Below, one piece after another: positions 1-64,000 of a DNA stretch of 64,000 nucleotides. The stretch's first letter is position 1; every line of letters starts with the position of its first letter. This stretch comes from Candidatus Liberibacter europaeus (GTDB lineage Bacteria > Pseudomonadota > Alphaproteobacteria > Rhizobiales > Rhizobiaceae). The translations under genes and the position numbers were made by a program. Location of the stretch: assembly GCA_003045065.1 (NCBI GenBank), contig PSQJ01000005.1, positions 2,980 through 66,979 of the forward strand, in the 5' to 3' direction. The notes below the pieces were generated by a model. It had not been told where the DNA came from. It ran no database searches and saw only the letters and a program-made list of their open reading frames with translations.

Positions 1-713
1 ACACTCCCGGCATTTTTTTAGCCAATGATTCATACCACAAGCTTATGGTTAAATCATCTTGGAACACTGTAAATTTTGCAGACATAGTTTTGCTCATCGT
101 GGATAGTAATCGTGGATTCAAGCCTGATATTTACGATATTTTTAAAGAAATTAAAAAAAGGTCTAATAGGTTAGTTCTTGTTCTTAATAAGATTGATTGT
201 GTTAAGCCCGAACATTTGCTTAAACAGGCTAAGATAGCAAATGAGTTGCTTTCTATAGAAAGAACTTTCATGATTTCTGCAACAAAAGGCCATGGGTGCG
301 ATGATGTTTTAAATTATTTGTATTCTGCATTACCATGTGGACCTTGGATTTATCCTGAAGATCAGATTTCTGATCTTCCCATGTCTCGTTTTGCTGCAGA
401 AATTACGCGTGAGAAATTATTTTTACATCTTCATAAAGAAATACCTTATGCTTCTTATGTAGCAACTGAAAAGTGGGAAGAAAGAAAAGATGGGTCGGTG
501 TTGATACGACAAATCATTTATGTGGAAAGAGTCAATCAAAAGAAAATCATCCTTGGCAAAAATGGACAAATCATCAAAATAATTTCTTCAGAATCCAGAC
601 AAGAGATAGCAAAAATAATAGAAAAAACTGTTCATATTTTTATTTTTGTTAAAGTCCAAAAAGATTGGGGTAACAATATGAGATCTCTTTCACAAATAGG
701 TATAGAATTATAA
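1..713 (+). CDS. era: GTPase Era, C-terminal part (5' end outside window)
   Basis: The frame is open from nt 3 (TPGIF = DTPG G3 motif), followed by NKID (G4) and a KH-like C-terminus. The ORF track starts only at the internal Met at 45. Confidence 0.9.
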   Translation, partial: TPGIFLANDSYHKLMVKSSWNTVNFADIVLLIVDSNRGFKPDIYDIFKEIKKRSNRLVLVLNKIDCVKPEHLLKQAKIANELLSIERTFMISATKGHGCDDVLNYLYSALPCGPWIYPEDQISDLPMSRFAAEITREKLFLHLHKEIPYASYVATEKWEERKDGSVLIRQIIYVERVNQKKIILGKNGQIIKIISSESRQEIAKIIEKTVHIFIFVKVQKDWGNNMRSLSQIGIEL

Positions 714-877
714 ATAACTGAACCGTAATTATTGTATTTATTAAATAATATGTTGGACAGATATAGAAACTTATAAGTTATTTGAAGCGGTTTTATTCTA
801 TAAAAAATTTATTTTACACAAGTTTGAAAAATCATAAGACAGACATAAATTGATGATAAATATTACTTTTATTTGTT

Positions 878-2317
878 TTAAGAGATTGTTGATTCGTTTT
901 TGGCATTGGAGTATTCCATTATAGCTTTTTTACGAGCTTGATCGTGATCGACGATTGGTGATGGATAATTAATTGCATTTTGATCTTTATCGGTCCAATT
1001 ATGGGGATTATGGATGTGCTTATCAGGTACGTTAGTTAATTCAGGTATCCATTGACGTATAAAAGTTCCATTTGGATCAAAGCGTTTTCCTTGAGTGGTA
1101 GGATTAAAAATACGAAAGTAGGGGACAGAATCATTGCCTGTAGAAGCTGCCCACTGCCATCCTCCATTATTAGATGCAAAGTCGCCATCTAATAGTTGTG
1201 ACATGAAATATTGTTCTCCAATGCGCCAGTCTATTAGAAGATCTTTTACTAAAAAACTGGCACTTATCATTCGCAAACGATTATGCATCCATCCTATAGT
1301 GTTCAATTGACGCATTGCTGCATCAACTATAGGAAATCCCGTTAGCCCTTGTTTCCAAGCGTTGAAGTATTGCCTATTATGATTCCATCTTATTTTTTCA
1401 GTCCATGTAATAAATGGTTTCCCCATGCATAAAAATGGGTAAGCTACTATTAAATGACGATAAAATTCACGCCAGATAAGTTCATTAAGCCAGCTAAATG
1501 CACCGCCGCTATAGGGTTTAATAAGGATATCTGGAAATTCAGCTAGTAATTTGTTAAAGCACTGTCGAGGAGATAGTGCTCCAATGGCTAGGTATGGAGA
1601 TAATCGGCTGGTTCCATTAATGGCGGGAATATTTCTTTTTTCATCATAATAGGGTGCTTTTTCTCTACAAAATTCCTTTAATAATTGCAATGCATTGTTT
1701 TCACCTGCAGGAAAAATTTTGTCAACTGCCTGATGAGGATAGTTAAAATGCGGAGGAATTTTTGTTATTACATCAGATCCATTGTGACGTATAGTAGGTA
1801 TTGGCAAAGATTGAATATCTGATGCTATAAGATGTTGAATAAATGCTTTGCGAAATGGTGTATATATTTTGTACATTTGACCAGTGTCTTTTAGTACGCT
1901 GCCTGGTGGCAGAATGACGTTGTCATCGAATCCGCTGCAAATAATTTTATTTTTTAAACATTGTTCTAATTTTTGATCACGTTGACGTTCATTGATTTCA
2001 TATTGTCGATTATAGAAAAGCTTTGTAACTTGTTGTTTATAACAGTAGTTATTCAACCATTTTACTGAATCATCAAAATCAGCACACTGATGGTATATGA
2101 AGCTAATGCCTTTTTTTGCCAATGATTTTTGTAATTGCAAGATAGTTTCGTAGATAAAAGTTGCCTGACGCGGTGACATATTGTGTCTAAGCCATTGTTC
2201 TGGTGTGGCAATAAACACTGCTATTACTTTTGCATTTGGATTTTTACAAGCAGCATTTAATGCTGTATTGTCGGAAATTCGAAGATCATTACGTAGCCAA
2301 ACGAGATGAGTAATCAT
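878..2317 (-). CDS. phrB: Deoxyribodipyrimidine (CPD) photolyase, class I
   Basis: 479 aa. Motifs WREFY, TGFPIVDAAMRQL, GWMHNRLRMISASFLVKDL and NNGGWQW are typical of the FAD-binding domain. Confidence 0.9.
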   Translation of the reverse strand: MITHLVWLRNDLRISDNTALNAACKNPNAKVIAVFIATPEQWLRHNMSPRQATFIYETILQLQKSLAKKGISFIYHQCADFDDSVKWLNNYCYKQQVTKLFYNRQYEINERQRDQKLEQCLKNKIICSGFDDNVILPPGSVLKDTGQMYKIYTPFRKAFIQHLIASDIQSLPIPTIRHNGSDVITKIPPHFNYPHQAVDKIFPAGENNALQLLKEFCREKAPYYDEKRNIPAINGTSRLSPYLAIGALSPRQCFNKLLAEFPDILIKPYSGGAFSWLNELIWREFYRHLIVAYPFLCMGKPFITWTEKIRWNHNRQYFNAWKQGLTGFPIVDAAMRQLNTIGWMHNRLRMISASFLVKDLLIDWRIGEQYFMSQLLDGDFASNNGGWQWAASTGNDSVPYFRIFNPTTQGKRFDPNGTFIRQWIPELTNVPDKHIHNPHNWTDKDQNAINYPSPIVDHDQARKKAIMEYSNAKNESTIS

Positions 2318-2519
2318 ATAACGTCTTTCTTATGAAAAAACTTGAAAATCAATGATAGTTGCCCATGATATCAACGCAACAATATATTATAATATCAATT
2401 ATTTTAAATTATCTGGATATGTAATCTTGTTATTTGCTTGTAAAATATTTTATAGTCTAGATGAGATAAATTGCACAATAGCTATTTGTTATATTAACAA
2501 ACATAAAAAAATAAAATTT

Positions 2520-3470
2520 TAATGACTAATTCCATCGTGAAAGGAGTACCACGTTTAACAACTTTTAATCCACGATGTTTAAAATTAGAATGATTAAATA
2601 ACTCTTCGTCAAAAGTACGACCATCAGAAGAAGAAATAATACCAGTAGTACTTTGTTCTAAAGCAGTTTTTAAAACTTGATTATTGTCAATGATAAAATC
2701 ACCTTTTTTAAGTACTACATATCCACGGTCACTAATACGATTAGAGAGCTATCACGGTCATAAATCAAAGAACGCAACATATCAGAAATACCGAGATTTT
2801 CATTATGATGATTTTGCAAAATCTTTGAAAGATTGTAAAATGCCACGATTACTACCAGTTGCTGAGTTAAAAGCTTCATCAAGAACTTTGATAGCAAGAC
2901 CTAATTTTTTATAATAATAATTTCCAGTATCAAGACCATAAGGCAAATTATAACCCCAGAGCTTTTAGAAATTTTTTTAGCAATACCGCCAAAAAAGCCA
3001 ATAAAACGGTCAGTGAATTCATCATTACATTAATCGTATTCTCACAAACACTGACCATATCAACCTTATCAAAGTTTTTAACAACACAGGAATGGAAAGA
3101 TGAATACCAAAAATGATACCCGTAGACTTAGTTATTAGCATAAGCTATATAGGCTTTAGCATATACATTTCTGTTTTTACCTTCAGAAATATTAGGAACA
3201 GAAAGACGCAAATTGCAATTAAAAATCTTACTGATAGCTTACACGAACACCAAAAAGTTCCATAATATCTATTATGCGACAATTGATAATTATAAAGTTT
3301 TATAAAATTACCAGTAAATTTTTTATAATTATAAGAGTACCAAGATTTAATTAATATCTCTACTTTCTACTTTCTATTTTCCATCAAAACCTTTACCTTT
3401 AAAACACAGCCCAACATTTTCTTGGTCATCGAATCCGCATCAATACCAAAAAGCAAAATAGACAGCCTCT
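2520..3470 (-). pseudogene. Decayed gene of unknown function (multiple frameshifts and stops)
   Basis: Protein-like minus-strand segments lie in three different frames, separated by stops (e.g. SWYSYNYKKFTGNFIKLYNYQLSHNRYYG; LSVPNISEGKNRNVYAKAYIAYANN; GYNLPYGLDTGNYYYKKLGLAIKVLDEAFNSATGSNRGIL; DRGYVVLKKGDFIIDNNQVLKTALEQSTTGIISSSDGRTFDEE). No family was recognised. Confidence 0.45.
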
Positions 3471-3610
3471 TAACTTAACTTAACTTAGTATACGCCATAA
3501 TGTCTTCCTTTTTTGTTTTCTTTTCAGATCTATTATAATTAATCAACGACATGCTTTTGTCTGAGTAATTAAACGCATTATGATGTATGATGTATGATGT
3601 GATTCTTCTA

Positions 3611-4396
3611 CTAGATTTCACTAAAACAAATAACACGATTGCGACCAGATTTTTTAGCAACATAGAGAGCTTGGTCAGATTGATGCAAAATTATTGAAAT
3701 TGGCTCTTTGTTAAAACGTTCTGCTACTCCTGCTGAAATTGTAATATTGATAGATTGTTTATAAGAAATATTGATGCATGAATTTTCAATCACTTTGCGT
3801 AAATTATCAGCTAAAATTGCAGCCTCTTTTTCTGAGTATCCTATAGCAGCGGCGGCAAATTCTTCTCCACCTAATCGACCAACAAACATAGGCTTGCTAA
3901 AAATTAACACCAATTGATGGGAAAAAAAAGTTATTACCTTATCTCCTATAGAGTGCCCAAAATTGTCATTAATCTGTTTAAAACAGTCAATATCGAAAAA
4001 AACAATTGATAATTTGCCACTATAAGATCCTATATTGGAGATGAAAGCAGAATGGTTTAGTAGTCCAGAAAGGCAATCAATACGGCTTAATTTGGAAATT
4101 TTGCTATAAGAAATAAATAATTCCTTGAGGATTAATCCAGATATATATCCCACAAATAGTGAGATGATTACAGCAAAAACAATCAATGCTATATCCTCGG
4201 CAAGAATGTATTCAATATCATACAAAGGTATAAAATACACATAAAACAACGTGATATTAGCAATAAAAATTATAATCACGATAAAAGCAGTAAATAAAAC
4301 TGTGAAATATATCATGAAATAGCTCGGAGAAAAGCTATCTACGTTTTTCTCGTGACGTAACCACATTCTAAGAATGTATTTTACATATTTTTTCAC
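3611..4396 (-). CDS. Membrane-anchored diguanylate cyclase (GGDEF domain)
   Basis: 261 aa. N-terminal hydrophobic helices precede DxLSGLLNH, FFDIDCFKQINDNFGH, the active site GGEEF and YVAKKSGRNRV. Confidence 0.85.
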   Translation of the reverse strand: MKKYVKYILRMWLRHEKNVDSFSPSYFMIYFTVLFTAFIVIIIFIANITLFYVYFIPLYDIEYILAEDIALIVFAVIISLFVGYISGLILKELFISYSKISKLSRIDCLSGLLNHSAFISNIGSYSGKLSIVFFDIDCFKQINDNFGHSIGDKVITFFSHQLVLIFSKPMFVGRLGGEEFAAAAIGYSEKEAAILADNLRKVIENSCINISYKQSINITISAGVAERFNKEPISIILHQSDQALYVAKKSGRNRVICFSEI

Positions 4397-5040
4397 CGAT
4401 TGTTCCTTTAGATTATAGGAACAGCATTATATAATATATCATTTTTAATAATATTATAATGAATAAAAAATTATATTATTTTTTACTTACAATAATAGAT
4501 ATATTAACACAACCAACCATACTTACTAAGTTGTACAATATAATTTTTTAAATAAGTGTAAATATTAATATTTCTGATCATATAATAAGTTAATCTTGAT
4601 TATAAGCAATATATATATGATCCATATAATATATAATATATAATATATATTATATATTATAATTTATACAATGAGATTGTTACTTATATCAATAAAATAA
4701 GCTATATTCCATATCTTAGAAATATATAAATAATTCTATAAATGAATTTTATCAAACATCACTTTCTTAAGTTACTATTGCAAATGTTGCATGAAGATTA
4801 TATATGTTATGCGATTTTAATTGTAGAAAATGTATCTTTTGTGATAGGAATGATACTCATAATAGTATAATTTTATTGATTAATATAGCTTTTAAAAACG
4901 ATAAATTATTTTGTCTTATCAATGGTTTTTATATATTTAATATATCTGGCAAAGTTTTGTATTGTTTGATAATTTAGAAGGGATTGTTGATCTTGGGGGG
5001 CTTATCTGTATGTTTGTAGATCCATATTCAAAATATGCCA

Positions 5041-5064
5041 TTAAACACCCAAATGGGTGTTTAA
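5041..5064. promoter_or_regulatory. Perfect 10-bp inverted repeat (TTAAACACCC-aaat-GGGTGTTTAA) about 40 bp upstream of pgm
   Basis: Read directly. It lies between divergently transcribed genes, so it is not a terminator for either one. Confidence 0.35.
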
Positions 5065-5103
5065 TGGTATTATCTGATTCATAAATAAAGTATGATTTAA
5101 TAA

Positions 5104-6732
5104 ATGCTTATCATGGTACCAACTGTTCCTTATCAAGATCAAAAGCCTGGTACATCAGGCTTGCGCAAAAAGGTTTTGGTTTTTCAAAAGGAAGCATATG
5201 TAGAAAATTTTGTGCAATCAATATTTAATACAATTGGAAATTGTGCAGATAAAACTCTTGTTATTGGAGGTGATGGTCGTTTTTATAACCGTATTGTCAT
5301 ACAAAAAATCATCAAGATGGCATCTGCTAACGGATTTGCTCGTATAATAGTTGGAAAAGAAGGAATACTTTCAACTCCAGCGGTTTCTCATATTATTCGT
5401 AAATATAAATGCCATGGAGGAATTATCCTTTCAGCTTCGCATAATCCTGCAGGACCTATGAAAGATTTTGGCATTAAATACAATACTAGTAATGGAGCCC
5501 CTGCTTCCAAACAGATAACTGAGGCTATTTTCGCAGAATCACTAAACATTAAATTTTATAAAATCATGGAAGCGGATGATATAGATATTGATCATATTAG
5601 TACAAAAGAAATTTCTGGTATGACTATCTCAATTATAGATCCCATTGAGGATTATGTTGCTTTAATGGAAAAGATTTTTGATTTTGATGCAATTCGCAAT
5701 TTAATTAGTTTTGGATTTCGCATAGATATTGATTGTATGAATGCTGTGACCGGCCCTTATGCAAAAGAAATACTGGAGGAAAAACTTGGAGCTCCTGCCG
5801 GATCAGTTCGTAATTTTATACCATTAGAAGATTTTGGGGGCATTTGCCCTGATCCTAATCTGGTTCATGCGCGTGATCTATACGATAAAATGATGAAGGA
5901 TGATAGTGCAGATTTTGGAGCTGCATTTGATGGAGATGGCGATCGCAACATGATTCTTGGAAAAGGAATGTTTATTAATCCATCTGATAGTTTAGCTATT
6001 ATGGTTGCCAATGCTGTTTTGATTCCAGGTTATTCTAATGGTTTAATAGGTGTGGCACGTTCAATGCCTACCAGTACTGCCCTTGATCGTGTTGCTGAAA
6101 AGCTTGGATTAAAACTATTTGAGACCCCTACTGGCTGGAAGTTTTTTAGCAATCTTTTCGATTCTGGATTAATAACAATTTGTGGAGAGGAAAGTTTTGG
6201 AACTGGATCTAACCATTCTCGTGAAAAGGATGGTATATGGGCTATTTTATTCTGGTTAAATATATTGGCTGTCCGCGGAGAAAGCATGTCGGATATAGTA
6301 TATAAACATTGGGCTACTTATGGAAAAAATTACTATTCAAGATATGATTATCACAATGTTGCCACAAGTAATGCACAAGAATTAATGAATTATCTTCGTT
6401 CAAGAGTAAACAATTTTGTTGGTAGATCGTTTATTGGAAAAAAAATAAAAAAAGCTGATGATTTTGTATATATAGATCCAATTGACGAAAATATAAGCGA
6501 TAAAAATGGTATAAGGATTATATTTGATGATCATTCAAGAATAATATATCGCATATCTGGAACAGATACAAACAATACCACACTTCGAATATATATTGAT
6601 TATTACGAACCAGATTCATCACAACATTTGCAAGATACACAGGAAAATCTTGCAAGACTTGTTGAGGTTTCGCAACAAATTTCATGTTTGAGACATCATA
6701 TAGGATCAATAAAGCCTGTCATTGCCTCATAA
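5104..6732 (+). CDS. pgm: Phosphoglucomutase (alpha-D-phosphohexomutase family)
   Basis: 542 aa with QKPGTSGLRKKV, the active-site loop SASHNPAG and the Mg site FDGDGDRNM. The start may be Met at 5113. Confidence 0.92.
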   Translation: MLIMVPTVPYQDQKPGTSGLRKKVLVFQKEAYVENFVQSIFNTIGNCADKTLVIGGDGRFYNRIVIQKIIKMASANGFARIIVGKEGILSTPAVSHIIRKYKCHGGIILSASHNPAGPMKDFGIKYNTSNGAPASKQITEAIFAESLNIKFYKIMEADDIDIDHISTKEISGMTISIIDPIEDYVALMEKIFDFDAIRNLISFGFRIDIDCMNAVTGPYAKEILEEKLGAPAGSVRNFIPLEDFGGICPDPNLVHARDLYDKMMKDDSADFGAAFDGDGDRNMILGKGMFINPSDSLAIMVANAVLIPGYSNGLIGVARSMPTSTALDRVAEKLGLKLFETPTGWKFFSNLFDSGLITICGEESFGTGSNHSREKDGIWAILFWLNILAVRGESMSDIVYKHWATYGKNYYSRYDYHNVATSNAQELMNYLRSRVNNFVGRSFIGKKIKKADDFVYIDPIDENISDKNGIRIIFDDHSRIIYRISGTDTNNTTLRIYIDYYEPDSSQHLQDTQENLARLVEVSQQISCLRHHIGSIKPVIAS

Positions 6733-7231
6733 TGGTAATGAATGATAGATAATCAAATTTTATTTATATAAAAAGCAAATTAACTTACTTCCAAATGAGA
6801 AATATTTTTAAAGATTACGTTAAAAAATTTTCTGTCTTGCAATGATATTGATCAATATTTGTATAAAAAACAATACTGTTTTATCTAAGAGGGTGTTATC
6901 TAAACAAGTATTAACAATGTTGTTTTATAAATATCTTTCTTGTTAAATCCATGTCTTCATTACTTTTTATGTAAATATAAAAAAATTTATCACAATGATT
7001 CACAATCATATTTTAATGCAGAAAATCTATCCTATTTCGTTACAATATGAAGCAATTTTAACGATATTTTTTCTATAATATAAATAATTAATTGTAATTT
7101 TTACTTTATTGAAAATAATTAATGGTAAGTTTAATAAAAATAAAGATAAATTTTTATATTATGTACTTGTATTTGTACAATAATTATACAGAAACTTTTT
7201 CTAAAGTATAGTATTATTATAGATAGGAATA

Positions 7232-8485
7232 ATGTTCATTTTTAATAAGAAAAGACTATTACATAAAATATACTTTTACTTAGAAACCAAAAATGGTATG
7301 TTTCTAATTATTACATCATTTGTAATAATGATCGTTTTCTGTTTTATAGCTTTTGCCATTGATATTTCACGAATTTATTTTATAAAACATCATATTAAAT
7401 CTTCAATAGATAATTCTATTCTTCGTGGATGCTCTGATATTGCAGCTAGTAAAAAATTAAATACAGAAAAAACACACAATATAATAAGAAAAAGCGTATT
7501 ACATAATATTTCCCAAATATTACCTCAAGATAAAGCAATAGAAGTTGCGCAAAATACAACAATATCTATTCAAGAAATTAATCATATGCAATATAATATT
7601 GAATTAAAATCAGGGTATCAGTTACCGGAGAAAGATTTCTTTTTTGGTTCTTTAATAACACGAAACATATCTAATATATTGTGCGAGGGTAGTGGATCAG
7701 CTATAAAATCTTCTACGAAAGATAATATTTCAATACAAATGGTTTTAGATGTTTCTGAGTCCATGAACGGTTACATGTATATGAATCAAAATAATATTGT
7801 ACGTGCATATGGATTTCAACAACCTACAACGTATAATCAATCAAAAGAAAAATCATTTTTTAACAAATATAAAAAGACAAAACAACCAACGACAAAACAA
7901 CCAACGACAAAACAACCAATGACAAAAATCCAAGCTCTTAAAAAAGCATCTTTACAATTTATTGATTCGTTGCAAAATAATAGATCAAATGAAAGAACAT
8001 CAATACGTGTTGGACTCATAAGTTATAATGATCATATAACTAGTGATAGTGTTGAGATGTCAAGTAATTTAAAATATATTACAAATCAAATTAAATATAA
8101 ATTAAAAGCAAGTGGTGCGACTAACACATTTTATCCTATGCAATCAGCTTATAATAGTTTAATACAAAATTATGAAATAATAGCTCATGGTATAAATCAA
8201 TATGAAACATTAAAAAAATTTATTATATTCATGACTGATGGAGAGAATAGTAATTCTAATTTAGACTACCTAACTTTGGAAATTTGCCAAAAATGTCGTG
8301 ATCAAGGTGTTAAGATTTATACCATTCTCATAGGAAATAGCATCCGAGGAGAAGATCTACTGAGAAAATGCTCCAACTCTGCAGAGAATTTCTATTCTAC
8401 CACAGATTCTAAGGGATTAATTGATTGTTTTGAAAACATTTCCGATCGGATACAAGAAAAAGTAGTGAAAATCAATCCTAATTAA
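7232..8485 (+). CDS. TadG/TadE-like N-terminal anchor plus von Willebrand factor A domain protein
   Basis: 417 aa. An N-terminal hydrophobic helix is followed by AIDISRIY (Tad-like). The vWA MIDAS-like motifs are MVLDVSESMN and FMTDGENS. Confidence 0.7.
   Translation: MFIFNKKRLLHKIYFYLETKNGMFLIITSFVIMIVFCFIAFAIDISRIYFIKHHIKSSIDNSILRGCSDIAASKKLNTEKTHNIIRKSVLHNISQILPQDKAIEVAQNTTISIQEINHMQYNIELKSGYQLPEKDFFFGSLITRNISNILCEGSGSAIKSSTKDNISIQMVLDVSESMNGYMYMNQNNIVRAYGFQQPTTYNQSKEKSFFNKYKKTKQPTTKQPTTKQPMTKIQALKKASLQFIDSLQNNRSNERTSIRVGLISYNDHITSDSVEMSSNLKYITNQIKYKLKASGATNTFYPMQSAYNSLIQNYEIIAHGINQYETLKKFIIFMTDGENSNSNLDYLTLEICQKCRDQGVKIYTILIGNSIRGEDLLRKCSNSAENFYSTTDSKGLIDCFENISDRIQEKVVKINPN
7876..7920 (+). 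repeat. 3 x 15-bp in-frame tandem repeat (TKQPT)
   Basis: gacaaaacaaccaac repeated three times, with the last copy carrying one mismatch. Confidence 0.9.
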
Positions 8486-9481
8486 AAAAAAACGTCTTAA
8501 TGACATAAATAGCAAAATTTTAACCTAAATAAGCATTAAGTTAACTATTTGATCAATGTAATTATAAAATAATCCTAGACTGACTTATTCATTAAAAAAT
8601 ATATTTATTAATAAATAACATCATAAATCTAAGAATTATAATTAAATATATTGAGAACAAAACGAAACGACGAATACCACTAACTGGTTTACACAACATG
8701 ATCAGCACAACCAATACTAAATTCATCAATAAATCTACTGCAAAATCAATATTGCTTTTATGCCTATACCATAATATTATTGAATCAACGAAAGCAATAA
8801 TAAGTATGAAATTCCTCATGATTAACATAAATGGTCTGTTAACTTTAAACTTCATTGATATCCTTTGCAACGTATATAACATTTCCAGAAAAATTATTTC
8901 CTTATAACTATATGAAATAATAATTACATAAATAATATTAAGGAAATTTTAAAATGAAAAATCTGCTATATCCGTGTATCTATAATCTTTTAGTACATCT
9001 ACCATGGTAAAATTGTTTAATAAAAAACTCATTATATATATGATGGAAACATGTTTTAACAACATGTCTCATGAGATATATTATATATATTAAGTGTCTT
9101 ACACACAACTAGTATATTCAAATTAGTGATATTTAACAATTAAAATATCAATTATAAATCAACTTATAAATGATATGCTAAGCGCATCGGCTAGAAATTT
9201 TTATCAAAATCTATCAAAACATTAAGATAACCAATAAATTAAAGATAAAAAACTAAAACCAAAAATAGTTGTTTTCAAATTATATACAATATAATCTAAC
9301 AATAATTGCTCAAATGTTCACTTATACGTTCTAACATTATTGATGGACAATACTAAATATCAAAAATCACAATGATTGTCGTGAATAAAACAACTAGTAC
9401 TTTTAACATTACTAAAAAAAATAATAAGGATCATGCTACTTATAAATTACGTAATTTTAAAAAAATTTACAACGTGCCGTT

Positions 9482-10540
9482 TTACAACGATTCTATCATC
9501 AGATCAAATGCTTTTTTTATAATTATATGAGTTGATGTGGGCATATTAGCTTCAACAGATAGAATATGACGACAACGCCGCGCATTAGGAAAACCATAAA
9601 ACAAACCTAGAATATGACGAGTAATACGTCCTAATTTTTCTCCTGTAGCAACATGCTGCTCAGCATAAGCACTAATATCATCGCTGATCTTTAACCAAAA
9701 ATCCTTATCTACTATTTGTGAAATTGTAGGATACTGTCCTGTTAAAGGATTCATAAAATACCTGTCTACAGAAGTAAGAATATGACTATTTTGATAAGCA
9801 GCACGACCCAACATCACACCATCTACGTTAGGTAATAACTGCAAGGCTTGTTGCATATTTTTAATTCCTCCATTAATACCAATAAAAAGATCTGGATTCT
9901 CTTCTTTAATAGCATAAACTAGTTTATAATCCAGCTCTGGGATATGACGATTTTCACTAGTTGATAATCCCTTGAGCATAGCTTTTCTAGCATGAATCCA
10001 CACACCATTGACACCTGCTTGTTTAACGGATTTGATTAAATTTCGAAGTGCAATTGCAGGAATTTGATCATCAACTCCTATGCGACACTTGACCGTGACA
10101 GGAATACAAATGGCAGATCGTATTGCTGCGATACAATCTCCAACATAATCTGGTTCCAACATCAAACAAGCACCAAAAGATCCTGATTGCACTTTAACGG
10201 ACGGACAGCCAACATTAAAATTAATTTCATTGTATCCAAAATCTTCAGCAATCCTTGCTGCTTCAATCAATTTAGTACTATCCATTCCTCCAATTTGCAC
10301 AGCAAGTGGCTTTTCTTCAGGAGTAAAACCTAAGATATGTTTTTTATTCCCATGAATAATCGCATTATCAACAATCATCTCTGTATAAAGAAGAGCATTT
10401 TTAGTTAATAATCTTGCAAAGAAACGGTAATGCCGATCAGTCCAATCAACCATCGGCGCTACAGCAAAAACTTTGTGTGATAAACAAGGATCATCATTTT
10501 CCTTAGATGGCCTATTCGTTGCTGCATCATATGACAACAT
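9482..10540 (-). CDS. dusA: tRNA-dihydrouridine(20/20a) synthase
   Basis: 352 aa with APMVDWTDRHYRFF, NVGCPS and the Dus TIM-barrel pattern. Confidence 0.9.
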   Translation of the reverse strand: MLSYDAATNRPSKENDDPCLSHKVFAVAPMVDWTDRHYRFFARLLTKNALLYTEMIVDNAIIHGNKKHILGFTPEEKPLAVQIGGMDSTKLIEAARIAEDFGYNEINFNVGCPSVKVQSGSFGACLMLEPDYVGDCIAAIRSAICIPVTVKCRIGVDDQIPAIALRNLIKSVKQAGVNGVWIHARKAMLKGLSTSENRHIPELDYKLVYAIKEENPDLFIGINGGIKNMQQALQLLPNVDGVMLGRAAYQNSHILTSVDRYFMNPLTGQYPTISQIVDKDFWLKISDDISAYAEQHVATGEKLGRITRHILGLFYGFPNARRCRHILSVEANMPTSTHIIIKKAFDLMIESL

Positions 10541-10881
10541 TTATCTTACTTCCTTAGATTTTAATAAAAAATATCCTATAATAACCGCTTCTTCATTTAA
10601 AAACTTTTATAACATAGATACAATCCATATAAAGTTTGACAAATTATATACTGTTATTTATGTTTGGCCATGTGTGTTTTTTATTTTGCATCGTATTTTT
10701 GTGATTTTTATAAAGTTCTTTATATATTTGAATAGCATTCTTCGTGAATTTCTTCCCAAGTCTTGCAATTAGATCAACATGTGCCGTTTTTGTGCAAATT
10801 TATTTGGTTTATTAAGTAGTAATATCTCGTAGGAACGTTTCACACGGTCTATAACTTCAGTTTATCATATCAGGAAATAGC

Positions 10882-12249
10882 ATGTTTTTTTTTGCGAGTT
10901 TCTTAAATTTTTTTCATAATCAAATATTGATTAAGCCTGCTTTTATGCTTGGAATTATTGTGATTTTAGGCAATATTATGCTCTCTAAAAGCGTTGCATC
11001 AATTATTTCTTCTGCCATTCAAACTATTGTCGGATTTCTACTTTTAAAAGTAGGAGCTAATATTATTGTAAGCAATTCTACAGCCATTATTGCCAAAATT
11101 TCACTAATTCATCAAATAGAGGGATCAATTGTTGATCCATACGTATCTATGCTCTCTTGCATTACTGCTTTGGGAGATAAATATAGCCTTGTGGGATATA
11201 CAGTTCTTATAGCATTTATACTAAACATAGTTATGGTTTTTATGCGTCAAATAACAGGAATACGCACGATTGTACTCAATGGAGAAGTGATGTTCCAACA
11301 AGCTGGTCTCACAGTTCTCTTCTTTAATTTGTCTTTACAAATGGATACATTGCAAACTGTTGCATATTCATCATGTCTGATTGCTTTATATTGGGGCATA
11401 ACATCTAATATGCTATATAAACCAACACAAGAAATCACGCAAAATGCCGGTTTTTCAATTGGACATCAACAGCAATTTGCGTCTTGGATTGCTTATAAAT
11501 TAGCTCCCTATTTTGGTAATAAATCAGAAAATATCAATAGTTTAAAATTACCTAAATGGCTAATTCTATTTGATAATTCTATTGTTGCTACTGGAATAAC
11601 CATGATATTATTCTGGGGCACTGCTCTTTTATCCTTGGGAACTGATGTAATTCAAGAAATGGCAGGGAAAACACATTGGTCACTCTATATTATAGAAGTA
11701 GGTATGCTTTTTGCTGTTGGTATTGCTATTATTATGCAAGGAGTAGAAATGTTCGTTAAGGAACTATCCGTGGCATTTCGTGGAATTTCTAAATCTCTTA
11801 TTCCAGGTGCAGTGCTTGCCATTGATTGTTCTGCGATTTATGGATTTGCACCAAATGCTTTAATATGGGGCTTTATCTGGGGATCAATTGGACAAATATC
11901 AACAGTTCTTATAATGTTGCTATTAAAATATCCATTATTAGTAATTCCCGGATTTATTCCAATGTTTTTTTCAAATGCAACTATAGGAATTTTTGCCAAT
12001 CATTACGGTGGATGGCGTGCTGCAGCAAAAATTTGTTTTGTAATGGGAATAATTGAAATTATCGGAAGCGTTTGGGCTATAAAACTTGTACAAATAAATA
12101 GCTGGATGGGAATGGCAGATTGGTCTCTTGTAGCTCCATTTATTATGCAAGGATTTAAATTCAACCGCCTTTTTATTGTTCCAGTACTTCTAGCTGCCGC
12201 TATTTATATGTTATACGCTAGTAAAAAACTAAAAATAGAAGAAAACTAA
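10882..12249 (+). CDS. PTS ascorbate-family transporter, EIIC component (SgaT/UlaA)
   Basis: 455 aa polytopic membrane protein with an N-terminus and overall pattern typical of the UlaA/SgaT family. No EIIA or EIIB gene is adjacent. Confidence 0.8.
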   Translation: MFFFASFLNFFHNQILIKPAFMLGIIVILGNIMLSKSVASIISSAIQTIVGFLLLKVGANIIVSNSTAIIAKISLIHQIEGSIVDPYVSMLSCITALGDKYSLVGYTVLIAFILNIVMVFMRQITGIRTIVLNGEVMFQQAGLTVLFFNLSLQMDTLQTVAYSSCLIALYWGITSNMLYKPTQEITQNAGFSIGHQQQFASWIAYKLAPYFGNKSENINSLKLPKWLILFDNSIVATGITMILFWGTALLSLGTDVIQEMAGKTHWSLYIIEVGMLFAVGIAIIMQGVEMFVKELSVAFRGISKSLIPGAVLAIDCSAIYGFAPNALIWGFIWGSIGQISTVLIMLLLKYPLLVIPGFIPMFFSNATIGIFANHYGGWRAAAKICFVMGIIEIIGSVWAIKLVQINSWMGMADWSLVAPFIMQGFKFNRLFIVPVLLAAAIYMLYASKKLKIEEN

Positions 12250-12566
12250 CCTAAAAGCGAATTAATATATAAAATCAAGCGCTTAAATTATCCCAACCTA
12301 AAAATCTCGATTCATTGATTCTACAGCATTTTTTAATACGCTAACACGTACTTTTTAGGTGTAATTTGTCTTCTTAGGACTATCTTATTGGCATACTAAA
12401 AAAGCCTAAAATGCAAACAGCCTAAAATGCAAACAATGATTTCTTGCTCTTAATTTCAGTTAAGCTTGATAGCTGACTCTCATATGCCATACCTGTTTTA
12501 CAACTACCAAAGCATTAAAGGATAAAGGATTACCCAAAAGACTTATATCAAAGGGGTATTAAAGAG

Positions 12567-13214
12567 TTGAAAAACCGTCTATTCAACGATTTTTATTTGG
12601 GTATTGCCTTGAATTTCAACTTGCTCAATCTTCATCCGCACATATTCACTGAACGTTTGATGCAAGATGATGATCATAAACCCAACCAAGTCCAAGATAG
12701 AAGGAATAACTCTAAGCGCCCTCACCTACTCCCTGTGAAGAACGATATTATGGCCCTTACTATCGGTGAATATATTGACAATTTGCTTTCTTATGATCTT
12801 TAGTTTTTTTATGGGAATACTTCTTATAAATATATTCTTTAATAATTGCTAATGCGTAGTATTTCTATTTATGATTGAAGTTTTCGTTTGTTGTGCAAAG
12901 GTTTTGGTGATAAGGTCGTTTTATTTTTAAAGCGTCTTCGCAAAAACACAGGTAAAAAGTTTCGTTATTTTCTTGTATTTGAAAAACATAAAAGCGGTAA
13001 CCCACACGCTCATGTGTTGATACATCAGGATTCAGGTTTTGATTTGTTAAAGAAATCTGAGATACAGGATGAGTGGGATAGATATGGTTTTTCTTATGTT
13101 CGTCTTTTAAAAGAGGATTTAAATACTGCACGGTATGTGTGCAAATACCTTCTTAAAGAAGGTTCGAAAGGCATTATAATTAGAGCGTCCTTTCGTTATG
13201 GGTCGTTAAAATGA
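12567..13214 (+). pseudogene. HUH rolling-circle replication initiator, phiX174 gpA/Microviridae type, interrupted by in-frame stops
   Basis: A single frame carries a motif I-like IMALTIGEY, then FLKRLRK, the HUH motif HAHVLIH and the double-Tyr motif YVCKYLLK (compare phiX gpA YVAKY). In-frame stops fall at 12801 (TAG), 12840-12845 (TAATAA) and 12876 (TGA). Confidence 0.6.
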
Positions 13215-13219
13215 CCCAT

Positions 13220-13287
13220 CCACGGGGCAACCGTGGCTTGCAATTATTTTAATATAATTGCGATTTCCGTACACGTGAGTGTCGGAA
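13220..13287. promoter_or_regulatory. Three consecutive stem-loops immediately after the Rep stop (candidate RCR origin)
   Basis: The hairpins are CCACGG-ggcaa-CCGTGG (13220-13236), CAATTAT-tttaat-ATAATTG (13241-13260) and TTCCG-t-ACAC-gtga-GTGT-CGGAA (13265-13287). Confidence 0.4.
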
Positions 13288-13420
13288 CATTCATTGACTT
13301 ATACTAAACTTGATTACCACGTTAGAGGTGTATTTTTTTTAGTTTCTACCTCAAGGTTTTCAAGTTATTGCGAAGCGATATATTATTAGCACACATACCT
13401 ATTAATATTGGAGTTATCGG

Positions 13421-13672
13421 ATGAAGTCTTTTGTTAGATATTGTTTTAGAATTATTGTAAATTTTTCTATTTTTATCTTTTATTTTTTAATGTATGCTTT
13501 TGTTAGATGGTTTGTTCCTTTTGTCTTTTTTTATTCTCTATTAGAATCTTTGTATTCTTATATTTTTGGTGTTTATTCTTCTAATATTGGTAATTTTACT
13601 TTCTTCTTTATTTTTCTTCTTTATCGATTTGTATTTTTTATTTGTCTTAGGATTTTTAGTAAGGTGTTATAA
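13421..13672 (+). CDS. Hypothetical small, very hydrophobic (F/Y-rich) protein
   Basis: 83 aa, with GGAG about 8 nt upstream of the ATG. Its stop lies 2 nt before the next ATG. Composition is low-complexity and T-rich, so coding is uncertain. Confidence 0.3.
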   Translation: MKSFVRYCFRIIVNFSIFIFYFLMYAFVRWFVPFVFFYSLLESLYSYIFGVYSSNIGNFTFFFIFLLYRFVFFICLRIFSKVL

Positions 13673-13674
13673 TT

Positions 13675-14037
13675 ATGTCTTTTGCAATCCCATTAAGATA
13701 TTCTAGGTCCTTGTTTCCTCATTCAATAAAAGGCTTGGCTAGTGATTTTCCTTATGAAATTATTTTAGCTTGTTATTTGGTTTCTGTTGCCTTTACAGCT
13801 GTAGGTTTAAAGGCTGATGAGGGTATGATTTATGCTATTTTAACAAATCCTAGTACTGTTAGATATTTTTTAAACATTATGTCTTATGAGGAGCTTTATG
13901 GTTATGAGCGCTATGTACGTTCTCATAGGGGGCATGGTCTTATTGGTAATACTATAAAAGATATTTTGGCTTATTTGGACAAATTACAGAAATCTTCAGT
14001 TATTTCACATTCTACTATTGTTTCTTCTGTTGGATAA
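13675..14037 (+). CDS. Hypothetical protein
   Basis: 120 aa ORF abutting the previous ORF. No recognisable motifs. Confidence 0.35.
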   Translation: MSFAIPLRYSRSLFPHSIKGLASDFPYEIILACYLVSVAFTAVGLKADEGMIYAILTNPSTVRYFLNIMSYEELYGYERYVRSHRGHGLIGNTIKDILAYLDKLQKSSVISHSTIVSSVG

Positions 14038-14397
14038 TAAGCACTATTTTTAGATATTTTCTTAAAAATATTATCAAAATCAAAATTAGCTATAAACCAA
14101 TCGGTGAGCGATGCTTTTTAAGAAAACTAATATGAATAATTTATTATGTTTTTTGTAATGAAAACCATTTTATTTAAAAATATTTTTTGATATACGTGAC
14201 TTGTAATTCCATTTAAACAAACAAAAACCAATCAATAAAAAATAGTGAATATCTATCAGCAACAAGGATTTAATTTTAACGATAATTATCAAACTTTAAA
14301 CTATTTAATAATTTAAATTAATTAAAATAAAAGATTAAAGACTGCTATTTCGCTGTTTAATTATAGCCGACATCTAAAATTGAAAGAAGAAAACAAA

Positions 14398-15789
14398 ATG
14401 ACTGATACCCGCACTGAAAAAGATAGCTTTGGACCCATTGAGGTAGAAAAAAGTCGTTATTGGGGAGCTCAGGCACAAAGATCTTTGGAAAATTTTAGGA
14501 TTGGAGAAGAAAAACAGCCTATTGCCATAATACGAGCTCTTGGCATTATAAAACAAGCAGCAGCACGTGTTAATATGGAGTTAGGAAAACTGGACCCAAA
14601 AATTGGACAGGCAATTATCAAAGCATCAGAAGAAGTTATAAGCGGTAAATTAGATGATCACTTTCCTTTAGTTGTCTGGCAAACAGGTTCTGGAACACAA
14701 TCAAACATGAATGTCAACGAAGTAATATCGAATCGTGCGATAGAGATATTAGGAGGAATCATTGGTTCAAAAGATCCTGTTCATCCTAATGACCATGTAA
14801 ATCTATGCCAGTCATCAAATGATACTTATCCAACAGCAATAAATATCGCCTGTGTAGAAAGAATAACTTATCGTTTGTTACCAACTCTTCGCAATTTGCA
14901 TACAGCCCTTACAAAAAAAGCCGTTGACTTCCAAGATATTATCAAGATAGGAAGAACTCATACTCAAGATGCCACCCCTTTAACTTTAGGACAAGAATTC
15001 TCAGGATATGCTACACAAATAAAACAATCTATTGAACGCATCAAAGTCACTTTGAACGGTCTTTATGAACTTGCACAAGGAGGAACGGCTGTAGGTACTG
15101 GTCTTAATGCTCCTGTTGGTTTTGCAGAAAAAATTGCTCAAAATATAAAAGAAATTACCGGATTACCATTTATCACAGCTCCAAATAAATTTGAATCTCT
15201 AGCCGCTCATGATGCTATCACTTTTTGCCATGGAGCAATAAATACAACTGCTACTTCTCTATTTAAAATAGCTAATGACATTCGTTTCTTAGGCTCTGGG
15301 CCGCGTTCCGGACTAGGAGAACTATCTTTGCCTGAAAATGAACCAGGATCCTCCATCATGCCAGGAAAAGTTAATCCAACCCAGTGTGAGGCAATAACTC
15401 AAGTTTGTGCACATGTTTTTGGAAATCACGCAGCCATAACTTTTGCCAACAGTCAAGGTCATTTTGAGCTCAATGTTTATAAGCCGATGATTGCTTATAA
15501 CATTCTTCAATCAGTACAACTTTTAAGTGATTCTATTGATTCGTTTACTAATAATTGCATAGTTGGCATTAAAGCACGCACAGAAAATATCACAATTTCT
15601 TTAAATCGATCATTAATGCTTGTCACTGCCCTGACATCTAAAATAGGTTATGATAAAGCATCCATGATAGCCAAGAAAGCTCATCTTAACGGAACGACAC
15701 TAAAAGAAGAAGCTGTAGCTAGTGGATTGATCTCTTCTGATGAATATGACATAATTGTTAGACCTGAGAAGATGATCTATCCTCATTAA
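14398..15789 (+). CDS. fumC: Fumarate hydratase class II
   Basis: Motifs [22 protein letters not shown], the signature [15 protein letters not shown] and THTQDATP. The ORF track start at 14380 is TTG, and the ATG at 14398 is preferred. Confidence 0.94.
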
Positions 15790-16157
15790 AAATCATATCT
15801 AAAACATAGTACAATAAATCTATAATATCCATTTTAAATGATTTTGCGCCTTGTTCATTATTATATGATCAATGATCTTTTTCAAAAAAGTCGTTTATCA
15901 ATCTCAAAAATCAATAAAAATTAGACATCTTTATTTTGGCATCTGACATACATTTTAATAAATAAACGTATTATTTCTTAATTTATTATTATTATTTACA
16001 TACGTTATAAAATATATAAAGAATTAGTGTTGATACTATATTAATTTTAATGCTACGTTATAGATTGAATTTTTAAATAAAAAATTAACGATATCTACGA
16101 CATTCAATATAGTTTATGTCGTGCTAAAAAAATTATAACAAGAAAGTGTTATCAAAA

Positions 16158-16325
16158 ATGTTTAATAAGACAAAAATAAAATTATTTTTCGCACTCCTCG
16201 CAACTTCTGTATTGAGCGGTTGCATTATTGATACGGATGATCCCCTAGCGAATGAACATATAAATGTCGAAAATAATCCTAATAATGGCAATAATTCCCC
16301 AGCCGAAGCAGCGGATGTTTCCTGA
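16158..16325 (+). CDS. Small lipoprotein (below the ORF-track size cut-off)
   Basis: MFNKTKIKLFFALLATSVLSGC is a signal peptide plus lipobox. It is 55 aa long and ends at a TGA that is in frame with 38 further codons running to 16442. Confidence 0.45.
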   Translation: MFNKTKIKLFFALLATSVLSGCIIDTDDPLANEHINVENNPNNGNNSPAEAADVS

Positions 16326-16467
16326 ATGGGGAAAAATACAAATGGCGAAAATAATCCTATAGATCTTTTGCTAGATGTAGCAGTAGATCGAAAAATCAAT
16401 AGTGGATTATATAAATATAATAGACAAAACATAACCCATTGATTTTACACGTTTTTTTAACAAGATT

Positions 16468-16500
16468 CTCACACCTTTTTAATAGGGTGTGAGGTTTGTT
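16468..16500 (+). terminator. Rho-independent terminator-like hairpin
   Basis: CTCACACC-tttttaatag-GGTGTGAG followed by GTTTGTTG. Confidence 0.4.
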
Positions 16501-16504
16501 GCTA

Positions 16505-16618
16505 TTAAGTTTTCAACAACAATTCCGCCTCTATTTCTTGTCTAACAACAAGACCTTTACAGGCTTTTAATCTTAATCCCTCAAAAGGTTTAATCGAATT
16601 AATTAGCAATGATAGGAT
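16505..16618 (-). pseudogene. Endolysin (GH24 lysozyme) stub: N-terminus fused in frame to C-terminus, core deleted
   Basis: ILSLLINSIKPFEGLRLKA / CKGLVVRQEIEAELLLKT*. It matches the ends of the longer lysozyme pseudogene at 50946-51512. Confidence 0.55.
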
Positions 16619-16673
16619 CTTAACCCTAACTGACTCTATTTTTAGTTAATTAACAATTAAATGTAATTTAGAG

Positions 16674-16704
16674 TTGACTAAAATAAGCAAAATGTGCCTT
16701 TAAT
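16674..16704 (+). promoter_or_regulatory. Candidate promoter of the lipoprotein gene (TTGACT ... TTTAAT), conserved at 51.57 kb
   Basis: -35 TTGACT at 16674-16679, with a -10-like TTTAAT after a long 19-nt spacer. The whole leader of about 100 bp is duplicated upstream of the paralog at 51632. Confidence 0.3.
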
Positions 16705-16748
16705 ACACTTATTAATTGTTTATTAAAACTAAGAGAGTGGGTACTTAT

Positions 16749-16946
16749 ATGGATATCAAAAAAATAGTGTTAGTTTCTTTATTATCATCAACTGCTATTA
16801 TGATGAGTGGATGTGATTTATCTGGTTCTAAAGCAGTTGATACAATACCAAGTGATAAACAAAACAATCCTAAAAATAATGATGATTACGGTGATGAGAA
16901 CCAGCACCCTGGTAATAAAGGAGGATTAGGCGATGACGAAAAGTAA
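16749..16946 (+). CDS. Small acidic lipoprotein (prophage-end moron)
   Basis: MDIKKIVLVSLLSSTAIMMSGC lipobox, with the ATG at 16749 preferred over the TTG at 16716. Paralog of the gene at 51632. Confidence 0.6.
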   Translation: MDIKKIVLVSLLSSTAIMMSGCDLSGSKAVDTIPSDKQNNPKNNDDYGDENQHPGNKGGLGDDEK

Positions 16947-17451
16947 AAATAACGAAGATAAATCCAATTGATTCAACCCCGCCTCTCTTCTGAACAATTT
17001 TATCAGTGTACCAAAATCCAAGGATACAAGCGATAATCTCTTGTTCAAAATGGGTTAAGATTGAAAGAGGGCTTCTGTCAAAGATGCCCTCTTTCACACT
17101 CCACCATACCAATAACGGATAAACAATAATCCAAAAAAGCGTTGTTAATGGTCTAATCAAAGCGTTGAAACCATCAATCCACTTAACTCCACTTTTGACA
17201 TTTTGTGATTTAATGCGAGCTAGTCTTATTGGTTTATCTGCTTTTAACTCTTCAATACCATATTTGATATCAGCCAAATCAAGTTGAGTAATACTATCAA
17301 TTTTGATTTGTTCAAGTTTCATTCTATCATGTTCAATAGAGCGTTTTTGCATAAGATGCTCGGATACAACATCAACTATTTTCTCAAAACTTGATGGGAC
17401 AAAACGTAGTAAAAACCTGAATATACCCCCTGCTAAAAACGATGTAATCAA
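16870..17451 (-). CDS. Putative holin-like membrane protein (resembles the 3-TM GTA/prophage holin family)
   Basis: 193 aa with an N-terminal coiled region followed by hydrophobic helices (IRPLTTLFWIIVYPLLVWW; IIACILGFWY). It sits at the distal end of the late operon. Family assignment is tentative. Confidence 0.5.
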   Translation of the reverse strand: MITSFLAGGIFRFLLRFVPSSFEKIVDVVSEHLMQKRSIEHDRMKLEQIKIDSITQLDLADIKYGIEELKADKPIRLARIKSQNVKSGVKWIDGFNALIRPLTTLFWIIVYPLLVWWSVKEGIFDRSPLSILTHFEQEIIACILGFWYTDKIVQKRGGVESIGFIFVIFTFRHRLILLYYQGAGSHHRNHHYF

Positions 17452-17717
17452 TGTTTAAACCATCCTTTCACATTCAATATCCCATAGATAATTGCGGTAA
17501 TAGAAGTGACTATGATAGCTACGTTCTTCAACGTCGAAAAAAGCCATTTTATGCTTTTTAAGGTATCAAGAATTTCGTTAACACCTTTTTGTTGTTCTCT
17601 GTAATGTTTTTCAAAAACCTTGCAATGAGATATAAGACAATCCTGTTTAGCATTTGATTTAGTACAGAACTCAACAAACTCTTCTCTTGTAATATATTGG
17701 TCTTGTTTCTTAGCCAT
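17448..17717 (-). CDS. Small C-terminally membrane-anchored protein (lysis-cassette position)
   Basis: 89 aa with a single C-terminal TM (VAIIVTSITAIIYGIL). It overlaps the next gene by 4 nt. Confidence 0.45.
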   Translation of the reverse strand: MAKKQDQYITREEFVEFCTKSNAKQDCLISHCKVFEKHYREQQKGVNEILDTLKSIKWLFSTLKNVAIIVTSITAIIYGILNVKGWFKH

Positions 17718-17732
17718 TATTTGAACTTCCCT

Positions 17733-19355
17733 TTAAGCGCTTCTAGCTTCTAGCTCCTTGATCCTTTGTTCCATAGCTTTCAGATCCTGCGGCAGATCTT
17801 TTACTATAGCCAAAAGCTTAGAAGCAAATGTTCTATTGGATTTATCAGCATTTTCTAATTGGCTAATTTTGGTTTTATCGGCTGTAAGTTCCGTTTCTAA
17901 TTGGCTAATTTTGGTTTTATCGGCTGTAAGTTCCGTTTCTAATTGGCTAATTTTGGTTTGCAATGCATCTATTGTATTAATCTTATTTTGCATTGTTTTA
18001 AGATCAATGAGATTATCTGCTAAAGTAGATGATCCAACTGTTTTAAAGACGATATCTGTAGGCTCAATAACCTCTTGTAGCCAATACCATCTGGTGTAAT
18101 GGCTATTAGTACTGCCTACAACTTTCCAATTTTTACGTTTATCCTCATCGCTAGGATTGTAATCGCTAGTAGAACTATAAGTTAAATATCCACTGCTATT
18201 TTCCGATGGATAACACCATACGCTTATTCTACTTCCCGATATTATTTCATTTTTACTTGGTCCAATTCCCTCCAATATAGCGCATCGTGCCATAGTACGA
18301 TCTCTAAGCAAACCTAGGAAATGGGGAGTTAGCCGTTTAGCCATTTCATCAAAGATACTTGGACTACTACCATCAACGAACGTTTCACTATTGATATCGA
18401 TACCGCCATTAGGACGAAAAACTAAATAAGATGCGAAGCCTCCTTTATCGTTAACCCGTCCCATAACCAGATTATCATATGTATTGTACCAAATCTGAGC
18501 TACGAGCTGTCCAGCTTTGTTTTTCATATGTATAGTAGGTCTACCGCAACTATCTTCCTCTTGTAACGTAAGACGTGATGCATTTAACTGCTTTTGTATG
18601 GTTTGCAGATACTTCTGTGTTTGAGGATCTAATCCCTCAATCTTCGATAAATCTATTTGTTCTATTTTCTTACAGACTTCTTCGGTTTTACCAGATAAAT
18701 TATCTACTTTTTGCTCTATTGTATTAGTTGCTTGGGCTAATGAATCTACTTGTTTAGCTTTTTGATGTACTGCTTCTATTCGTTTAGCTGTATCACTAGC
18801 GTCTTTTGCTATTTGGTCAGTTTGCTTCTTTAATAATTCTACATGTTCAGCTTTCTTCCGTACCTCTTCTAACTCCGTTGCTATATCATCTATTTTATCT
18901 ACTTTTTTAACGGCAGTTTCGACCTCTTCTAAACGTGATTTTACTGGGTGCAAATCTGCTTCTCTCACAAGATGATACGGAGCTTTGGCTATACTACTTG
19001 ATGATGCTTCGTTGCCCTGACGTGTGTTAGGAGGTACAAGTGTTGAAACCGATATGTAAACTTCCGTACCCTCTGGCAAAAGATCACGAAATGTTATAGA
19101 TCCACCGGGTATCATCCACAGAATATTAAGATCATATATATATTTTTGTGAATCAACAATCTTGTCTTCATCATCTTCTAACGCATCTATAAGATGCAAT
19201 CTATTAAGACCTTGTACCGTTTTTCCGTCTGGAAAAGTCAGATGAACCTTAACACTCTCTCCCAAAGAGTTATCCAAACTTATTACGGCATAATCATAAA
19301 ACCAAAAAGTATTGGTATCTTTTCCAGATATGTATTTAAGAAGTAATCTTTTCAT
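17733..19355 (-). CDS. Tail fibre-like protein with coiled-coil segments
   Basis: 540 aa, the last large late gene before the lysis genes (T7 gp17 position). It has long heptad-like stretches and a C-terminal repeat. The call rests on position and size only. Confidence 0.55.
   Translation of the reverse strand: MKRLLLKYISGKDTNTFWFYDYAVISLDNSLGESVKVHLTFPDGKTVQGLNRLHLIDALEDDEDKIVDSQKYIYDLNILWMIPGGSITFRDLLPEGTEVYISVSTLVPPNTRQGNEASSSSIAKAPYHLVREADLHPVKSRLEEVETAVKKVDKIDDIATELEEVRKKAEHVELLKKQTDQIAKDASDTAKRIEAVHQKAKQVDSLAQATNTIEQKVDNLSGKTEEVCKKIEQIDLSKIEGLDPQTQKYLQTIQKQLNASRLTLQEEDSCGRPTIHMKNKAGQLVAQIWYNTYDNLVMGRVNDKGGFASYLVFRPNGGIDINSETFVDGSSPSIFDEMAKRLTPHFLGLLRDRTMARCAILEGIGPSKNEIISGSRISVWCYPSENSSGYLTYSSTSDYNPSDEDKRKNWKVVGSTNSHYTRWYWLQEVIEPTDIVFKTVGSSTLADNLIDLKTMQNKINTIDALQTKISQLETELTADKTKISQLETELTADKTKISQLENADKSNRTFASKLLAIVKDLPQDLKAMEQRIKELEARSA
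17853..17960 (-). repeat. About 2.5 x 42-bp in-frame tandem repeat (TKISQLETELTADK) in the tail-fibre C-terminus
   Basis: Period 42 bp read directly; the copies are near identical. Confidence 0.9.
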
Positions 19356-19375
19356 TGTTCTTCCTTACAATAGTA

Positions 19376-22174
19376 TTATCGACCCAAGTGTTCTATGATG
19401 TTATCCGTGATAAGTTTTTTCTTAGCTCCTACAACATAAGGCAAATTTCCACCTGGTATATTTCCAGATATAAACCGTGCTAATTTCTTAGATACATTTT
19501 CTCCAGCTTGAGCTCCTTTAAAAATACTCACCAAATCTACACCCATTGAAAAACTAGGGCCTATAATTCCCTTTGCAATCGTACCAGAATCAGACCTACC
19601 GCCTGTATTAACCATTGCGTTTAGTCCTAACGGTGCGATGCCTGCGATGGCCTTTAAAGCTGTTTCTACACTAAATATTGGTGGGGGCTCTTCAAACTTA
19701 GCCAAATGTTTTAACTGGTCAGCAACCAAATTAGATATCATAAGAACTGATATGTACTTTGCCCTAATTTCCCAAGGCGATAAAGGTATTCCAAGATCTG
19801 AATAATGCTTGGCCGAGCGTGGAAGATCAAACATAAAACTACGAAACATGGAATAAGGGGTTAACTTAAATTGCAACAAAAACCTTAAAAGTTCACCTGG
19901 AATAGTTCCTGCTGGAGCGTCTAACAAACCAAGACGTTTTTTATCCAAAAGTCCAGCTCCTGAAGCCCCCCTTGCCCATGTCTGTCGCTCTTTCTGTAAT
20001 ATCGCATAAATCTGCTTACTTGTTTCATCTTTGAGTATTTGTGCCTGCTCTAAAAGGAAATTTTCCCTTTGTTTTTTCAAAAACTCAATTCTTCCTTTTT
20101 GGTTTGTTATGAAAGCTTGATGCTTTGACTCTGCTTTTAATCTTTCAATTCTTTTTGATTTCAAAGCATTAACTATTCCTTGTTTGTCTGATATAGAAGC
20201 TTGGTGTTTTTCCTCTGCTTTCAGTTTTCCTTTGCTTTTCTTTGTAGACCATTTAGCTTCAAAGGCTTGCTTTTCCTTTTCTATAGCTGTACTCATAATC
20301 TTTATTTTAAGATTTAATTGATCATTGCTTTCTAAAGAATGCTCAAGGTTTTTCTTTGTTTCAAAGGCTTTTGTATTCTTTTCTAAAACCTCATGCATCT
20401 CCTGTATTTTAGTCTCAAATGCTCCCCTGCTCTCTAAAGCTCCTTTACGGATTTGCTCATTTTCGATGTAAGGAACAAGCCTTTTAGGGTCAATATCTTG
20501 AATAAGCTTGTGATTAACTATGTGATAATCACCATGTGGGCCAACATCACGTTCAGCTAAATGGGTTACATGCCAATGGTCTTTTGTAAATTCACCATGC
20601 TCAAATATCCCTGCATGAATATTACCCTCTGCAGACCGAAACTCATTTAAACTTTTGTATTTCTTAGTCAGTTTCCCTATCGTATTCAAAATAGGAAGAG
20701 TGATAGACTCTTTAAGGGATCTGTCCAAAAAACTAACACCAGACGCCTTATGAAGCAATTCATTTGATCTCCGCATAATACCTGATCCATGATTGCCTTC
20801 CTGATATCTGCGAGAACCTGCTGATATACCCTCCCAAAACAATTGGGCGTTTTGAATAGTGCTTTTATCAAAGCGTTTTAATCCCTCTCCTAATTCTAAC
20901 CCATTCTTCTTAAGCCCCATGGCTACAAATGGTATATCCTCCAAAGATGGTATTAAATGAAAACCAAGCTTAGTTATAGACTGAAAGCCTCTTAAGGTTG
21001 CCATATAGTTGGCCCAATGTGAGTTACCCACATTCTCACCATGAAACATAACATCCATTATGCTATTGATTGTTGATTCTCTTTTTTGCAATAACTTTAA
21101 AGCTTGCGGGTCTCTTGATAATACCTCTCTATCCTTAACAACAAGACTATTAAGAAGATTTTTAGTATAAGTCTCAGGATCTGATCCTAACTCTTCAGAC
21201 CATACAACACTACGAACAAGTCTTTTGAATGAATTGTTAAGATTTTCAATAGGTGTACCCTCTTGCCCATAAAGCTTCAAATATCTTAATTGTGCATCTG
21301 CATTTACAAAATTTAACTGTCGTTCTTTTTTAAAAGAACCTATGCCCCCAAAATTGGATCTTGAATATTTCGCATCTGCAATAGGCTTGTTTCTACCTCC
21401 ATGAGCTATTGTTTCCCAAGCTTCTCCTACAAAGTCTCTCATCTCTTCTTCAGAAAACATCTCTCCATCAATGTGTCTGTATTCGTTCATATCAAGATCG
21501 CCTATGACATCATCAATGAAACCCTCCTTACCCCTAATTAAAACTTTTTCAGGGTTGGCAGGTTGGGATACATAGCGATCCCTTTTTGTCACGGCCAAAC
21601 CCGACCTTTCAGCTCTTGCAAATACTTCATCACCTACTTTTTTATATCCGTCTGCTATTTCTTTGGCTGTTTTATCCCCTGTGTGTTCACCCCAAATCTC
21701 TTTAACAATCAATTCATGTTTTGATGGATCTTGCAAAAACCCATAATGCGTATCCCCATAGTTTTTAATTGCTTCTGATAAACCGGACATATACTTTGTT
21801 GTTTCAGCTTCAATCTTGTTTTCAACAGAAACCCCTATACTGCCGTTTTCATGAAAAATCCTTTGAGCAAATATATCAGTTAATTCACCCTCTTTGCCAT
21901 TTTCATGTATTATTTTGACAAAATCAGCTTGCTTTCTTTTTTCTGTTATCTTGCGTTCAAAGTTCTTTGCGAATTGTTCATGTTTGTCTTCAATGGCTTT
22001 TTTCAATGCATAACGTGTACGTTCTTCCTTATTCATTTTATTAAATGTTGCAGGTTCTTCTTTAGCAAAATTTTTGTGAGCCTGTAATATAGAACCCTCT
22101 AAATCTCTTATTTCTTCTTTAGCCAGCTTTCTTCCAGCGACTTTATTTAAAAGATCAATACATTTTTTTTTCAT
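19376..22174 (-). CDS. Large internal virion/ejection protein (T7 gp16-position)
   Basis: 932 aa with a K/E-rich coiled central region. The call rests on gene order. Confidence 0.45.
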   Translation of the reverse strand: MKKKCIDLLNKVAGRKLAKEEIRDLEGSILQAHKNFAKEEPATFNKMNKEERTRYALKKAIEDKHEQFAKNFERKITEKRKQADFVKIIHENGKEGELTDIFAQRIFHENGSIGVSVENKIEAETTKYMSGLSEAIKNYGDTHYGFLQDPSKHELIVKEIWGEHTGDKTAKEIADGYKKVGDEVFARAERSGLAVTKRDRYVSQPANPEKVLIRGKEGFIDDVIGDLDMNEYRHIDGEMFSEEEMRDFVGEAWETIAHGGRNKPIADAKYSRSNFGGIGSFKKERQLNFVNADAQLRYLKLYGQEGTPIENLNNSFKRLVRSVVWSEELGSDPETYTKNLLNSLVVKDREVLSRDPQALKLLQKRESTINSIMDVMFHGENVGNSHWANYMATLRGFQSITKLGFHLIPSLEDIPFVAMGLKKNGLELGEGLKRFDKSTIQNAQLFWEGISAGSRRYQEGNHGSGIMRRSNELLHKASGVSFLDRSLKESITLPILNTIGKLTKKYKSLNEFRSAEGNIHAGIFEHGEFTKDHWHVTHLAERDVGPHGDYHIVNHKLIQDIDPKRLVPYIENEQIRKGALESRGAFETKIQEMHEVLEKNTKAFETKKNLEHSLESNDQLNLKIKIMSTAIEKEKQAFEAKWSTKKSKGKLKAEEKHQASISDKQGIVNALKSKRIERLKAESKHQAFITNQKGRIEFLKKQRENFLLEQAQILKDETSKQIYAILQKERQTWARGASGAGLLDKKRLGLLDAPAGTIPGELLRFLLQFKLTPYSMFRSFMFDLPRSAKHYSDLGIPLSPWEIRAKYISVLMISNLVADQLKHLAKFEEPPPIFSVETALKAIAGIAPLGLNAMVNTGGRSDSGTIAKGIIGPSFSMGVDLVSIFKGAQAGENVSKKLARFISGNIPGGNLPYVVGAKKKLITDNIIEHLGR

Positions 22175-22183
22175 ATATATTCC

Positions 22184-23386
22184 TTAGGAAAAATGACACT
22201 CTACGGCTTCATTCAAAAGTGTTTTCCATTCCTTTAATTCTTCAATTTTAGATGATATTTCTTCCCTCAAAACTTTCGCTTCTTCAGGATGTGTTTTTTC
22301 AAATCTTGCTAAGGATAAATCACCATCAGGGACAAATTCTGAAATCTCTGTTGTAGGTGCTTCTATGTCATGCAATAATTGAGCAGGCTCTTCTTTGACC
22401 TCTACCCTATCTTTTTCCTTATACTTTTCTAGGAATTCAGGAGTTTCAGGCTCACCCTCAGCAATGCTATTGTCATAAATAATTTTTGCCTCTTTAGGGG
22501 TCAATTCTGTAGGCTCATCCAAAATAAGATCGTTGTATGCTCTCTCTTGTACTTTTTCTTTTGTATACATTGCATCCGGTGTTGTAGGTATTCCATCACC
22601 AGTACTTTGTCTTGCCCTTGCATCTTTTTTAATAGCAAGAGCAATCTCAACATCTTCTGGTGTAAAATCGCTAGCTTTTGGAGTATCTTTGTCAAGATGC
22701 TTGCCTTCACCATGTGTAAAATGTCCTAACCCTCCAAAAAATGCCCCAAGTATAGCATCTGCCATGCTTGTTTTGTAATCCCAATCCTCTAATAATTTTG
22801 CTTGTTCTGGGTGTCCAAATTGACGCAATAAAGTAGAAGAAGACGTACGATCTAAAATCCCTCCAACAGCCGTTTGTGCTGATCCTGAAACTATATTACC
22901 AAACAATCCAAGACCCTTAAAAGGCCTAGGAATACTAAACTCTACTGCACTCCAAAAACCGTGATTTGCACCTACCATTCTGGCCGTGGACGTATCAACT
23001 CCCTTGCGTTTATATTCCTCTGTTGCGTCATGTCCTTGAGCAAAGCCAAGAGTAACCAATCCACCTATAGGATTGGCTCCCGTAGATAAAAAACCAGCCC
23101 CAAATATGCTAATATCTTCTGCAACTTTTCCTATAAACTGAGATACAACCCCCGCATCTCTAGGATCAACATTAAACGTTCTAGGGTTGCTTAACTTATC
23201 AGTGTTAATCCAATCATCAGACAACAATCTCCATAGTTTTTCAGCACCTGTTGCGACACCTTTGGACAAAGCATCCCCTGCCCCTTGAAACGCCGACGGT
23301 TGCGGATAAAATACCCCGCCATGCGTCTTTGCTTCCTCTTCAGGAGTTTGTATATAGTTTGTTGAAAAAGTTAAAACACCAGACAT
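22184..23386 (-). CDS. Internal virion/ejection protein with Gly-rich hydrophobic segments
   Basis: 400 aa with membrane-insertion-like stretches FGAGFLSTGANPIGGLVTLGF and ILGAFFGGLG. The call rests on gene order. Confidence 0.4.
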   Translation of the reverse strand: MSGVLTFSTNYIQTPEEEAKTHGGVFYPQPSAFQGAGDALSKGVATGAEKLWRLLSDDWINTDKLSNPRTFNVDPRDAGVVSQFIGKVAEDISIFGAGFLSTGANPIGGLVTLGFAQGHDATEEYKRKGVDTSTARMVGANHGFWSAVEFSIPRPFKGLGLFGNIVSGSAQTAVGGILDRTSSSTLLRQFGHPEQAKLLEDWDYKTSMADAILGAFFGGLGHFTHGEGKHLDKDTPKASDFTPEDVEIALAIKKDARARQSTGDGIPTTPDAMYTKEKVQERAYNDLILDEPTELTPKEAKIIYDNSIAEGEPETPEFLEKYKEKDRVEVKEEPAQLLHDIEAPTTEISEFVPDGDLSLARFEKTHPEEAKVLREEISSKIEELKEWKTLLNEAVECHFS

Positions 23387-23388
23387 TT

Positions 23389-25713
23389 TTAAACAGTATC
23401 CCTCATGCTTTTACCAAATGCGGCTCTTTCCCTATGTGTCCTCCACTCATTTGACGGTTTGGGTTGGTTAAAATCAATCATGATAGGCTCGCCTGTTTTA
23501 GGGTCGATAAGCTTGGTGCGAGCAGGGCCTAAAATGCCATAGGTGTTTTTTCTGTCAGCAACCTCAAAAAACTGGTAGTTATGAAATCTTGAATAGGATT
23601 TGCCCCCGCTGGTATTATCAAGATACCCTGCCTTGTCTAAAGCTTCCATTCCACGATCCATAAACTCATAATAGAAATCATTATCGCTCATTCCACGTAT
23701 TCTAACTACATAGGAACCTCCAACCTTTTGCATCTTCCCGCCAACAGCTTTTTCAAATGCTTTTTCAAGGTTGCTATCATCCCACCACGTGAAAGGATTT
23801 AACAATGAAAATGTTGTATCTTTACTATGAGTTTTTACATCTTGATGAGAACTAGACGCATCAGAAGCTAATATTGCTTGTGTAACTTTAATCAGTCTGT
23901 TTTTTAAATCAGCTCTCTGAGAACCATATGTTTGATTAAATCCTTTCTCAAACAATTCATCAAATTTCTTGTAAAAACCAGATTTTTCTTCTCTGTCAAA
24001 TTTGCCTCTTGGGTCTGTATGCTCTTGGCTTTTCATAACCCTAAAACCATCAATAACTTTAATCGCCGTTTCATAATCACCATCAGAAATATACGGCATC
24101 GCATATCCTATTTTGGTTTCTTTTAAAGTTTCATTTAACATTTTTTGAGCACGTATATTTTCACCAGCAGATATAGATAGATTTCGCATGAAAGCACCTG
24201 CATCCCTAGGGTTTAATCTATCAATGGTCTGCTCTATATCTTCTATCTCTTTATTTTCAAACAAAGGCATATTTACACCCTTGTGATTTTTCATAACATC
24301 AACTGCTTTAACTCTATTACCTATCTCATTACCCCAAGTTTCAGGGTGCTTAAGATTAAGTCGTTGAATTCCCGCAATATTGTTTTTCAAAGCATATTCT
24401 AAAGGGTTGTTTGCTAAGTTTTTATATGTATTTTCAAAGGCTTGCTCAGCTTTCTCATACTTTCTCCATTCTTGAGCAGAAGAACCCGCTTTTGGCTTAA
24501 TTTGTGCTAAATAGTCCTGACCTTGAGTGAACGAAAGAGAACCAAACTGTAAATTTTGCTGACTAACATATTTTACAATATCAAGATGCTCTAAAATATC
24601 ATTTGCGTTTTTTGGAAAATGAGCTCTAATAGAATCTTCATTAAACATTGGATTGCTAAAATCTATCACCCCACCGTTTTTAACAACAATATCTGCATCT
24701 TTTAAGAATTTGTCTGCTGAAGCTCTGTTTTCTTTAGAGTTTCTAGAAGCAACACCAATAGACTTATTAAGGTATGCATGTCTCTTCTCAGGGCTTAAAT
24801 CTTCCCAGCCACGAAACGGCACAGTTTTTTTGTCTTTAGACAATTCTCCCAATGTAACAGGCTTAATATCCTCTTCTTTGGAATTAGCGGCGTCTATAGC
24901 TTCGGTTAGAGATGTAGTTTGTTTCGGTGTTTTTTCAGCATCAGCCGAATCAGAGGTTGCCGTTGGTGCTGTTTCAACATTAACTGCAGCAGGTGTTGAT
25001 ACTAAAGATTTTTTAGTATTAACCGCAGATGTTTCACTACGATGCCAATTATAGATCAACAAAGGATTAGTTGCTGAAATAGACTCTGCCTGTTGTATAG
25101 CTAGCTTTTCATCACTTTGTTTTTTTAGTGTAATCTTTTCTGTAGTCGTTGCGGGCAAAGCATCAATAAATGCATATGTTTCTGACTTATTCTTTGTATA
25201 ATTTTTATCTGATCCATCCTTGCTTAAACTGAAATCAGTTTGCCCCATAAATGTATCATATCTAACAACATTATGCTGTTTAATAGCGTCAATTTTAAAC
25301 TGCTTAATCCTGCCAATTAAATTAAGTTTTACCTCATTAGCGGATGACATAATTTGATTTCTTAGATGCGACTTTTTCCCCGAAATAGCTTGGTTAAGCT
25401 CCTCTTGAAAAGCCTCTAACGCTTTCTCACCTATGTTCTTAAAACCCTCAGTATCTGGGTTGAGATCTTTTACGGGTATCTTGTTAGTATGCAAATAAAA
25501 CAAGTCATCCGCTTTAATCCTAAGATCCGCACTTTTTTGTATGGCATATGTTTTGTCGTTTTGGTCTTCATAATATTGAAGCTGCTTGTCTAATGTATTA
25601 GACACATTGCTCAATATCTTGCCAACTCCAGAATACACATCTTCCGATGGCGGTACCGATGACAAATCAGGGCTAACAGTAGGAGAATATTTTAAAGGTT
25701 CATATGCACTCAT
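23389..25713 (-). CDS. Internal virion protein (T7 gp15-position)
   Basis: 774 aa. The call rests on gene order and size only. Confidence 0.4.
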   Translation of the reverse strand: MSAYEPLKYSPTVSPDLSSVPPSEDVYSGVGKILSNVSNTLDKQLQYYEDQNDKTYAIQKSADLRIKADDLFYLHTNKIPVKDLNPDTEGFKNIGEKALEAFQEELNQAISGKKSHLRNQIMSSANEVKLNLIGRIKQFKIDAIKQHNVVRYDTFMGQTDFSLSKDGSDKNYTKNKSETYAFIDALPATTTEKITLKKQSDEKLAIQQAESISATNPLLIYNWHRSETSAVNTKKSLVSTPAAVNVETAPTATSDSADAEKTPKQTTSLTEAIDAANSKEEDIKPVTLGELSKDKKTVPFRGWEDLSPEKRHAYLNKSIGVASRNSKENRASADKFLKDADIVVKNGGVIDFSNPMFNEDSIRAHFPKNANDILEHLDIVKYVSQQNLQFGSLSFTQGQDYLAQIKPKAGSSAQEWRKYEKAEQAFENTYKNLANNPLEYALKNNIAGIQRLNLKHPETWGNEIGNRVKAVDVMKNHKGVNMPLFENKEIEDIEQTIDRLNPRDAGAFMRNLSISAGENIRAQKMLNETLKETKIGYAMPYISDGDYETAIKVIDGFRVMKSQEHTDPRGKFDREEKSGFYKKFDELFEKGFNQTYGSQRADLKNRLIKVTQAILASDASSSHQDVKTHSKDTTFSLLNPFTWWDDSNLEKAFEKAVGGKMQKVGGSYVVRIRGMSDNDFYYEFMDRGMEALDKAGYLDNTSGGKSYSRFHNYQFFEVADRKNTYGILGPARTKLIDPKTGEPIMIDFNQPKPSNEWRTHRERAAFGKSMRDTV

Positions 25714-26186
25714 AACAATCCTATTAGGAGTTTGGTGATAACACTACCCGCCACCTCAGCAACATCTATGAAATCATGTCCTATCCAATTCAAATCATCC
25801 TGACGTTCTTGTAATTTTTTCTGCAAAGCATCATTCTTGTGCAACACGGCTTCTCTTTGACGTATGCTTTGATCTAGAGATTGAGACAAAAGCAAAAATG
25901 ATGTACCCTCAGTCATAGAAGTCCCAGAACTAGCTAAACTAGACTGCAACCCAGCAATATGCTCTTGACTTACAGACGAGAATTCCTTGGAACTTAAAAG
26001 CGATTGCTCTTCAAGAAAGCTCTTTTTTTCTCCTAGGGCTTGTATCTCTGATTTGCGTTTTTGACGCCTGCTCATATATTCCGCCCCACCAGACAGAATT
26101 GTAGAGACACTAAAAAATTCTTTCCCGTAGTTTTTTGTGATTTTTTCTGAAAAAGGCAGTTCAAAAGAACTCTTTTTATCTGACAT
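25710..26186 (-). CDS. Small virion protein (T7 gp13/14-position)
   Basis: 158 aa, with 4-nt and 11-nt overlaps to its neighbours. Confidence 0.4.
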   Translation of the reverse strand: MSDKKSSFELPFSEKITKNYGKEFFSVSTILSGGAEYMSRRQKRKSEIQALGEKKSFLEEQSLLSSKEFSSVSQEHIAGLQSSLASSGTSMTEGTSFLLLSQSLDQSIRQREAVLHKNDALQKKLQERQDDLNWIGHDFIDVAEVAGSVITKLLIGLL

Positions 26187-28347
26187 TTTGCAACTCCGAA
26201 ATTGTCATTACTTGCAATATTACGCCTGGACTACCCTCGTCTTGTACGATACACAACCCTTCATCTCGTCCATACTTAGCATCAAGAATAACTTCCACTA
26301 ATCCTAATCCATCAGAAGGGTCTATCTTAGCTTTGACTAGACGACTGTTGATAGTTCCACATAATAAACTTTCAACATTTGAAGTTCTTATTTTGGCTGA
26401 TATCAATCGTCTTTTCCCACCAACATAAGCAGGCTCAACAACATCATCTATTCTTGGAAATTCCGCCCTAGAAATATATGAAGACTCATTAGGAGAGCCG
26501 TAAAAGTCATTATGAAATGTAGACTTGTCATGAAATGATCTAATTTTCATCAGCTGTAACGATGCTTTAGATCCTAAAATTATGCCTTCTTCCCCTGATT
26601 GATCGGCATAATCAACAATCATATTGAATATATCACCTTGGTCATCTTCTATTTCATGAGAATGCCATGCATAAACAGAATTATCCAAATCTACAGTGCA
26701 TCCTAAAAGTCTACCATCATGAGTAACCGCCCATAGGATGGAATGTGGATTTTTCTGATATACAAGCTGTTTGATTTCTCTACCAAAACCATCAGTCAGA
26801 TGATTAGCATACATAGTAATATCAATAGCTTTGTATACGTTGTTTTTAATGGCTTTGAGTTCTCTTATTATTCTTCCTGCTCTTTGTATAAATATCAAAG
26901 ACCTGCCTATTCTGACTGGGGGTATTTTCTCACTGCCATAAGATGAAATACAATTAAATCCAAAGTTTAAAGGAGAAAAACCATCAGTATTTCGCACTGG
27001 CCCTAATTCCCACTCATTGGAATCCGTCCCTACCAAAAACCTATGATTAAATCCCTCCATCCATTGTATTTTTTCTTCTTTCCTAGCACCAAAATCCATC
27101 GACAAAGACAAGGCAGAATTCTTCTGAACTTTACCCTCTCCATCAGTTTGTTTAAATCCAATATCTCTAAAATTAGAAGAAGTAATAACTTCTGAAAAAT
27201 CAATGTGAGATGGTCTTTTTTTGTATCCTGAGAACACTAACCGTCCATCGTATAAAGTTACAAGGGATGGATAGCCCTCTAGTTTACACCAAGCTCCTAA
27301 TGCCCATTTATCTGTTGTTGCCTTTCCATAAAAACTATTAGGTCTACTGAAAATTAGAGCTTTAACTTTTTTATCGGAAACATACTCTTTAATAACCCCA
27401 TGATACTGAAAATATATGTTATCCTCCGTAGAGGGATAAAGCTTCTTCCATATGTGTCGGCCATCTTCAAAATAAAACCCACTCCCGCTTGGGATAGATA
27501 TACTAGGTTGGGGACTATCATTTAATTCTTCAACCAATTCATAAATCATATCATTTTTTGATGATATAACCTTTGCACCCTCTCTGTATATCTGATGCTG
27601 TTCCCAAAGGGATATCTCTGACTCAAATGTTATGTGTCTACCAGCATCTGAGGTGCTAAAGATAGGTTCACTGGATTCTATAGTGTTTTCATTATAAATG
27701 TATAGCTCAGTTGCTCCAACTGGATTCATATAGGGCATTGCAAAGTAAGACCAGCCAGGCAAACTAAAAAAATCATTTTTATGTAATACTTTATTATCCT
27801 TAACGTCAGCTTCATCTTTACTTATCGTAAGCGTTGACAAGCTAGATAAGATATTAGAGCCAGAATTAGCTGTTAAATAAGGACCAGTTGGAGGGGTATA
27901 TCTTTCAGAAACCCATGAACTTTCATCATCTTGTTCAGGATACAATAAAACAGGAAGATAATCTTGATGAACAACAAGCAAATATTTTTTAATCTGCACA
28001 TAATCTAAATGGTCAACGTCTTCTAATTTCCAAGGCGTGTTTATCTCTGTAACCTTTGTTTCACTGCTAGTATCAAAAACTATTGATTTTTTGTTCTGTG
28101 GAATAATTAAAAACTCATTATTTGTTTTTTCGTCCCTATATTTTAGAGCTTTACGGGGGGTGTCACTAAATTTAACCCCAAGATCCACCATAGGAGGTCT
28201 TCTAATCAAAGACCCCTGCAAAAGAGGTATGTAATTACTACATTTAACCAAACATTTGCGATAAATCTCTAAATCCGTTCGTGCTTGATGAATCACAGGA
28301 GAAACTTCACCACCACTAAAAGTATGTTGAACTTTCACTATTTTCAT
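26176..28347 (-). CDS. Tail tubular protein B-like (nozzle)
   Basis: 723 aa. The N-terminus FSGGEVSP...DLEIYRKCL...N...LLQGSLIRRPP resembles podoviral tubular/stabilisation proteins, and it follows the adaptor-like gene. Confidence 0.5.
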   Translation of the reverse strand: MKIVKVQHTFSGGEVSPVIHQARTDLEIYRKCLVKCSNYIPLLQGSLIRRPPMVDLGVKFSDTPRKALKYRDEKTNNEFLIIPQNKKSIVFDTSSETKVTEINTPWKLEDVDHLDYVQIKKYLLVVHQDYLPVLLYPEQDDESSWVSERYTPPTGPYLTANSGSNILSSLSTLTISKDEADVKDNKVLHKNDFFSLPGWSYFAMPYMNPVGATELYIYNENTIESSEPIFSTSDAGRHITFESEISLWEQHQIYREGAKVISSKNDMIYELVEELNDSPQPSISIPSGSGFYFEDGRHIWKKLYPSTEDNIYFQYHGVIKEYVSDKKVKALIFSRPNSFYGKATTDKWALGAWCKLEGYPSLVTLYDGRLVFSGYKKRPSHIDFSEVITSSNFRDIGFKQTDGEGKVQKNSALSLSMDFGARKEEKIQWMEGFNHRFLVGTDSNEWELGPVRNTDGFSPLNFGFNCISSYGSEKIPPVRIGRSLIFIQRAGRIIRELKAIKNNVYKAIDITMYANHLTDGFGREIKQLVYQKNPHSILWAVTHDGRLLGCTVDLDNSVYAWHSHEIEDDQGDIFNMIVDYADQSGEEGIILGSKASLQLMKIRSFHDKSTFHNDFYGSPNESSYISRAEFPRIDDVVEPAYVGGKRRLISAKIRTSNVESLLCGTINSRLVKAKIDPSDGLGLVEVILDAKYGRDEGLCIVQDEGSPGVILQVMTISELQNVR

Positions 28348-28904
28348 CTATGTTGTCTCACATTTTTACTCAACACGATCGGAGGTCCTTCACCACCAGA
28401 ACGAGCTTTTGCTAGTGTAATAGTTCTTTCAAATTCACCTAACAACAAATTCTTCTTAGCGTCAGACTCAACCAATTTGTCACAAATCTCAATTGCTAGC
28501 TTGAGCACTATACATTCTCTAAAAATAGCATCCCATTCATCAGGATTTAAAACCAATTTAGTATAGGATATCTCTATAGGACTGTTATCATCCGAAAGCA
28601 GATAATTCCCCTCTAAAGTCCATGGGCTGTCTTGATTATTAGTTCGTAAATAGACGCAATCAGCTGGAAGAGGAAATACATATTTCCCATTCTTTTTATC
28701 ATTAAACCTTGCAAGCTTGGTGCTCGTATTGGCAAAACGCCAATCGTAACTTCTAAAGAGATAACCAAGAACAAAAGGAAGTGCTAATTTGCAATTCTCT
28801 GCTTCTTCTGATCCCTCGTCAAAGCTTTCAATCCTACTCACACCAAGCTTTTGCAAAGCCTTGTTAGCAATTATAAGGAAATCTTCCGGGATAAATGCTT
28901 GCAT
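28344..28904 (-). CDS. Tail tubular protein A/adaptor-like
   Basis: 186 aa, directly downstream of the capsid gene. It has an ALQKLGV..I.SFDEGSEEA...WRFA pattern. Confidence 0.45.
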   Translation of the reverse strand: MQAFIPEDFLIIANKALQKLGVSRIESFDEGSEEAENCKLALPFVLGYLFRSYDWRFANTSTKLARFNDKKNGKYVFPLPADCVYLRTNNQDSPWTLEGNYLLSDDNSPIEISYTKLVLNPDEWDAIFRECIVLKLAIEICDKLVESDAKKNLLLGEFERTITLAKARSGGEGPPIVLSKNVRQHR

Positions 28905-28906
28905 GG

Positions 28907-29908
28907 TTACGCTGGCATTTCAATGTAACCAATACGGCTTTCTTCCGTACGAACACAACCCATCTGAAACGATCCATAGAGCAAATGAGAAAAACTTCTT
29001 TCTGTTCTTAACCCAACTTGTAGTTCCAGATTTTTCCATATTGCTGTTTCAAGAGCTGCCTTATCCCAATACAAAGCATAGCTTTTAACTTGAAGAGCGT
29101 CTTTAGGGGCGTCTTTAGGAAGCTGTGGAAGAGGAATACTAGGTGTAGTTGTTCGTTTCCCCTCTTTATCATATTCACAAGGTTGTTTTCTTCCACCTGG
29201 CAAGAAATCAGTTATGACAAATTCAAATCCAGCAAAATGGGTCATAATTCCATTTTCCCAATTTGCATATTGTACATAGTCTTTGCTAATAAGACGAATA
29301 TCACCAAAGAGAGTTGTATATGCATCAGAAGTCATTGCAAGATAAACAGATTTATTCTTGAAGTTGACACCATTCTTTTGCAGATTTCTCGCGGCCAACA
29401 ACAACCTGTCAGCAGTCGTGTTATCAAATTGGCTTGATCTTCCTGGAATTCTATCACCAATTTTAACAATCATATTTTTATCAAGCTCCTTAGGAGGCTC
29501 ATTTGCATCATATGGACCTATGATACTTGGCCCAAAAGCAGATCTAACAACCTCTCTCTCCATAGCCTCTTTAAGCGAATTAGTAACCACTTCAGAAAGT
29601 GGACCTCTTGGATTATGGTTTAGTTCATTGATGGACTCCCAATCCGTTGGGATACTAACGTGAAACGCTTTAGGTTTAATAATACGTTGCTCAAGTTCAG
29701 AAGTTTCTTCAGGAGTTTTAGGGGAAAGACCAATTTTTCTATGTGCCTCAATTGGCTTATACATATTAAGAGCAATAATCTCATTCCCCGTTTGGTTAAC
29801 ACGCATAATCGTATGTCCAGTAATGCCTTCCTTAACCCCATTAAGGGCAATTCTAATATTACTTGCTACTTTGGGTTCTGCAATTAGTTTAAAATCTTGT
29901 GTAGCCAT
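28907..29908 (-). CDS. Major capsid protein
   Basis: 333 aa, downstream of the scaffold-like gene. The size and position are those of a podoviral coat protein. Confidence 0.7.
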   Translation of the reverse strand: MATQDFKLIAEPKVASNIRIALNGVKEGITGHTIMRVNQTGNEIIALNMYKPIEAHRKIGLSPKTPEETSELEQRIIKPKAFHVSIPTDWESINELNHNPRGPLSEVVTNSLKEAMEREVVRSAFGPSIIGPYDANEPPKELDKNMIVKIGDRIPGRSSQFDNTTADRLLLAARNLQKNGVNFKNKSVYLAMTSDAYTTLFGDIRLISKDYVQYANWENGIMTHFAGFEFVITDFLPGGRKQPCEYDKEGKRTTTPSIPLPQLPKDAPKDALQVKSYALYWDKAALETAIWKNLELQVGLRTERSFSHLLYGSFQMGCVRTEESRIGYIEMPA

Positions 29909-29910
29909 TT

Positions 29911-30783
29911 TTAAATTCCTCTAATGATAATTTCATTAAGTTTGTCATGCTCGGATACAGTTTGTGCATCTCCACTGTTATATTTTTCAATCCATTCAGG
30001 ATCATCAATGAGTTCATCCAATTTCCGTTGGGCGGATTTTGCTGTTGGATAACTCGCTTTAAAGTTTTTTACTGTTGGGGATGGTCCTAGTTCTTTGCTT
30101 TTCTGCCCTATAGTAAGTAATACATTTCTCAATTTCTTAGGACCTAGGACATGCTCCAACTGATTAATCGTCGTTGTTGGAATTTTCAGAAAATTCACAC
30201 CCTCCCGCATTAATTTCACATTATTATCATATTGATCTCCCCATTCTTGACGTACGTCTGTTACTTCCTGTTGATAAAAAGCTCTGTTTTGCTCCTGAAT
30301 CTTTTTATCCTGTGCTTCTATGGATTCCGCTAAGCGTTGGGCTTGAAAATCGTTCAACATCCCGTTATGACAATGCACACGAAAGTCTTTGCCGAATTCA
30401 TCATCTCTTCCTGCAATAATCTGCACACTATATTCTTCTGGACTATTCGGACGTCCGATTGTCCGGCCGTAATTTTCAATTTGATCAGTAGAATTAAAGT
30501 TGTCTGGTGGTGATAAGGTGCGGTTAATGCTATCTTCTAGTGACTTTTCAAGAGTTTGAACCTCTGTTATAACCTCAAGTGGATTTTGCCATTTCTTGTT
30601 TGCAATATATTGACGTGTATGTTCATCATCTTGCGGAATAAAATGAAAAGGATCGTTTACAACCTCTAAAACATCTTGTTCTTTTTGAGGTTCTAAGTTT
30701 ATATCCTCATCTTTCAATCCCATCTCTTCTACAAAAGAACTAACTTTTGTTTCTATTTGATTAACGACATTTTCTTCTAACAT
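29911..30783 (-). CDS. Scaffolding protein
   Basis: 290 aa, acidic and helical, lying between the portal region and the capsid gene. Confidence 0.55.
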   Translation of the reverse strand: MLEENVVNQIETKVSSFVEEMGLKDEDINLEPQKEQDVLEVVNDPFHFIPQDDEHTRQYIANKKWQNPLEVITEVQTLEKSLEDSINRTLSPPDNFNSTDQIENYGRTIGRPNSPEEYSVQIIAGRDDEFGKDFRVHCHNGMLNDFQAQRLAESIEAQDKKIQEQNRAFYQQEVTDVRQEWGDQYDNNVKLMREGVNFLKIPTTTINQLEHVLGPKKLRNVLLTIGQKSKELGPSPTVKNFKASYPTAKSAQRKLDELIDDPEWIEKYNSGDAQTVSEHDKLNEIIIRGI

Positions 30784-31050
30784 TTAATTTTCCTTTTGAT
30801 TGTTTAATTCTGCTATTTCTTCTGGCGTAAGATTAAGAATTAAAGATATCTGCAACCACACAGCTCTCTGACCCTCAAAATACGCATGAGCCCTAACATC
30901 TTCTCTCCAACATGTACGATTTGAACTACAATATTCGGCAAGATAAGAAAGAACCCTCTTGCCCTCTGGAGTTTTAAAAACCGCCTTAAAATCCGAATTA
31001 AGATTTTTTGGTTTTCTTTTCAGAAAATTACTTACATCTATCCAATTCAT
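30784..31050 (-). CDS. Small conserved head-module protein (Bbp19-like, tentative)
   Basis: 88 aa between portal and scaffold, with the pattern FKTPEGKRVLSYL...C...EGQRAVWLQI. Confidence 0.4.
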   Translation of the reverse strand: MNWIDVSNFLKRKPKNLNSDFKAVFKTPEGKRVLSYLAEYCSSNRTCWREDVRAHAYFEGQRAVWLQISLILNLTPEEIAELNNQKEN

Positions 31051-32759
31051 TACATCCCTCCTCCTTTTTGAGCATTTTCAGCATATGGAGCAAGCTTTCT
31101 GGCAATTTCTGCATTTTTCATTAAGTCGTCATCTTTGGTTTGGTTCTCGTGCTCTGTCTTTGCTTCATCAGAGCTCAAATAGCATGTCGAACTGACGTTG
31201 TTGGCATTCATTATTTTAACAGATGTTTCGTATGGTTTTTGAATTAGATACCTACGATCTTGAGTTTGAGCATACATACCAGCTAAGATTTCTGACGAAC
31301 GCGTTATCCCTGCTATTTCTTCTGCTTTCTGCATCATCGAAACGTAAGAATGGTATTCTATTTTGTCGACTAAATCCTTTAAATAATTGATTAAAGGGGA
31401 TTCTGCTTGTTTTTTTTCAAAGAGTTTGTAGACCTTTCCAATATCAATCTCCCTTGCGATCAAAGGACTTAAAAGATCCTCCTGTAAACGACTCATGATT
31501 GGAGTTATAAGCCTGTTCTTTTCTCTAATACGTTCATTAATTTCAGTCGTTGTTCTGTGAGTTTTGGTATCTTCAGATAGGAAAGCATCAATGTTAAAAA
31601 CATTCTTAATATTCTGCTTTTCACGCTCCACCAAATCCCCATAAGCATTTGGCTCACCTATTTTCATTGCTGTTATGGCTGAACTACCATCAGAATCTAT
31701 ACCACCTGGGATTATCTCACCTGGCCGCATAGGATATCTCTCAAAAATAGATTGACCTATATGAGATTTTGCAAACCATACCGGATTTGAGAAGAACTCT
31801 CGTTGGATAATATCGTTCTTTTTAATCTTGTTTATAAACATAGATGACGGCAACGCTTGCAAAGCATGCGAATATCCATATGCATCCATCTGTGCCAACA
31901 AGAAACGAACAGCTATGTATGGATTTTTCCTATATCCGCCCTTGCGAATAATATGTTTTTCTTTCTCTTCGAAAAAAACACCCTCAAACTCAAAATGAGA
32001 CGCTACTATATCTCCACTTCCCTCATTTTTCGGCATAACAACATGCAAAAAGGTTATTGGGTCATTTTTCTTCTCAGCAATAGCTCTTTGCGTAGATTCA
32101 GATAATTCAGAAATATTCCAATCTTTACAAGAAGCTATCTGCCAAGGCTTCAAAGAAAATCTACGAAAAACAGTATTAACCTTTCTTTCGCTGTTTTCCT
32201 CCCAATATAGCTCTCTCAACGGGATACAAGAATATTTAAAGCCAATAACTTTATCTGATGCATCTCTTCTTTCAAAAACACTCAAACATGCATTGCCATA
32301 AACACATAAATCCAAATAAACATCGCTTAAAGCAGATTTAAAACCAGAGTCTGGTGAATATCTTATGCGAAATAATGTGTCATTGATTGTTTCAAGCCAT
32401 ATAGCAAGATCTTTGTGATTTGTATCATACACATGACCATTATTAGCTGTGATCTCATCATACAAAGCATTGTCAACCGGTTTTAAAGTGTGCCATTTAC
32501 GGTCATGAGGCGTTAACAATGTCTCCATGATGGAAGAATACTTTGTGCAACAAGAAGAAAATGTCGGATCCATGATTTCTTCTGTTTCTTTTGCACTGCT
32601 AATACCAAACTCATTATTTTCTGAGGAAAAATCAACAGGTAAAAATGGCAAAGCATGCTGAGAAAGCTTTGTCCAAGTCGATTCATGTCTGGTTCTTGCT
32701 TCTTTGACATGTTGATATCTTTGCATCAAAAGTTCTATGAAGTCTTCTTGCCCTATCAA
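31050..32759 (-). CDS. Portal protein
   Basis: 569 aa, immediately after TerL with a 4-nt overlap. Size and position are typical. Confidence 0.8.
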   Translation of the reverse strand: MIGQEDFIELLMQRYQHVKEARTRHESTWTKLSQHALPFLPVDFSSENNEFGISSAKETEEIMDPTFSSCCTKYSSIMETLLTPHDRKWHTLKPVDNALYDEITANNGHVYDTNHKDLAIWLETINDTLFRIRYSPDSGFKSALSDVYLDLCVYGNACLSVFERRDASDKVIGFKYSCIPLRELYWEENSERKVNTVFRRFSLKPWQIASCKDWNISELSESTQRAIAEKKNDPITFLHVVMPKNEGSGDIVASHFEFEGVFFEEKEKHIIRKGGYRKNPYIAVRFLLAQMDAYGYSHALQALPSSMFINKIKKNDIIQREFFSNPVWFAKSHIGQSIFERYPMRPGEIIPGGIDSDGSSAITAMKIGEPNAYGDLVEREKQNIKNVFNIDAFLSEDTKTHRTTTEINERIREKNRLITPIMSRLQEDLLSPLIAREIDIGKVYKLFEKKQAESPLINYLKDLVDKIEYHSYVSMMQKAEEIAGITRSSEILAGMYAQTQDRRYLIQKPYETSVKIMNANNVSSTCYLSSDEAKTEHENQTKDDDLMKNAEIARKLAPYAENAQKGGGM

Positions 32760-34432
32760 GCCCAGTTATCCTCTCTAGCTTTAAAGACTGAAAGAACAGG
32801 TCCAATATCTACTTGAGAACGACGACTGAAATTAATACCGATGTCTTTGCGTGCAGGTGTCACAGCATATGTGTATGCCAATGCATCAAAGAAGTCTGGG
32901 CTAACAACCCCGTATTTAGATTTATTCCTTTGTTTAGGCTCTATTGCTAATAAACCTGTATTAGGCTCTATAAATGAAATAATAGATTTCGCTTCATTAA
33001 TTAATTCAGGACAATCATTAGGAAGTTGTAAAGTAGTCATTATCGCTTGTTTAGTATAGTCATATATCTCAGTTCTTATATTCCTATAGAGATGTGGTTT
33101 ACTACTCTTGCGTTGACCTAAAATACCATCAACTATATATCCCTTGCCTTTTAAATAACTCTCTACAACAGCTCCCGGACCTTGAGCATCAACCACAATC
33201 GCATCAGGTGAATGATTGCGACAGAGCTTAGCGATTTTCTCATTAGTGATTTCTATATTCGTTTCAGACCAGTGATAAATACTTTCAATAATGTTCCCAC
33301 GACGCAATATTACAACAGTTTTATCCTTGCCCTCTCCCGCAACATCACATCCCATAATCAACGGTGCATACAGATCAGGATATGCTTTTCTCTTAACCGC
33401 TTCTTCAATATATTCATGAGGGATAAAAGAATTCTCTTCTTGATTTGGAAATTGACCCAAAACATCAACTTTAACTATGTCAGAATCAAGACCATACGAA
33501 GATATCAACCCTTCATGAAAACTTGGATCAATCCCCTCAACTGTTCTTGTATCTATCTGGAAGCGTTTCCAATCATCTAACGGTTTGTTGAAAATATCAT
33601 AAAACTTGCCAGATAAACGACGAGGATTAGAGGTCATAATCCAGAAACGATTAGCATTGATTTCCGTAAAGAAACCATGACATGCCAAATCAATGGAATA
33701 AGGTAAATCAGCACCCTCATCAACAACTAAAAGTGTGCCAATGGGATTATGCATACCAACAAATGTACCAGGTCTTTCCTCAGAATATGTACGGCACATA
33801 ATGCTGTATTGTTTGGAATCTATACCAGTAGTCTTTAAAAGAGATGCAGCATACCACTGAGAAGGATGCATAGATAACGATTGCATCTCAAACCAATGAC
33901 TGTTTGGCATCATCGATAACCAACGACTTGTATCAGCCCATAATGTCGTTTTTAACTGAGTTTCACTATTCGCAACACAAATAACCGAAATACCCGGCCG
34001 TGTAGACATCGCCCATAACATCATCCACGCATTAATCGCAGATTTTCCAATTCCACGACCACCAGCAATAGCACATTTATATATTTTCGGATTAGGATTA
34101 TCTACATTGAATAAATTATTCTCATCAACTGATCTAATGACATCTAATTGCCATGGTCTAGGTCTTTCAAAGCTTTCAAGCGGAGTACCAGGCTTTTTCC
34201 AAGGGAAAAAATCTTGAACAAAATTCTCAAAACTTAAAGCATAGTAAGGGCTTAAAGTCTTTTTAAATAACTCTTGTTCCGTTTTTGGATTTGTTGGAAG
34301 TTCTCGGGACAATGCAACTCTTCTAAATAGAAATTCAATTATCCCTCTAAGGAGATAAAATAGAAGAGGATTGCAGGAGCCTAAGCAACCCTCTCCAATC
34401 TCATCTATTAGAGAGAGCGTGGTTAGGCTCAA
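32756..34432 (-). CDS. Terminase large subunit
   Basis: 558 aa with Walker A AIAGGRGIGKSA, Walker B LLVVDEGAD and a C-terminal RNaseH-like nuclease part (GCDVAGEGKDKTV). TTG start. Confidence 0.9.
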   Translation of the reverse strand: MSLTTLSLIDEIGEGCLGSCNPLLFYLLRGIIEFLFRRVALSRELPTNPKTEQELFKKTLSPYYALSFENFVQDFFPWKKPGTPLESFERPRPWQLDVIRSVDENNLFNVDNPNPKIYKCAIAGGRGIGKSAINAWMMLWAMSTRPGISVICVANSETQLKTTLWADTSRWLSMMPNSHWFEMQSLSMHPSQWYAASLLKTTGIDSKQYSIMCRTYSEERPGTFVGMHNPIGTLLVVDEGADLPYSIDLACHGFFTEINANRFWIMTSNPRRLSGKFYDIFNKPLDDWKRFQIDTRTVEGIDPSFHEGLISSYGLDSDIVKVDVLGQFPNQEENSFIPHEYIEEAVKRKAYPDLYAPLIMGCDVAGEGKDKTVVILRRGNIIESIYHWSETNIEITNEKIAKLCRNHSPDAIVVDAQGPGAVVESYLKGKGYIVDGILGQRKSSKPHLYRNIRTEIYDYTKQAIMTTLQLPNDCPELINEAKSIISFIEPNTGLLAIEPKQRNKSKYGVVSPDFFDALAYTYAVTPARKDIGINFSRRSQVDIGPVLSVFKAREDNWA

Positions 34433-34753
34433 ACCACAATCAACATACTAACATACGTTGAATCTACTTACAAGCCCTAAATGGACAAATAACACTTGTT
34501 AATTCACCTTTTCTAGTTTTGTAGTGTAACTGACAAGTTATATCTGATTCAGTTATTGACATAGTGTTTATGAGCTTAGGAAGTGGTGTTGTTGTTTTTA
34601 AAAAAAAATATAAAAAAATTTTTCTATAAAAAAAAATTATAAAAATTTTCTGGGGGGGAAGCCTCTAATCTCAAAAGAAAGTTCAAGGGGGGTTTTGCCT
34701 TTTTTGGCTATCCCTTTCGTATTTTCGGCCATATATTGGCCATAAAAAAACTA

Positions 34754-34808
34754 TACTTACTTTTACTTGGATTTACTTGTTTTTACTTAAATATACTTAA
34801 TTATACTT
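34754..34808. repeat. Six TACTT motifs phased at exactly 10-bp spacing
   Basis: TACTT begins at 34754, 34764, 34774, 34784, 34794 and 34804. The flanks carry long A-tracts and G7/G6 runs (34652-34658, 34686-34691). Confidence 0.85.
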
Positions 34809-34864
34809 TAACCAAAATAAAACCACAGAACATAGGCTAGATTTAGCTTTGTATTCTTAGTCGC

Positions 34865-35359
34865 CTAATCCTTATGCTCTATTGTTTTGGTGTGTTCTGG
34901 TGCCTGTTCTATCGATTTGTGATGGCTTTTTATAAGCTTCATAGCCTCACGTTGGGCTTGCCTATCGTTCAAATGCTGTATAGCCGGTGCTAAATCTATC
35001 ATATGGTTCTGTGTCACTGTAACATGATTACCATATTGCTTTGGATGTCTTTTTTCCAGTTCCCATTTCAAATGGTTCATTCTTGTTTCACGCAATTTAA
35101 GCAAATGTGGATATTCAAGTTCTTCTGGTGTTGGAGCAGAATGAACAATTTTATACAATTCAGCACTTATTGATTCTGCATGGCTTTCTTTCACCAGTCT
35201 ATAACGTTCTTTTAGGCTGTCATGGTCTTTTTCTAGCCATTCATAAAACGTCATTACTTTAACCCCATGCGCTTTACACGATTCAACTAAGGTCTTTCCT
35301 GTTGCATAAGCAGTTAAAATATTATCTGTTTTTTGTTTCGTGTATGTGGTCTTAGCCAT
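34865..35359 (-). CDS. Terminase small subunit (HTH type)
   Basis: 164 aa with an N-terminal HTH (GKTLVESCKAHGVKVMTFYEWL) and a KWELEKRHPKQYG motif typical of TerS families. Confidence 0.7.
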   Translation of the reverse strand: MAKTTYTKQKTDNILTAYATGKTLVESCKAHGVKVMTFYEWLEKDHDSLKERYRLVKESHAESISAELYKIVHSAPTPEELEYPHLLKLRETRMNHLKWELEKRHPKQYGNHVTVTQNHMIDLAPAIQHLNDRQAQREAMKLIKSHHKSIEQAPEHTKTIEHKD

Positions 35360-35492
35360 TCAAATTATACCATTAAATCAATTGGTTAACAAATTATATC
35401 GCGTGTGCGAACTTCGGGCATTAAAAGGCTAAAAAGTATCCTATCACACACCCAAAACACAATCTCTAAATATAGCTCTTAAGAGATATACC

Positions 35493-35978
35493 TTAGCCTT
35501 TTTTCAAGCAATAATCCAACAGAGCTAATGCGTCAGCTTCGTTATCGTCGATTGGATTGAAGCCTAATTTTTTGACCTCTGAGATAACCAATTGTTTATT
35601 GGCGTTTCCTTTGCCTGTGATATGTTTTTTGATTGTTTGAACGGGTATACCGCCATAAGCTATTTTTTGTTTTTCGCACCAAGAAGCAAGAACAGCGAGA
35701 AACCCACCATAAGCGTGTGATGCATCAACGCCTAAATGCCGTCTGACCTCTTCAAACCAAACAACCTTGATACCCTCAAGAGAGTTTAACCAGTTTTGGA
35801 ATTTCAGAAACCGCATACCTCCACCCTCAAACCTGCCATTTTCAAATTTCACAACACCAGAGAATACTTGGCCATCCCTTTTGACAGCAAAGCCCATCTT
35901 TGAACCTAAATCTAAAGCCAATACGCCCATAATACACAAAATCCATTTTAAAGCCCCTACAGTAACGTTTTGTATCAT
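35493..35978 (-). CDS. RuvC-like Holliday junction resolvase (phage type)
   Basis: Motifs LALDLGSKMGFAV (catalytic Asp), WFEEV (Glu) and NEADALALLDY. The likely start is the Met at 35930. Confidence 0.8.
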   Translation of the reverse strand: MIQNVTVGALKWILCIMGVLALDLGSKMGFAVKRDGQVFSGVVKFENGRFEGGGMRFLKFQNWLNSLEGIKVVWFEEVRRHLGVDASHAYGGFLAVLASWCEKQKIAYGGIPVQTIKKHITGKGNANKQLVISEVKKLGFNPIDDNEADALALLDYCLKKG

Positions 35979-36326
35979 ACCATGGTAGATTGTCTTAGTC
36001 TACCCCCAAAACAGCATTTACAAGCTATTTCTGAACCATTTAAAGCACATCAAAACACACATCCAACCTCATAAGGCGGTTCAACACATCAAAAACCTAT
36101 TCTGAGCAGTATACACCAAACCCTTAGTTTCTGAACAGTACACAGCACACAAACGTTTCAACATTGGCCAATCATACCATAGCACCTATACCGATACACC
36201 GAACAACTCAAAAACCAGTTCAAAAACCAAAACCAGCCAAAACCAACAATAATCCGAAAAATCCGAAACGGCATGTGTGTATTTTGTGGGGCGATTTTTG
36301 GGCTTGCCAATGGGTAGGGCTGAAAA

Positions 36327-36359
36327 ATAACCCCAAACTTACATACGTAAGTGGGTTAT
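36327..36359. other. 13-bp stem hairpin with a 3-nt bulge
   Basis: ATAACCC-caa-ACTTAC atac GTAAGT-GGGTTAT. Confidence 0.6.
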
Positions 36360-36477
36360 AGCCCCCAAAACCACATGCCCGGGGGGTTGTGTTGTATATT
36401 TGTATATTGCGTGTAACATACTGATTATACAGTGTTTTTTTCACGATTAACACGCCTAACAAAAGTTGCTTGTAAAA

Positions 36478-36735
36478 AAATTCATTAGTCAAACACTGAC
36501 TAATAAAATTAAGCCGGTTCTGACCCGTTATGAGGATTTTACTGTTTTTTTTTATGTCATAAGTCAGAAAAAATACAATAACTGACTAATAAACTAACTA
36601 ATAAATCATTTTTAAAAGAATATCGGTAAAATTAAGCCGGTTCTGACCCGTTATGAGGGCCTTAAATTCATTAGTCAAACACTGACTAATAAAATTAAGC
36701 CGGTTCTGACCCGTTATGAGGATTTTACTGTTTTT
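36478..36735. repeat. Two identical 72-bp direct repeats (36478-36549, 36664-36735) plus a third 31-bp partial copy (36628-36658)
   Basis: The unit is aaattcattagtcaaacactgactaataaaattaagccggttctgacccgttatgaggattttactgttttt. It contains the hairpin TTAGTCA-aacac-TGACTAA. Confidence 0.95.
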
Positions 36736-37106
36736 GAGGTTTTTTATAGTCTATATAGTATTTAATTCAATTAAAAAACAATAAACAATTCAAATACCAA
36801 ATACCATATTTCAACACGGTACAGACTATACGATAAACTGCCAAAATGGTTGTTTTTTTAGTTGTTCAGACTATCATTTTGTTTGTGTATGTATGCTTGC
36901 AATATCGAAGAAATAGACTAGTCTAGTTTGGGATAAACAATATAACTCCCATGAAACTTATAAATCTCATGTATGGAAGTATAGAATAGTATATTTGGAA
37001 GTATATAATAGATTAGATAAGAAAATATAATGTGATATTAGATTAGTTGCATGGTATAGGGATATTCGCGTTGAATTAAATGTTCATATGCCTTGTTCTA
37101 AGGTTT

Positions 37107-37120
37107 GGCTCTGCGGAGCC
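37107..37120 (-). terminator. Weak terminator-like hairpin after the 199-aa membrane protein gene
   Basis: GGCTC-tgcg-GAGCC lies about 20 nt downstream of the stop, with no clear U-tract. Confidence 0.25.
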
Positions 37121-37138
37121 TATAAGCTTTAAGTTATT

Positions 37139-37738
37139 TTAGTTCTGCTTGTGTTTTTCATTATATCTAATACGAACTTCTTTTGCTTCCTTTTGATTAT
37201 ATGCTCTAATCAAATTGCTTATAATAAAAATATTCTGCAAATAATCTTCAGCATCTTCAAACTCTACATCAGACGCTAAAGGTGGTACTCCGTATGGTTT
37301 TAAAAATAATTCTATAGTGTTTATACTTTCTTTAAAGTTCTCTTTGCTTAGATATTTTTTTATATTGTAAAGGTTCTTATAACTCTTGTTAATATTATCC
37401 ATATCACTGAAACGTATCTCATGTTTATTCTTTATTATATTTTCTTGATTTTTGGATGCTATCAAGATTGTTGATATCATTGAGAATACAAACCAAAAAA
37501 TAACAAAAAATAAAATAGACCTAATGGTTGGATCGCCTTGATACAAACCATGGTATGAGAGAGCTATTAAAGCGGTATGTAACAACCTAATAAAACTAAC
37601 AGGTAAAAAATAACTGATTATTTGCGAAATTGCTTGATTTTTACTATCTTTTAAAAAAAATGACATAAGGGACATATCCTCGCCACTAAAAGCGTTTTTT
37701 AGCAAAGATAATGCGGGCTTGATCCAATCCATGTTCAC
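37139..37738 (-). CDS. Membrane protein downstream of the repressor (candidate exclusion/Abi function)
   Basis: 199 aa with 2-3 TM helices followed by a charged C-terminal domain of about 100 aa. It has the same strand and position relative to the repressor as lambda rex or P22 sieB. Confidence 0.5.
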   Translation of the reverse strand: MNMDWIKPALSLLKNAFSGEDMSLMSFFLKDSKNQAISQIISYFLPVSFIRLLHTALIALSYHGLYQGDPTIRSILFFVIFWFVFSMISTILIASKNQENIIKNKHEIRFSDMDNINKSYKNLYNIKKYLSKENFKESINTIELFLKPYGVPPLASDVEFEDAEDYLQNIFIISNLIRAYNQKEAKEVRIRYNEKHKQN

Positions 37739-37855
37739 GCCCTACACCCCCAAACAAACTAAATATTTGATTGTTATGTAAGACATCATCTAACCCCTTG
37801 AAAAATTGGGCTAAATACCGTTTTGATACAGTAAAAAAATGTATCAAAAAGGGAA

Positions 37856-38584
37856 TTATTCGCTTGACTTTGGCTTGGATTCTGGTGAAACACGTGTTGT
37901 GTTGTGTTGTGTTGTGTTGTGCCTAAGTTCTGCATTATTTAATGCCTCTTTTTCCATTCTCATACGTGTTACAAACAATGCTAATTCGTTAGCATCTAAC
38001 GTTTTGATGTGATGCATGACTTCGTCTTTCAACGTTTTCTTGACCTGTTTTAAAGGTATAGATGGTGGTGTGATATGTCTATTAGTACCACCTTTAGTAG
38101 GTATGCATGTATCACCAAAATAAATCCAGTCCAAAGGTTTGTTTAAGGCATCTTTTATTAACAAGGCCGTTTTAACCTCTGGGACATTCCTACCTTTTTC
38201 ATAGTTGCTCAAAGTTGTTAAGGGTATCCCTATCCAATCGCTAAACGCCTTTAGAGTCATACCCTCTTTTTTTCTAATAGAATTAAGTCTAGCTCCAATA
38301 GTATAAGCCTCTAAAGTTCTTTCTGTGTTCCTGTCTGTATTTGTAACCTTTACATTAATACCACAATACAACCATTCGAAAGGCACACCGAATTCATTAC
38401 GTAGGAACAAAGCGTAGTTAATGCTTGCGGGAGCTGTGCCTGATTCAAACATTGCTATAGACTGCTGTACTTGATTAGATATTTCGCTCATTTGGGCTTG
38501 AGTATAGTTACATTCCAAACGTAACGATTTGAAACGTTGCCCTATTTCCTGCCAATCTAATATATGTTCAGCTTTCTTCTTCAT
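37856..38584 (-). CDS. Prophage repressor with two tandem XRE-type HTH domains, no peptidase domain
   Basis: 242 aa with LRLECNYTQAQMSEISNQVQQSIAMFESG and IRKKEGMTLKAFSDWIGIPLTTLSNYEKG. It is divergent from the early small-gene operon. Confidence 0.75.
   Translation of the reverse strand: MKKKAEHILDWQEIGQRFKSLRLECNYTQAQMSEISNQVQQSIAMFESGTAPASINYALFLRNEFGVPFEWLYCGINVKVTNTDRNTERTLEAYTIGARLNSIRKKEGMTLKAFSDWIGIPLTTLSNYEKGRNVPEVKTALLIKDALNKPLDWIYFGDTCIPTKGGTNRHITPPSIPLKQVKKTLKDEVMHHIKTLDANELALFVTRMRMEKEALNNAELRHNTTQHNTTRVSPESKPKSSE
37894..37921. repeat. Pentanucleotide microsatellite (GTGTT)5 inside the repressor 3' end
   Basis: Five perfect units plus GTG. They encode HNTTQHNTT on the minus strand. 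Confidence 0.95.
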
Positions 38585-38671
38585 AACTCAATCATATCTC
38601 AAATTAAAGCTTTGGTAAAGGCAATGTTAGCTTGTCTATATAAAAATATCGAATTATTTGTTTTTTTTATC

Positions 38672-38700
38672 TTGACATATTACAAATTAATCGATAATAC
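38672..38700 (+). promoter_or_regulatory. Candidate early promoter (TTGACA - 17 nt - TAATAC)
   Basis: A consensus -35 lies in the divergent repressor/early-gene intergenic region. Confidence 0.35.
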
Positions 38701-38753
38701 TAGCCCCAATTCAACTAACTTTAAAAAGTTTAAAAATCTAATGGATAAATGAG

Positions 38754-39056
38754 ATGAATAGAGAAGAACAACAGAAGTTTAAAGAGAAGTTCAAAGATGA
38801 GTTTAAATGGCGTTACATAAATAATTTTTTGTCTGATCCTAAATTAATCAACGAAATTAAATTAGTGGGGAAACATGATATTCAAACAGCCGTATTAATG
38901 ATCCGAGACTTGATATTGGAAGATATGAAAAACGCATATGAAAAGTTTTTTAATAGCAGTTATCGAAAGTTTTTAAAAACACCTAAGAACTTTGAATTTA
39001 AACAAGAGCTTCCCGCTATAGCGAATGAATTGTCAGCAATTGTTGCATGCGTTTAG
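38754..39056 (+). CDS. Small early protein, paralog A
   Basis: 100 aa starting MNREEQ. The upstream aaaaatctaatggataaatgagATG is duplicated before the next gene. Confidence 0.5.
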   Translation: MNREEQQKFKEKFKDEFKWRYINNFLSDPKLINEIKLVGKHDIQTAVLMIRDLILEDMKNAYEKFFNSSYRKFLKTPKNFEFKQELPAIANELSAIVACV

Positions 39057-39083
39057 CGCTAAAAATCTTAATGGAGAAATGAG

Positions 39084-39425
39084 ATGAATAAAGAAGAACA
39101 AATTGATATATTCGAAGAACACTACATGAGCAGATATGTACCGAGTTCAAAGGTATTGCGTAGTTTAGAGAAAATCCTTGATGACATAGTGACAGGTGGA
39201 CGTAAGAGTGAAATTTATTTTGACCAAATACTTTATGAGGATATAACCGAGATTTTAGAAGAAGATATGCTCAAAAGTTATAATGATTTTCTTTTTCTTA
39301 ATGGGTTAAAAGCTTCAGATCTTCCTGATTTTTACGAGCTTATCGAGTTTACCAAAGAAGAAGCAGACTACATTATAGATAGAATTATAGAAAACCGCCT
39401 TAAAATAGAAGTGAAATTTGCGTAA
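39084..39425 (+). CDS. Small acidic early protein, paralog B
   Basis: 113 aa starting MNKEEQ, with the same leader sequence as paralog A. Confidence 0.5.
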   Translation: MNKEEQIDIFEEHYMSRYVPSSKVLRSLEKILDDIVTGGRKSEIYFDQILYEDITEILEEDMLKSYNDFLFLNGLKASDLPDFYELIEFTKEEADYIIDRIIENRLKIEVKFA

Positions 39426-39455
39426 AAACGGAAGTAAGAAACAAGGAGTAAGAAG

Positions 39456-39650
39456 ATGACTAGAGTGGAACAGATGAAAGAACTTAGTATGAGATTGAGG
39501 GTGGTCAACACTTTGATATCTGTAGAGGATTTAGACGGATGTTTGCCAGAGGATTTAAAGCTGATGAGAGTTAAGTTGATGAATAATGTTATAACCACGG
39601 CTGATAGCTTGAAGGGAAGTGATACTCCTTTCTTTATTCCATCTAGATAA
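39456..39650 (+). CDS. Hypothetical small protein
   Basis: 64 aa, with AGGAG-like sequence upstream. Confidence 0.4.
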   Translation: MTRVEQMKELSMRLRVVNTLISVEDLDGCLPEDLKLMRVKLMNNVITTADSLKGSDTPFFIPSR

Positions 39651-49612: not shown

Positions 49613-50672
49613 AGAAAGAAATAAAATGAAATCCCGTGATAGAAAATTATCTTCAGTAGAAGAATTATACGAGGCTAATCTCATTGATAAGCAACAAATT
49701 GATTCTTTGAAAAAGATCTCAGATCGTTATGCAGTTGCACTAACTTCTACTATTGTCAATCTCATTGATACTAATAATCATAACGATCCAATTGCACGTC
49801 AATTTATTCCCAGACAAGAAGAAATGAATGTTCTACCGGAGGAACAAGAAGATCCTATTGGAGATTTATCACATAGTCCTATAAAAGGGATAGTACATCG
49901 TTATCCAGATAGAGTATTGCTCAAATTATTACATATATGCCCAGTATATTGTCGTTTTTGTTTTCGTAGAGAAATTGTTGGATCAGAAGACAGCGGAGTG
50001 TTATCCTCAGACGATATGGCTTCTGCTTTTTCCTATATTAAAGAAAATCCACAAATATGGGAAGTTATACTAACAGGCGGAGATCCACTGATTCTATCAA
50101 TCAATCGTTTAAAAAAAATAATAAAAACTTTGATGGATATAAAACATGTCAAGATATTACGTTTTCATAGTAGAGTTCCTATAGTTGATCCATCACGTAT
50201 CACGCATGAATTAATCCAATGTTTTAAAGAATCAGATAAATCCATATATATTGCCATACATGCTAATCATCCATCTGAATTTTCGAAAGAAGCTCTCTCT
50301 GCGATTTCTAGACTTGTTGATGCCGGCATAATTCTTTTAAGTCAATCAGTTTTGCTTAAAGGTGTGAATGATGATCCTGAAATTATGTCTAATCTTATGA
50401 AGATTTTTGTAGAATCGCGTATCAAACCATATTACTTACATCATCCAGATCTTGCTCCTGGAACGAGCCATTTTCGTATTACTATTGAGGAAGGACTAAA
50501 AATTTTTTCAAATTTAAAAGAGAAAATTTCAGGTTTATGTCAACCTTCTTATATTCTTGATATTCCTGGAGGATACGGAAAGATTAGGCTTGATAGCTGC
50601 CATATTAAAAAACAAGATAATGGATCATACATAATAACTGATTATAACAACATTGTTCATCGCTATCCATAA
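49599..50672 (+). CDS. epmB: Lysine 2,3-aminomutase-like radical SAM enzyme
   Basis: CPVYCRFCFRR cluster and the KamA family pattern. The likely start is the ATG at 49626. Confidence 0.85.
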   Translation: MLSIKERNKMKSRDRKLSSVEELYEANLIDKQQIDSLKKISDRYAVALTSTIVNLIDTNNHNDPIARQFIPRQEEMNVLPEEQEDPIGDLSHSPIKGIVHRYPDRVLLKLLHICPVYCRFCFRREIVGSEDSGVLSSDDMASAFSYIKENPQIWEVILTGGDPLILSINRLKKIIKTLMDIKHVKILRFHSRVPIVDPSRITHELIQCFKESDKSIYIAIHANHPSEFSKEALSAISRLVDAGIILLSQSVLLKGVNDDPEIMSNLMKIFVESRIKPYYLHHPDLAPGTSHFRITIEEGLKIFSNLKEKISGLCQPSYILDIPGGYGKIRLDSCHIKKQDNGSYIITDYNNIVHRYP

Positions 50673-50945
50673 GGATCATCAGCTTAATTAACAGATTAAA
50701 CAAAATTATACCATATCATTATAATATACAATATAAGACAATTTAATTAGAATTACTTGATATAACTTTGATATTGTTAAAACACGCAGCGTAACTAAAA
50801 ATACTGCGATATATAATAAATAACTTCACATAATTGATATTAATACTTTTAGTAAATTATAATATAAAATTTATGCCGTTAAATCAATATCTTAATCGAC
50901 CCCTAACCCTAGATTTAACAGTAATTTAAGACGGTTGATTCTACT

Positions 50946-51512
50946 TTATTTTCTTTTTGCAATCCCGTACCTTTTCAACAACAATTCTGCCTCAACTGCT
51001 CGTCTTGCAACTAATCACTTTAACCTTTTTCCACCTGCAAATACCCACTTTTTACATTCTTGAGAAGCGTTAGTCCAATCTTCGTTATCAACACATTTAC
51101 GTAATGTACTAAACTTATATTGTCCTATACCTAGATTAAAAACAAAATCTCCAATTGTTGATATACGATTTTCGCTTGTATTCTAAAAAATTGGGGAAAC
51201 CTTAAAAATTTGGCTTAAACAATTCGAAGAATCTTGGTTGAAAAAACCTCTTCCATAATTGCTGATATACGATTTTCATTTGTATTAAGTAGGATTGGAG
51301 AAGTGTTAAATACCTGATTTTAAAACTTTAAAAACATTGAGTATAAGTAAATCATCCGCTCAATCTTTTGATATCTGCATATTCTCACAAACATCAAATC
51401 CAGTATGGCCATAGCCTATACTCCTAACAACCGCAGGATATCTATAGGGTTTTAAGCCTAAACCATCAAAATGTTTAATCAATGTGATTAGTAATGACGG
51501 GAATGTAATCAT
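50946..51512 (-). pseudogene. GH24 phage lysozyme (endolysin) with multiple in-frame stops
   Basis: MITFPSLLITLIKHFDGLGLKPYRYPAVVRSIGYGHTG ... GDFVFNLGIGQYKFSTLRKCVDNEDWTNASQECKKWVFAGGKRLK*LVARRAVEAELLL. There are at least six nonsense codons and an internal direct duplication of about 100 bp (51159/51263). Confidence 0.75.
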
Positions 51513-51631
51513 ACCTGCCCTTCTTTAAATTAATTATCAGTTAAATATAATTTAAAGTTGACTCAAATAAGCAAAATATGCCTTTAGTACACTTAATAGT
51601 TGTTTATTAACGATAAGAGAGGTAATATTTT

Positions 51632-52159
51632 ATGAATATCAAAAAAATAGCGTTGGTTTCTTTGTTATCATCAACTGCTATGATGAGTGGATGTGATTTA
51701 TCTGGTTCTAAACCAGTACAGCCATCAATTGGTAACAACAACACTGAAGAAGCCGCTCAGCAAGCAGAAGAACTAGCAGAGCAAGAATCAAAGGCTAAAG
51801 CAGACCAAGAGGCAAAGGACAAAGCAGACCAAGAGGCAAAGGACAAAGCAGACCAAGAGGCAAAGGTCAAAGCAGAGCAATAATCAAAGGCTAAAGCAGA
51901 CCAAGAGGAACAAGCTAGAAAAGCAGAGCAAGAGAAAATCAAAGTAGAGCAAGCTAGAATCAAAACAGAGCAAGAAGCAAAAGCTGCAGAAGATGCTAAA
52001 ATAGCAGAACAAGCTAGAATAGCAAAAGATGCAGAGGATGCAACAACACCAACTGATAGCAGCGTTTCAACAGAAGGTATCACACCAAATGAAGATAAAT
52101 TAAAACAAGAATAAGCTAAAGTAACAGAAGCTAAAAAAGACCAAGTGAATCTTAATTGA
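51632..52159 (+). pseudogene. Repeat-rich lipoprotein; the frame continues through two TAA codons
   Basis: MNIKKIALVSLLSSTAMMSGC lipobox. The first ORF ends at 51883 (TAA), and the same frame carries the same K/A/E/Q-rich composition to 52111, then to 52159. Confidence 0.55.
51797..51880 (+). repeat. About 3.5 x 24-bp tandem repeat (KADQEAKD)
   Basis: aaagcagaccaagaggcaaaggac occurs at 51797, 51821 and 51845. Confidence 0.9.
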
Positions 52160-52164
52160 TTCAA

Positions 52165-52615
52165 TTATGTCTCTTCTGAACTATTTTATCAGTATACCAG
52201 AAACCTAGTATACAAGCGATAATCTCTTTTTCGAAGGGGTTTAAGATTGAAAGAGGGCTTCTGTCAAAGATGCCCTCTTTCACACTCCACCATACCAATA
52301 ACTGATAAACAATAATCCAAAAAAGAGTTATGAACGGGTAGCGGTTATTAACCCCGCCTCCTCTTTTTAATTCTCATACTTCTATCGCAAAACCAATAAC
52401 CAACAATACAAACAACAAGTTCCTGTTCAAAATATCCAAGAACGATATTAAATAATTCAATAGAGATACCGTCTTGAATTATAGCTGATGTCAATATGAC
52501 TATTTTAAACCCACTGAATCGTTATTAAAGGTCATATAAGAGAACCCAAACCTTCTATCCACTTAATTCCACTTTTGACATTTTGTGATTTAATGCGAGC
52601 TAGTCTTATCGGTAT
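52165..52615 (-). pseudogene. Two fragments of holin-like genes (paralogs of 16870-17451)
   Basis: 52165-52325 is near-identical to 16975-17155 and ends ...GFWYTDKIVQKRHN*. 52345-52615 encodes a diverged C-terminus (GYFEQELVVCIVGYWFCD), and 52555-52615 matches 17175-17255. Confidence 0.55.
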
Positions 52616-52619
52616 ATTA

Positions 52620-52998
52620 AAGATGATGTCATGTCTATCCCAACTCAAAAGACAAAAGTACAGGTTCATATACCTATCGCCCCTGCTCTAAAAAAGCGAC
52701 ACCTTATAGTGCTGAGGTATTTTTACCATCCGCACGTGGGAAAATGTTTGCTAATCCTGTGGCGTTCGGGGATTGGTTTAAAGGTCAATGCAAAAAATCG
52801 GGATTACCTAATGACTGTGGATGTCATGGATTGCGAAAAGCAGGAGCAACTATATTAGCAAATGCAGGAGCTAGTTCATATGAATTAATGGCTATGTATG
52901 GATGGTCAAAATCAAATATGGCTGAAGTATATACCAAAGATGCAGATAGGAAAAAATTAGCTTCTTATACTGTAAATTTGCTTGCAAAAAACATATAA
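52620..52998 (+). pseudogene. Tyrosine recombinase (phage integrase), C-terminal fragment with a frameshift
   Basis: CHGLRKAGATILANAGASSYELMAMYGWSKSNMAEVYTKDADRKKLA is the catalytic His/Arg...Tyr region. The upstream part is in another frame, and the N-terminal two thirds are absent. Confidence 0.7.
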
Positions 52999-53171
52999 AA
53001 GGTGTGCAAGATCGTTGCAAAAACCGTGTAAAATCAAGGATTCAATCTTTGATAGAAATTTACTTAAGTGTTTGACTTTACAGTATAATAGTATTACTTA
53101 ACATAAATATGCAGATTGCCCATTGAAATGAAAAACCTTCTTGAAATAAATGGCTATTTTACCTTACTACT

Positions 53172-53740
53172 TTAAGAAGGATGTATTTCAATTTCAATGC
53201 GTTTGTTATTTTGACGTCCTTCTTGAGTATCATTTGTATATATTGGAAACTTATAAGCATATCCTCTAGAATGAATTCTTTGCTGTATCACATTATTGGA
53301 TATTAATTCATCATAATAACATAAGCATACTTTTGTGAAAGATCCATATTGTGCTGCAATGTTCCAACTGAATCCGTATGCCCACTAATTGCAATTGATG
53401 TGTTTTTAAATTTATTCAAAACAACAGAAATTTATTCTAAAATAGGCAAGATATCTTCGTTTAGTACCAATTCATTGGATCTGAATACAATGTGAGATGG
53501 CATGTTTAGTATAATTTAATCGTTAATAATTATACTAACAGTAATACCTGTATCCTGTAATCGCATACGCAGTTCATCTTCAGCCTTGTATAAATAACTT
53601 CCAAACCTTCTGCTAAAAACAGTCTCCATATTTCCCTTATAATATTTTGATTTCAAAAGATTATTGCGGACATTTATATTAGTTACACAACTTTTGAGAA
53701 TAGTTGCTATAAGGACAAAAATGCCTAATTCATCTATCAT
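53172..53740 (-). pseudogene. OmpA/MotB-like peptidoglycan-binding protein, disrupted
   Basis: The segments are MIDELGIFVLIATIL..., then VFRSNELVLNEDILPILE*ISVVLNKFKNTSIAISGHTDSVG, then after a frameshift RGYAYKFPIYTNDTQEGRQNNKRIEIEI. There are two stops and one frameshift. Confidence 0.65.
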
Positions 53741-53944
53741 TCCAACTATTCCTTTTCAACTTATTTATATGAATAGTAAAAATAAGAAAATGATTGTGCA
53801 ATCCATTAATTGATAATTAAAAAAATTTTATTACCTAAAAAAATACATTGATTCCTTGTTTTTTTGTAAATTATTTGTAGATTCAGATTAACGCACTATC
53901 CTATCCATATCAGTTTTCAAGGTAGTAAAGTTAGTAGTAGTAAA

Positions 53945-56194
53945 ATGTCGCAGAGCAAAGAAGAATCTTTTTTTTCAAAATACAAAACAAATAAAATTCC
54001 TTTAAATGAAGATTTTGATTATCTTGATCAATTAAATCCTCAGCAAAAGTATGCTGTCACAAATATTGATGAAAATCCTCTTTTAATACTGGCGGGCGCA
54101 GGTACTGGTAAAACTAAAGTTTTGGTATCTCGCATGTTTCATTTAATCAGTCAAAAAAAAATCCCTCCTTATAAAATAATTGCTATTACCTTTACCAATC
54201 AAGCAATGAAAAATATAAAAGATAGATTTTCTCTTTTTATAAAAAATATTCCAAAAATTAGCACTTTTCATTCTTTTTGCGCTGAAGTACTACGAAGACA
54301 TTGTAATGTAATTAATATGTCTTCGAATTTTAATATTCTTGATAGGTATTTATGTCGCAAAATTGTAAAAGAACTTATACATTACATGAAAATTGATGAA
54401 AAAAAATGTTCTATAACTTGGATAATGGATAGAATAGATCATTGGCAAAATCATGGATTTAATCCAGAGGAAATAGAAACTTCTTCTTTAGCAGAAAATG
54501 AAGAAATTCCACATAAAATTTATACTAGCTATATGAAGCGTTTACAAGAACAAGAAAATTTGGATTTCGGAGGATTAATTATAAAAGCAATTGAAGTGCT
54601 ACGTAATCCTCATGTTTTAAAACAATATCATCAAAAAATTTCTTATATAATGGTAGATGAATATCAGGATGTTAATCCTGCTCAATACATGTTGTTACGG
54701 TTATTGTGCCAAAGAAACGATATAGAACAAGGAATTAATTTATGTTGTGTTGGTGATGAAGATCAATGTATTTATGAATGGAGGGGTTCAAAAGTTGATC
54801 ATATTACGCATTTTCAAAAAGATTTTAAAGACTCTAACATAATAAAACTTGAACAAAATTACCGATCGACATCTCATATTTTAAATGTAGCTAATCAATT
54901 GATTTCTAATAATAAAAATCGACTTGATAAAAGATTGTTTACACAACAAGATTCTTACAATGCTTCAAAGGTTAAACTACATGTGAGTCGAAATAGTGAA
55001 TCCGAATTATTCACTATAGTTTCAGAAATTAAAAAATGCATAAATATAGGTATTCCTCTAAGCAATATAGCAGTTCTGGTACGTATATCTTTACAAACAC
55101 GCAGTTTTGAAACTGCATTTATGGATCAAGGAATTCCCTATAAAGTAATAGGAGGCGGATTTTATGATCGCCTAGAAATTCGCAATGCTATTTCTTATTT
55201 GCGTTTAGTATGTAATAAAAAAAACGATTCTGATTTTATAGAAATCATCAATTTGCCTAAAAGAGGAATAGGCAAAGAAAGCTTAAACAAAATAAAATCA
55301 CACGCAGAACGAAACCAAATATCACTGTTTAAAGCAACAGAAGAAATCATTGAAGCAAAAGCATTACAACCAAAAAAAATCAAAACGCTACAAAATTTTG
55401 TAAATGATATTTATCGTTGGGGAGACAACTTAAAAAACCACTCCGAATCTAACAATGTTGCTAAAATCATCCTTGAAGAAAGCGGATATCTTGCCATATG
55501 GAAGGATGATAAATTTTCAGAAGAATCGCGAGAACGTTATGAATATCTAACAAGCCTTATCTCAATTGCAAGAGAATACGAAACCATACAGCAATTTATT
55601 GTAAATGCATCTTTTAGAGAAGATAATAATAATCATTTATCTCAATCTCCTGATTATGTACAAATTATGACCTTACATGCTGCAAAGGGACTGGAATTTG
55701 ATACAGTTTTTATTTCAGGATGGGAACAAGGATTATTTCCCCACCAACGTTCACTTGATGCACAAGATTATGAAAAAGAATTAGAGGGAGAACGTCGACT
55801 CGCATATGTTGGCATTACTCGAGCACGAAATAATTGCCACTTATTTTATGTTCTTGATAGAAGACCTAATATTTATTCTAAATATAATTCAGATAATTAT
55901 AAAAATGAACCTTCCCAATTTTTATTAGAATTATATAATCCAGATTGCGTTGAAGAAATAATTCATGATGATATTTATGGGCGATTATCTGATTATCGGG
56001 ATAATTTATACGATAAAAGTCACATTTCGAGCACAACACATACTAAATTTCAAGTTGGAAATCTGATAGAACATGAAAAATTAGGTACAGGTACTATACT
56101 TTTAGTTTCAGGTAATAAAGTATACGTTGATTTTAATAATGCTAATCCAAAATGGATATCAGATAGCTTTATAAATAAGATCCAAGCGCTGTAA
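53945..56194 (+). CDS. uvrD: ATP-dependent DNA helicase, UvrD/PcrA family
   Basis: 749 aa with AGAGTGKT, DEYQDVN, YRST, LHAAKGLEFD and a C-terminal Tudor-like tail. Confidence 0.88.
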   Translation: MSQSKEESFFSKYKTNKIPLNEDFDYLDQLNPQQKYAVTNIDENPLLILAGAGTGKTKVLVSRMFHLISQKKIPPYKIIAITFTNQAMKNIKDRFSLFIKNIPKISTFHSFCAEVLRRHCNVINMSSNFNILDRYLCRKIVKELIHYMKIDEKKCSITWIMDRIDHWQNHGFNPEEIETSSLAENEEIPHKIYTSYMKRLQEQENLDFGGLIIKAIEVLRNPHVLKQYHQKISYIMVDEYQDVNPAQYMLLRLLCQRNDIEQGINLCCVGDEDQCIYEWRGSKVDHITHFQKDFKDSNIIKLEQNYRSTSHILNVANQLISNNKNRLDKRLFTQQDSYNASKVKLHVSRNSESELFTIVSEIKKCINIGIPLSNIAVLVRISLQTRSFETAFMDQGIPYKVIGGGFYDRLEIRNAISYLRLVCNKKNDSDFIEIINLPKRGIGKESLNKIKSHAERNQISLFKATEEIIEAKALQPKKIKTLQNFVNDIYRWGDNLKNHSESNNVAKIILEESGYLAIWKDDKFSEESRERYEYLTSLISIAREYETIQQFIVNASFREDNNNHLSQSPDYVQIMTLHAAKGLEFDTVFISGWEQGLFPHQRSLDAQDYEKELEGERRLAYVGITRARNNCHLFYVLDRRPNIYSKYNSDNYKNEPSQFLLELYNPDCVEEIIHDDIYGRLSDYRDNLYDKSHISSTTHTKFQVGNLIEHEKLGTGTILLVSGNKVYVDFNNANPKWISDSFINKIQAL

Positions 56195-56415
56195 AAATAT
56201 CAATCCTAAATATAAAAATAAAATTAGTATTTCAGTATTTTTTAAAATTACTTTTCGCACTTTTTAACAGCAACCCTATATATTTTCACCTTCTTACAAT
56301 TAAACCTTTCAACTTCTTACATCATAAAAAAACTCAAATTATAAATTATACCATTAGTGTAAGAATGTGATTTAATCTTGTAAATGAATGAATATTAATT
56401 TAAGAAGGTGAGCTG

Positions 56416-57249
56416 CTAAATAAGCAATAAAGCTGTTACAAACATGATAAGACTAAAACCAATTTCAAGGTATTTTTTCCTTATCATGTAAGAAAATTTA
56501 GCAGATATCGGACATATTATGATACTAATAGGTAGAATTATCATGATAGCTCCAATATTAACAAAACCAATAGACATTGGATGATTTCCCGCAACACCCA
56601 ATCCAGTATAAATACGAACGATCAGTCCAGGAATAGAAATCAAAACACTAACTCCTGTTGCTATTGCTGATGCTTGATTAATCGAACGTCCGTATAACAA
56701 CATCAAGATAGTACTTAGGATACCGCCACCCACTCCTAGGATTCCAGATACAATACCTATTATCATGCCTAAAATATATTTGAGAAAACCGTCGGGAAAA
56801 TCATGTTTCAAAACCCAACGATCTTTTACTAACATTAAAAAACCTATCAATACGCAAAAAACAGCAAATGCTCTTTGTAAATATGTATGATCTATATTAG
56901 AAACCATAAATGATGTCAGAATCGAGCTAGCAGGAAGTACAATCATCCAAGATTTAAGGATTTTTATATCAACCGTCCCTCGACGTTTATGCTCTATAAA
57001 TGCCATAATAGAAGTTGGAGCTATAACTCCTAAAGATGTGCCTATTGCAAGATTCATACAGATCGAATGTTCTACTCCAATTAATTGAAATCCTTTAAAT
57101 AATATTGGAGTCATTACCAAACCGCCGCCTATTCCAAATAATCCGGAGATAATTGCAAATAGCAAACTAGAACCAAAAAGCAAAAAAACATAATCCACAA
57201 CAAAAGCCCTTAAAAAATGTGGTAAACTACTATAAATATACATGTACAT
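56416..57249 (-). CDS. TSUP (TauE/SafE) family permease
   Basis: 277 aa polytopic protein with a duplicated GIGGG-type motif (GLFGIGGGLV; GILGVGGGIL). The start is uncertain. Confidence 0.8.
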   Translation of the reverse strand: MYMYIYSSLPHFLRAFVVDYVFLLFGSSLLFAIISGLFGIGGGLVMTPILFKGFQLIGVEHSICMNLAIGTSLGVIAPTSIMAFIEHKRRGTVDIKILKSWMIVLPASSILTSFMVSNIDHTYLQRAFAVFCVLIGFLMLVKDRWVLKHDFPDGFLKYILGMIIGIVSGILGVGGGILSTILMLLYGRSINQASAIATGVSVLISIPGLIVRIYTGLGVAGNHPMSIGFVNIGAIMIILPISIIICPISAKFSYMIRKKYLEIGFSLIMFVTALLLI

Positions 57250-57409
57250 AATACATAAATCAGCTACAAGCGATATATCAACCGTATATATACAATCTAT
57301 AATAGAAATAGCGGATTGTTTGACTAAAAATCAGTATAATTATACAATATTCATTACATCAAAAGTGTCACTTGATGTATAATGCAATTAATATAGGACA
57401 AAATATTTA

Positions 57410-57802
57410 ATGAATACACAACATCATTCTTCTGGTAAACTAACACTCAAAGTTCAAACCATGCCAACTGATACTAATCTAGACGGAAATATTTTCGGCG
57501 GATGGATTATGTCTCAGATTGACATTGCATGTAGCATACATGCATCTCAGATATGCAAAAGCCGTGTAGTAACGAGAGCTGTAAAGGAATTGTTATTTGA
57601 AAAGCCTATTAAAGTAGGAGATTTAGTTCATATTTATACTAAAACTCTTGCAGTTGGTAGAACTTCCATAACAATATATTGCGATGTGTGGACTTGTTGT
57701 CGCGACGATCAGGATACACTAAAAAAAGTATCAGAAGCAACTGTTACTATGGTTTGCGTTAATGATCAAGGTTTACCAAAATCAATTAACAAAATATTAT
57801 GA
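57410..57802 (+). CDS. Acyl-CoA thioesterase (hotdog fold, YciA-like)
   Basis: 130 aa with MPTDTNLDGNIFGGWIMSQID. Confidence 0.8.
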   Translation: MNTQHHSSGKLTLKVQTMPTDTNLDGNIFGGWIMSQIDIACSIHASQICKSRVVTRAVKELLFEKPIKVGDLVHIYTKTLAVGRTSITIYCDVWTCCRDDQDTLKKVSEATVTMVCVNDQGLPKSINKIL

Positions 57803-57873
57803 ATAAAATGTACCTTCTATAGTTTTATTGATAATTGTTTCCGTGTGAAAAATTATTCTTTAGGCTTTTTAAA

Positions 57874-60300
57874 ATGTCAAAAGAAAACAAGCATCGCAAT
57901 ATAAAGAAATCTTCCTATAAAATGCTGAGTATTCCTTCTGATGGAACAGATGTTGATTTTGACAAAATGCAACTTGAAGAGGAAAAAAGAACTATTGCAA
58001 ACACGATGCGTCAAATTCGCTCTGAAGCGGGAAAACATCGTAAAAATGTGGCAGTACGTGAACGTAAGGAGAAATTTTCGTCTAAATTACAAAAGATAAA
58101 GTCAAAAATGTCTGCTCAATCTAAAATGATATTCGATTCTAATGATAAAGTACTTTTTACATCCAACGGAATCAAAAAAAGGGATATTGCTGGAGATCAA
58201 ATGACTCCATCAGTGAAAAAGCTGACCCACTTAATACAATCAGAGAATCCTATTTTTAAAGAAGGAAAACTTTGGACGCCTCATCGTTCAATGTGTGTAG
58301 AAAAAAAATTACAAAAAACCACTGCTTTTCAAATACAAACAAATTATGAACCTTCTGGAGATCAGCCATCAGCTATTTCTAATCTAATAGAGGGAGTATG
58401 TTCAGAAAAAAAAACACAGCTTTTACTTGGTGTTACAGGATCGGGAAAGACTTTTACCATGGCAAAGGTAATTGAAAAAATTCAGAGACCAACTATCGTG
58501 ATGGCACCTAATAAAATTTTAGCTGCACAGCTTTATTCAGAATTTAAGAATTTTTTTCCAAATAACTCAGTTGAGTACTTCGTTTCTTATTATGATTATT
58601 ATCAACCAGAGGCTTATGTTCCTCGTACAGATACTTATATTGCAAAAGAATCATCTATTAATGAACAAATTGATCGTATGAGACACTCTGCAACTCGTTC
58701 TCTTTTAGAACGTAATGATTGTATTGTCGTTTCTTCAGTTTCTTGTATATATGGTATAGGATCCGTTGAAACATATTCCCAAATGACTTTACAAGTTAAC
58801 ATTGGAGATGAAATAGAACAAAAAGCATTGCTTTCATCTTTAGTCAAACAGCAATACAAAAGAGAGGAAATGGGAATTATAAGGGGATCTTTTCGGGTTT
58901 GCGGAGATTCAATCGAAGTTTTTCCTTCTCACCTTGAAAATACTGCATGGCGAATAAACATGTTTGGTAATGATGTGGAAACGATTACCGAATTTGATCC
59001 TATAACTGGAAAAAATATTAGAAATTTACAATCAATAAAAATATATGCTAATTCTCATTATGTCACTCCGAAACCAACCCTTGATGACGCTATAAAATGC
59101 ATTAAAAAAGAATTAAAATATCGTATTATTGAGTTAGAAAAAGAAGGAATGTTGATTGAAGCTCAAAGGCTTACACAACGTATAAATTACGACTTAGAAA
59201 TGCTAGAGACAACAGGATCTTGTCAATCTATTGAAAATTATTCATGCTATCTAACTGGTCGTAATCCCGGCGAACCTCCACCTACTCTTTTTGAATATAT
59301 TCCTGAAAATTCTCTATTGTTTGTTGACGAAAGCCATGTTACGATTCCCCAAATTAGGGGTATGTATAGAGGAGATTTTCGACGTAAGGCAACTTTAGCA
59401 GAATATGGTTTTCGCCTTCCTTCATGTATGAATAATCGCCCTTTGCGTTTTGAAGAATGGGATTGCATACGTCCAATCACTGTCTTAGTTTCAGCAACAC
59501 CTGGGCAGTGGGAATTAGAACAATGTAACGGACATTTGGTCGAACAAATTATTCGTCCCACAGGTATTATTGATCCTCCTGTAGAGGTTAGGCCTGCAAG
59601 AACACAAGTTGATGATGTTATTGATGAAATAAAACAAACAATTCATAATGGTTTTCGAGCTTTATTAACAGTGCTTACCAAACGCATGGCAGAAGATTTA
59701 ACCGAATATATGTACGAACGATCTATCCGTGTGCGCTATATGCATTCTGAAGTTAGTACTTTAGAACGTATTGAAATTATACGCGACCTACGTATTGGAA
59801 AATTTGATGTGCTCATAGGAATCAATCTAATGCGTGAAGGGCTTGATATTCCAGAGTGCGGACTTGTAGCAATTCTTGATGCCGACAAAGAAGGTTTTTT
59901 ACGATCAAAAACATCCTTGATACAAACTATTGGACGTGCAGCACGCAATATCGACAGTAAGGTTATTCTTTATGCTGATAATATTACTCAATCTATTCAA
60001 CTTTCAATTGATGAAACGACAAGAAGAAGAAAAATACAAGTAGAATACAATATAAAACATCACATAACTCCCAAATCAGTTAAAGAAAAAATACTGGAAG
60101 TAATAGATCCTATTCTGCAAGAAGATCAAAAACCCTATCAGCAAATAAATACAAAATATTTGCCTAAAAACAAAGAGGAATTGGATACAAATTTAAAATA
60201 TTTAAGAAAACAAATGCTCATCGCAGCTGATAATCTTAACTTTGAAGAAGCTGCACGAATACGTGATGTAATAAAAAAATTAAAAAACAATCTTCCCTAA
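57874..60300 (+). CDS. uvrB: Excinuclease ABC subunit B with a long basic N-terminal extension
   Basis: EPSGDQPSAI, GVTGSGKT, DESHVT, the beta-hairpin region and a C-terminal UVR domain (LNFEEAARIRD). The ATG at 57874 is preferred over the TTG at 57835. Confidence 0.95.
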   Translation: MSKENKHRNIKKSSYKMLSIPSDGTDVDFDKMQLEEEKRTIANTMRQIRSEAGKHRKNVAVRERKEKFSSKLQKIKSKMSAQSKMIFDSNDKVLFTSNGIKKRDIAGDQMTPSVKKLTHLIQSENPIFKEGKLWTPHRSMCVEKKLQKTTAFQIQTNYEPSGDQPSAISNLIEGVCSEKKTQLLLGVTGSGKTFTMAKVIEKIQRPTIVMAPNKILAAQLYSEFKNFFPNNSVEYFVSYYDYYQPEAYVPRTDTYIAKESSINEQIDRMRHSATRSLLERNDCIVVSSVSCIYGIGSVETYSQMTLQVNIGDEIEQKALLSSLVKQQYKREEMGIIRGSFRVCGDSIEVFPSHLENTAWRINMFGNDVETITEFDPITGKNIRNLQSIKIYANSHYVTPKPTLDDAIKCIKKELKYRIIELEKEGMLIEAQRLTQRINYDLEMLETTGSCQSIENYSCYLTGRNPGEPPPTLFEYIPENSLLFVDESHVTIPQIRGMYRGDFRRKATLAEYGFRLPSCMNNRPLRFEEWDCIRPITVLVSATPGQWELEQCNGHLVEQIIRPTGIIDPPVEVRPARTQVDDVIDEIKQTIHNGFRALLTVLTKRMAEDLTEYMYERSIRVRYMHSEVSTLERIEIIRDLRIGKFDVLIGINLMREGLDIPECGLVAILDADKEGFLRSKTSLIQTIGRAARNIDSKVILYADNITQSIQLSIDETTRRRKIQVEYNIKHHITPKSVKEKILEVIDPILQEDQKPYQQINTKYLPKNKEELDTNLKYLRKQMLIAADNLNFEEAARIRDVIKKLKNNLP

Positions 60301-61257
60301 ATTATTTTAAAGAAGAAAAATAACTTAACTATTATGCCATGTGGAAAAGATCGGAATAAGTTTCTGAAAAACTTGCTAAAAAGCAACGTTATAATCAAAA
60401 ATATAAAATAAATGGAGCTCAGCGTAATCCAAACTTGAAAATACTATAATTAGCATTACTATGTTGTTATAGTCAGCCTTAATTTTTTGAAAATGATGTG
60501 GGTGAGGTTTTTGTATTATAAAAATACAGAAATAGTAGATTAATTTTAGAATTGATGTTGTTTCGTGGATTGCACAGATTTGATATCATATGAATAGAAA
60601 AAACATGTTCTAGATAGCATCTTATCAAAATGAGCCCAAAAAACAGAAAAGGCTATTTTTTCCTCCCATATTGGATCTTTGCAAACATATTTTAATACAT
60701 TAGGAGTACATGGTGATGTTTTTTAAGAAACCGACCATAGAAATTATTTTTCTTCTATATTTTTCGGCAATTGGCTAATTGAGTCGCCCTCCCCCTTTTT
60801 ATAATCCATTAATCTATCATATACTAATGATAGACGTAGAGAAAATAAGATAAAATTTAGTCTCATATATTTTTTATATCCTTTTAAAATAAAGCCAATT
60901 GAACTAAGAGATCACCCTAGATACAATTTTAAATTGTTTTTATGGATTTGTTAATTTTTTGTCACTAATAAAAATATAGATTTTTTGCTATTTGATACGA
61001 TTAATAGAGTATTACATTAATAATCAATCAAAATTAAGCATCTAACTCAGAAAATATTAATTTAATTTTTCTCATATAAAAATATTTTTTACATATTGCA
61101 TGATATTATCATATATCATCTATACATGAAACATTTTCTTGTATAACAGTCTTCTAAATGTTGCGTAATTTTTACAATAATAAAGATATTTGCAGAATAT
61201 AAGTTGTAGTTATCTAATTAAAACTTTGTATTATCAATCTAGGCTAAGTAATCATTG

Positions 61258-63465
61258 ATGTCTAAATCATTTTCTACAATTGAACTGTTCACTATGCATG
61301 GTCTAACAAATAGCGAATATGATCAAGTTTTAAAAATCATCAAACGAAATCCAACTTTGACAGAAATTGGAATTATATCAGCAATGTGGAATGAACACTG
61401 CTCATATAAGTCTTCAAAAAAATGGTTGAAAACACTACCAACTACTGGAAAGAATATTATTCAAGGACCAGGAGAAAATGCTGGTGTTGTTGATATTGGA
61501 GATGGAGATTGTGTTGTTTTTAAAATGGAAAGCCATAATCATCCATCATATATTGAGCCATATCAAGGAGCTGCAACAGGTGTTGGGGGGATCTTAAGAG
61601 ATATTTTTACCATGGGTGCCCGTCCAGTCGCTGTTATGAACTCACTGCGTTTTGGATCTGTTGAACATCCTAATACCAAACGCTTAGTTTCAGGAGTTAT
61701 AGCAGGTGTTGCAAGTTATAGTAATTCTTTCGGAGTTCCTACGGTAGGAGGAGAAGTCGAATTTATTGATTGCTATAATGATAATATTATTGTCAATGTC
61801 TTTGCCGCAGGACTTGCCAAAACGAATGCTATTTTTTCTTCAAAAACAGAAGAAGTTGGACTCCCTATTGTATACTTAGGAGCTAAAACAGGGAGAGATG
61901 GTATCGGTGGTGCATCAATGGCATCAGAAGAATTTAATTCTAATGATTCAGAAAAACATCCTACTGTACAAGTAAGTGATCCATTCACAGGAAAATGTTT
62001 GCTAGAAGCTTGCTTGGAATTAATGAAAGTAGGAGCAGTTGTTGCAATTCAAGATATGGGTGCAGCAGGATTAACATGTTCAGCAGTAGAAATGGGAGCT
62101 CAAGGAAATCTTGGAATCAAACTAAATCTTGATTTAGTTCCAACATGTGAAGAAGGAATGTCAGCTTACGAAATGATGCTGTCAGAAAGTCAGGAGCGCA
62201 TGCTCATGATTCTCAAGCCTGACAAACAGAAGCAAGCTCACAATATTTTTCAAAAATGGGGTCTTCATTTTTCAATAATTGGAGTTACGACAGATGACAT
62301 GATGTTTAGAGTTATGCATCATGAAGAAGAAGTCGCAAATCTCCCGATTAAATCACTAAGCGATGGCGCTCCTGAATATGACAGAGCTTGGTGTGAACCG
62401 ATTCTTATTCCTCCATCTGATCCCGTACTATTTAATTCTCATGAAGACTATGCCTGCATACTCCTAAAACTGTTATCTTCACCTAATCTATCTTCTCGTA
62501 GGTGGGTATACGAACAGTACGATACTATCATCAAAAGCAATTCTATACAACTTCCAGGCGGCGATGCAGGTGTCATCAGAGTTGAGGGACACGATACTAA
62601 GGCGCTAGCTTTTTCGTCAGATGTAACGCCAAGATATGTCATGGCAGATCCTTTTGAGGGAAGTAAGCAGGCCGTTGCTGAATGCTGGCGCAACATTATA
62701 GCAACTGGAGCTATGCCATTGGCTATAACTGACAACCTTAACTTTGGAAATCCTGAAAAAGAAGATGTTATGGGACAATTTGTTTTTGCCATAAAAGGTA
62801 TTAGTGAAGCTTGTCAAATTTTAGACTTTCCTATCGTTTCGGGAAATGTGTCATTTTATAACGAAACAAATGGTCAACCTATTTTTCCAACACCTACAAT
62901 TGCTGGGGTTGGGATAATTCCGGATTGGTCATTAATGAAACGAATTGACAGCGCAAATGAAGGTGATCTTGTTTTTATGATCGGAAATGATGGATTACAT
63001 CTTGACTGCTCAATATATAGTCTTGAATGTACGTCTTTAGGTATAGGACCTCCTCCGAAAGTTGATTGTCATATTGAAAAACGTAATGGAGATTTTGTTC
63101 TTTCAATGATTAGAAATAATCAAGTTACAGCTTGTCATGACATTTCTACGGGAGGATTAATAATTTCTTTAGCTGAAATGGTCATATTTTCCGGAAAAGG
63201 TATGAATATTTTTTTATCTGATGATCAAGATCCCACTCCATTTCTTTTTGGGGAAGATCAAGGACGATACGTGGTTTGTATTTCTCCAGAGATGCGCGAT
63301 TCAATGATATATCAAGCTTCTAAAAATAATATTTGCATTCGTTATTTAGGATATGTATCAGGAGGTAATTTGTCTATTCAAAACATATTGAATATTCCTA
63401 TATCTATGTTACAAAAGCGGTACGAATCGTGGTTTCCCGAGCTTATGAATGATAAAAAGTTATAA
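61258..63465 (+). CDS. purL: Phosphoribosylformylglycinamidine synthase subunit PurL
   Basis: 735 aa with [20 protein letters not shown] and a duplicated PurM-like fold. Confidence 0.95.
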
Positions 63466-63492
63466 TAAATCAAACTTTTGGAGGTAAAATTT

Positions 63493-63744
63493 ATGTCGAT
63501 GGATCCACAAGAGATAGAAAAAATGATAAAGCAAGAAATACCTGGGTCAAATGTTACTATCTATGATTTAGCAGGAGATAATAATCATTACTCGGCAGAA
63601 ATTATTTCTGATAAGTTTCACGGAAAAACCCGTATACAACAACATCAAATGGTTTATGCAGCATTAAAAGGAAAGATGGGAAACACTCTACATGCTCTTT
63701 CCATCAAAACTTCAGTACCTAATAATCATAACTCAGATAAATAG
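63493..63744 (+). CDS. bolA: BolA family protein
   Basis: HYSAEIISDKFHGKTRIQQHQMVYAAL...HALSIKT. GGAGG lies 8 nt upstream of the ATG at 63493. Confidence 0.85.
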   Translation: MSMDPQEIEKMIKQEIPGSNVTIYDLAGDNNHYSAEIISDKFHGKTRIQQHQMVYAALKGKMGNTLHALSIKTSVPNNHNSDK

Positions 63745-63824
63745 ATAAATTATTCCATTTATGGTTTTGAATTCGGAATTTAATTTAATCCTATAATAAT
63801 ATAAGTGTGGGAGTATAATAAAAT

Positions 63825-64000
63825 ATGGATGACGTGATTAATTCTTATATTAAAGATGAAATTAAAAAAAATGAAGTTGTACTTTTCATGAAAGGAACTC
63901 CAGAATATCCGCAATGTGGATTTTCCGGAAGAGTTGTACAAATTCTTGAAAGTCTTAATGTATGCTATAAAGGTATAAATATTCTTATAGATGAAAATCT
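63825..64000 (+). CDS. grxD: Monothiol glutaredoxin Grx4 (3' end outside window)
   Basis: [24 protein letters not shown] (CGFS active site). Confidence 0.9.

What the first reader, a model, noticed from the sequence alone, without database searches (positions are those of the whole stretch)
35990..37140. 1.15-kb structured non-coding region where the replication/late-control module should be
Seen: there is no credible ORF between the RuvC-like gene and the membrane protein gene downstream of the repressor. From 36000 to 36290 the plus strand is strongly C/A-rich and G-poor, with C outnumbering G roughly 3:1 by eye. The hexamer TTCTGA recurs six times on one strand (36029, 36100, 36129, 36518, 36641, 36704), in contexts such as TTCTGAaCAGTAcAC and TTCTGAgCAGTAtAC. 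There is a 13-bp stem hairpin (36327-36359), G/C runs, a perfect 12-bp palindrome TAGACTAGTCTA (36914-36925) and the direct repeats tggaagtataNaatag (about 36975-37015). Inference: the region could be an iteron-type origin, a packaging recognition region, or a long regulatory RNA or antitermination leader for the late operon, which is transcribed leftward from here.
Basis: partly seen in the sequence, partly recalled or inferred. Interest (0 to 1): 0.65.

Follow-up and report, generated by a model that had tools for sequence, protein, structure and literature searches.

The report
Prophage late-operon control region, Liberibacter
The 1.15-kb gene-free stretch is this Liberibacter prophage's version of a known hypervariable spacer between the phage repressor and the packaging/late genes; it most likely holds repressor-binding sites, promoters and a previously undescribed 115-base folded element conserved across Liberibacter prophages, plus a dead gene fragment.

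Summary
The window comes from a Candidatus Liberibacter genome. It carries a prophage remnant with no replication genes and no integrase.

The non-coding stretch sits where Liberibacter phages SC1 and SC2 have their "large intergenic region". Their GenBank records label that region rep_origin, but only as a putative origin.

The stretch is a composite, read here in late-operon direction (minus strand):
- **36930-37027:** a decayed Panacea-type antitoxin gene fragment.
- **36478-36735:** a lineage-specific array of 19-bp palindromes and repeats, interleaved with three copies of a conserved -10-like box.
- **36251-36399:** a module conserved in five Liberibacter prophage lineages, always 112-117 nt long. 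It has invariant inverted arms around a hairpin whose sequence differs in every lineage but whose pairing is kept. It is absent from Rfam and from SC1/SC2.
- **36003-36250:** a G/T-rich leader.
- **35974-36002:** a promoter-like site next to the RuvC-like gene.

Best reading (confidence 0.4): a repressor-controlled late-operon control region with a structured leader RNA. An origin, a packaging site and a DNA-level protein site remain possible. No transcript data covered the module.

The parts
36930..37027 (+). Decayed fragment of a SocA/Panacea-domain antitoxin gene. Two collinear pieces lie in different frames, with about 60 nt lost between them.
   Evidence: tblastn with the Laf 170-aa and L118 166-aa Panacea proteins gives GINNITPMKLINLMY and SHVWKYRIVYLEVYNRLDKKI, combined E 1e-5. 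Strand and position match the intact toxin-antitoxin pair in the Laf, L118 and L241 relatives.
36914..36925 (.). Exact 12-bp palindrome TAGACTAGTCTA. It belongs to a TAGACTA/AGACTAT motif family (36746, 36823, 36868, 36914, 36919, 35996).
   Evidence: TAGACTA occurs 4 times in the region against 0.05 expected. It lies inside the former N-terminal coding part of the decayed antitoxin gene (inference).
36478..36735 (-). Lineage-specific repeat array. It holds two exact 72-nt units (36478-36549, 36664-36735), three 25-nt repeats (36511-36535, 36634-36658, 36697-36721), two 19-bp palindromes TTAGTCA-N5-TGACTAA (36485-36503, 36671-36689) and extra half-sites (36576-36605).
   Evidence: No copy occurs elsewhere in the window. 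Every relative has its own palindrome or iteron at the same place.
36721..36730 (-). -10-like box CAGTAAAATC preceded by an A-run (copy 1 of 3).
36535..36544 (-). -10-like box CAGTAAAATC preceded by an A-run (copy 2 of 3).
36423..36432 (-). -10-like box CTGTATAATC preceded by an A-run (copy 3). This copy sits at the position conserved in most relatives, 43-54 nt upstream of the module's GGCAT.
   Evidence: One such box lies at the same relative position in Laf (L101, L242), Lso (L102, L241) and L118; the scan found none in the solitary Laf remnant L120. Only 3 other hits occur in 64 kb on both strands.
36251..36399 (-). Conserved module: 5' flank ACAACCCCCC, 5' arm 36362-36379, inner hairpin 36327-36359 followed by T5, C-rich linker, 3' arm 36270-36291, and 3' flank GTTTCGGATTTTT.
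   Evidence: Found in 5 lineages (7 sequences) with a constant span of 112-117 nt. In the 7-sequence alignment the inner hairpin has compensatory changes at 5 of 6 pairs (RNAalifold on the first 5 sequences gave the same structure). Covariance model R1 scores 127-145 bits in Liberibacter only. No Rfam match. Stop codons in all frames in most lineages.
36158..36274 (-). Candidate upstream ORF (38 aa, MPFRIFRIIVGF...). Its ATG lies inside the 3' arm of the module.
   Evidence: An MPFRIF / MPFGFF start is found in all lineages, but length varies from 10 to 45 aa and there is no Shine-Dalgarno sequence. This is weak evidence.
36003..36250 (-). G/T-rich (C/A-rich on the + strand) leader between the module and the RuvC-like gene.
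   Evidence: The same strand bias is seen in Laf1 and L120.
35974..36002 (-). Promoter-like site TAGACT-17-TATGAT (TG-extended) next to the RuvC-like gene.
   Evidence: The counterpart in Lso ZC1 is GGGGTAGACTAG...TAGTAT, and the only Lso RNA contig over this gene starts about 7 nt after the transcription start predicted from that site.
35493..35930 (-). RuvC-like resolvase gene, first gene of the late operon (145-aa form). The module always occurs together with this gene.
37856..38584 (-). Double-HTH (XRE-type) repressor, the candidate binder of the palindromes.
   Evidence: It is homologous to SC1/SC2 gp125 and the Laf/Lso repressors, with a conserved scaffold and variable recognition helices.

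Best explanation
The stretch is the control region of the prophage late (packaging and structural) operon, and it is read on the minus strand. Upstream lies a leftover fragment of a lost toxin-antitoxin gene, which has no role. Then comes an array of lineage-specific palindromes and half-sites interleaved with three tandem copies of a conserved -10-type promoter box. I infer that the neighbouring double-HTH repressor binds these sites and keeps late transcription off in the lysogen. Transcripts from the last box run straight into a conserved module of about 115 nt. Two invariant complementary arms close a long stem around a variable hairpin. In this element and in Laf the hairpin is followed by a U-run, so it would act as a terminator. 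I infer that this folded leader insulates or attenuates the late operon. It would stop transcription that arrives from the same-direction repressor operon or from the distal promoters. It would also hide the AUG of a short MPFRIF leader ORF. A second promoter next to the RuvC-like gene then drives the late genes. What is shown: the anatomy, its conservation, the compensatory changes, and the co-variation of iterons with the repressor. What is inferred: who binds, that the module acts as RNA, and what it does.
For: Position: the stretch lies between the double-HTH repressor (plus a membrane protein) and the RuvC-like/TerS/TerL/portal operon, all on one strand. Every Liberibacter relative has 0.9-1.8 kb of non-coding DNA here. 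Operator-like sites: 19-21-bp palindromes occur in W, Lso ZC1, Lso L241 and L118; in W, Lso ZC1 and Lso L241 the palindrome lies 105-135 nt upstream of the module. Between the two Lso lineages both arms changed in concert (ATTGGATCA/TGATCCAAT to TATCGGTCA/TGACCGAAT) inside a framework that is 79% identical. SC1 versus SC2: early genes including the primase C-terminus are 98.5% identical and TerS/TerL are 98% identical. The repressor gene is only 79% identical and the iteron segment cannot be aligned. The two repressor proteins are identical at their ends and differ in both recognition helices. This element has lost all replication genes, yet it keeps an intact repressor, perfect repeats and an intact late operon. 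The conserved -10-like box sits at a fixed distance from the module in Laf (L101, L242), Lso (L102, L241) and L118, and is present three times here. The module has a constant length of 112-117 nt, invariant arms and 5 of 6 hairpin pairs with double changes; 0 of 500 shuffles reach its covariation score. The hairpin is more stable on the late-operon strand in 6 of 7 sequences, with 10 G-U pairs against 2 on the other strand. The hairpin is followed by a T-run in W and Laf.
Against: No transcript evidence exists. Lso RNA-seq contigs do not cover the module, and the one contig over the RuvC-like gene starts at the proximal promoter, downstream of the module. The palindrome or iteron motif is absent from the repressor/early divergent promoter region in every lineage, where a classical repressor should also bind. 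The U-run after the inner hairpin is present in only 2 of 5 lineages. Both strands of the whole module fold about equally well, and the arms never vary, so arm pairing is not proven and a protein-bound DNA inverted repeat fits as well. SC1 and SC2 iterons share a GTAAC core and form symmetric inverted arrays around an AT-rich palindrome, which looks like an origin. No -35 element could be assigned. Only 5 independent lineages are available.
Confidence: 0.4

Rival explanations
1. Replication origin. The repeat array would be the set of iterons bound by the phage initiator (the P4-type primase/helicase of complete relatives). The AT-rich flank would be the unwinding element, and the inverted arms of the module would be auxiliary sites (for example DnaA-box-like). 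In this remnant it would be an orphan origin.
For: The depositors annotated the equivalent region of SC1 and SC2 as rep_origin, and later work treats it as the putative phage origin (PMC5981314). The SC1/SC2 iterons form symmetric inverted arrays with 10-11-bp spacing around an AT-rich palindrome and share a GTAAC core. That arrangement suits head-to-head loading of an SF3-type helicase. Iteron copy number varies between Lso strains. The 3' arm resembles a DnaA box at 7 of 9 positions (my reading).
Against: This element has no initiator, primase, helicase or polymerase gene, yet the repeats are perfect. In SC1 versus SC2 the iterons differ while the primase C-terminal 428 aa are about 98.5% identical at the nucleotide level. 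The W array is not symmetric around an AT-rich centre. There is no similarity to any plasmid or phage record. I found no experimental basis for the origin label in the accessible literature; the original description could not be retrieved.
Confidence: 0.2
2. The conserved module works as DNA, not RNA. The two invariant 20-bp arms, about 100 bp (roughly ten helical turns) apart, would be binding sites for one protein, such as a late activator, a host factor or the RuvC-like resolvase acting on an extruded cruciform. The central palindrome would provide a bend or cruciform.
For: The arms are conserved in sequence rather than merely complementary (12 of 18 pairs never vary). The span is fixed at 112-117 nt. 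Both strands fold equally well. The module co-occurs strictly with the RuvC-like gene, including in a solitary Laf remnant that holds only the spacer and a RuvC fragment, and it is absent from SC1/SC2, which lack that gene. The one Lso RNA contig starts downstream of the module.
Against: The inner hairpin keeps its pairing through complete sequence turnover, and it tolerates G-U pairs, which would be A-C mismatches on the other strand and in a cruciform. A conserved -10-like box points into the module.
Confidence: 0.15
3. Packaging recognition site (pac or cos) for the Sf6-type small terminase encoded just downstream.
For: The region lies upstream of terS, as lambda cosB does. It has inverted sites with an intervening bend-like element and G/C runs in an AT-rich genome.
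Against: SC1 and SC2 have homologous TerS/TerL genes but no module. The TerS-TerL spacer, not this region, is conserved across all lineages at 67-77%, and it is what the depositors called the cos site. The repeat arrays differ between SC1 and SC2 although their TerS region is 98% identical. No contig breaks or loose ends occur at the module in four Lso DNA runs.
Confidence: 0.07
4. Mostly decayed, function-less DNA left by gene loss in a degenerating prophage.
For: The element has lost its integrase, its replication module and a toxin-antitoxin pair, and 36930-37027 is a recognisable pseudogene fragment. Most of the region cannot be aligned with relatives.
Against: The module is conserved at about 90% in its arms, while the flanking protein genes are 75-84% identical. 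The overall architecture (array, box, module, leader, proximal promoter) recurs in every lineage. There are exact 72-nt duplicates.
Confidence: 0.1

Closest known systems
Large intergenic region of Liberibacter phages SC1/SC2 (FP1/FP2): 'rep_origin' in GenBank HQ377372/HQ377373; 'IGR' of Zhou et al. 2013 (PMC3862640)
   Same: Same position, between the double-HTH XRE repressor and the terminase/late operon. Same size class (1.06-1.35 kb). Non-coding, hypervariable, and full of short direct and inverted repeats that are specific to each phage type. The flanking repressor, TerS, TerL and portal are homologous.
   Different: No detectable sequence similarity. SC1 and SC2 have symmetric inverted iteron arrays around an AT-rich palindrome, and W does not. 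SC1 and SC2 lack the RuvC-like gene and the conserved 115-nt module. W carries an antitoxin pseudogene fragment in its distal part.
P1/P7 c4 and P4 CI same-strand antisense RNA immunity systems (Rfam C4 family, RF01695; comparison from my own knowledge of these systems)
   Same: A short regulator sequence and its complementary target are encoded on the same strand a few tens of nucleotides apart, upstream of the controlled operon. The target overlaps the start of a small leader ORF (compare P1 icd). In W the 5' arm is complementary to the 3' arm, which contains the AUG of the MPFRIF ORF.
   Different: No match to RF01695 or any other Rfam model even at a lax threshold. The complementary stretches are about 20 nt long and invariant between lineages, whereas c4/CI specificity boxes are short and vary between heteroimmune phages. 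Processing and trans action are untested.
Lambdoid late control (PR' promoter, 6S RNA, tR' terminator, read through by Q; from my own knowledge)
   Same: A promoter-like box followed within about 100 nt by a hairpin and U-run, upstream of the late operon (W and Laf).
   Different: No Q-like gene was recognised in the element. The U-run is missing in 3 of 5 lineages. A long enclosing stem and a further promoter lie downstream.
Iteron-type plasmid and phage origins (lambda ori, P4 ori/crr, P1 oriR; from my own knowledge)
   Same: Clustered short repeats, AT-rich flank, copy-number variation of repeat units.
   Different: No initiator gene lies in cis or anywhere in the element. The repeats behave like palindromic operators interleaved with promoter boxes. 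No replication evidence exists.

Membership tests
Liberibacter SC1/SC2-type prophage large intergenic region | Lies between the XRE-type repressor gene and the terminase/late operon, on the same strand | tested here: met
   The repressors are homologous and TerL is 58-63% identical.
Liberibacter SC1/SC2-type prophage large intergenic region | About 1 kb or more without genes, rich in phage-type-specific direct and inverted repeats | tested here: met
   described in PMC3862640.
Liberibacter SC1/SC2-type prophage large intergenic region | Nucleotide similarity to the SC1/SC2 region, or symmetric iteron arrays around an AT-rich palindrome | tested here: not met
   No blastn hit. The W array is not symmetric.
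Iteron-type replication origin | Cognate initiator gene present in the same element | tested here: not met
   No replication protein was found between the host fumarase gene (14380-15789) and the host RlmN gene (42872-44065).
Iteron-type replication origin | Array of phased direct repeats next to an AT-rich unwinding region and DnaA boxes | tested here: inconclusive
   Repeats are present, but as palindromes plus half-sites with spacings of 86, 12 and 88 bp. An AT-rich flank is present (GC 0.28-0.30). DnaA-box similarity is only 7 of 9 positions (my reading).
Iteron-type replication origin | Supports replication | not testable with these tools
   Needs a replication assay. The public runs were available only as assembled contigs, or had no reads on the region.
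Intrinsic terminator / promoter-proximal attenuator | Stable G+C-containing hairpin immediately followed by a U-run on the transcribed strand | tested here: inconclusive
   Met in W (-12.5 to -21.7 kcal/mol, T5) and in Laf (T7). Not met in Lso, L118 and L120.
Rfam C4 antisense RNA family (P1 c4 / P4 CI) | Match to the covariance model | tested here: not met
   No hit in the window at gathering threshold. No hit over the module at E up to 5 in W, or at E up to 3 in the other lineages searched.
Rfam C4 antisense RNA family (P1 c4 / P4 CI) | Same-strand regulator and target complementarity, with the target at the start of a downstream ORF | tested here: inconclusive
   The arms are complementary, and the 3' arm contains the AUG of a short ORF that is conserved only in its first 6-7 codons.
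Phage cos/pac site | Conserved together with the terminase that recognises it | tested here: not met
   The module is absent from SC1/SC2 despite homologous TerS/TerL. The TerS-TerL spacer is the conserved region instead.
Phage cos/pac site | Virion DNA ends map to it | not testable with these tools
   No raw DNA reads were available for any host of this phage type.
Repressor operator array | Palindromic sites of HTH-dimer size that co-vary with the recognition helices of the adjacent repressor | tested here: met
   This is co-variation only; binding was not tested.
Repressor operator array | Same motif also present at the repressor/early divergent promoters | tested here: not met

The most novel reading that the evidence does not exclude
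The 112-117-nt module is a new cis-acting RNA class of Liberibacter prophages. It would be a leader whose invariant 5' arm pairs with a 3' arm carrying the AUG of a short MPFRIF leader ORF, enclosing a free-sequence hairpin. It would gate entry into the late (lytic) operon by attenuation or by a c4/CI-like same-strand antisense mechanism, without any N- or Q-type protein.
Probability: 0.25. Interest if true: 0.6.

Novelty: new variant of a known kind. Interest (0 to 1): 0.4.

Why it matters
Liberibacter species cannot be grown in culture, with the exception of L. crescens. Their prophages' switch to lytic growth is one of the few known levers on their biology (PMC5463029). The spacer between the repressor and the late genes has been known since 2011-2013 only as a hypervariable "putative origin". 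Three results here give concrete, short targets for reporter and gel-shift tests in L. crescens. First, its repeats track the repressor rather than the replication proteins. Second, a whole group of prophages (Lso, Laf, the "Type 5" phage shared by CLas and CLaf, and this genome) share one small conserved folded element and promoter box in front of the late operon. Third, part of the region is just a dead antitoxin gene. If the module is an RNA switch, it would be a new phage regulatory motif. If the array is after all an origin, it would be an orphan origin retained without an initiator. Either way the finding is of interest mainly to specialists.

Tried and rejected
- **Rfam:** searches at gathering and lax thresholds, on the window and on five related loci, gave nothing over the region. 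No tRNA was found.
- **Phage and plasmid collections:** blastn of the region found no match.
- **Genome-contig scan** with the RuvC-like protein returned no Liberibacter loci, only distant alphaproteobacterial ones, and none of those carries the module.
- **Metagenome-contig scan:** I used a two-arm pattern that was too loose.
- **Viral contigs pattern scans** re-found only Laf and Lso.
- **Transcript evidence:**
  - No public run holds the window sequence.
  - Seven Lso RNA runs exist only as sparse contigs that miss the module.
  - Three 2026 poly-A runs had no reads on the region.
- **DNA contigs** of four Lso runs show no breakpoints at the module.
- **Coding potential of the module:** rejected, because most lineages have stop codons in all frames and the ORFs match no PHROG family.
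- **IHF site (WATCAANNNNTTR) upstream of the module:** rejected in favour of a -10-like box. The two extra W copies keep GTAAAATC but not the TTR part.
- **Sigma-54 promoter, T7-type promoter, MITE, attP/dif and protelomerase site for the arms:** considered and dropped. Reasons were wrong spacing, a single copy in the window, or absence of the required enzyme gene.
- **Toxin-antitoxin operators as an explanation of the palindromes:** rejected. They lie 0.3-1.2 kb from the antitoxin start in relatives, and they also occur in lineages without the pair.
- **Shared operator motif between the spacer and the repressor/early promoter region:** none found beyond one 9-mer.
Full report
**Observation.**
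- There is no ORF above 90 aa in 35979-37138. None of the short ORFs matches a phage protein family, and 36586-37138 has no ORF of 30 aa or more.
- Positions 36000-36290 contain A116 C83 G34 T58, so C:G is 2.4:1, with GC skew down to -0.5.
- TTCTGA occurs six times on the + strand, against about 0.7 expected. The hexamer is not the repeat unit, though.
  - Three copies sit in an exact 25-nt repeat (36511, 36634, 36697; none expected by chance).
  - The other three sit in a different 15-22-nt repeat.
- The hairpin at 36327-36359, the palindrome at 36914-36925 and the 22-nt direct repeats at 36969-37012 are real.
  - an exact 72-nt duplication (36478-36549 = 36664-36735);
  - two 19-bp palindromes TTAGTCAaacacTGACTAA;
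  - an inverted repeat of about 20 nt flanking the hairpin;
  - a pseudogene fragment.

**Context.** The RuvC-like protein next to the region is 75-84% identical to prophage proteins of Candidatus Liberibacter africanus, solanacearum and asiaticus. The window equals contig QEYS01000017.1 of NCBI assembly GCA_019843875.1.

The prophage-like element lies between a host fumarase gene (14380-15789) and host rlmN (42872-44065).
- **Present:** an intact leftward late operon (RuvC-like, Sf6-type TerS, TerL, T7-type portal, capsid and large virion proteins), the non-coding stretch, a 199-aa membrane protein, a double-HTH repressor, a few small rightward genes and a Bro-N antirepressor.
- **Absent:** any integrase or replication gene.

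It is therefore a remnant. In complete relatives the replication genes lie in the early operon beyond the repressor, not at this position.

**What is known about this position.** In the GenBank records of Liberibacter phages SC1 and SC2, the stretch between the homologous repressor (gp125) and TerS (gp120) is annotated rep_origin (1063 and 1304 bp). The TerS-TerL spacer is annotated "Cos site".

Zhou et al. 2013 (PMC3862640) describe the same 1.1-1.35-kb "IGR" as hypervariable and full of direct and inverted repeats, with an AT-rich palindrome. They do not establish a function. Later work calls it the "putative phage replication origin" (PMC5981314). I could not retrieve the original description.

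The finding is therefore the counterpart of a known but functionally uncharacterised region. At the sequence level it has nothing in common with SC1/SC2.

**Comparative anatomy.** I collected the same region from the following sources:
- Laf (L100, L101, L242);
- the Laf-like "Type 5" prophage of a CLas strain (L064; PMC12628843);
- two Lso lineages (L102-104, L241);
- an unnamed Liberibacter-like contig from a sequencing run (L118);
- a solitary Laf remnant that keeps only the spacer and a RuvC fragment (L120).

All have 0.75-1.8 kb of non-coding DNA upstream of the RuvC-like gene, and almost none of it aligns. The exception is one module (window 36251-36399, minus strand), which has these properties:
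- **Constant span.** Its invariant arms are GGCAT(N)GTGGTTTTGGGGG and CCCCACAAAATTACCACATGCC. The span from arm to arm is 112-117 nt in every lineage.
- **Covarying hairpin.** Between the arms lies a hairpin whose sequence differs in every lineage but whose pairing is kept. In the 7-sequence alignment fitted to the model, 5 of its 6 pairs show changes on both sides, and 0 of 500 shuffles reach the covariation score.
- **Restricted distribution.** A covariance model scores 127-145 bits in all Liberibacter copies. It finds nothing convincing in 94 non-Liberibacter RuvC loci or in SC1/SC2.
- **Not a known RNA and not coding.** Rfam has no match. Most lineages have stop codons in all frames.
- **Strand signal.** The whole module folds about equally well on both strands. 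The hairpin alone is more stable on the late-operon strand in 6 of 7 sequences, with 10 G-U pairs against 2. One example is a G-C to G-U change between the two Lso lineages. This modestly favours an RNA read in the late-operon direction.
- **Terminator only in some lineages.** A T-run follows the hairpin only in W and Laf.

**Repeats upstream of the module.** Each lineage has its own short repeat at the same place:

| Lineage | Repeat |
|---|---|
| W | TTAGTCA-N5-TGACTAA, twice, plus half-sites |
| Lso ZC1 | ATTGGATCA-tgg-TGATCCAAT, plus three 12-bp direct units |
| Lso L241 | TATCGGTCA-ggg-TGACCGAAT |
| L118 | TAACGTTCA-gggg-TGAACGTTA |
| Laf | TTGTCTATCAAA, about eight copies with a 12-bp period |
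| L120 | TTATTCTGTTTT, three copies |
| SC2 | GGTAACCAC |
| SC1 | CGTAACGA |

Three observations bear on what binds these repeats:
- **Concerted change in Lso.** Between the two Lso lineages both palindrome arms changed in concert within a framework that is 79% identical.
- **Co-variation in SC1 versus SC2.**
  - The early genes, including the primase C-terminus, are 98.5% identical, and TerS/TerL are 98% identical.
  - The repressor gene is only 79% identical, and the iteron segment cannot be aligned.
  - The two gp125 proteins are identical at both ends and differ in both HTH recognition helices.
  - The same pattern holds across all seven homologous double-HTH repressors.
  - The repeats therefore co-vary with the repressor, not with the primase or TerS. 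This is the main argument for operators rather than origin iterons.
- **Against a classical repressor.** The motifs occur only in this spacer and never at the repressor/early divergent promoters. In addition, SC1 and SC2 iterons share a GTAAC core in an origin-like symmetric layout.

**Promoters.** A box made of an A-run followed by (C/T)(A/T)GTA(A/T)AATC lies 43-54 nt upstream of the module in Laf (L101, L242), Lso (L102, L241) and L118; the scan found none in L120. W has three copies (36730, 36544, 36432), two of them inside the 72-nt repeats. Only three other matches occur in the whole window on both strands. I read this as a -10 element without a recognisable -35.

A second promoter-like site, TAGACT-17-TATGAT, lies next to the RuvC-like gene and is conserved in Lso. 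The only Lso RNA contig over that gene begins about 7 nt after the start predicted from this site. No RNA contig covers the module, but coverage is too thin to count as absence.

**Distal part.** Panacea-domain antitoxin proteins from Laf and L118 match the + strand at 36930-36974 and 36965-37027. The two pieces are in different frames with an internal loss, and the combined E-value is 1e-5. Position and orientation are exactly those of the intact toxin-antitoxin pair in Laf, L118 and L241.

The distal roughly 200-400 bp is therefore a dead gene.

**Leader.** The C/A-rich block is G/T-rich on the late-operon strand, and Laf1 and L120 show the same bias. An ORF starts at the ATG inside the 3' arm. 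It begins MPFRIF or MPFGFF in all lineages, with a few synonymous differences. It runs only 10-45 aa and has no Shine-Dalgarno sequence. I treat it as a lead, not a finding.

**Mechanism.** My best reading, at confidence 0.4, is that this is a late-operon control region.
- The repressor binds the palindromes that are interleaved with tandem promoters.
- The structured leader then insulates or attenuates the late genes, which lie downstream of the repressor operon on the same strand.
- A proximal promoter drives the late genes.

The rivals are:
- an orphan replication origin (0.2);
- a DNA-level protein site formed by the arms (0.15);
- a pac/cos site (0.07), disfavoured because the TerS-TerL spacer is the conserved region across all lineages;
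- junk (0.1), which is true only for the distal part.

**Comparison and novelty.** As a whole, the region is a new variant of the known Liberibacter prophage spacer. I found no description of the 115-nt module or the conserved box in the papers I could search. The module resembles P1 c4 / P4 CI in its same-strand complementary layout, and lambda PR'-tR' in having a promoter-proximal hairpin. It fails the membership test for the C4 family (no model match), and no Q-like gene was recognised.

Noticed in passing
window 34433-34864 (TerS stop to the TerL ORF start; NCBI's TerL call starts further downstream): A second non-coding spacer of 430-550 bp, very AT-rich (GC 0.27-0.29), lies between terS and terL. 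Unlike the region studied, it is 67-77% conserved across all Liberibacter prophage lineages, including SC1 and SC2, where the depositors call it the 'Cos site'. It is a better candidate for the packaging signal.
   Followed up: partly
window about 16000-42500: The prophage-like element has an intact late operon of about 18 kb but no integrase, primase, helicase or polymerase. It is bounded by a host fumarase gene (14380-15789) and host rlmN (42872-44065). It is therefore a structural-genes-plus-repressor remnant. Whether it still makes particles is unknown.
   Followed up: partly
window 35930-35978: The 161-aa reading of the RuvC-like gene starts inside the predicted -10 element of its own promoter, so the 145-aa start (ATG at 35930, as NCBI calls it) is more likely. 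The sequence GGCTTTAAAATGGATTTT just upstream is conserved at the nucleotide level in W, Laf, Lso and L118. In Lso it is closed by an in-frame stop, so it is probably a conserved 5'-UTR element.
   Followed up: partly
window 36158-36274 (minus strand); L101 4789, L102 4788, L241 3782, L118 2521, L120 3830: A short ORF starts at the ATG inside the module's 3' arm. It begins MPFRIF(R) or MPFGFF in all lineages, with CGG/AGG and CGG/CGA/CGC synonymous differences. It is Phe-rich, 10-45 aa long, and has no Shine-Dalgarno sequence. It could be a leader peptide or a by-product of T-rich sequence.
   Followed up: partly
L120 3250-4375 (Laf CP004021.1 about 1,085,600-1,086,700): A solitary remnant consists only of the spacer (own iterons TTATTCTGTTTT x3, the conserved module) and a 124-aa RuvC-like fragment, embedded among host genes. 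A tRNA gene lies about 2.4 kb upstream (L120 790-874).
   Followed up: partly
L102 4064-4297 (Lso ZC1): The Lso spacer contains a truncated duplicate of the N-terminus of the RuvC-like gene (77-aa ORF). L119 carries a similarly truncated copy preceded by AAAATCAGTT iterons and no module.
   Followed up: no
L102 3640-3689 (Lso ZC1): RNA-seq contigs from five Lso runs all end at 3666-3686, at a pair of 19-nt repeats TCACCATATACAAGGGTGA downstream of the second HTH gene. This may be a transcript end or a processing site.
   Followed up: no
L102 4464-4499: Two of four Lso DNA runs lack one 12-bp iteron unit (CATTGGATCATT, 3 copies reduced to 2), showing copy-number variation of the iterons between strains.
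   Followed up: no
window 37856-38584; L116 4108-4707; L117 4336-4953; L101 739-1359; L102 867-1622 and 2639-3271; L241 1130-1876: All Liberibacter prophage repressors at this position are homologous proteins with two HTH domains. They have near-invariant scaffolds (for example PASINYALFLRNEFGASFDWLYDG and KPLDWIYFGD) and highly variable recognition-helix segments. Lso ZC1 carries two paralogues.
   Followed up: partly
L064 (CP196669.1, labelled Ca. L. asiaticus): This prophage region is 98-99% identical to the Laf prophage. This agrees with the published 'Type 5' prophage shared between CLas and CLaf (PMC12628843).
   Followed up: partly
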